Position numbers and translations under genes: made by a program. A stretch of DNA of 63,762 nucleotides, the filler included, from Octopus bimaculoides (Eukaryota), in NCBI RefSeq assembly GCF_001194135.2. It is 5 parts of 5 records of this genome, joined end to end, with 100 filler letters (N's around TTAATTAATTAA, not from the genome) between each part and the next. Parts side by side here need not be neighbours in the genome. Positions count along the whole stretch, not along the records: positions 40,830 to 57,628 come from NC_068981.1; 4 more parts are not named here. The stretch is one strand, 5' to 3'. Shown here piece by piece: positions 1 through 63,762 of this stretch. Position 1 is the stretch's first letter; every line of letters starts with the position of its first letter. The notes beneath the pieces are model-generated. The model searched no databases. It was not told where the DNA came from and worked only from the letters and a program-made list of their open reading frames with translations.

Positions 1-49
<49 letters not shown>

Positions 50-1974
50 TATAAATTGTATCTCTCAATATATATATTTCTATACACAAACACACACCTA
101 CAATGCATATTAATAATTATTTGATGATATTATGTTGGTTGAATTTGCGGCAAAACGTACCATCTTCCTGCAATATCTATTTGCACCATTCTCTCTCTCT
201 CTACCCCTTCTCTCTCACTTTTAAACTCCATCGGGCTCAGATTTGCCCCACGTCTTTCAGGAGCTTCTAATATAAACAATAATTCAAGTAATAATATCTC
301 TCACTATCATTCTTTTTCTTCGCGCCTACCCAAAGAAAGTAATTATCAAGTTTCGTTATGGCGATATATATATAAACTGACACATAATGTATCTTAAACC
401 ACCTCATCATCTTAAATTTGACGCACATGTTAAGCTTTCTGCAATTTTTGCAATGCTGTTAATATCAACACGATTTGGTATATTGGGAGTTATTTCATTA
501 AAAAAAAGCAAATTAGTTAATAAAAGTAAATATTCCAAATAAAATGACTAACTGAATAGCAAGTGAAGAGCTTGATATTCTACAATTCTTAATTAAAATC
601 CTTCCATATCGAGTGATACAATATAAGAATACTTATAATAGTTTAAAATGCGACGTCGGCGAAAACCAGTTAATAACATTTGTAAAAATTGATTAAATTC
701 GTATAGCTTCAGAAAAATTAATTTCTAATTTTTTAGAGAATAGGGTTAAGTGTGTTAGATGGCTGTGAGTATGTTTGTAGAGTGGAATAAAACAGAGGAG
801 AGGAAAGCATATTTGTGATGTAGAAAGTAGTAGAATTTTCTTGTTGTTAACCCGGTTTCAACCCTCATGAAGCACTCATATAGAAACTATTTGATACGTG
901 ATAGCTCATGATTAAAATCAGTTCTAACTTTAATTGTTTAGAAAATATTACCAAATATTCAAATATTCAAACTATGGTTATGTTATAAAAGACCTGATTT
1001 ATTTAGCAAAGTGTCCTGTGGTGTATACTCAACGCCATTTGTGTGTGTTTATATATATATATAGGTTAGAGACAGATGATATCTATACAGAATACACTTA
1101 GAAGTGCTCGAGAGATTTGAACTTGAACAGGTAAGGATAATCAAGTTAGGGAAGTCGATTTACACAGAAGGTTAGATACAATAATACATTTGAAACAAAA
1201 AATGTACATGTGTATGGATATAAAATAGTTCCACTTACTCAGAATATAAACTTCATCTTGTCAAAACCTCAAACGTAAAATTCTCCACAAAAGATGGAGG
1301 CGGTGTTATCCGAAAATGGAAGCAAGTGACTATCATTATTCCGGACTACAAAGTCCCTAGAAACAGCTGTTGGACTAGTAAAACTCAACCCATTTAAATG
1401 CTGATATTCATATTCTGTGTAAGTCGGACTATTTCATATTCATACACGTGTACATTTTTTGTATTAAACGTATTTAATATTTTGTGTTAAATCGACTTGC
1501 CTAACTTATTATATATGTATGTATGTATTCATATATGTATATGTGTACATAATATATGTATATATTTGTATATATATATATATATATATATNNNNNNNNN
1601 NNNNNNNNNNNNNNNNNNNNNNNNNNNNNNNNNNNNNNNNNNNNNNNNNNNNNNNNNNNNNNNNNNNNNNNNNNNNNNNNNNNNNNNNNNNNNNNNNNNN
1701 NNNNNNNNNNNNNNNNNNNNNNNNNNNNNNNNNNNNNNNNNNNNNNNNNNNNNNNNNNNNNNNNNNNNNNNNNNNNNNNNNNNNNNNNNNNNNNNNNNNN
1801 NNNNNNATACATATATATATATATATATATATATGTACATATGTATATATATATATGCGTGTGTTTATAAATATATATATATGTATGTGCTTGCGTAAGT
1901 GTGCGCGCATGTGTGTATATGTCTGTGTGGGGTAGAGTGTAGCAAAATGTACAAGGTCTTCAGAAATGTTTGGC

Positions 1975-2075
1975 TTCATTGATATTCATACGGGGAATGA
2001 TCCCATTGAGTGAAATACTACAGAAAACAAAGTTGGGGTATGATCTGGAAGCGGTAAGGGAAAACTAAACCACTT
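1975..2075 (+). mobile_element. Short reverse-transcriptase fragment of an R4/Dong-like non-LTR retrotransposon
   Basis: Translates to FIRGMIPLSEILQKTKLGYDL then, after a frameshift, GKLNHFL. This resembles the R4-clade RT segment just before the (F/Y)MDD motif. Confidence 0.45.
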
Positions 2076-3046
2076 TTTATTATTATTATTTGTGTTTTTT
2101 TCCATCACATTTTGATATATATTTTAGTTTGGTATAATGATTAGTGGTAAACTGGGCCTTCTATAAAGCATATTCCTACCTATACGCTGATTCATTCTCT
2201 CTGATTTACCAGAAAACCTTTACTTGTAATACAAGGATTCAATGTTTTTATCTAGGATATCAAAGTGGAAGCTAAAAGAAAAATATACAATAGTCTGTGC
2301 TCACTTCAGATGATCGATAACAACCAAGCTTCATTTCTATATTCTTATCATTTTTTTTTTATATATCTATATATTTCTTATCATCTGGAAGAATGTTGTA
2401 TATTGATTACCTATGAGAATATATGACAAAATATTTATCCAAAACTTAAACGAATTTATTACCAAGTCAGCTACATTATTTTTATAAAAACATTGATTCA
2501 TAAAACTAGCTCGATTTCACTATTCACAGAATCCATATACAACGAGGAAAATATTCGAATAACGCCACGCGCACACGCACATATGTATATGTATGCATGC
2601 ATGTATAGGTTTACATATGCATATATGCGTGTAAGTATGTTAAGGCACAAGGAGATGGGCTCATTAAAATCAGATTAGAAACGAGGACTTTTGCTTTTTT
2701 GAGAGCAATTGTGATTTTAAAATTCTTAATTTTAGAAAGTTATAGACCCCGTACGAATACAAACTAATGAACTCAAATTCCTACAAAGAAGTGATGAGGA
2801 TGCAATTTTGTACGTGGACAGTTGTGATAGGTAACTTATGATAATTGTACATGCAGAGAATATTCCTATAAAAAAAAGTGGAGCACTATTGAATAAATCA
2901 GTTATTTGTTATTATTAGCATTGGTAGTTATTTTAGAATATATTTTTGTTTAACTTTGAAGGGCAGAATTCGACTCTAATGAAGATTTATGCTTTGTGGT
3001 TTGTTTTCGTTTTATTTACTTGTGTATCATTTGCTGTCAAATTTAA

Positions 3047-3670
3047 ATGGAAATCGAACCAATTCGAGCGACTTCATTGTGAGTAAAAAATGGAATTCAA
3101 AGCAATGGAAAATACTGGCAATAAGAAACAAAAATAAACTGGCTAAAGGGCCATCAAGAAACGATTGACTTGGAAACGGTAAACGGGAAAGTAGTTCGAA
3201 ACATTTCAAATCTAAAAGTTGATAATTCAACAGTTGAAAATTGCATTTCAAAAGTCAAAAAGCACTCGACAAAAGAACAAAAGAAGATAAATGAAAAAAA
3301 CCAAAAAAAATCATTGCCGCTATGAAATGTGCTCTGCATTTCTATTGTACCATATAACCGATCAATTTCTTGACCACCTGTGAAATGTTATGAAAAAAGT
3401 ATACTCTACGGCAGCAGATGCTGTTTCATGCAGTGGATCAAATGTAGTGAAGCACCAAAACATTGTTCCAAATCCAAACTTCATCAAAAGATTATTCTGG
3501 TAATTGTTTATTGGTTGCCAATTTGAACCATCTGCTAGTGTTTCTTGGATAGTGCTGAGACCGACACAGCCACAAAATTCGTCAAATATACCAAGAACTG
3601 AAACGTTTCCGTCGAATATAAGCCAATCGAAAAGAATTAATTCTTTTCCATGCTACTAATGGCCAACATG
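3047..3670 (+). mobile_element. Degenerate mariner transposase (Hsmar1-like) remnant
   Basis: Across frameshifts it reads IRATSL, KVDNSTV, CYEKSILYGSRCCFMQWIKCSEAPKHCSKSKLHQKIILVIVYW and LFHATNGQH. These match mariner CDEKWILYDN...QW...EAPKHFPKPNLHQKKVMVTVWW and LLHDNARPH. Many stops; no TIR recognised. Confidence 0.8.
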
Positions 3671-3679
3671 AAGGCGCGA

Positions 3680-3836
3680 GTTTCGTTAGCATGCCGTGCA
3701 AAACGCTTTGCGGCATTTCATCTGTCTTTACGTTTTGAGTTTAACTTTCACCGAGCCGACTTTGTATTTTATCCGTTCGGGATCGATAAGATAAGTACCA
3801 GTTGAACACTGGAGTCTACGTAATCGACTTGCCCAA
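3680..3836 (+). mobile_element. Octopus tRNA-related SINE, family B
   Basis: Colinear with the copy at 23647-23860 (tctgtctttacgtt(c)tgagtt...gataagataagtaccagtt). Confidence 0.7.
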
Positions 3837-4169
3837 TGCTCCGTAATTGCTGCTTGAAGCCAAAATTTTAAATCAATAATGGCCAACATGTCTTACAAAT
3901 AATTTTTGAAAAATTAAATGAACTGCAGTTCGAAGCTCTATCTCACTCAGCTTATTCCTTTTTCTTTTTTTTCTTTTTCAAAATTCTACCAACTTTCTAC
4001 CATCAGAATACCTTCGATAAGTTCACCATTTCTAAAATCTTTGAATTGTAAGCTAGCAAAAGAAAAAAACTATATTTACTTATTTCTAATTGATATTGCT
4101 TCGTCGATAGAAAACAATAGTTGGCCTGAGCTGATATATATGTTAATGCTTAGAAACCGCAATTATTTT

Positions 4170-4700
4170 GACACCAAGTTCAGAGCTGAAGCAGAACACT
4201 TTGTTTTTGACAATGACAGGTTACGTAGAAGGACTGCACAGGTATTACATGACAAACTTTTACTCTTGTAAAACAATAAGATAAAGAGGAGCAAAAACTG
4301 AATCACCATTTAATTTCAATAATTTCACTTCATCTGAATAGATAGAAACCAAATTTCTCAGAAGTGTCAACACTGTTGTCATTTAGTACAAAGTTCAGTA
4401 CTGTTTGAGCTCACTTAGAATCAAGACGTTCTGGCCAACAGCGTCCATTAATTATCATATATCTCAGACAACATCATCCAGTGTGGCCCCTTTTTGCAAA
4501 CGTTTAAGTATTATTCCAGGAAGATATTGTTGGTATTTCAAAGCAGGTCGACCGACTCTGTCGAGGGTTTTTAGTTTACCCATGGAGCTTGTAAGATGGT
4601 TACAGATATAGCTCCATGAGTTAATACAATGAATTGCGGAAGTTGAAATAATAAAGGGAATAATTCCGTGCTCGATGTGCACAATAATTCAAACAGCTTC
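4170..4700 (+). mobile_element. Probable highly degraded Ty3/Gypsy integrase remnant
   Basis: RLRRRTAQVLHD...QKCQHC resembles the integrase zinc-binding HHCC region. It is followed by APF and TLSRVFSLPMELV...GII, resembling the rve core (F.RFGLP..LVSDNG). Many stops and frameshifts. Confidence 0.4.
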
Positions 4701-5041
4701 AATAGTAATAAATTAAACTGAATGATGTAAGAAAGCCACTAAACAAAAAGTGCATATCTAGATAGATACGATTCTACTTTTGTAATCGGCCTCATCTTTT
4801 GAGCGTATATTGATTACACGTTTTTTGAATCTTATTTGTATACACAGCAGTGGGAACTATTTAAGTCCCGCTGAAAACACCTTGATAGAAAACTTGATGG
4901 ACTCCATAGAAATAAAAGTAGAAAATTCTATAAAGGATATAAACGTTATTGTAGACATCAAAATATTTAAAGAAAATTTTGATAAAAATACTTTTCTATA
5001 AAATATAGACATTGTTAAGAACTAAAAGGATACGGGCATAG

Positions 5042-5082
<41 letters not shown>

Positions 5083-5732
5083 CAAGCGCATCAAATATGG
5101 AAAAACACGTGTTTTCTGTATAACCAAACCTCGTTTTGCTTAGCTGTATTTTAACTCTAACGTGTGTATTTGCGTAGATTAAACTAAACCGTTCTGTATG
5201 TGTGTATATGTGTATATGTGCATGCCTATGTGTATATCTGTGGGCATATAAGTATGTGAACGAGTGTGGGGAATCGGCTTTCCTGAATGTACTGCCTAAA
5301 TGCAACTGTAAAGTGAATTATTATAAACGATACAATTGATTTTTTAGAGATCATTGAGCTTCATGTAGGTCAAGGAAGAATTTATTGTGAGCATCTATTG
5401 TTTTAGGACACTGGTTGCTTGCTAGATGCCATTATTGAAAATTTATTGTATGGTTGTAAAGTAAATGAAAATAATCATATAGTAAAAATCGTCGAGAGAA
5501 GAAATAAAATAAAGTATGAGAGAAGATACGGAAAAAAAAGTTGTTGCTTTCTATTTCTACACTACCAGAACTAATGGAATAGGTAATGTGAACTTTAATA
5601 AAATGGGAGTAGAAAGGAGGTAGGGATGTTAGGAAGGGAGGCATCAAGATGTAAATGTTTAAGAAAACTGGTATAGACTAGCACATACCATCAAATATAC
5701 ACATGAATAAACACATACTTATATTATGCACG

Positions 5733-5822
<90 letters not shown>

Positions 5823-6689
5823 TGTTTGTATGTATACAGATATATAGATAGATAGATATAGGTAGATACACACACACTAACATATGTATGTGTATGTGTG
5901 TGTGTATATGCCACTGTGCGCATGCTTGCAGATATATTATACATCGCAACTATATGCTTTTGTAAAAAGTATACAAATATATACTGCATGAATTTTGAAC
6001 ATTTTTATTCATGAATACACAAGATATACCAGTATAGATATATAAAATAAACACATTAATTCTATAATAACTAGGCAGTCTCAAAAACATATCTTAAAAG
6101 TGTAAAATTATGATAACCAATGAAAAATATTTCGAAAATATCAATAGCCATAAAAGCTCATGTTACTGCACATATATACTTATATATACCCAAATAAATA
6201 CGTNNNNNNNNNNNNNNNNNNNNNNNNNNNNNNNNNNNNNNNNNNNNNNNNNNNNNNNNNNNNNNNNNNNNNNNNNNNNNNNNNNNNNNNNNNNNNNNNN
6301 NNNNNNNNNNNNNNNNNNNNNNNNNNNNNNNNNNNNNNNNNNNNNNNNNNNNNNNNNNNNNNNNNNNNNNNNNNNNNNNNNNNNNNNNNNNNNNNNNNNN
6401 NNNNNNNNNNNNNNNNNNNNNNNNNNNNNNNNNNNNNNNNNNNNNNNNNNNNNNNNNNNNNNNNNNNNNNNNNNNNNNNNNNNNNNNNNNNNNNNNNNNN
6501 NNNNNNNNNNNNNNNNNNNNNNNNTATATATGCAAATTATGGTATTCATGTATACATTTACAACTGCGCTTACACAGGAATAAGTAAAAAATAATACAAA
6601 ACTTACAAAAGATTCGCGTTACAGTATTGAAGACAAGTTTAAAAACTGATGCTCGCTAAGGGGTGGGACGCAGGCTACTGATATTGATA

Positions 6690-7185
6690 TCAGACTTTTT
6701 GAGAATTTCAAGCTGTGTAGAAAGACAGAGATTTGGTGGTTTGTTTTGGAATATAACCCTGTCCCTGCGGTTCAAAGATTGTAGTTTCCCCCTACGCGTA
6801 CGCATTCACGTTGTCGAAAATGTTCTATGAGATCATGTATATTTAGTGACCACATATTTGGGGGGACAAACCGATGATTGTTATTATCTTGATACATCTG
6901 AAGGAATGTGTATGATAGTAGAATTTATATTTCAAAGTTACTATTGTAAGACCGAGGTAGGTTTTCGGCATCCTTTTATTGTAGCTCCAGTCATCTGTGC
7001 AATACGCTGCCGATTTTATGAGGCAAAGACGGACGGCGAAAACGTTATCGGATCAAAGCAATTACATAAAGGAAGAGGGTTGGAGTTATTACCCAATGAG
7101 ATGTTCCTGGCGTTTTTTTCTAGCTACAATGGGAATTTAATGGTACAGCTTAACATTATTTGGGATGTGTTTAGTACATAGTTTG
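6690..7185 (-). mobile_element. Penelope-like element, GIY-YIG endonuclease end (Naiad-like, tentative)
   Basis: Minus strand across frameshifts: LCNCFDP...CLIKSAAY...KTYLGLTIVTLKYKFYYHTHSFR...GLS.KYVWSL. Same motif order as the element at 11170-12535. Confidence 0.55.
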
Positions 7186-7439
7186 TGGTGCCTGTCGTTA
7201 CTGGGAGAGACTGCTTGTACTAAACTATTAAAAGTGAGGCGTATGCAATCATTATAACCTACAAAGAGCAAATATTTGAAAAGTAAAGCTTGTCGTTATA
7301 ATCCGAATGATCGGACACGTGTAAGTCGTAGAACTGAGATTGGGAGCTTTTCAATATTTAATAAATTTTTAAAATCTCCACATTTATGTTTTGAAATCTG
7401 CAATTTATCGCTTCAGGTAAAACAATATATATATTTGTT

Positions 7440-7787
7440 TCTTTTATTCTTATACTTGTTTCAGCCATTTGACTGGGGCCAAGCTGGTGCACCGTCTTTT
7501 AGTCGAAGAAATCGACCTCTGGACTTATTCTTTGTAAGCCTGGTATTTATTCTATCGGGCTCTACTGCCGAACCACGTGGTAACAGGAACGTAAATACAC
7601 TAACATCGATTGTCAAGCAATGGTGGGGGGGGGGATATAGACACAAAGACACATACATAAATATATACATATATATATATGACGGGCTTCTTTCAGTTTC
7701 CGTCTGCCAAATCCAGCCTCAAGGCTTTGGTCGGCCCTATGCTAAAGTAGACGACACTTGCCCAAGGGGCCACGCAGCAGGACTGAT
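7440..7787 (-). mobile_element. Octopus tRNA-derived SINE, family A (CORE-like, with internal microsatellite), 5'-truncated
   Basis: Plus-strand acacttgcccaagg (antisense of the CORE-like ccttgggcaagtgt), gacgggcttctttcagtttcc and tgtttcagccatttgact are shared with the copies at 27771, 29011 and 62390. Confidence 0.8.
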
Positions 7788-7809
7788 GTAGTTCTAGGTA
7801 GTGGTTCTA

Positions 7810-8847
7810 CATGCCCTGATGCAGTAGCAGGTACTGGCTCTCATGTCCTCTGACATTAACTGATCGGAAGTGTTACCATGTACATTGTTTTGTCTTGGTA
7901 TAAAAGATGGGCTACAGCAAATATTCTGCTCAATACCACAGATTTGCTCGTCAGCTGCTTGACATTAACCAGTTGAGCATGTTCCTTATTGGCAGACGAT
8001 ATGTGCATCTCTGATCACGAGTAGAAATAGTGGGGGACCATCATAGCCATATGTTGAGATGAATTCTTTAAGGTTTGGATAATTCACCTTTGGAAACATG
8101 AGTGTTTTGCTCATCATCCTTAAACAATCCTTATTTAGGGACCTTTTGAGCGGGACGCTCTATTCGACCTGAACAAAACTCTAACTGGGCCCCACCTGCA
8201 AGGTTATGTGATGTTTATCATGATATGAGATCACTATGTTGCGCACATATGGTTGTGATGCATGTGCTTTTTGTACCCTTATATAAATGCCCTGATGCAG
8301 TACCAATGCCCTGCCTAATACAGTATACATGCCCTGATGCAGTACCAGGCATTGGCTCTCATGGCTTCTGATCCTAAATGATTCTAAGTGTTACCATGCA
8401 TATTGTTTTGTCTTGGTATAAAAGATGGGCTACAACAAATATTCTGCTCAATACCATAGATTTGCTTGTCAGTTGCTTGATCTTAACCAGCTGAGCATGT
8501 CCCATAGTGGTTGACGAAATGTGCATCTCTGATCACGAATAGAAGTAGTGAGTATGATAGTCATGTGTTGAGGGGAATTCTTTGGGGTTTGGATAATTCA
8601 CCTTTAGAAACCTGGGTGTTTTGTTCACCATCCTTATACAACCCTTATTCAGGGACCTTTTCAGCTGGATGGGCTACTTTACCTGAAGAAAATTCTAACT
8701 GGGCCCCACCTGCATGGTCATGCACAAATATGGTTGTGATGCATATACCTGGTGTACCCTTATCAGACGAGTAATCATGATGGGTATAGGGGGCTTCGTA
8801 TATTTTACCCCAGTGTCATTTTGATTGCATCCACTGCTCTCTTACTC
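7810..8847 (+). repeat. Two tandem diverged copies of a ~500-bp interspersed element; the second ends in an (AAT)n tail; family unresolved
   Basis: 7810-8283 and 8328-8847 are colinear. Both start catgccctgatgcagta and share ttgttttgtcttggtataaaagatgggctaca and ctaactgggccccacctgca. Extra copies of the 5' motif lie at 8287 and 8306. Confidence 0.75.
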
Positions 8848-9188
<341 letters not shown>

Positions 9189-11169
9189 TTGCTATTCATA
9201 TCCAGGTTTTATCACTTCTATTCTGGCTGACTTCGCGTTCTTAATCACTGCGATTCTTTGTTTCTCTCTTTTACTCTGTATGCATGTAATTTGCATTGAG
9301 CTTTGCTACTGTTATCCACATGATTTTGTATACTTTTCTAATGCATTACCCAATCCTGATTAAGAAGTGATATCTTAAATCTTAATGGATAAGGAAGTGC
9401 TTTTCAGATATGAATTTCAACAGACAGTAAGGCAACGCCAACAGAAAATTTGACTGAAGAGCGGCGAGCTCTTGATAGGATAAAAGTGATAAATCAGCCA
9501 TTCCGTTTCTGCTAGTGCAAATAATTCATTTCAAATAAAGCATATTCATTCCGTCACAGTGAATCCTAACTTAAATCTGTAATTTAAAGCTTTCTTTGTT
9601 TTTATCATGTGATTAATATTGCTTAACCCGGCGGAGCTGTTATCTATCATCTATTAATATTGACAATATAGCATGTATTTTTTTTAATTGACTTTCCATC
9701 TAATTGCGATTTTCATATATTTACGAATACTAAGCTAATTTCACACCCGTTTGTTACGTTTACAGTAATTGGAAATCAATATATATTCTAATTGTGCCAT
9801 TTCACTTTTGTAGTTCAGAGGCTGCAATCAAATTTTGACATCCTTTTTACGAACGAACAACAACTCAGCAATTCTATCAGTTCCTTTTGACATATTTCAT
9901 TTCCACAGAAAAATGTAAATGGCTAATGACAAATTGTAATATTCGAGAGTAAATGTCAATGATAACTGCCAACCGTATTTAAACAATGCACGAAGGACTC
10001 TTTTTTATATACATGAATTTGTGTATTTTTGCATACGCGTGTTTGTATTTGATACCACAAAACTACTGCTACTTTTATGTTGCTTTCAATGAAGTCATAT
10101 CACTAGCTTCGGGCCACACTTTCGATGAAGCAGGCTAATAAAATGATGCGTCCCTGGGTCGGAATTTGTCGCCGTAGTTCAGATTACTTCAGATTGCTGA
10201 TAGTTTGATTTTATTTTCAGTAAGAGTGTAGAATACCACTGCCATTCTTCAGGGGTACACACACGCACNNNNNNNNNNNNNNNNNNNNNNNNNNNNNNNN
10301 NNNNNNNNNNNNNNNNNNNNNNNNNNNNNNNNNNNNNNNNNNNNNNNNNNNNNNNNNNNNNNNNNNNNATAACATAATATGAATGTAAATAATAAAGATA
10401 TTAATTTTTAAGTTGTTTCAACTGAAACCAATTTCATGGCCTTAAATATATAACAAATCATTTATTTACTACTCAGTCACACATGAAATAATAAATATCA
10501 GTAACATGTTAAAATTTATTCATTTGATTTTACATTTAAAAAAAAAAGTTATAAACAACAAAATTTAAAACAAGTTTGGTTATATTGAGTTTCTTTCCCA
10601 CCCCAAAAAAACAAAGTCAAAATCAAGAATTCAGTTATTTGTTTTTTCTTTTCTTCAAAGATTTTTTTTTCTTTGAGATATCACAGAACAGATGAAGTTT
10701 ATATTTTTTCTAGGACATTAGCTGCCTTTTAACACCTATTTCAGCACCAACAAAAGAGAATTATATATATGTGTGTATACATATATATATATTTATATTA
10801 TTTTGTTTGAAAGAGTTCCAACTCTGTCTGTTTTTTATGTTTTATTTATATTCTTGTAAAATTAATGTGGGATATAGAATATGGAATATACAATATATAA
10901 TATAAAAATGGATAGTACAATGAAATGAAGTTTGAGTGTCTTATTGAATATATGGAATATGTCTTGTTGAAGATATGAAATATTGAGTGTTCAATATAAA
11001 GGATTAAATATATAAAGGGAAATACGTATTTTCTATACCTTGTGGTATTTCATCATGGCCGGTATGACAGACTGTAACAGTCATAATTGGAAGTAACAAT
11101 AATGGAAATCGTATAAGAAATGTAACTCAATGAATCGTTTCTTCTGTTTTTGACAGTATCGAGCCGAGT

Positions 11170-12535
11170 TAATTCACATCTATTTTTATCATTTACAGTC
11201 GTTCAACTTCGTTACTAATATTAGAAATGAAAATAGGTGCAAACATCTTGCAGCTAAATATGTTTGAATTTTTTCCATTAATTTCCGTCAACGGCTTTGG
11301 ATTTGAAGGGGCACAATACAATACTGAAGATAACGATATTAACATAATCTACATAATTACATGTACATAACCGTCGCTGACCGGAAGTGATTGCATTTCA
11401 ACAAAAATATTGCATCGGTTAAAAATGCTGATGATATATTTTATGTAATTATGGGAAGAATTTGCCAGAATGAAGGATTGCGTGCTGATTGCATTGCTTA
11501 ATCAGAATGGATATGAATTTTATACATTGGACATAGGAGTGTACAGAGATAACGGCCTAAATATTTATAGCACCTTACATAAAACCAAGACTACATTATC
11601 ACTTTTAAAGGGCTGGAGATTAATGTTATGCCTAATAATGTTATGCTAGTTAGCTGCCAGCTATTTCTTTATACCTCAAATCACTAATTCACGTTTAAGA
11701 TAAATATAAATTATTTTTACATCGACAAAACTCAAGCCAATCACAAAATCTGCATGATTATATAGATACCATTATCTTGTCACCAACATAATTAGAAGTA
11801 CTACCAAAATTTCTACCGAAGGAACATTAAGGAGTGCTAAAGAAGCCTACAAGAAAGATTAGGGAATATTGAATTCAGAGACAAAATTCTGTTTAACTAC
11901 AAACGGGGAACGTACAATTTAGCGAAACCAAAACTTTAGTGGTAATGTAATCTGATTCACACTTCTTTATAACAATGTGAAATTCAATATTTCCAAGATC
12001 ATCCTAAATCTGTCCTGGAAATCCTTTCTCATGGTGCATAAATTTTCCAAACTATTTAAATGGTAAAACTATAAACGTTGGGTACAGTTGCATCAATAAT
12101 CCTTATATGTAGGAAACACTAAAATTTATCCAACAGATCCTGTCAACGATTTAAAGACGCCCAGTTCCATCAAAGCCATTACAAGCACAGTTATCCGAAT
12201 TATCAATCGTTTAAGAGAATATATAAAGTCAACTGAAAATACAAAACTCTCTCGCTCTTAGGAAAATCCGTACAAAAGTGAGCTATCTATCAACCTAGAT
12301 ATGGTTTGAGACGCAGAAAACACAAAACCCTCAATCAGAATAATTTCAAGAGCTGAAACTTAAAATCAACACCTTTCTTGTTTAGACATAGAAAAAGAAA
12401 ACAACACAATAGCAAGACCAAGCTTTATAATATAATTTTAAATATCGCAATATTTACAATACTATCACTGAATTCCTTATCACGCGCATCAACAAGTTCA
12501 AATTTTGCTCAAATTTCGTGTCTCCCTGTAATCAC
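11170..12535 (+). mobile_element. Penelope-like element remnant spanning RT and GIY-YIG (Naiad-like, tentative)
   Basis: Across frameshifts: LQLNMFEFFPLIS, RK*LHFNKNIASVKNADDIFYVIMG, DIGVYRDNGL (GLYRDDGL motif), NVI*FTLLYNNVKFNISKIILNL, FNGKTINVGYSCINN and EYIKSTENT. Confidence 0.75.
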
Positions 12536-13808
12536 AAAAAAAAAAAAAAAATTAGGAATACAATACTAACATATATTAGACACCAGTGATATTGTAGGGG
12601 TACTTACATACTTACTTTCATGCTTAGATAAGTTTCGGCCAGAAGCCTAAATAAATTCATACAGTTAAAAGGAAGAAAATCTCTTGATCACTAACTCGTA
12701 TACAAGACTCACCTATAAATGTCTCATTATATATACGTGTGTGTGTGTGTGTATGTGTCTGTGTTTGTGTGCGTGTGTCTGTGTGTGACTCAACAGTGAG
12801 AGTGCAATCAATGTGAATTAGTAAAATAATTCACAAACATACAATATACATGAAACAAGTGTCAGTTTTAGATTGCAAAATTGTACTAATCTCTACCATC
12901 ATAGACTTAAACCTATTTTACAAGCCACTTCGACTTTATCCTAATAATTCAAACACACACACACATACGCACATATTTACATACATGCATGCGAATGTAT
13001 ATATACATGTATGTATATATATATATGNNNNNNNNNNNNNNNNNNNNNNNNNNNNNNNNNNNNNNNNNNNNNNNNNNNNNNNNNNNNNNNNNNNNNNNNN
13101 NNNNNNNNNNNNNNNNNNNNNNNNNNNNNNNNNNNNNNNNNNNNNNNNNNNNNNNNNNNNNNNNNNNNNNNNNNNNNNNNNNNNNNNNNNNNNNNNNNNN
13201 NNNNNNNNNNNNNNNNNNNNNNNNNTATATCTGTATATAGATATACATATAGATATATAGAAAGAGGGAGAGATACACAAAATATACATATTATACAGAT
13301 GCTTATTTATATTCACATATATGTAGGTATATATCCACGCATTAATGGTCATATTTGCATAAATTAGTAATTAGCATTGATGATTAGCAATATTTCATTT
13401 GGTGAGCTAATATATTTGAACTAAAGTGCCTGTCATTTGCATATAAATTAGAATTATCTGATTTACTGTCATTGCTGTATTCCACACGGAATCAGTAAAT
13501 CATTTAATTCATAGATTCCGTGTATTTACCAAAATGAAGTCTTATAAGTAAACATGAAAATAATTTAGTGCACGAAGCACAATTATGTATTTATATCATT
13601 TAGAGCTGAGATGTAAAATAGAATTAGATCTTAACGATGAACACATATTAGAATTTCTCTTTTTAAATACATATTTCCAATGTCCCCGACAATAAAGTAG
13701 AATCTATAAGAAGCATATCATAAAACAGCGCATAGTATTATTGGTGTGCGCGTATATCTCTCTTTCTCTCATCATACGCATGTATGCATATATATACACG
13801 CACACACG

Positions 13809-13858
<50 letters not shown>

Positions 13859-14933
13859 NNNNNNNNNNNNNNNNNNNNNNNNNNNNNNNNNNNNNNNNNN
13901 NNNNNNNNNNNNNNNNNNNNNNNNNNNNNNNNNNNNNNNNNNNNNNNNNNNNNNNNNNNNNNNNNNNNNNNNNNNNNNNNNNNNNNNNNNNNNNNNNNNN
14001 NNNNNNNNNNNNNNNNNNNNNNNNNNNNNNNNNNNNNNNNNNNNNNNNNNNNNNNNNNNNNNNNNNNNNNNNNNNNNNNNNNNNNNNNNNNNNNNNNNNN
14101 NNNNNNNNNNNNNNNNNNNNNNNNNNNNNNNNNNNNNNNNNNNNNNNNNNNNNNNNNNNNNNNNNNNNNNNNNNNNNNNNNNNNNNNNNNNNNNNNNNNN
14201 NNNNNNNNNNNNNNNNNNNNNNNNNNNNNNNNNNNNNNNNNNNNNNNNNNNNNNNNNNNNNNNNNNNNNNNNNNNNNNNNNNNNNNNNNNNNNNNNNNNN
14301 NNNNNNNNNNNNNNNNNNNNNNNNNNNNNNNNNNNNNNNNNNNNNNNNNNNNNNNNNNNNNNNNNNNNNNNNNNNNNNNNNNNNNNNNNNNNNNNNNNNN
14401 NNNNNNNNNNNNNNNNNNNNNNNNNNNNNNNNNNNNNNNNNNNNNNNNNNNNNNNNNNNNNNNNNNNNNNNNNNNNNNNNNNNNNNNNNNNNNNNNNNNN
14501 NNNNNNNNNNNNNNNNNNNNNNNNNNNNNNNNNNNNNNNNNNNNNNNNNNNNNNNNNNNNNNNNNNNNNNNNNNNNNNNNNNNNNNNNNNNNNNNNNNNN
14601 NNNNNNNNNNNNNNNNNNNNNNNNNNNNNNNNNNNNNNNNNNNNNNNNNNNNNNNNNNNNNNNNNNNNNNNNNNNNNNNNNNNNNNNNNNNGTGTGTGTG
14701 TGTGTGTGTGTGTGCGTGTGTATACATATAAACACACATGCACACACACACATATATATATATAGAGAGAAATATAAAAATATACAAGGAGCAAAGATAC
14801 TGAAGATTCAGTATACATCACGTGGCAAAATTATGAGTTGAAAATATGTGGGAAATAAATATAAAAAGTGGAAAAGAAATGCCTTCGTTTCATATAGTTT
14901 AATATCTTTTTATAAATATATACATGTCGTGAA

Positions 14934-14977
14934 ATCCAACCGGTTTTCGCTATTTAAATTAGCTTTTCAAGGGACAT
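14934..14977 (-). ncRNA. Degenerate minimal type I hammerhead motif near the 3' end of the Penelope-like element
   Basis: Minus strand GUCC-CUUGAAAA-GCUA auuuaaa UAGC-GAAAA-CCGG-UU-GGAU. Stem II, the palindromic CCGG and stem I are present, but the CUGANGA core is mutated. Confidence 0.35.
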
Positions 14978-15039
14978 CAAGCCTCGTGACAAAGGGGTCT
15001 TGTCATTTTGTATGTTTGAAAAATAAGAATGAGTCTAGA

Positions 15040-17990
15040 GAGTGAGCCAAGGGAGGCAACAGGTGGGAAGGGGGTCAAATGTCTCCTTAGTATAATTTTT
15101 AAAATGGTCAAATTTGTGTATTGAAGTGTGGTCTATACTTTTGTAAGAAAAGGCTTTTTTTCATTGTTGAGGCGTTCTTGGACTGAGATTTAATCTTTGC
15201 ATTGGCATAATGGAAAGATATGAAAATTCGCGTTTTATTAATTGCGCATCTGTCGACATGTCCGCTAAGTGCGATCTGCCTGTATTGAGGGAACCGAATC
15301 TGTTCTTTATGCAGCGCGACTCTGCGTCTCAAAGTAAGGCTCGTTTGGCCCACATAATTGTGACCACAACCTGAGTAGGTTAGAACATAGATGAGGTTCT
15401 GGGAAGCCCATGTGAAGTTGGTCTTAATTGAGAATTTTTGTCCTTGCTGGAATGTGAATTCCGAGCTTTCAGTTAGGTATGGGCATATACCACAATTAGG
15501 TCGTCTGCATTTTTTTATTGTTGGTATTGTATATATTGAGTATAGTTTTGCATTTGCTAGGAGTCTCTTGAGTGATTTGTCTTGTCTTTTCCATTTTAGT
15601 AGTTTGTGTGTATTTAGGATGCTGTTCATTTTCGGGTCTTGAGTGAACAGATGGAGATTTTGTATAATTGTGTTGTATGCTTCATTGTTTCTGGGGTTGT
15701 GGGTTGATATGTATGGGAGCGATTTAAGGTGAGGTGTGGTGTTTTGTTTTGTTGTCCTTAGTGTGTTTGTGTCCAATTTCTTGGCACGTTTAATTCCATG
15801 TTCTATAAGTGTACGTGTGTATTGACGTTCAATGAGTGTTTTTTTGAGTTCTTGTAGGCGAAGTTCCCGAGTGGTTGTGTCAGATACAATTGTACAGATC
15901 ATTTTTACTAGATTGAATGGGATATCTATTTTGGCGTGTTTAGGATGGCATGAACTGGAAAAGAGATATTGTTTTGAGTCTGTTGGTTTGTAGTAAATAT
16001 CAGTTGCAGTTTGGTTGTTGGACTTCTTTAAAATCAAAATGTCCAGAAATGGGAGCTCTTCCTTGCTATATTCCATTGTAAATTGGATGTTGAGGTTTAT
16101 ATTGTTCAGTGTGGATTTGAAATCCAGGAGTTTATCGTAGGTTTCATTCCAGATGATAAAACAATCGTCTAGGTACCATCTCCAGTTTTCTTTTATATAC
16201 TTGGTGGAATGGGGCTCCAAATCTTTGGAGCGAAAGTTCATATAAGGTATATTTAAAGAAACCCATTATTGGGTTTGCAAGGACAGGCGCAATACCGCAT
16301 TTTTAGCGGTAGTATGTTGTATCAAAGAGGAAGTAATTGTTTTGTAGGATGAACTTCAAGGATTCAATGATAAAAGTCTGGTTTATGCGGTCCGGGAGAA
16401 CTATTGGGTATTTTTCTAAACCAGAATTTTATTGCCTCTATTCTGTAGTCGTGTAGCATGTTAGTGTAGAGGTTGATGACATTGAAGGAGACTAATAGAG
16501 CTTCTTCGTTGGTGATTATCGTGGTTGCTCTAGCATATCCAGATCATCTCTAATGAAACTTTTAATGTATTTGAGGAAAGATTTCAATAGTATGTCCAGA
16601 AAGGTGCTTAGGTGGTGTGTTTCACAGGCTGGGCCAGCAATATTAGGCCTTAATTTTAAGTCTTCTGGTGTTGGAATAATTATGTACAGACTTAGATTTG
16701 ATTTGCAGGCATTAGTAATTATTTGGTTCTTCTGGATTTTTGGGGAGGCCATAGAAAAGGCTTGGTTTGCATTTGAAGTTTGTGATGCAGTCTTTTTCTT
16801 TTTCTGTCAGGCCTTTTCCATGCTTGAGTATTAGAGTTGCAAGATATTTTTATGTCTTTGCTGCCTATAATTTGCAACTTTTTCATAAAAGGTGTCATTT
16901 TCTAGTATACTCAATGCTAGGTTTTTATAGTATTCTGTGTCCATCACTACTACCGCACTACCTTTGTCTGCTTCTTTGATTCTCAGGTCTTTGTCGTTTT
17001 TTAACTGTGGTAAGTGTTCATTGTATGCTGTTGAAGTACCTAAGTACAATTTTTGGTTTATAGATAGCGTTAGGAAAATTTTGGATACGGTTGCAGAGTC
17101 GTCTAGTGTTTTATTGCTTCCTTTGGGTGGTAGATAATTACTTTTGTTTCTCACTAGTGATTTGCCATCGGCGTTGTAGTTGGTTAGTGCTTCTGTCAAT
17201 TGAAGTTTTCTACAGAATTCTCCAATATTATCTTTAATTTCATTGGCGTTGCGTCTATGTGAAGTGGGTGTAAATTTTAAACCTTTTCCAAAAATATGGA
17301 TTTTTGTTGTGGAGAGAGTTTTCTGAGATAAATTGATTATTTTGGGTTTCTCCCGTAAGATATGTTCCAACGCCTGTCCGTGTGTCTCTCTACACTGTCT
17401 AAAAAACGTTGTTGTAGTTAAATTGGAGGGGGTTCTCAGTGTTAAGGTTGCTATTGTAGGAGTATTGTTGTGTAGGGGAATTGGTTGAGATTATGTGGTG
17501 TTGGGTGTTGGAATGAACTGTTGGGGTTTTTGGTCCTGAATGGAATATTGTGAAGTTGGTCTGGATGAGGGAGTTGTAGGTCCGAATGTTGAATTCCTAT
17601 GTTGAAAAGTAGGTAGGATCCCCTGTCTGTTTCTAGCTGTTGGAGGGATAGAATTGAAATAATAATTGTTGTTATTATTGTTATTATTATTCCTAGTCCT
17701 GGGGTGTTTCTTTCTGGTGTTTTCTACTATTGGGTGGTTCTTACTGGTATTTCCTATTAGCGGAGGTTTCCTATTGTAAGGTTGTTGGTGGTTGACTTCC
17801 CAGTAATGAGGTAGTTTTGTGTGTCTCTGTTGGAAGTTTGATCTGGGTGTACAATTATTGGTTTCTGTGGTTGTATTTGTTTTGGATTGTTTTTAAAAGT
17901 GGTTGTCTAAGGTGTAGTCTTCTTTGGATTGAGATTCGTAGTTGACGAAAAAAAAAGGATAATGTTTTCCCATCATTGTAGTGAAATAAT
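15040..17990 (-). mobile_element. Penelope-like retroelement (RT + GIY-YIG, Neptune-like), near full length, pseudogenised
   Basis: ORF 15108-16241 has WYLDDCFIIW, LPFLDIL, YYKPTDSKQYL, a CRRPNCGICP linker and NLIYVLTYSGCGHNYVGQT. Upstream fragments carry KGLKFTPT, IKEADKGSAVVVMD and LRPNIAGP. The first RT Asp reads SFNV (mutated), and the GxAMGT motif is partly deleted. Confidence 0.9.
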
Positions 17991-18020
17991 TTCTTGCGAT
18001 TCATAGTCGTCTTTCTATAG

Positions 18021-18080
<60 letters not shown>

Positions 18081-18759
18081 TTTCTGATATTCTCCGGCTC
18101 TAGCATCTTATTAGAAATATAGTGACAGAAATGTTGTGTCATAATTAATAACTTGCAATATTCCCATTTGTTTACGTTACGCTCAGAAAATTCAAGTCAC
18201 ACCAGGGATGAGTTAATGGAGGAGTCGAAAACGTATTAAATCCCCTCAGAGAAGATTTTATATATGTATCTGACCTATATTTCCCATTTACGTGTTATTT
18301 CTGCGCTGAATAATTATGCTTCTGCTTGAAATATATCATTCCTTTATAGAATACTTTTAATGAGGAAATTAAAGTTATTTTAACCAGGGCATGTGTCGTA
18401 TTCTCATAATTAAATGCTCCTACTAGTTCATCTTGGTCAATAAGCCAGCATAGTCGAAGCATTCAGATGGTTATGTATTCACCCTAAAAGTGTGATCATT
18501 TGGGTATTTTAACCAAAAGCAAGGTCAAATTCAGTATTGAGTGATATTTAGACGGAATGGTATAACAAGTCTTAGATGATATACATAATCCATCGCCCTT
18601 GAGTGCCTTTAGAGTAATTTATTCTATTACATTTCTTCAAGCAAGGCCGCCTGACACCGGCTTACGGAGATACACACACAGACACATACATATGTACATA
18701 TATATGGGTGTGTGTGTGAGTGTGTATGCGTGTATATGCATAGATATATATGCATATAT

Positions 18760-18809
<50 letters not shown>

Positions 18810-18834
18810 ATATTATTTATTTATCTCTTTGTCA

Positions 18835-18934
<100 letters not shown>

Positions 18935-18989
18935 TATTCTTTAGTAATACGTGTTTTGTTACAGATACCATTGTAAGATATGTTTTCAT

Positions 18990-21350
18990 CCACTCCTAGA
19001 TACACGTAACAATACTCATGAGGGAAGCAAATAAGTCATTGGTGGAGACGTTGCTAGTTTGGTTTACAGATTTCCCTCTTTTCATAACCACAAAGCAACA
19101 TTGATCCTGACCGAACACCACCCGTATATCCTTTAAGAATGGTGTAACCAGGTCAAGGCTCTTTTTTCATCTCATGCATATTCCTTGTATGACAGTTTCA
19201 AGTCATCCACAATGTTATTAACATGAATGACAAGGGATTTACAGAAAGTTTAAACTACGTCTTAGAGGCTGTCCCTTTGGAATATACCTCTGCGATTATG
19301 TATTTTATCGGTGATAATACAATCACTTCTTGTATTTAACTTCAAGATGTGGCCCACGATGAAGTCAGATCAACTATAGCTTTGACTATGCTCACTAGAA
19401 CTTTAGCAAGTCGAATTGCATTTAGCATCCATGAGCAGGGGACAGAGTCAAAGGCTTTCTTGTTATCCAGACACATTGAAGTGAGGTTCCCCCTATGCTC
19501 CCGCACCTCTGACATTACAGTTCTGTTTATTAACAATTACTCGACACATCCCAACACTCCCTTCTTCCCAACTGCTTGTTTTGCTGTGATGATATTATTA
19601 CTTTCGGCAGTGGTCTTCGAGGAAGAGGCTTAAACATGCTGTATATATTTTATACGTTAAGTGGTGACATTCAATTGGCCGGTAGAGTTTTACCATGTAG
19701 ATGACTCTGCATTTGATGATTAGTTTTGTTTCTATCAGAGCTAACCAGTATGGTATGCCACTGTTTCCATCGAGAACTTGCTGGTACATGCTGATATGAT
19801 ATAATCGGTAGAAGGTTAGCTTCTTGTACCAGTATCCAACAATCAAGTCTCATCCAGGTGCTTTTCTAGATCACAGTTGCAAGGATCTCACAGTCAATGT
19901 TGTATGTCTTAGATGTAATGCCGAGACGATAACTTCTTCGAATTTCTTCCAGCTACAGAGCATCTTCTCTTTGCTCCAGATTTTCCTCCAGAAGGAGTCT
20001 ATGTCTTCTCCTGAAGAAGCTTCTGTGATGTTCACTGATTTTCCTCTCAGGTCTGTGAATCTACAACCTGGTTCCGGTTGAATCTTTTGTTTATTGTTCT
20101 TCTCTTGGTTACTCTCTTCCGATGTCGGAGTTTCTCAATGACGGCTTTTAACTGCTGCTTGAGGGAGATCAGTTTTCAAGTGGGTGTCCTCTTCTTACTA
20201 TCTCCAAACATCAATTCTATCTCCATCTTCACTTTTTGTCGGTGAGACGTTTAGGGATTTCCTTATTTGAACACAATAAGCATCATCGCGTGGCTGATAG
20301 TCTTCCGTAAATCACTTATCTTTTTCTCTGTCTTCAAAACCAGTGATGGCACTTTCTTAGTTGTTTCGGTTTTGCTCACATTTGAATGTCGTTCACGAAC
20401 TGCATTGCAGTACCAGACAGGGCATCTAGGCAAGCGCTAATCTCCCAGAATGTGGGTTCATTACAGTTGTAAATATTCCTCTCCAATTTCGTTAACAGCT
20501 TTTGATACCGAATCTGTTGAATTTTTTACTTACTTTGCTAGAAAATACTCCCTCCTTTAAAGTGTACTCCAAAGCCAAACTTATTTTTTCTCGAAAAATT
20601 TCAGTAAGTGCATATTTCACCTATATATAATCCTTGCTACTACTACTACTACTACAATAATCGTAGTAGGGAGACAGTGGTTAGTTACTTTAGCTAGTAA
20701 TGTAGTTTGGCTGGCTGGGAGTTTAGAACTTGTTGGAATGCCGTTAACTTCGAAATCACGTGGTGTTCTCACATCGTTCACGGTTTCGTTTCTGTTTATA
20801 ATGTTGGGGAGAAAGTTAATTTCAGATCTTTTTACATTCACTAAATTTCTTCTTATGTTCCACAAATGTTGGTTGTCGGCGTGATTGTTTCGCAATAAAA
20901 TGATTTAGTCTTGGTGCAGATCGTCCCAATATGATTTCAATATCGATTTATATATCCAATAGCGGGATTTTGTTGCACTCTTTTATAACAGTTAAAAAAT
21001 CAGTATTCAATTAATGACTCGAAGAAATATGAGTTTTGTAGTTACGGTGTCTTCTGCAACTACAGCTAGAAAGAATCTGTTTAACTGTTGAGCTGTTGTT
21101 TTCATCCTGTTCTGCGGTTGTATTGCTGATGTAGTGTCCAGCCACGTTGTTTCTGGTAACTCTCTGCATGGTAAATTCAAGTTTCAGTTGAAAACCACTA
21201 CGATCTTGTATAAAAGACTCCTTCCGTTAATTCATCTAATGATTAACCAGTTATTTAACAAGGCTGATAGTTGTAGCTTCAAAGCTGGAGATAGTATTTA
21301 TCGTATTTCGATAAACAGTCTCCCGCGCCAAACACGTGACTTGTCGCTTC
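18990..21350 (-). mobile_element. R4/Dong-like non-LTR retrotransposon, 5' region and RT, degenerate
   Basis: Contains an N-terminal GYINRYLKSYWDDLH...ADNQ segment, LTYKIYTACL, CLDNKKAFDSVPCSW, RRGIFQRDSL and VDDLKL...FLKDIRVVFGQDQC. No APE domain was seen upstream. Confidence 0.85.
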
Positions 21351-21736
21351 GAGTTGTGGTATGTATTTTTGTATGTATGTATGGATGTATGTATGTATGT
21401 GTAAATTTATTATCTATGTATGTGTGTGTGTGTGTGTGTGTACGATCGCGACATTCTAGTGCGAGAACACATGATACATCGTTTTTTAGTTTTGTTTTGT
21501 TTTTCTTTGTTTTTGTTTTTTTTTTTCCTTTCTACCATTCCACCGTATTCACATACTTAGTGCTTAGTATAACGAAATTAACACACTTGGATCAATTCAA
21601 AGCATGATCTGACGCTTTTGATTCTAACCTAAGTGCGTGATCTTTATTGCTCGGAGATTTTTTTTAAAGTATTATTGCCTTTGATAATATTATTTGTAAG
21701 CGCATTTTAGACTTCTATAAGCTATACGCACACACA

Positions 21737-21855
<119 letters not shown>

Positions 21856-22050
21856 ACATTTGTATAATCCTATGAAAGTAAAAATATTCAGAGGAACTAT
21901 ATCGCTTTCAATCCTAACCAGATTAAAATATGTTGTCAATCTTATATCTTCAGCAGCTTTTATTATCATGGTCACAATTCTTATAAGCATCAGTTTTCGT
22001 ATATACTCTTCTCATTTTTATTATTAGTATTGTTGTTGTTGTTGTCGTCA

Positions 22051-22155
22051 TTCTTCTTCTTCTTCTTCTTCTTCTTCTTCTTCTTCTTCTTCTTCTTCTT
22101 CTTCTTCTTCTTCTTCTTCTTCTTCTTCTTCTTCTTCTTCTTCTTCTTCTTCTTC
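22051..22155. repeat. (TTC)n microsatellite, about 35 units
   Basis: Read directly; it accounts for the poly-F ORF. Confidence 0.95.
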
Positions 22156-23349
22156 ACCATTATTTTTTTCCTCGCCTACTTAATATTCGTAATCTCCTTC
22201 ATTTCTTCCACACCCTTTATCCTTTATGCTTTTTTCACCGACTACTGAGTTCGTTTTCTCCATTTAAATCTAACCCTGATATATTTATGAAGTAATATGA
22301 TTCTTCACGACATCAGCTAACATGTGTAAGATCTTAAAATAAAAGTTGCCATAGAAATCCTGATAAGATTTCCACCGAAAATGTACTGCTAAGTAAAACG
22401 TTGATATCAAGATATATTGAATTAGTATATCACATCATTCGTTCATGCTAACAGAAAGGTAGAATAATTTTATTTTCAGAATCAGAGATCGAGTTCTTTA
22501 GAATTTAATTTCTTGAAGAACTCGATTTCTCGAGAACTTCCGAGAATAAATGCTGAATTCAGTTCTTCTTCAAATAAGAATTCAATTTCACCGTGTCAAT
22601 ATTTTGTTAGAATTCTCGCAAAGAGATATTCGTCATGTTAAGTCGTCAATTTAACACTGTGAAATATCAGCGGATTAGATTAAACATTAAACTGAATGGA
22701 CATTGTATTTTCAATATAATCATGAGATAGTTCCTCCCAAATGCCTAGTTTTAATGAAATACTTTTTGTAATATACTCGCCTAAATGGATTATTTTTCAA
22801 CCGAATACAGGAACAAATTATAAAGCCTTGATGGCATATTATTTCGTATTCAGTTAAAAGTTTTGAACTTGGTGTATATATTTTATGAATCTGAACGGAC
22901 TGTTGATTTTAGATTAATTAACTAATGAACAATTTAATTGTTTGTCCTCCTCAATAGATTGTGATTAAACCTCTACTGACGCAAATTTCACGCACTATCA
23001 GTTTTGAGTAAATATTGTGTTCTCAGCATTGTAGAAGTAGACATATACTAATACAGTTGTAATACTCTTTATCTCTCTCTATCTCTCTTTCCCTCTCTCT
23101 CTTCATCTCTCTTTCTTTCTTTCTTTCTTTCTCTCTTTCTCTCTCTTTCTTCCCCCTCTCTCTCTATGTATGTATGTAATGTGTGTGTGTGTGTGTGCGT
23201 GTGTGTGTTTGTGTGTGTGTGTGTGTGCGCGCGCGCGCGTACGTGTATCTGTCATTATTATTTAAAACTGTTTGATTCGGGCCCAGGCAGCTACCTGAGC
23301 TACACGAGCTAGGTCTCTATAAGCCTGATAAACTTTAAGTTGCATTCCG

Positions 23350-23500
23350 TTGAATATATACTTAGCGATATTCTGTCCGTCTTTACGTTCTGAATTCAAA
23401 TTCCATCGAGGTCGACTTTGACTTTCATTATTTCGGGGTATATAAAATAAGTATCAATTGAACACTAGGGTCGATATAATCGACTTACATGGATGTTTGT
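23350..23500 (+). mobile_element. SINE family B, partial
   Basis: cttagcgatattctgtccgtctttacgttctgaattcaaattccatcgaggtcgactttg...gggtcgatataatcgact. Confidence 0.75.
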
Positions 23501-23646
23501 TCCTTTCCTCTATTATCTAAATACAGAGACACGAAAACTAGTATTTCTTTAGAAATTTTCATACATTTTATATCTTTTAACCTACATAAAAAAGTAAAGA
23601 TACTTCCATCTTGTGGCTGATTTCTCTGTCATTATTTAAATGGTTG

Positions 23647-23860
23647 TAAAGCGGCGAGCTGGCAGAATATTTAGCACGCCAAGCGAAAAGCTTAGCGGTA
23701 TTTTGTCTGTCTTTACGTTCTGAGTTCAAGTTTCGCCGAGGTCGACGTTGCCTTTCATCCTTTCGGGGTCGAAGAATTAAGTACCAGTTGTGTACTGGAT
23801 CGATCTAATCGAAAAGCCCCCTCCCCAAAAATTTCTGGCCTTGAGCCTAGAGTATTAACA
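23647..23860 (+). mobile_element. SINE family B, near complete, CpGs retained
   Basis: A Pol III A-box-like head (gcggcgagctggcagaa) and B-box-like gagttcaagtttc are followed by the central gcctttcatcctttcggggtcgaagaattaagtaccag. Confidence 0.85.
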
Positions 23861-23892
23861 ATTAATTAAATGGTTGTCTGCCTGTCTGTATG

Positions 23893-23969
<77 letters not shown>

Positions 23970-24319
23970 ACACTAATACATACATACACATAGCTGGTAA
24001 ATATCTCTGAAAAGAGTGGTCAATATTTCACAAAAAGAGAGAAACCCAGAGTGATAGGTGAGTGCACATTTATGATATTTACTGTGATATATATCGATAA
24101 AATGGTGTTAATTCGAGCTTATACGTTTATTGTAACACAAGTCATTAATATTTATATTTACTTAATATCTTTAGTTCATCAACTTTCGTATCAATGAAAG
24201 ATAAGTATTCCTTGTGTTGAATCTGTTCCTTCAAGTGAATTTGTTCATATTAAATCTTGGCTAATTTGCAATTTTTCTTATCACTGTTGACATACTGACA
24301 ACAATCTGTTCTACTATTA

Positions 24320-24480
24320 GCACGATGCCAACTATTTTTGAGGGTGCTCATCGATTTCTAAACTGGTACTTATTTTATCGATCCCAAAAGGGTGTTCAAC
24401 TCAGAACGTGAAGACGGTTGAAACCCTGCTAAGTATTATTCCTGGCGTGCTAGCGATTCTGCCTGCTCGTCACCTTAACT
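24320..24480 (-). mobile_element. SINE family B, internally deleted
   Basis: Reverse complement of family B motifs: ctggtacttattttatcgatccc, aactcagaacgt, ggcgtgcta. Confidence 0.7.
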
Positions 24481-24639
24481 GGTAACAATAATAATAATAA
24501 TAATAAAAAGACATAATAGAGCGTGGTTAACTATTATTAGCAAATATCAGCAACAGCAAAAGTCGCAGCAGCAACAACAATTCCAGCAACTCGAAGTGCA
24601 CTGCAGTTTCTTTCTCGTCGTCTCTGAAGTTTTTGATTG

Positions 24640-25130
24640 GTGCAAAATCACTGACAGAAATGGGCTTTTTGCTGCTTGATTTGCTCCCATATTTGATGAC
24701 AATGTCCCAACAGAGATGAAGACAAATATTGCTCAAGTTATGCTGGAAGCAAAGACGTGGGGAAGAAAAGAATCAACTGAAGTGGTACATTCTGCACCAA
24801 TATTAATTTTCTTCCTTTATAAATATCTAGTTTTCGTCTTTTGTAACCCTTGGTAAAAAAACATTCTTCACGAGATTTTCAATCAGCACCGATTTCCTCG
24901 ACAAAGACCCTTCAACATGGAAGGATGATCCTGGTTACAAAAGTGGACTTTAAAAAAAATGTAGAAGACAGTTGTGAATTATGTTGCAAAAAGAGATGTC
25001 AAACGCATTCAAGATTACAATAACATTCTCACAAAAGATGAAAGTGAGAAACAATTTGTTTTACAGCTCGTTACCGAAAGCCATAAAACATACCCAAGCG
25101 CCACGAAATCCTCTGTTGTGCAAAAGCAGT
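24640..25130 (+). mobile_element. C-terminal remnant of a hAT-related (hATm-like) transposase
   Basis: FLDKDPSTWKDDPGY...VVNYVAKRDVKRIQDYNNILTKDESEKQFVLQLVTESHKTYP matches the VVNDxAERGVKLIQDYN..LTKDE..KQ signature. Confidence 0.65.
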
Positions 25131-25248
25131 GTTCAATATTCAGTGTTCACATTATGTCTTTCATTTTATAGAAATTATGTAGTAAATAAAAATGCGCTTC
25201 TCTTATAGAAGTTGTGTGCTTTAAGAAAACCTAATATTTCTTAAGCTT

Positions 25249-25348
25249 NNNNNNNNNNNNNNNNNNNNNNNNNNNNNNNNNNNNNNNNNNNNTTAATTAA
25301 TTAANNNNNNNNNNNNNNNNNNNNNNNNNNNNNNNNNNNNNNNNNNNN
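25249..25348. other. Artificial scaffold join (44 N + TTAATTAATTAA + 44 N)
   Basis: Exactly 100 bp; a palindromic linker with stops in all six frames; identical at four sites. Confidence 0.97.
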
Positions 25349-25383
<35 letters not shown>

Positions 25384-26839
25384 TATATATATACATTTCT
25401 GCGTTCGGAAAAAAATATCATCGCATTTGTATCGTACAATACACCTTTCGACGCTTCTAAGAAAGAACAAATAATTGTTTGTTTTATATTTATACACACA
25501 CATATCCCTCTCTCTCTGTCTACCCCTTTCTACATTAGTCTCATGTAAATACAATATTTATAAGAAGTGATTCGCTATGTGCATGCAACTTAGGTAAACT
25601 CTGCATGCATTTCCTTTCTGCAGGACATACCAAACACACACACGTATGCTCACACGCAATCAGACACACTCGCACGCGCACACACTCACACATACACACG
25701 CATGCACAGACGCAAGCAGACATATATATTTATAAATGAATGTACTTATAAATATGTATGCGTGTGTGTATTTGATGTACGTATATATATATATATTTTA
25801 TTATCTGTATTTATTTTCTCTAAGTTAATAATTAACTCGGACAAAATAAATTTATTAATAGATACCAGGGTAGCAAAGATCACAAAATGACTGTGATGTA
25901 ACTCCTGTTTATGAGGTAGAAACTCCTTGTTATTTTGGGTACTTGAGTATATATAAATTTAGTAAATAGAGTAAAACGCATATGTTAAATGAATTCTTTT
26001 ATTTCCAATTCATTTAACATATGCGTTTTACTCCATTTACTAAATTTATATATATATATATATATATAGCCCACAAACGAACTGCAAAACCAGAAATGTG
26101 GTCTATAGTATAAGATGTACAGAGGGACGATGCAGAAATAAGACAATGACATATGNNNNNNNNNNNNNNNNNNNNNNNNNNNNNNNNNNNNNNNNNNNNN
26201 NNNNNNNNNNNNNNNNNNNNNNNNNNNNNNNNNNNNNNNNNNNNNNNNNNNNNNNNNNNNNNNNNNNNNNNNNNNNNNNNNNNNNNNNNNNNNNNNNNNN
26301 NNNNNNNNNNNNNNNNNNNNNNNNNNNNNNNNNNNNNNNNNNNNNNNNNNNNNNNNNNNNNNNNNNNNNNNNNNNNNNNNNNNNNNNNNNNNNNNNNNNN
26401 NNNNNNNNNNNNNNNNNNNNNNNNNNNNNNNNNNNNNNNNNNNNNNNNNNNNNNNNNNNNNNNNNNNNNNNNNNNNNNNNNNNNNNNNNNNNNNNNNNNN
26501 NNNNNNNNNNNNNNNNNNNNNNNNNNNNNNNNNNNNNNNNNNNNNNNNNNNNNNNNNNNNNNNNNNNNNNNNNNNNNNNNNNNNNNNNNNNNNNNNNNNN
26601 NNNNNNNNNNNNNNNNNNNNNNNNNNNNNNNNNNNNNNNNNNNNNNNNNNNNNNNNNNNNNNNNNNNNNNNNNNNNNNNNNNNNNNNNNNNNNNNNNNNN
26701 NNNNNNNNNNNNNNNNNNNNNNNNNNNNNCACAGACACATTGAAGGACACGCATGCGTAGACACATACAATAGGAATACAAAATACAAAATGACTGATAG
26801 TTAGCAAGGTGAGACACAAATAAGAAAGAAGGAAACAAA

Positions 26840-26884
26840 GGACCACTGATGAGGTCACAGAAGTGTGACGAAAGAACTCTGGCC
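26840..26884 (+). ncRNA. Minimal type I hammerhead ribozyme motif with an intact catalytic core
   Basis: CCA-CUGAUGA-G-GUCAC agaagu GUGAC-GAAA-GAAC-UC-UGG. It has a 5-bp stem II, CCA/UGG stem I and a CUC cleavage triplet (cut after 26879). Confidence 0.65.
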
Positions 26885-26990
26885 GAAATAAGATTAAGAT
26901 TAATGTAATATAAAGCTGAAGCAAATTAACACCAAATATACAGTGCGTGTGTTTTTATTGGCTAAACTGGCAATATGACCATCCCCAAGT

Positions 26991-27029
<39 letters not shown>

Positions 27030-27770
27030 TACACGCACACACAACAAAGTCTTAATAAAATGATATGTCTAGGATACTGTGGTGCATTTGCAACACACAC
27101 AAGCCAAGGTCCTTAAAATGAGAGTGTTGATTTACGAAAAACATCTTCGCTTTGAGAGATGGTAATGAAACACCTAGCGGCATTCGCATTAACAGGAAAC
27201 TGATTGCTAAACGTCTTCTGATTATTTCTTCTTTGCATTGAGATCGGTTGCAAGTGTTGCTAGGTGTTTGTGTACTTTCTAACGAAGAGAAGATGCTTCA
27301 ATAAATAGAGAATTCATCGTATATGTTATTTACTACACCTTTCTTCGTCTTTGCCGTCCTAATTCCTATCACTGTCCTTTTCGGGTTATTTCTTTTAGCT
27401 CATTTTTTAGTTTTATAGATATACTTAAAGCAAGTAGTGAACTGTCAGAAAGCTGGTTCAATGAAGATACTATAATTTCCTGATGACACATAGAGTACCC
27501 TTAAAAGAAGGCATAAGGTTCAGAAATTCCTAAGTCCCTCTCACATAAGTGTCAGGCTTTCTGCCTTGCAGGACATACGAATCTATATTATATTTTTCAA
27601 GATACTAAACTAATTTTATAATTTGTGTAAGCTAAATAACATTTTTTTCGAATATTTAATACATTTTTTGACGGGGTACAAATGCATAGATTTCCTGTTA
27701 AGGAGTATTAAAAATCAAATTTCAACTATTTCTAACTCTGTAAAGATAAAGGTACATATATATATATGTA

Positions 27771-27940
27771 TACGACGGGCTTCTTTCCGTTTCTGTCTAC
27801 CAAATCCACTCACAAAGCTTTGGTCGGCTCGAGTTTATAATAGAAGACACTTGCCCAAGGTGCCACGCATTGGGACTGAACCCGGAACCATGTGGTTAGG
27901 AAGGGAGCTTCTTACACCACACAGACACTCCTGCGCCTAT
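27771..27940 (-). mobile_element. SINE family A, tRNA-like 5' half
   Basis: Minus strand ggcgcaggagtgtctgtgtggtg (A box) ... ggttccgggttcagtccc (B box) ... ccttgggcaagtgtcttc. Confidence 0.85.
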
Positions 27941-27972
27941 GTATATGTATATATATATATACATATACATAC

Positions 27973-28005
<33 letters not shown>

Positions 28006-28033
28006 AACATAATTAAGGGATCAGCAACAGTTG

Positions 28034-28074
<41 letters not shown>

Positions 28075-28281
28075 CAGTTTGGGCCAAAATTCATTCACAA
28101 AATAAGTTCAATGCACTCCAGAATTGTCAAAGACATGCTTCAATTATTCTAAAGTTGAATTAAATAAAAAAAAATAATGATGAATATACGCATACTTGTA
28201 CATGATAAACAAAATGTATAATAATAGCGTAATATAAATAACACGTCAAATATTTTGGTGCGTGAATTTTGTCCCACCCTG
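28075..28281. mobile_element. Tc1/mariner-type MITE
   Basis: Imperfect ~30-bp TIRs (CAGTTTGGGCCAAAATTCATTCACAAAATA vs CAGGGTGGGACAAAATTCACGCACCAAAATA), with TA on both sides. Confidence 0.75.
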
Positions 28282-28357
28282 TATATATATTTATTGCACA
28301 CACACATGAAATGTTGATGGAACATATCCATCAAAACCGTTTGTAAGTTCATGCATA

Positions 28358-40829: not shown

Positions 40830-42239
40830 TTTTAAAAGATACTGATTTAATTCAAAATTAACAAGGCAGTGAGTAGTGTTTGAAAGTTGATTGATTAATA
40901 TTTTTGATGATAGCAACAACTTATCCTATAATCAAAACAGCCCAAATGCCTAAACTACAACACAAATCTCCAACTGGTTTCAATAAATCAATTGAATATA
41001 GTTTTACAAAGCTTCATTCAGATGGACTACATTCATTTGCTTTATTAATCATTTTTATGATTGTTTTAAACTAGGGAATAATATTATTTTGAAAAGTAGG
41101 CCCTTGTCCCCTTAACTTTGAAATGTGAAATGTAAAAAAAAAACAAAAAAAAAAAAACTTTTATTTCTAAGATACGAAAACATTTTTTATGTTGCTTAGT
41201 AAATTATTGCAATCAGCAATATTAAACTTCCTAGAATAAGCATTGAATAAACAAGCCTAACTATGGAAATAACTAAATGTAGGGCAGTTGATGAAAAAAA
41301 ATAATGAAAAACAGAAAAAATCTCAATTATAACTAATTCGTTTACACGGGAGATTAGCGAAGTACTTCATGAACCCAAACAGCTTGCTATAACAGGATAG
41401 TTAGTCTACTAAAAATAACTAACTATTTAGATTAACAGATTTCCTTTGGGGTTTCATTAGCAGCTACAACTAACAACCTTTATGAATACCATTCATAGAA
41501 TATTTGTGTAACCAGCAGACAGAGTATCAATGACTACTTGACCAACCAACAACGTACACAGTACCACCATTGAAGCCATTCATTATGAGCTTTAATTTTC
41601 AAAATCTAAATATAACTGTTCCAATATTTTAACTTTACTTAAAACTTTGGTAGCTAAGACTATACTGAGATAGTCAAATTACTAAATGAAGAACGTTGTA
41701 AATACTCTGCTATTTATTACTGCAGATATATAAATTCTATTAATTTATTAAACAACACTTAAAAAGGAAAGACTGGTAAGTGCATATCTAATATTTAATA
41801 AAAAGACACTTTTTAAAACAATTCACCAATAATGAGCTAGTTTAATAAATATATTGAGTTTATTGCACTATATAAAGAGAGAGACTTGCAACTTCTTGTG
41901 ACAGCATTTGAAAGCAAGACGTTTAAATTATACAAAACTAATATCTTATTGATATCTTACTAAGAAAAAAATTCAAACTATTTTAATTTATCAACAATGG
42001 CAAGAACTCTCTCTCTCTCTGATATGTTAAAATTGTCAAACCCATCCAATACTCAGTTGGTTTTGTAAGTTGACTAGGACAAATACCATCAAGGATATCA
42101 ATAAAGCAAACTTATTCACTCTTTCAATATAATGGCGAATTATTAGCGTTGATTTCTCTATCTGTGCGTGTTGACATATACAAGAGTATGGTTGCTTTGT
42201 CATTTTCTGACACCTTATATATATACACACACACACACA

Positions 42240-42895
42240 CAGGGTGGCCATGAAGTCATGCACCATCGTGCAATATGTGAAACTGCTAACATTCTCTTTT
42301 TTGATCTCTTTTCCCAACTGCCGATATTACTCACAACCCAATCCTCATTGGATGGAGGCAGATAATCAACAAAGCAGGGGCAAGGTGATGGTGTGGTGTG
42401 GGATTTGGCACAATCAAGTAATCAGACCATTTTATTTTGAGGGACATGCTTGGCAAGATGATGCCTCGTGTGCATTCATTTGGAAGGGGAAATCCTGTCT
42501 GGTAACAGCAGGACGGGGCTCTGCCCCATTATGCATTACAGGTTCGTGATTTTCTGTATGAACATTCTCCAGGAAAATGGACTCGAGCATCGCGGGCCAA
42601 ATGAATGGGCACCACAGTCACCATGGACTTTTTCTTCTGGGGCTACATTAAATCCCTTGTGTATTCTGAACAGATTTGTGACCAAGGACATCTTCAAAGG
42701 ATTGTTGAAGCATGTGAACAAGTCAACGGCATTGAAGAGCTATTTGAGAGGGTTCATCGCAATTTCAAATTCCATATGAACACTTGTTTAGAGCTACATG
42801 GCCAACATTTTGAACATTTGTAATGGATTACCTACTTCATTGCTAATAAAGCATACTTGATATCTCCCATGGTGCATGACATTGTGGCCACCCTG
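42240..42895 (+). mobile_element. Internally deleted IS630-Tc1-mariner element with TIRs
   Basis: 27-bp imperfect TIRs (CAGGGTGGCCAnnnnGTCATGCACCAT). Transposase remnants: KVMVWCGIW...IRPFYFEG and MDFFFWGYIKSLVY...CLELHGQHFEHL. Confidence 0.85.
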
Positions 42896-45329
42896 TGTGT
42901 ATATATAAAATGGTAAAATACTAAAGTAAAGGTATGTCACCAAATGTAATAATCATTAAGAAGACACGTCAGTTTCATGCTTTTTTTTTCTTTTCTTTTG
43001 GTAGCACCAATTCAATCACATTTTGACTCTTGTAAAGCTGGCATTACATTACACATTTGAGAGAGAAAATATAATTCTCTATAAGAGCTGATCACAACTT
43101 AAGGAAAAGTTCCAAAATTTTAGCCGTTTCAAATTGTAAGTGTGATCAGCTGCACCAGCAGAGAGGAAAAGAACAGAAAGGTACAACCAGAAAATACAAC
43201 TCGTGAATAATGTGTAGGCAAATGCAAGCACTAATTTAAAGGAACTGTTAAATGTAGTATCATCTCAGTTATGGTCAGTAGCCGTATCACTGGAAATAAC
43301 AGTTAATCCTTCTCTGGGCTTCCTTAGATAGCAACTTGGTTTCGTGTCTTTGCAAAAGTGTCATTCAATGCAGTGAAACATAGGCATGTAACAGTTTAAA
43401 ATGGCTCCTCATCTTTACTTCATAGTTATAATAACACTTGATGATTCAATAGAACAGCTAATAACTAATGATGTCACAAACTTGTGATATGATATAGTTT
43501 TGTGGTCATACAAAAGACCTGTATCCCATTAAACCAAATAGAAATGTAGTAATATAGGACAAGAGATTGTTATTGTTAAAAGTAAGAATACAATATAACC
43601 AACTGTTTGGGTGTGCCCCATATGTCATGCTTCAAGCTACATATTGAGCAAAAGTGCAATGAAACTTGTGAACTGTTTTCTATTCTAAAAAGGACAAAAC
43701 TGACTATGAAGGCAGATTTCGTCAACACTATAAAGTGATTATAACAATCAGTTGTAATGTTACAAAAGTGTAGTAAGTTCACTCAAAAAATATAGACTAA
43801 TATAAAATATAGATATCTGAACCTGTATTTCACTATGCCTGCTGGTTGAATCGTAAGAGCATCAGATGGTGGCTGAATGGACACAAGTTTATAACTTGCT
43901 GTACTTAAATACACTTAGCTGTAAATAGTTACCATGAGGAGGTATAAATGTTGCAAGTGGAGAAGAGAGACAAATTAATTAATAAGTTGCAGTGTTGATA
44001 TCAATCTTCTCCAATTGCAAGAGAGAAATGCCTCAATACACTATAGTACTGATACTATTTGAGATAAATTTCCAATGGACAAAATTATTTTCTGGTTGTT
44101 ACTATCATCATCATTATTATTTCTATTTGTATGTCTGTTCAATGCTAGCATGGGGAGTGGGGTGGAAAGGTGTTAAAAATTCAAACAGGTTGTAGAGTAG
44201 AGCAGATAGGAAGCATTTGGAGAATTCAGATTCTTTCATGCTACATATACATGCATTATACCTGGTTTAATTCATACCATAAAATATATTAAATCTGGCA
44301 TTAAAACTATCCATTCTAATGTTTAATCCCAAGTCAGCCCTGATCAAGTAAACGACCATCCTCTCCATATTTATTTTCTTTGATTTTTTTTTTTTAGTCA
44401 GGAGGTAGGGGCAACTAGATGGAGGAAGGGAGAAAGGTTTCTCCTCAAACTGGAAGCTTGGCCCAGTTGGAAACTTAGCCCAAATGCTTGCAACATAGAG
44501 AAACTCCATTAAAAGCACTTAAAAGTATCAGGTGGGCAATGAGTTAGGTCTACCACCCAGAATGTAAAGAGCCAGAACAAATTCTGCAAGGTGTCCAACC
44601 CAATGTTCTTCCAGTTCAGCCAATTAACCACCTTGGTTTGGTACTGTTTTTAAATAAAATAAATCCTGAAAGGATGAACAGCAAAGCTGACCATGGCAGG
44701 ATTTGGACTCAGGGAGCCAGAACAAACACTGCAAAGCATTTTTTGTCTATTGACTGCCAATTCACCTAATAACCAACCAAGTTATATCTATGCTTAGATC
44801 ATCATATTGGCACGGTCAACCCGACCTTTTTTTTTTTTTTTTTATTGATGAGATGCAATTTGGTTGCTATTTGTACCAGGCTTGTATTTTCCGAAGTAGA
44901 ACATCATTATTTTTAATCAAATTGTGTTAATGTAAATGCTTTAAGATATTAACTAACACCAAAAATACCGGTTTTAAATATAAGTTGTTTAAAAGAAGAG
45001 TTATATTTTGAAAAATTTGTTGCAGAAAGCTTAGAGTTAAAAGACCTAAGAAACCTTTCAAGGATGAAATGAAAATTGGTTTTGTAACTCTTACTTCATT
45101 ATTGTTAGGTTAAATTAGCTAATGACAGTTTTAGAGAAAAGGATTATCCTTGCTGCTTCATGCAACAGTTAAAGAGATACAAATAAGTGAGAACTGGGAA
45201 TCGATAACGAAATGAAGTATTTTGATAAATCCAAAAAGAACTATTTAGAAAATCTAACAGGCATAAGACTAAAAGTTATAGCCATCCAGAAGATAGTGTT
45301 TTCAATATATATATGTGTATATATATATA

Positions 45330-45386
<57 letters not shown>

Positions 45387-46259
45387 TTTAAAAAGGCTGT
45401 CATCTTTTAAAGCTAAGTTACAGATTTTTCTGAAACGCACTACACTGAATAGCATTATTCCTTGATTCATTCAAGTGGGGGTCCCCCCCCCCAATTTATA
45501 TGAAGTTTGGCTACGGCTTAAATAAACGGTCTGTGAACCCTGTAGTCAATCTCCTGTTAGATGATATACCAGACTACATTAATCTACCAGATCACTCAGT
45601 GAATTATTAACATACTAAACTAGTATGGACCACAATTATAACCTTTGAAGTAAACACACTCAATATATGAACCAACTTCATTAAAAAAAAAATTTGATTC
45701 TAAATAACTTGTAAATAGTTCAATGGGAAGCAAAAACAGAAGTGTGAGAATATCATCTAGCTACAGGTATTGAAGTTATAAACTAAATATATTGTGGTAA
45801 AAAACCATATAAAAATTAGGTTTCAGGAAAGAAACAAAAAACTTGATGTGATCGTTCCTTTTTAAAATTAGTACAAGATTAACTAATAATAATTTTTAAG
45901 AAACTACCACTACTGACTCACCCAAAATAATAAATAACTATAAAATACGGCTTATTCTTTGTTTTCTAAAATTGCTCAGAAATTCATTTACAGGTTTCAG
46001 TTATTGTATCTTTTTATAATTTTATTTGTTATAAAGAATGAATGTTTACAAATTGTTGTCCTTCCTAACACCCGTTATGTAAATTCCTGCATCATCAGAA
46101 AACCTGTTTGTTTCACTTATTACAGTTTTTGATAGAAATGTAGATCATTCTAGCTATCCTATGCCATAACTTATAACTTAAAGATTAAAAAACTTGCTGA
46201 GCCTAAGAATTCCAAATCACAAATGAAGTGGCATGAAAGTGACTAATAATAACAATAAT

Positions 46260-46440
46260 AATCCTTTCCATTATAGGCACATGGCCTCAAATTTTGGATG
46301 AGGAGGCTAGTTGATTACATTAACCCCAGCAGTCAACTAGCACTTATTTTATCAACCCCAAAAGAACAAAAGGCAATGCTGACCTTGCCAGATGCCACTA
46401 AGCATAGGTGTGCTAATGATTATGTCAGCTTGCTGCCTTA
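46260..46440 (-). mobile_element. SINE family B, CpG-decayed
   Basis: Reads ttttatcaaccccaaaagaacaaaaggcaatgctgaccttg where the family B antisense has tcgaccccgaaaggatgaaaggcaa.gtcgacctcg; the CpGs are converted. Confidence 0.7.
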
Positions 46441-47304
46441 ATAATAAGTTGTAATTCAAAATGGGGGAGAGGGATTGATGGGGAATTTAGTTGCATTGTC
46501 TGTGTGTTGGTTAAAATAAGCATGTGTAAGTTAAAACGTATAATTAAAAAGGATTGTAGTGAATTCTGATCTGGAAATGATATTGAAATCCAATGATTTT
46601 AGTGGTGACCTTGAAAACAACATACACGAATGAATGCATGCATATATATATATATATATATATATGCATGCACATGCACACACACACACACACACACACC
46701 AAAATAGTTGGGCATGTTATGCACAGATATTTCAGACCAGTATCCTTATCTTAGTTGCTAAGGTCATACCACTTTAGCCAGTGAACACTCCATCCCCTTT
46801 GAGTAAGCATCTGTTGTATTTCAGTAAAGTTCTTAGTATTTTGAAGCAAACTCTTTATTAAATCAATGCAAACATATTGTTCTCATTTTGTTGTTCCTGT
46901 CTGGGGTATCCTATCAGTTATCCTCCTACTTGTGATGTCACTTGCTCATTTTGCTTGAACCAGAGTATATGTTGCTGAAGTAGCACAGGTATTGATTGAA
47001 TTCACAGCCACAAGCCAAACCACTACACTTAAACACTTGACATTTAATCAACACATATTCAGTATCTTATTGTCCTAGAGAACAATTAAGTAATGGAAAT
47101 ACATAGGTTTAAATCTAACTTCTGATAATGAGAAGAATTTACATGACTGGTAGTAGGAAGGACTGTGTGTATGTATATATGCAGCAATGTTTACATTCCA
47201 GGTCTTCACATGAAAGTTTTTTCCCTGAAAATTGTAAAATTTGTTGACATACCATGTCCATGAAAACAGATAAAGGTTAGCGGAAGATGTATCATCATTT
47301 AAAG

Positions 47305-47560
47305 TTCATTCTCCATTTGTCTGTTTTGGCATGGTTTCCATGGCTGGATGCCTTTCCTAATGCCAACCACTATAAAGTGTACTGGGTGCTTTTATGTGGT
47401 ACTGGCATGGGTGCTTTTACACAGTACCAGCACTAACAAGCCTGCAAGGCTAGGGTCTCTTGGCTGAGAGAGGGATGTAGAAGACATGTTCATGTGCATG
47501 GATAGTCACAATTTTACTTAGCTTGATGTGTCTTCTCAAGCACAGCAAACTGCCGAAAGT
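47305..47560 (-). mobile_element. 3' UTR fragment of the RTE-like LINE
   Basis: ttgatgtgtcttctcaagcacagcaaa and catggctggatgcctttcctaatgccaacc are antisense to parts of 54130-54790. Confidence 0.7.
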
Positions 47561-50045
47561 GGTTGTAAAACAATACCTCAGTATATATCTGTCAAACCCA
47601 GTGAAAAACATATAAAATGAACATACATGCATGTTAAAGCTTCTAAATTTTATCACTTAATTGTTTGACAAGGCAATTGGATAGAGAATACATATGTCAG
47701 GTACAAGCAGAAAGAGCAACATCATAAATAGGGGAATGAGTAAGAGAGTATTCCTGGAATGGACAACAGAATAAGAATTATCACCCCTCTGTGGTTTTAA
47801 TAAAGGGTTCAGCTTAAAGCATCAAGAACATTACTGAATGTTCTTGAAGAATACAGGAGAGTAGGGTGTTGCAATGGCCAAAACATTGTGACTATAACAA
47901 TCAAGATGAGGACAAAATGTGTTTGTAAGACACACAAATGTACACAAAATAAAATAGTTGATAAAGGATAATCATGTATAAATAGAAGTTATGAACAAAA
48001 TATGTGTAACTAGATGTTGCTAGAATATGATAGTATATATTGTATTTTGAAGAAAATATTATCAATGTTTTAACATCCATTTTTCATGCTGGTATGAAGT
48101 TCACTCCAGTCACATAGTTATGAGTTCCTTGCCACTGTGCAGCATCTTAGGCAAGTCTTTTTTAACCATACATAACCGTAAATCAAACCATAACATTTTG
48201 GGGTGAACATTGAATCCATTGCCCAGTTTTTAACATCAACAGCTAGCTTTAGAATACTTTTAACAGAGTTTTAAGCATTTGGATGAAGTTTCTGGTCTGA
48301 GGAAGACTTGATATTCTGTAATACACTACATTAATCATGTTTTCTTCTTCCACCTCTCTCAAGGGTCTTGGAGACCCTGCAAAAGGTCAGAAGCTCTGAT
48401 GTTCCCCTTCTGACTAAAGCAATTACATGTCTGCTTTACAGCTTATGACTCATCTTGATTCTTTATAATTCACCTGTGGGTCCTTGAAATCAAATCTCAA
48501 CCACAATGATAATCAAAATTAAATCTGTTACATCACAAAATTTTAAACATAACTGAGTATCTTGAAAATTCTAATCATAATTTCAGCTAGGTTATTAAGT
48601 GTGGAGAAGGAAAATGAAAGACAATGCCAACTTTTACTTTTGACAAACCTTGTACAATGTCATGTTTCCTGGACAACTTAGCTATCAGATTATAAATATA
48701 GTAATTATGTCAGCTTCAGGCTAGTACAACAAAATTACTAGGTCAAATATAAATCTGTTGTCCATTAGCTAAAAATGTAAGAATGGATGGATGTTTAAAA
48801 TTCAACAATTACTGTTATCTTCATTATACAGCAAGACATAATATCATCATAAGTAAATAGTTACTATTTTGTATATTTGTTGATCAAAGATAATTTCAAG
48901 CTCTCACCTAAACTTCTCAACTTTCATGACACTAATAAAACCTGAAATAAAACAGGTTTAACCCAATATCTTTAAATCTTTTAAGATTTAAAACATTTTA
49001 AGCATACCCATGATTGCTCTATCATTACATGAAACAACCAGAAATGTCTATTCCTCTTACTTCACAGTAAAGTGATTGTCAATATACAAGTAGTGATTCA
49101 ATAATTGCTGACAGACTCCATACCAATATTTAAATTTCAGAACAATACAACCTTGGTTAGTATAGAAATAACTGGTGTAAAAAAAAAACATAAAAGGGCA
49201 TTTTATTAAAATGTCTTATTTTTTTTAATTAGTCGCAATTGTTAAAAATTAAATTTTCATACAAACACACTCTCATACAGAAAACAGTTTTTAAAATATT
49301 GAAACACATCAACCAGAGAAGAAGCTGTTTGTTTAAATTGCCAACATAAGCAAGCAGGTATTATTAAACCAGTGAAATTAAGATGATCAAGAATACAAAA
49401 TACTGCCACCATCTATTTACAATGTATACAAATTCATCAGTAACTTTTAAATCAAACAAATTGTTAATAAGAATCTAATTGCTATTTACACAGTATAAAA
49501 TAGATAAATATGTTTTGCTGGACTAATTTCACTTTACAAAAATAAAATCTGTCAAGGAGGAGGGCAGTAATTTTCAATAAGAACTGACATGGACCATGAC
49601 AACCTACCTAACCCATGCCAACATGGAAAGCAGACATAAAATGATGATGATTATAATGAAAGTTACATATATTACTGATATTATTCTTTGCTAAAATATC
49701 ATACTAAATGTTTTTGAAATTCTTTGTTATTTTCTATGCAAATTCATTTCTTTTACCTGACACCCTTATTTTGATGCTTCTTTCGCATACAAACACTAAC
49801 ATGGAGTTAAATTATTGCACTTAGTATAGCAAACATATTCCACTAATCAAATCATTCTTATTTTTATTTCACAATACAGTATGTATGGTGAGAAGATCTT
49901 TGTCATTAACACATATAGATGTTATACTGAAGATAGTGAATTTACTATATAGTGTCTTAGCCTCAACTATCAGATATTATTGTAAGACATATTGTGTGTG
50001 TATGTATGTATATNNNNNNNNNNNNNNNNNNNNNNNNNNNNNNNN

Positions 50046-50081
<36 letters not shown>

Positions 50082-50803
50082 ATAAGCCCTATACACCACA
50101 ATTTTTATTTAAGAAAAATTATGCTCCATTTATTGGTAAAAAGATGGTTGTATTACTATTTCATAGCAGTTGTAAAACTCTTCTCAATAAGACAGAAATT
50201 TGTCACTAAACAAATTAAGAGCAATATCTTTTATAGTCACATACATACACAATGATGCTATCAGAAACAAATACCTAACCTAAAATGTAGTTCTTTTGGT
50301 TTTTCTTTCTTTTTCAATGATCATAAAACTATAAGTGTGCATGAACTGTTTATTTCTCAAACTGTACTTATATTGGGATAAACTTTCTTTGTCAAATGTT
50401 TCAGACTTTAATAAAAACAAATATTTATTACATAAAGCTGTTCTTTGTTTTATTTCTTTCCAAAACACTGAAATATTATTATTAAAATTAGTTCCAAACT
50501 CATTGAACAGAATATTTCAAAAATATGTTAACTAGAAAAGACCAACTAAAAATGTATAGTGCTCATGGAAATTAGTTAAAAATAATTTTAAAAAAGTATT
50601 ATAGAAAATTAGGTTAATGTAAGGTGAATCTTAATGATCATCTGCACTCCATTTTTTTCTTCTTTCTTTTTTTAGGATTATTCAATTTTAGGCATCAGTA
50701 ATGCTAAAGTAACCAATACATATATTTCAATTACAACAAGCCATTGTAACATCTTTAAATATAAATCGGCAAAATTGATGGTTATTCTTGCAATGAAACT
50801 TAC

Positions 50804-50952
50804 CTGGGTGTCAATATATGTTTCTATCTTTGGTTCTACAGCTAATTCAGCTTCTAAGATTCGTTCAACAGGCATATCAACATTTGCACTGCTGGTGCTC
50901 TCTACTTCGCCTTCTCCTTTTTCTTTCACACGTTGACGTTCTTCTTGAACAG
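50804..50952 (-). CDS. RXR: Internal coding exon of retinoid X receptor (NR2B): T-box, hinge and LBD helix 1
   Basis: 149 nt between acceptor ttttgtctttttgcag and donor gtaagt. Phase 1 to phase 0. Encodes (A)[57 protein letters not shown] and [15 protein letters not shown] are RXR/USP hallmarks, and the short ...YIDTQ end is mollusc-like. Confidence 0.96.
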
Positions 50953-53929
50953 CTGCAAAAAGACAAAAGCAACAATCAAATCTCTAACACCTTGTAAATT
51001 TATGCCGGCAGATTTAGCTTAAATGTAATCACTATAACATTGGAATAAAAGACTCTTGAAGAAATGAAAATGACAAATGAACAGTTTCTAATTAGAATCA
51101 CTTGACATAAAAACGTAGTAACAAGAGATATAAAATAAAAAATAGACATTCAGAAAATTTGATTGTTTCTTTAGAAATTTAATCACAGTTAATTACTGTA
51201 TTTTCATATACTTTGCCTTTTGAAACACGTATACAGATAAAAGATAAATGAAATTCAATTCAGTGGTTAACTTTCCAAGAGATGCTAAATACATTTATTT
51301 GTTTGAGATTCCATCTAACTGTATTTGCAACAAACATGACAAACATGAATCAATGACTGTCACAGTCATTCTACAACATACAAAACTATAAAGTAACAGC
51401 AGTTAAGGTTTCTATTGTTAAATAACATTGTTGATCTATGTCTGTGACAAGTTGATATATTATAGATGCACAAAACACCTAATGATCAATAGATTCACAA
51501 AAGAAACAGAAATAAAAACAAGTATTAGTATAAATCATATCTAAGAGGTAAAAATTTTAAAACAGGAATGACAAATTGGCATAGTAACCAAGTTACTCCA
51601 GGCTATTCAACTACACCTACATTAAACCACTGAACTAAATCTCCTATTCCACTTTGAAACATTTCAAATTACTTTTATGTAACCTTGCAGTGAACATCAA
51701 CCTCAAAATAGACACAGGTATTTCTATTTACAACCCTTTCAATACACCACTGACTGAGTGACTAAGTTACTTAATGACATTTAGTCATATCTAATGGCAT
51801 CCAATGACAAAGAGCTGCAGCTGTCACATTTGATAAACTATGTATTAAGGACCTGACCCAAACATTAAATATTTATGTAACAAACCAAAAAAGCAATCAA
51901 ATCATTTGACATATTGTTAACGGTGAAAGATGAAAAGTTGAACAAACACTTTTTCTCTATTCTGTTTCTTCTAGAGTCAGAATTAAAACCGCAATGAACT
52001 TCATAAATTGTGTAACCTAACGAAAACAAAAAAACTTTTCTGGTTGAAAACTGCTGTTGTCAAGTGACAGAGAGTCTGTTGTTAGCATTTCTAGGGAGTA
52101 TATTATGCTACATTTCAGACAATGTGACATGAGTGTAAAGCTGTGGTATTGAGTTATATTCTCTGCTCACTCTTCATCCTTTACATTTTATTCTAAATTG
52201 TGGGAATCAGAATGGCAGGATTAGGTTTCCTATATTTCTGGGTGACTGGCAGATCCAAGATCAAAGTTCCTTGCTTAGCTGTACTTCAGATTAATCACCT
52301 GTGCTGTGTAGTTTTGTTAGTAAATTCAAAAGCAGGACTAATAAATGCTGAAATATAACACTTATCATAAAGACAGTCTAAATAATTGCTTTCAAACTAC
52401 TAATACACACCAGAACGCTCTGGTGCTTTCTTCCTAAAATAAATATATAGATTATAAATTGGAAAAAATTGAAACAAACATTCTTAAGGCTTTTTGAATG
52501 CAAGGATAAACCTTTTACTTAATAAACCATTATATTCTAGGTCCATTCATACTAAACAGAGCTTTAGATAATTATCTTCTATAATATCTTTGGATTGATG
52601 CCCTGACAATGAAATATAGAGAGCAAATTTCTAAGGAGCCTGTTGTGTGTGTGGATAAAAATCTGTGAAACAAATATAGCATGATGTCTAAATATTACAA
52701 TGTATGTTCCATGTTTGAATTATTAAGTACCAGACTAAAGTATTGGGGTCAACATAATTAACTAAAACTATTTAAGTCAATGTCCTAATTTGGATGTAAT
52801 TGAAAGCTACAAACCATCAAATAATTGTATTTACCTTATTTTTCTTTCAGAAATTAAAGTGCTTGTAGAAACTTGAAAGTTAAACAGTAATTTAAGACTA
52901 TTAGCACAGAGCAGAAAATGAGAGCTGAACAACAAAATGTCAATTTATTGCTTTTATTCACCATATGGTGCAAGATAAAACTAAAATATTGTAAAATTAA
53001 CAATTTATACTCTGAAACTATGGGGTGTGTGTGCAATGAAGGTTTTACTACCTAGATCAATATTATCAACAAGCTGCTAAATAACGACACTAGAAAAGGA
53101 AACTAGAACCCCACCTACCAATATATGATACAATATTATTAAATGTAAAACCTTGTACAGAAATCAGGCTTCAATGACATTTCAAAGTTAACAGACTAGA
53201 AATCTGCAGAACTGAAAACAAGAACAGCCTCAGTATTTGCGATAAACTATTAACAATACAATCTTATGCATAATTGTTTGAGATTAAGAATCTCCTAAGA
53301 ATGTCCATTCCTAACAAAGCACCTCCAGAAAAAGAAGGGTCAGAGATAATGTATTTTTGTAGAGAAAGATATGTTTAGTTTCAGCTTTCTGTTCATGTTG
53401 CCAAGTTTATTACCAACTGCTCTTATGAATCCTCTAACCACAAACTAGTTATGTACTGAAAAGATAAGAAGCAACAACAAAAATAATAGCACTTCAGTAT
53501 ACTGATGACCAAAATATCAAGATATGTTATGTTTTTAAGTACACTGCAAAAAATAAATAATTGATATCTAACATTCCTAACCACTACTTTGAAATATTTT
53601 CAGCTTGAGATTAGACAAGAAGAATGAGGTTAACTAGATAAATGGATTATTCACAATGAGAAACATGTCAAGCAAATCTATTTCATGCAAGCTCAACACA
53701 ACATAGGTATTTTCTAGGAATATAGCTAAGTATTTAATAACTGCTCAAGTTGTTTGCAACAAAACACAAGTTGTTTTATAACTTATCATGCAACATATTT
53801 TTTTCTATTGTACCAAAAGTGCAGTGAAATTTAACTGCATGAGGTCAGGCAAAGCTCTGATGTATGTGCTATATCAGTGTGCATGTATGACAAAGCATTT
53901 ATGTTTTAAGAGAAAAACTGTGTAAAAGA

Positions 53930-54790
53930 CATCAGATGTAGTGTGCAAGAGAGAAGACTGTGCTGGCATGGCCATATAATGCATATGGATGAGGAGAGCT
54001 GGTATCTAATTGTGGAGGGAACCTGTGGAAGAAGTAGACCCAGGAAGACAATGGGACAAAGTGATGAGAAGTGATCTTCAGATGCTGAGCCTCAAGAGTT
54101 GACAAGGAACCGAAACAACTGGTGATTTGCTGTGCTTGAGAAGACACGCATCAAGTTAAGTAAAATCACAGCCATACAAGCATGTCCTCTATGGCCAAGC
54201 CCCCACCCTGCCTCACAATCTATCCACAACCAGTCTTCTTCCCCCATTCTCCTTCATGTGCCTACCTGCACACATACTACATGCCCTCACATATCTACCA
54301 TAGTCCTCAGCCACTCCAATTTCTCTCACCATCACCTCTTTCCTGTCTCTAAATATCTCAATTCGCACTCTTATGGAACATCTCCATCTACCCCAGCTGT
54401 ATCACATATTCACCTCCACTGTCTTGTAAGTATGAGCCCCACCCACATCGCCAACTCCATCTATTTCTCTGCCTGTCTCTCTCTGACTATCATTTCTTTT
54501 CCTACTGGGGTAACCAAGTATCTTACAAAGCCGCTTCCCTCAGTATCACTCCCTGTCCCAGCCAAGAGGCTCTTGTAAGTCTTATAAGTTACTTGGCAAC
54601 CCTGGTGGTGTTGGAGCCACATAAAAGCACCCAGTACATTCTGTAAAATGGTTGGCGTTATGAAGGACATCCAACCATAGAAACCATGTCAAAACAGACA
54701 ATGGAGCCTAGTGCAGTTCTCTGGTTTATTGGCTCCTGTTTTACTATCTAATCCATGCCAGCATGGAAAATGAATACTAAATGATGATAT
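53930..54790 (+). mobile_element. 3' end of an RTE-clade LINE with 3' UTR
   Basis: IRCSVQERRLCWHGHIMHMD...VEGTCGRSRPRKT..DKVMRSDL, then a pyrimidine-rich UTR ending ccatgccagcatggaaaatgaatactaaatgatgat. Confidence 0.8.
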
Positions 54791-55827
54791 ATAAACTCAA
54801 TAACAAAATTACATTTCTGTTATATTACTTATGTTATCAGATTACTTTGCACATATAAAAAATTAAATTGGGGAATAAAATTAAATATTCAGCTTGGCAC
54901 TATCAAGAAAGCATAGCCCTATCCAACATCACTAAAATTTTAAGTATTCAGCCAATTTTTTAGCAGTGATTGTAGTGCCTAAATGCTAGTATAGCCACTG
55001 ATTTGTAGACAGACATGACACCAATAAGATTAAAACTTAGCAGTGTAAAGTCACAAACAAATCATTACAAACAGACTTGGCATGAAATCTTTTAAAATCT
55101 ATTTCATAAATACAAACAACTAAATTCCTCCACGGATAATCCTACATCACAATAAACTCAACTATTTTCAATAAGTTTTTAAATTCACGAAGACTGTTGG
55201 ATTAGCCAAGATCAATGTTTTGTTTCCGGAGAGTGGCCTACAACACAGTGTGTGTGACCATGACTGACTAAATGGCCTTGTCCAGTTAACTGTAAGCAAC
55301 TAAAGCACTTTACTCAGATCCACATTTTAAGACAGAGCAAACGTATAGTCAAATGAATTAAGCCTAGTATATTACTCATAGATAATTTATCCAACCTTAG
55401 AGTAGGATGGTAAAGTTTACCAAAGTAAGGTTTAAAGAAACAGTTAACTGTTCATTCCCGAGTATTCTGACTAAAAATCTTGCTTCATCTAGAGTTATAT
55501 AACATTTCGAAGCTACAAAAGTAATTTTTTGTAACTGTTTGATACCAACTCACCTTAGACTACTTTTAAATCTAATACAAATCTTTGTTTCAAAAACAAT
55601 GTCCATATTTGAATTAAAACTGTCAGTGCCTTTTCTTACATTATGTTCCAAACATGAATATAATTACAAATAAGTTAATTATTTTACTAAATCTTACCTA
55701 ACTTTTTTATTATTTTCAAAATTGATTGAAACATACAGAGACAATATATTTTCCAGAGAAATATACAATGTAAGTGGTATAGAAATTTAGGAATAACAAT
55801 GTAATTCACTCAACACGCATGCACGCG

Positions 55828-55859
<32 letters not shown>

Positions 55860-55980
55860 AAGACCCAATTATTAATGTGAGTCAAAAAGCACAACATCTG
55901 GACCACTAAGTTTGATGCCTGGATGGGGTACCATGTTCTTGAGCAATAAACTTCATTTCCCATTGTACCAATCTACTCAC

Positions 55981-56028
55981 CTGAAACAAAAACCAGCCTA
56001 GTGCTGGTGCATCCCTCACTCCCTCTAG
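55981..56028 (-). CDS. RXR: Candidate 48-nt alternative cassette exon of RXR (T-box insertion)
   Basis: Minus strand tttacag|CTAGAGGGAGTGAGGGATGCACCAGCACTAGGCTGGTTTTTGTTTCAG|gtgagt. Phase 1-1, no stop; adds ARGSEGCTSTRLVFVS before AVQEER. No transcript evidence. Confidence 0.45.
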
Positions 56029-57164
56029 CTGTAAACATACTAGATTTTGCAAGGTGAAAGTTAGAAGGGTTGAGAAAGTGTTAATGACTGCTAGTGACTA
56101 CATGGGCACCAAAAATAAGTGGTGAAAGTGTGGTCCAGCAGAAAGATAGGCAAGGAATAAAACTATTTAAATACCACAAACATTTTGACCAAATTTAAAT
56201 GTAAAAGAGAAATAACAAACTGGGACATACAGACTTTTTCCAGAGTATTGGCAACATTAATGATTCCAAGCGAAAAATGGAACTAACTTATTAAACCCTA
56301 GACAGGGATAGAATTAAATGTGAACAGAAATTCTCAAGTAATGCCTCAATTTAATTTTCAAATTGTGTAATTTCAACACTGTTCCATTAACAAAACACTG
56401 CAGTCCTATGATGTATAATCATTATCTTTTATATCACTAATGTATCATAAAAAAAAAAAAAAACTAATGTACAAACAATTTCATTTATTATACAATATCT
56501 TTACAGACTTTATGTAGATGCATTATTCTTTGCAACGATATGTTTCTATTCAGTCTTCACCAACTCTGACCTTAGTTGCAGTAAAAAAAAAAAAAAAAGC
56601 AGGAAATTCATTCTCATGCATGTTGGGACTTAAGTTTTAATTCAATATGTTGGCAATTATTTAGTATGTATTCCAGATGCCACTACAAATAGGAAGGAAG
56701 GCAATAAGGTTGCAAACGGAGTTGACTTCTCCATGTTGCTTCTGCATTTCACGTCCATATTAACAACACATCCATAAGACATATAATCTGGTCATACACA
56801 TAGATTTATTATATACGTGATTTTTTGTTAGAACTGATTATTCATTTTGAATGAAATATAAAGCCAATGTGATTAAGCGGACCTAGGATTGAATTTCTCT
56901 ACCGTGTAAATGGCACTGGCAACTTAAGTTAAAAGTCTCTCACTCACATTGACAAAAACACCTTCAATTATATCAATTTGCCTCTTCAATAATACTCAAG
57001 CCATAGTAGGTCAATAAACATTGCCCTACAAAATAAACATCACATTCATCCATCAAAGAATGAACCTATCATTCTCAACCTGCTAAAAATAGTTAAATCA
57101 CATGAACAACCTGTTGACTTAGTGTCTTTAGCCTATCTATTTCTATCATGCAAATAGTGGCCCA

Positions 57165-57264
57165 TTAAACATACCTATATATACCTACACGCACACATAT
57201 ATATATATATACATACACACACATAGGTATACATATATATCCATACACATATATAAATATATAG

Positions 57265-57326
<62 letters not shown>

Positions 57327-57628
57327 ATATACATACATACAAACACATATACATACATACACATACATATATACACATATACACATACATATATACACAT
57401 ACATATATACACATACATATATACACATACATATATACATACATACATATACACATATATACATACATACATATACATACATACATATACATACATACAC
57501 ACACACACACATATATATACATACATATATACATACACATACATATATATACATACATATATACATACACATACATATATATACATACATATATACATAC
57601 ACATACATATATATACACACATATATAC
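57165..57628. repeat. Compound (TA)n/(CATA)n/(CA)n microsatellite
   Basis: Read directly; source of the YIYI/CMYV ORFs. Confidence 0.95.
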
Positions 57629-57728
57629 NNNNNNNNNNNNNNNNNNNNNNNNNNNNNNNNNNNNNNNNNNNNTTAATTAATTAANNNNNNNNNNNNNNNN
57701 NNNNNNNNNNNNNNNNNNNNNNNNNNNN
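57629..57728. other. Artificial scaffold join
   Basis: 44 N + TTAATTAATTAA + 44 N. Confidence 0.97.
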
Positions 57729-57857
57729 AGAGAGAGAGAGAGGGAGGGAGAGAAAAAGAGAGAGAGAGGAGGTAGCGAGACAGGGAGTGATGGAGAGAGG
57801 GAGGTAGAAAGAAAGGAGGGGAGAGAGAAAGTGTTTGTGCACGCGAGTTTGTGTGTT

Positions 57858-57898
<41 letters not shown>

Positions 57899-57920
57899 GT
57901 TTGCATATATGCATGCTTGT

Positions 57921-59310
57921 CATTATTCGGTTTTATTTCAAGATTTCTTGCCAGTAAAGAAGGAACCGGTTTCTAATCTTGATCCTACATCATTGGAATT
58001 ATGTGTGTATATATGTATGTATGTACATATGTATGTATGTATGTATGTATATATGTACATATGTATGCATGTATGTATGTATGTATGTATGTATGTATAT
58101 GTGCACATTTGTAAGTTTTCTTTTATGCATGTATTCCCATGCATATAGTTGCATGTCTAGACATGCTTATATATAATTAAATGATAAACTTCTGGAATGT
58201 TTTACATATCTTTACATATCCAGTGATGACTTGGATTTGTAGTCTTCAAATAAGCTTTCTCCGTTTTTGTTTTAGAAGTCTAATTTCTCAAGATTGGTAT
58301 TTGAGCAGTTTGTTACACATCCCAGTGCCCAAACAATAACCGGTATAAGCCTGAACTTGATTCTGCAGGTTCCTTACTAGTTCAGCCTAGGTATTTTCTT
58401 TTTCACTGGTCTCTAACTTTATGTTCACATCCTCAGAGCAGCTGATTTTCACAACAGTACACAGTTTCTCTTCTCTATCGCAAATTACTATCATGTTTAT
58501 TATGTTTACATTTTATTGAGGTTTTCGCTGGAACAGTCCATCAGTACTTCTTTTTATTTTGAGTGGCTATAGCTTCTACTATACTGTAGGCTCTCATTTC
58601 TTTGGTTTCAGAGTTATCCCTCCCACGGATCTCATTATAGAGTGTCCAAGCTACAACACCATGTCTCATCGGTAGATAATATAGTGATGACATCTTATGT
58701 TGATGACAACTGCTTATGATGTAGGTAATATCTTTGGTGTTAACTCCACAAAGTATCCATCTGTTATCACATTTTGCTGATTTTTCTGCGTCTCTGTCCC
58801 TTTTGTGCATCAGGTATTTGGTTGATGTTTCTTGTTCCTGGATGGCAAACATATAACCTTCAAAGTGGGAGGTTGTAATCCGGTTGTTGATCCATGATAG
58901 ACTGTTTTGATGATCAATATTACTATCATCTCTGATCTTTCTGCTAATATATCCATGCAGAGTCTTCTGCTGATATACACTCATTTTTTCATCTGATGAT
59001 ACGTGCGGTAGAGTCGTGCGACTTCTTTGGACATGTATTTAAGGTTATCAGGTGAGGAATGCTTCTCAAGGAGCTGCTTTCCAAGTCTCATGATGATATC
59101 AGTCTCATGATGATATCAGTCTCATGATGATATCAGTCTCATGATGATATCAGTCTCATGTATGCAAACTTGGTCAGGCGATGCGCTACGACACTTGGTG
59201 ATTACAAGATGTTACCAAAGGTATATGACACGACATACAAAGGCATTTTGGATCGATGTTAAGCCTTTGCCGCCTTCTTTTCATTTTAGATAGAGGCAGT
59301 CTACATTACT
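57921..59310 (-). mobile_element. 5'-truncated R4/Dong-like LINE (RT thumb, zinc knuckle, RLE endonuclease, 3' UTR)
   Basis: LYLK*KEGGKGLTSIQNAF, KTLHG, FAIQEQ, (W)ILCGVNTKDITYIISSC (degenerate CCHC knuckle) and MRHGVVA. The 3' end is gaaatcttgaaataaaaccgaataatg. Confidence 0.85.
59084..59160. repeat. Perfect 17-bp tandem repeat, 4.5 copies of AGTCTCATGATGATATC
   Basis: Units start at 59084, 59101, 59118 and 59135, with a partial at 59152; there are no spacers. Confidence 0.97.
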
Positions 59311-59705
59311 GTTGGTGTGGAAATTATGTGTGCTTATTAGAACACATAAAGCTGAAAATCAGTGAAAAAGAGACCACCTATGCTGAACCATTGAGAAATC
59401 TGCAGTTACTATCCAGATTACAAATTCAGGTTTATACCTGTAATTATTGGGGCCTGGGATATGTAACACACTGCCTAAATACTAATCTTGAGAAATTAGG
59501 CTTCTCAAAACCAGAAAGGAGAAAGCTAATTCGAAGACTACAGATCCAGTCCATCACTGGATCTGTAAAAATCTGTAAAACCTTCCAAAAAGTTTATCAT
59601 TTAAATATATATGAGCATGTCTAGAAATGTAACAATATGCATAAGAATACATACATAAGACATACAAATCTGCACATACATACATGCATGCATACATACA
59701 TACAT

Positions 59706-59756
<51 letters not shown>

Positions 59757-60130
59757 TGCATACATATATACATACAAACAAGCAAACAAAAATACCCTGT
59801 TGCTGATGTTGAAATTCCACTGAAGGAACCTTGGATCTAGGTTAGAAACCGGTTCTTTCTCTATAGACAAGAAATCTTGAAATAAACTGAATAATGACAT
59901 CCATACACACTGCCCAAATACGAATTTTGGGAAATTAGGCTTCTCAAAACCAGAAAGGAGAAACATGATTCGAAAATTACAGATTGAAGCCGTCACTGGA
60001 ATTAAAAACTGTAAAACTTTCCACAAGTTTGTCATTTAAGTATATATATGAGTATGTCTAGACATGCAACTATATGCGGAAAATTACACGCATAAAACAA
60101 AACATCCAAATCTGCACATATACATACATA
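59305..60130 (+). mobile_element. Two tandem 5'-truncated 3' ends of the same R4/Dong-like LINE family
   Basis: 59305-59897 reads IKLKISEKETTYAEPLRNLQLL...LEKLGFSKPERRKLIRRLQIQSITGSVKICKTF, then a UTR ending gaaatcttgaaataaactgaataatg. 59898-60130 repeats the KLGFSKPERR segment and part of the UTR. Confidence 0.85.
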
Positions 60131-60420
60131 CAGCATTACTGGCTCAAGTAACTGACCACTGTCCTCCTACTACGACTATAGTAAATACCAGGTACAACCG
60201 CAACGATTATTGTAGTAGTAGTGGTAGTCAGGATTATATACCGGTGAAACGTGCCCTTACTGAAATTTTCTGAAAAATAATAACTTTGACTTTGAAGTAC
60301 TCTCTCGAGGAGAGCATATTTTCTACCAAAGTAAGGAAAAAAAACCCACTAGATACGGTATAAAAAGTTCTTAACGAAATTGGTGATGAGTATTTACAGC
60401 GGTGTGAGGAACCCACATAC
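60130..60420 (+). mobile_element. N-terminal fragment of the R4/Dong-like LINE
   Basis: Colinear with the reverse complement of about 20450-20710 (LLAQVTDHCPPTT vs LLAKVTNHCLPTT; gttaacgaaattgg). Confidence 0.75.
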
Positions 60421-60459
60421 TGATAAATCAGTGCCTGTCTATATGCTCTGGCTATTACT

Positions 60460-61390
60460 GAAGTTTTCTGAAGACGTTTAGCTTCTCACCATACTTCTAC
60501 ACAAAGACACCATCTTCTGTTATATATTTACATGTTCTTTTACGGAAATGAAAGTAACTGAGAATTCTGTTTCAAGAAAGTTAATCCATGTCATTTGCGC
60601 ACAGCTTTTCAAATGTAATTAGTAGCACTAACAATTTACATCAACATAATTACAACAAACGTTTTTTAGACCCACTTCAGAGAAAAAGATACACGTGCTG
60701 GAAGAGCATATACAGGAAAACCCAAAGTAATGAACTTAACAAACACACATATTTATCAAAACTAAAAAGAAAAACAACATAAAGCACTAAAAAGAATATT
60801 GACAAATGTGAAATTATATCCAACAACAACAGAAACAAGAATTAAAAGATGCGGGCGTCCAAACTGAGGAATTTGCTTCAGCCTATTGGGAAGTTCGGAA
60901 TTCTAGTTCAAATAAGGAGAGAGATTCACAGTTCAGACTGATTTTACTAGGGCATCCAAAAATTCAATTTATATAAATTGTCCAGGATGTGGGCAGAATT
61001 ATTTAGACCGAAGAAGGATGTGCCTTATATGGAGAACTGCACATCATGTGGACAAATACTATTTGAGCGAACACATAGAGAGATGTGCGAGCAATCTCCA
61101 ACCAAACTTCACTGTTTTCCCTTTTTTACCAGTGCAAGGAGCTAATTTCTGTACAACAACGGTAAAATAAAGAGAAAATATTTATTGTAAAATAACCAAA
61201 CACTTAGATCAGTTGTTAGAAGTTAAATATGTCTCATATATAACAGACCTGATCTAAAAGATTTATATCAAAATTTCTGAAGACGTTTAGCTACTCACCA
61301 TACTTCTATACGAATGTCACCACCTCTAAGCTATATAGTACAGAGTTCTTTTAAGAAAATAAAAGTAACTGAAAATTCCGTTTTATTAAA
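60460..61390 (+). mobile_element. Penelope-like GIY-YIG remnant flanked by ~115-bp direct repeats
   Basis: KALKRILTNVKLY...RCGRPN*GIC...NCPGCGQNY...LSEHIERCA is homologous to 15108-15600. The repeat ttctgaagacgtttagct(t/a)ctcaccatacttcta...aaagtaactga occurs at about 60465-60575 and 61273-61385. Confidence 0.8.
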
Positions 61391-61795
61391 ACAAATGATT
61401 TGACGGGCAACACTTGTTTTCTTAACGAAACACTTTCAAACTTGGGTCGCTGGTAGAATGTGTCATACAAAACAACTTTTTCTCTTAGCCTTCTTAACAA
61501 AAAATTGTACATCGCAAGTTATTTCATGTTAAAGTTGTCGTATTTCTGTAATTTCAACCAATCACTGACGTCTATTCAGCTGAATACAGTCAGTGCTCTT
61601 TTTATAAACAATAAATTTTGGCCGGTCATAAAAATGTTATTCCCTGTGATATATTTCATCCGGTTTAATCGTAATTTATACGCATATATTGTTTATATAA
61701 TAAATAACGCTGTGCGTAACTGTGTGTGTAACAATTTTTCGCTAGTATTCAGTAACACATTTTCTAAATGATGGTAGAGTTTGATTTGAAGAAGA

Positions 61796-61925
61796 ACTAG
61801 AGTTCGGGTTCTAGAGTTAGGGTTAGTTTTAGGGTGACGGTTAGGGTTATGATTATTTTTGCCATAACCTCACTCATAACCCTAACCCTAACCCTAACTC
61901 TAAAACCCGAACCCTAACCCTAAAC
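61796..61925. repeat. Head-to-head degenerate telomere-like repeat (TTAGGG then CCCTAA)
   Basis: gagttagggttagttttagggtgacggttagggttatg...cataaccctaaccctaaccctaactctaaaacccgaaccctaaccctaa; the arms are mutually inverted. Confidence 0.85.
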
Positions 61926-62156
61926 TAGAGTTTGATTTGAAGAAGATTTGGCTGCTATTTCTAGGAAATAAAGCACTTGGTGGAGGTGCATTAATAATTC
62001 TGCCAGCTCCAATAACAAGTGCAGGCAATATTCAAGTATTTTGATGGCTTTTTCCCCTTTGTTTACGAACAGTCTAGTTAATCGGAAATGTCAGAACTAA
62101 CGGGGATTAATACCATATACACCGTCACAGCACACACACACACACTCGTATACTTA

Positions 62157-62256
62157 NNNNNNNNNNNNNNNNNNNNNNNNNNNNNNNNNNNNNNNNNNNN
62201 TTAATTAATTAANNNNNNNNNNNNNNNNNNNNNNNNNNNNNNNNNNNNNNNNNNNN
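62157..62256. other. Artificial scaffold join
   Basis: 44 N + TTAATTAATTAA + 44 N. Confidence 0.97.
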
Positions 62257-62389
62257 CTCTATATATTAGATTGGCAACTAAGTTCCCACTGTCTTTTTGA
62301 ATTTTGGAATTTATTGCGTTTTTAAATTTTGGAATCTATTTGTTTCGAGAATTCTATTTTTGAATTCTATTTTTGCGTATGTATATGTA

Positions 62390-62580
62390 TGTGTTTATCC
62401 TCAAACACCACTTGAGAACCAGAGTTAGTTTGTTTGCGTCCCCGTAGCTTGACGGTTCGGCAAAATAGGCCGATAGAAAAAGTGCCAGGCTTTAAAACAT
62501 AAACACTATAAGTATTAGGATCGATTCGTTCAACTAAAACCCATTCGGGGCTGTGCTCCAGCATGGCCGCAGTCCAGTGA
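62390..62580 (+). mobile_element. SINE family A, 3' half
   Basis: gtccccgtagcttgacggttcggcaaaataggccgatagaa...gtgctccagcatggccgcagtc. Confidence 0.8.
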
Positions 62581-63421
62581 CAAAAGACAGTCCAGGGAAA
62601 AATAACAGATATGTCACGTTTGGAACCCTCGACGTCGTAAGCGACGGAGTGCCAACAACAACATATACGGTGCTCAGGTGAATCCTACAAAAAGGGTTAG
62701 AAGAGAGGACAGAAAGAGTAATAAGTTAAAAGAAGCAAGAGAGAATGGATGGGTGATGCGGAAGATTTTCTTCTTTTTCTATGGTTAACCCTAACTATTA
62801 AACTTTTTACTACAGAAATCAGATATATTCACTCAAAATTTCATTACTCTAAACTGCAAAAAGCAATCTTATGTGTCTATCTAACTTTTGTTGAGAAATG
62901 TCATGTCTGAAAGAATTTTCTGTTGAGATATATCGAGTTTATTTCGGCAACGTGAGTTACAGGAAAAAACAATTCTATTTGAAATTATCAATGGAATAAC
63001 CATAGAATTTAATTTTGCAGCTAAAAGCTTAAATCAACTCCAGTACTTAACTATTACTTATATAAACCAATAAAGGAGCCACTAAGTAGTCTTAATCTTC
63101 TATTATAATTACATTCACCCCTAAGATGTTTTATAGGAAAATTAAGTCTTTTACTGCCGTAATCAGATATACATCCACACAAGATTTTATTACACTTGAC
63201 TACAGAAAACAGTTTTATATCGTAATCTATCTTTTATTGAGGAATATCATGTTTGAAATCATTTTCTCTTGAAATATATCAAGTTTACTAAGGCAACGTG
63301 ACTTGCAGAAAATACCAATTCTATTTGGTAGATATTTAACATCATTACTGGAACAATAATGAAATTTAATTCAGCACCTAAAGGGTAAATGAATCTTTCT
63401 CTTTTAATCTTTTCTTTCAAG

Positions 63422-63639
63422 CTATCGAACAGTGTGATGACGTCAACAAAATAATTGGTTTAAGTACGTTTGATGACGAAGGAAGCCCTTACTACGATGT
63501 GTTCGGCGCCGAGTGGAGATCCGTATGTGGCAAACAGGCTGGAACTGTACTAGGAAACGGGACCAGGCGAAACCCTTATAAAATTTTGGTCAATATATAC
63601 AAAGGGCCGGCCTTTCAGGAACCTCAGTGCGGTGTTAAG
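63422..63639 (+). CDS. Candidate internal exon of an unidentified, probably secreted protein (possibly ZP-N-like)
   Basis: A long pyrimidine tract plus AG (tctttctcttttaatcttttctttcaag) and the donor AAG|gtaatg enclose 218 nt, phase 1 to 0. All 72 codons are open: IEQCDDVNKIIGLSTFDDEGSPYYDVFGAEWRSVCGKQAGTVLGNGTRRNPYKILVNIYKGPAFQEPQCGVK. It is markedly GC-richer than its flanks. The product call is only a resemblance. Confidence 0.7.
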
Positions 63640-63717
63640 GTAATGTTTGGCGGATCCATATTTCTTTGTTTGTTTGGACAAGTTCATTCTTCATTTTTAA
63701 TCAGTGAAGCTCGTTGC

Positions 63718-63762
<45 letters not shown>

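Follow-up and report, generated by a model that had tools for sequence, protein, structure and literature searches.

Does the RXR gene of Octopus bimaculoides contain a cassette exon of its own for the T-box, as the RXR genes of other molluscs do? The question is raised by the window, i.e., the whole stretch of 63,762 nucleotides that was analysed. In the part taken from NC_068981.1 (positions 40830-57628) the minus strand carries a 48-nt exon-like segment (55981..56028), which an initial annotation had proposed as a cassette inserted into the RXR T-box.

The general premise of that proposal was borne out by the literature: isoforms of mollusc RXR with T-box insertions are documented and include true cassette exons in scallop and oyster (PMC3774650, PMC5398557). 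In Chlamys farreri the four RXR isoforms are identical outside the T-box; their differences stem from the 60-nt cassette exon IV (+20 aa) and from an alternative acceptor of 12 nt (+4 aa) (PMC3774650). For the Pacific oyster RXR an insert of +13 aa was described, unique in sequence according to the authors, and T-box inserts were reported to be without similarity among lineages; the insert sequences in the supplement of that study are ACLSS, ACLST, ACLA, AINSSPSSGSSSISGLDPDE and DVKCSTDAGRQGS (PMC5398557). In the snails Thais and Nucella the T-box inserts comprise +5 aa. From the scallop and oyster cases, cassette exons in the intron between the zinc-finger exon and the T-box exon have to be seen as a real, recurrent and lineage-specific feature of molluscs.

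The RXR exon and the exon-like segment

The piece 40830-57628 is AT-rich intronic DNA (68 % A+T) of an octopod gene, and the T-box/hinge exon of RXR on the minus strand was its sole recognisable coding exon. This constitutive exon of 149 nt (50804..50952, minus strand) was 90 % identical to a query based on the hinge sequence of the oyster RXR; it starts at 50952, as had been claimed, and its end was located at 50804. Splice sites were scored with a crude, generic position-weight matrix, which rated both sites of this exon as strong: +5.85 bits for the acceptor ttgcttttgtctttttgcag|ct and 8.91 bits for the donor cag|gtaagt. Neither the zinc-finger exon nor exons of the ligand-binding domain were found within 40830-57628, thus both introns flanking the RXR exon extend beyond the edges of the piece. 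Of the upstream intron at least 6.7 kb are in view before it continues past the piece edge.

The T-box exon and the segment share a strand, and the segment is situated 5.0 kb further upstream, in agreement with the initial annotation. Homology to the mollusc gene structure would place it in the intron between the zinc-finger and T-box exons; in the sequences L002, L007 and L011 the zinc-finger exon immediately precedes the T-box exon. Read on the minus strand from 56028 to 55981, the segment has the sequence ctagagggagtgagggatgcaccagcactaggctggtttttgtttcag with a GC content of 52 %; it is preceded by ...cactttctcaacccttctaactttcaccttgcaaaatctagtatgtttacag (in longer context ...ttctaactttcaccttgcaaaatctagtatgtttacag) and followed by gtgagtag. 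Inspection of the sequence and a translation check confirmed the description that had been given of it: the 48 nt between a CAG and a CAG|gtgagt are a multiple of three, in phase 1 at both ends and free of in-frame stop codons. The segment also starts with CT like the constitutive exon, both acceptors reading AG|ct. The reading frame was built with a G from the upstream exon and the CT of the next exon. It translates into ARGSEGCTSTRLVFVS followed by A, or with the bases of the flanking exons into A-RGSEGCTSTRLVFVS-A, and stays open into VQEERQR; the junction codon G|CT encodes alanine at both ends. The N-terminal 11 residues of the predicted insert are rich in Ser, Thr and Gly, and the tail LVFV is hydrophobic. 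On the nucleotide level the 5' half is purine-rich (gagggagtgaggga; 16/22 purines in the first 22 nt) and resembles an exonic splicing enhancer.

Putative splice sites of the segment

The donor is formed by the CAG at 55983-55981 and the start of the downstream intron, gtgagtaga (55972..55980, minus strand). It is a perfect CAG|GTGAGT with 9/9 consensus positions and reached 9.45 bits, the highest value on the minus strand of the piece and above the 8.91 bits of the real exon. The proposed acceptor AG (56029..56030, minus strand; context tatgtttacAG|ct) was weak, with -0.84 bits vs. +5.85 bits in the constitutive exon; its score was equalled or exceeded by 131 AGs of the minus strand of the piece. 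A CAG, a pyrimidine-rich stretch and a branch-like ttctaac had been named as its context. All three are present, but the pyrimidine-rich stretch is situated at -21 to -50 and does not adjoin the acceptor: the last 20 nt (aaaatctagtatgtttacag) are purine-rich and contain no adjoining polypyrimidine tract.

The ttctaac (56060..56066, minus strand) was the only branch-like motif near the proposed acceptor. Its putative branch A at 56061 is 32 nt away from the proposed AG and 21 nt away from a competing AG (56040..56041, minus strand), which is located 11 nt upstream of the proposed acceptor. In vertebrate and yeast splicing the use of the first AG after the branch point is an established rule. 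Applied to the octopus, it would make the upstream AG at 56040..56041 the preferred acceptor, as this AG sits inside the usually AG-free zone and at an ideal distance from the branch-like motif. The resulting exon of 59 nt shifts the frame, and translation would reach a stop after nine codons of the T-box exon. The outcome is the same for another AG, located 4 nt within the segment.

Comparison with T-box inserts of other molluscs

The oyster insert was identified as a 39-nt cassette in oyster-type Logan contigs (L007 5473-5511, L008 4937-4975, L009 1791-1829 and L010 1779-1817), in L007 2.4 kb downstream of the zinc-finger exon and followed by the T-box exon after 1.4 kb. Both junctions of this cassette, gatattacag|ATG...TCAT|gtacgt, are weak (acceptor -0.70 bits, donor +2.23 bits), and it ranked 8th among the 211 frame-compatible candidates of its own intron. 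The cassette of Crassostrea gigas CgRXR-2 (DVKCSTDAGRQGS; GenBank KX591000; PMC5398557) resembles the octopus segment in intron, strand and phase 1-1, in its small size (39 nt vs. 48 nt) and in an equally weak acceptor (-0.70 vs. -0.84 bits). Since the acceptor of a verified cassette scores as low, the weak acceptor does not disqualify the octopus segment, and we dropped it as a decisive argument against a cassette. The two differ in four respects. The oyster cassette is known from cloned cDNA, the octopus candidate from genomic sequence. A weak donor in oyster (CAT|gtacgt) contrasts with a perfect one in octopus. The 40 nt ahead of the oyster acceptor are free of AG, whereas an AG stands at -11 in the octopus segment. 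Finally, the first and last junction codons encode Asp and Ser in oyster, but Ala and Ala in octopus.

Exon IV of the Chlamys farreri RXR (60 nt, +20 aa, AINSSPSSGSSSISGLDPDE; present in CfRXRc and CfRXRd; PMC3774650) is a cassette in the T-box intron, as the octopus candidate would be, and it is inserted at the very place that the octopus peptide would occupy, between Ala and Val of KREAVQEER. Its Ser/Gly-rich insert resembles the first half of the octopus peptide. Evidence for the scallop exon comes from RACE and from the structure of the gene; for the octopus segment no homologue was found, and its peptide ends in a hydrophobic tail. The start of the scallop-like contig L004 (2-52; NCSPSG..TISGLDPDQ, donor caag|gtatat) encodes a probable relative of the C. 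farreri cassette (E = 0.009, 55 % identity over 20 aa).

The same contig carries at 1330-1346 a tandem acceptor, acag|cttgccttgcag|cg, which gives the ACLA insert (+4 aa). Tandem-acceptor inserts of +4 or +5 aa have the same protein position and represent the same kind of isoform as the octopus candidate. They depend, however, on an additional AG placed 12-15 nt ahead of the constitutive acceptor, and the octopus acceptor lacks such an AG: in the last 28 nt before the constitutive exon, gatttgattgttgcttttgtctttttgcag|ct, no AG was found (window 50953-50990, minus strand). An insert of the ACLx type, as in snails and scallop, is thus unavailable to the octopus gene.

Sequence similarity did not connect the octopus peptide to the known inserts. 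When the cassette inserts of oyster and scallop and the peptide of octopus were compared with all loci by tblastn, no meaningful cross-match resulted, and a comparison by eye of the short snail and scallop inserts with the octopus peptide revealed no similarity. An apparent full-length match to P0002 (GRGSEQVNLVSTACLA against ARGSEGCTSTRLVFVS, with RGSE in register) lies in uninterrupted intron sequence without a preceding acceptor and was rejected as a chance similarity. Among 5.8 billion protein clusters no insert-bearing protein was found; octopus RXR is represented there by unspliced genomic ORFs only, and in a collection without any spliced octopus RXR the missing insert is weak evidence. 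Coverage by the octopod contigs L001 and L003 is limited to 52577-49791 and the exon itself, which leaves them 3.4 kb short of the site; in the intron one of them shared 82-84 % identity with the window. Searches for orthologous DNA by way of ORFs, with a six-frame chimera, a 63-aa frame and a chimera of the ±1.3-kb flanks, gave no match. The literature search found no relevant paper on RXR isoforms of cephalopods.

Two further zinc-finger/T-box introns contained open segments. In L011 (invertebrate, ENA ERZ25069859) a 60-nt segment in phase 1-1 at 5412-5471, GVLADGQRQRLGADGNSYVS, has a strong acceptor (+6.2 bits) and a modest donor and is a candidate T-box cassette; a stretch of L012 (5391-5670) is 99 % identical to this region. 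In the compact RXR gene of L002 (ENA ERZ26222911) the zinc-finger/T-box intron (5882-9998) has a length of 4.1 kb, the other introns of 160-500 bp, and it includes a 69-nt frame-compatible candidate at 7079-7147.

Chance expectation

The number of frame-preserving, stop-free pseudo-exons with a combined score equal to or above that of the candidate was counted in first-order Markov simulations of the piece. The expectation was 0.22 per 16.8-kb strand, with at least one such pseudo-exon in 19 % of the simulations; scaled to the 6.7 kb of intron in view it was ~0.09. Overall, we estimate ~0.05-0.2 equally good pseudo-exons in the piece by chance. In 142 kb of real mollusc DNA, with both strands counted, all other matches at the combined score of the candidate overlapped real coding exons. 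The empirical false-positive rate may therefore be lower than the simulated one, below about 0.05 for the intron stretch in view. The candidate exceeds chance only marginally, and its signal consists almost wholly of the perfect donor. The open reading frame is uninformative, as all three minus-strand frames around the site (3/3) are open for 35-63 codons across a GC-richer block.

The GC-richer block and repeats of the piece

This block of ~360 bp (55790..56150) contains the exon-like segment and has a GC content of 0.33-0.53, compared to 0.15-0.30 in the flanks; a (GT)n/(GC)n tract is located inside it at ~55810-55870. The block may be an old inserted element. A self-comparison with blastn and nhmmer detected no second copy in ~20 kb of octopod DNA, and scans against Rfam and for tRNAs gave no match. 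No homologues of ORFs around the site were found in two very large protein collections, searched with the six-frame chimera and, exhaustively with HMMER, with the 63-aa frame. A test for a target-site duplication found no significant flanking direct repeat (p ~0.08). Consensus C, a repeat consensus, aligned to the plus strand at 55938-55983 with 80 % identity over 46 nt. It had been chosen only after the candidate sequence was read and is not independent of it, hence the match was taken as a lead only and not counted as evidence.

Elsewhere in the piece, consensus B, a tRNA-derived, SINE-like sequence, matched the minus strand at 46307-46392 (E = 1.5e-9) and at 44629-44740 (E = 4e-7); both are likely SINE copies, and we consider them real because the consensus had been chosen before these places were viewed. 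On the plus strand at 53910-54071 an open frame (...RRLCWHGHIMHMDEESWYLIVEGTCGRSRPRKT...) resembles the C-terminal motif of the ORF2 proteins of non-LTR retrotransposons and is probably an intronic LINE fragment. The stretches 47311-47549 and 54126-54706 are inverted copies of one repeat, with 86-93 % identity over the aligned parts, and probably represent a transposable element family; the latter copy carries a low-complexity ORF of 148 codons. Simple repeats included an (AT)40 tract (45305-45384), a long imperfect microsatellite of the (TATG/TATA)n type at the piece edge (57169-57627) and an (AC)n tract adjoining an assembly gap of 32 N (50014-50045).

Interpretation of the segment

Taken together, the 48-nt segment is probably an accidental pseudo-exon and not a regular part of any RXR mRNA. 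Intronic pseudo-exons, pairs of splice-site-like sequences that are never spliced, are known from metazoan introns. Like them, the octopus segment is short and open, is bounded by AG and GT within a long intron, and has a weak acceptor and a chance expectation of the order of 0.1 in this piece; it differs from a typical pseudo-exon in its perfect consensus donor, which is rarer there. In this view the segment would be ordinary intronic DNA with a fortuitous perfect 5' splice-site consensus and, equally by chance, an in-phase AG 48 nt upstream in a locally GC-richer, stop-poor stretch. The octopus RXR message would then join the zinc-finger exon directly to 50952, with the segment used at noise level at most; we infer its non-use in the mRNA.

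Several results favour the pseudo-exon. The acceptor scores -0.84 bits vs. +5.85 bits for the neighbouring exon and is equalled or surpassed by the 131 AGs mentioned above; under the first-AG rule the AG at -11 would be chosen in its place and lead to the frameshifting 59-nt exon. The chance expectation is not negligible, and the candidate came from a scan of far more sequence than this piece. The uninformative open frame, the missing similarity to known inserts and, as weak evidence, the lack of an insert-bearing protein point in the same direction. Against the pseudo-exon stand the 9/9 donor, which no other on its strand of the piece surpasses, and the coincidence of all other matches at this combined score in 142 kb with real exons. 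A real oyster cassette has an equally weak acceptor (-0.70 bits) and a much weaker donor (+2.23 bits), the purine-rich 5' half resembles an exonic splicing enhancer, and the Ser/Thr/Gly-rich N-terminal 11 residues are like those of known inserts. Lineage-specific cassettes have been described from the zinc-finger/T-box intron of two bivalve lineages (PMC3774650, PMC5398557).

The initial annotation saw in the segment a real alternative cassette of 48 nt. Such a cassette would place RGSEGCTSTRLVFVSA in frame after the Ala and ahead of the Val in the T-box (KREA^VQEER). In favour of it, the segment agrees with the 60-nt scallop and 39-nt oyster cassettes in position, strand, phase 1-1, length and junction codon (PMC3774650). 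The donor is perfect, the acceptor no worse than that of the oyster cassette, and the segment is the sole non-exon match at the combined score in 142 kb; in a gene with much longer introns, its distance of 5 kb from the T-box exon is roughly proportional to the 1.4 kb in oyster. On the other side, the AG at -11 should prevail over the proposed acceptor or, failing that, compete with it, and its use would break the frame. No polypyrimidine tract adjoins the acceptor, the hydrophobic LVFV tail sets the peptide apart from the known inserts, which are hydrophilic, and the signal of GC content and open frame spans ~360 bp instead of being confined to the 48 nt. For the weighing we assumed a prior of ~0.25 that an octopus T-box cassette exists and of ~0.4 that it falls into the visible part of the intron, and a probability of ~0.1 for so strong a donor in a real cassette vs. 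0.05-0.09 by chance. Priors and donor rate lead to ~0.15 for the cassette. This value does not yet include the AG at -11, which reduces it further; the purine-rich 5' half and the richness of the peptide in Ser, Thr and Gly raised the estimate slightly. An octopus cassette is plausible in kind and unsupported in this instance: the evidence is mixed, we lean against it and regard the in-frame cassette as unlikely.

Less probable still is a cryptic, unproductive exon, for which the strong donor would occasionally recruit U1 and be paired with the AG at 56040, 56029 or 56025. The products would mostly have 59 or 44 nt and shift the frame, so that they would be degraded or encode a truncated protein without the ligand-binding domain; such an exon would be splicing noise or the young exonisation of an inserted element, without isoform function. 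A perfect donor with three AGs clustered in a span of 16 nt, of which two are out of frame, fits this view, as does the site in a GC-richer block that is possibly an old insertion, and the consensus C match offers a lead. The block has, however, neither a second copy in the ~20 kb of octopod DNA nor ORF homologues, and its flanking duplication is not significant.

Read differently, the junction at 55981|55980, tttttgtttcag|gtgagt, is an acceptor that directly abuts a donor, as in a recursive splice site. Zero-length recursive sites are known from Ubx and other long introns of Drosophila and from long vertebrate genes; they are not known from molluscs, and our literature search found no recursive splicing in cephalopods. 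The site tttttgtttCAG|GTGAGT would first serve as acceptor for the zinc-finger exon, then the regenerated 5' splice site would be spliced to 50952, and this removal of a long intron in two steps would leave no trace in the mRNA. As in the Drosophila and vertebrate sites, a pyrimidine-rich CAG|GTGAGT lies inside a long intron (at least 6.7 kb in view, continuing past the piece edge), with 9/10 pyrimidines at -12 to -3 and a consensus donor half. The score of 7.15 was the highest for a motif of this type in 142 kb, at a Markov expectation of 0.07 per 16.8-kb strand. An antisense oyster site scored 7.13, however, so chance sites of such quality do occur; the acceptor half contributed only +2.1 bits (donor half +5.05), the pyrimidine tract is short, and recursive sites of flies and vertebrates sit in introns far longer than the one visible here. 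We consider a recursive site, which would be the first described in a mollusc, highly improbable.

As a pseudo-exon, the segment calls for caution: in a long AT-rich intron a perfect donor with an in-phase AG is to be expected by chance at ~0.1 per stretch of intron as long as the one in view. If the cassette were real after all, the octopus would possess a specific RXR isoform with altered binding to DR1 as homodimer or heterodimer, as proposed for the snail, scallop and oyster isoforms. The octopus would then join these molluscs in a lineage-specific tuning of DNA binding and dimerisation of RXR at the T-box. This would not be surprising; it would extend a recurring molluscan theme to the cephalopods and provide a handle on retinoid and organotin signalling.
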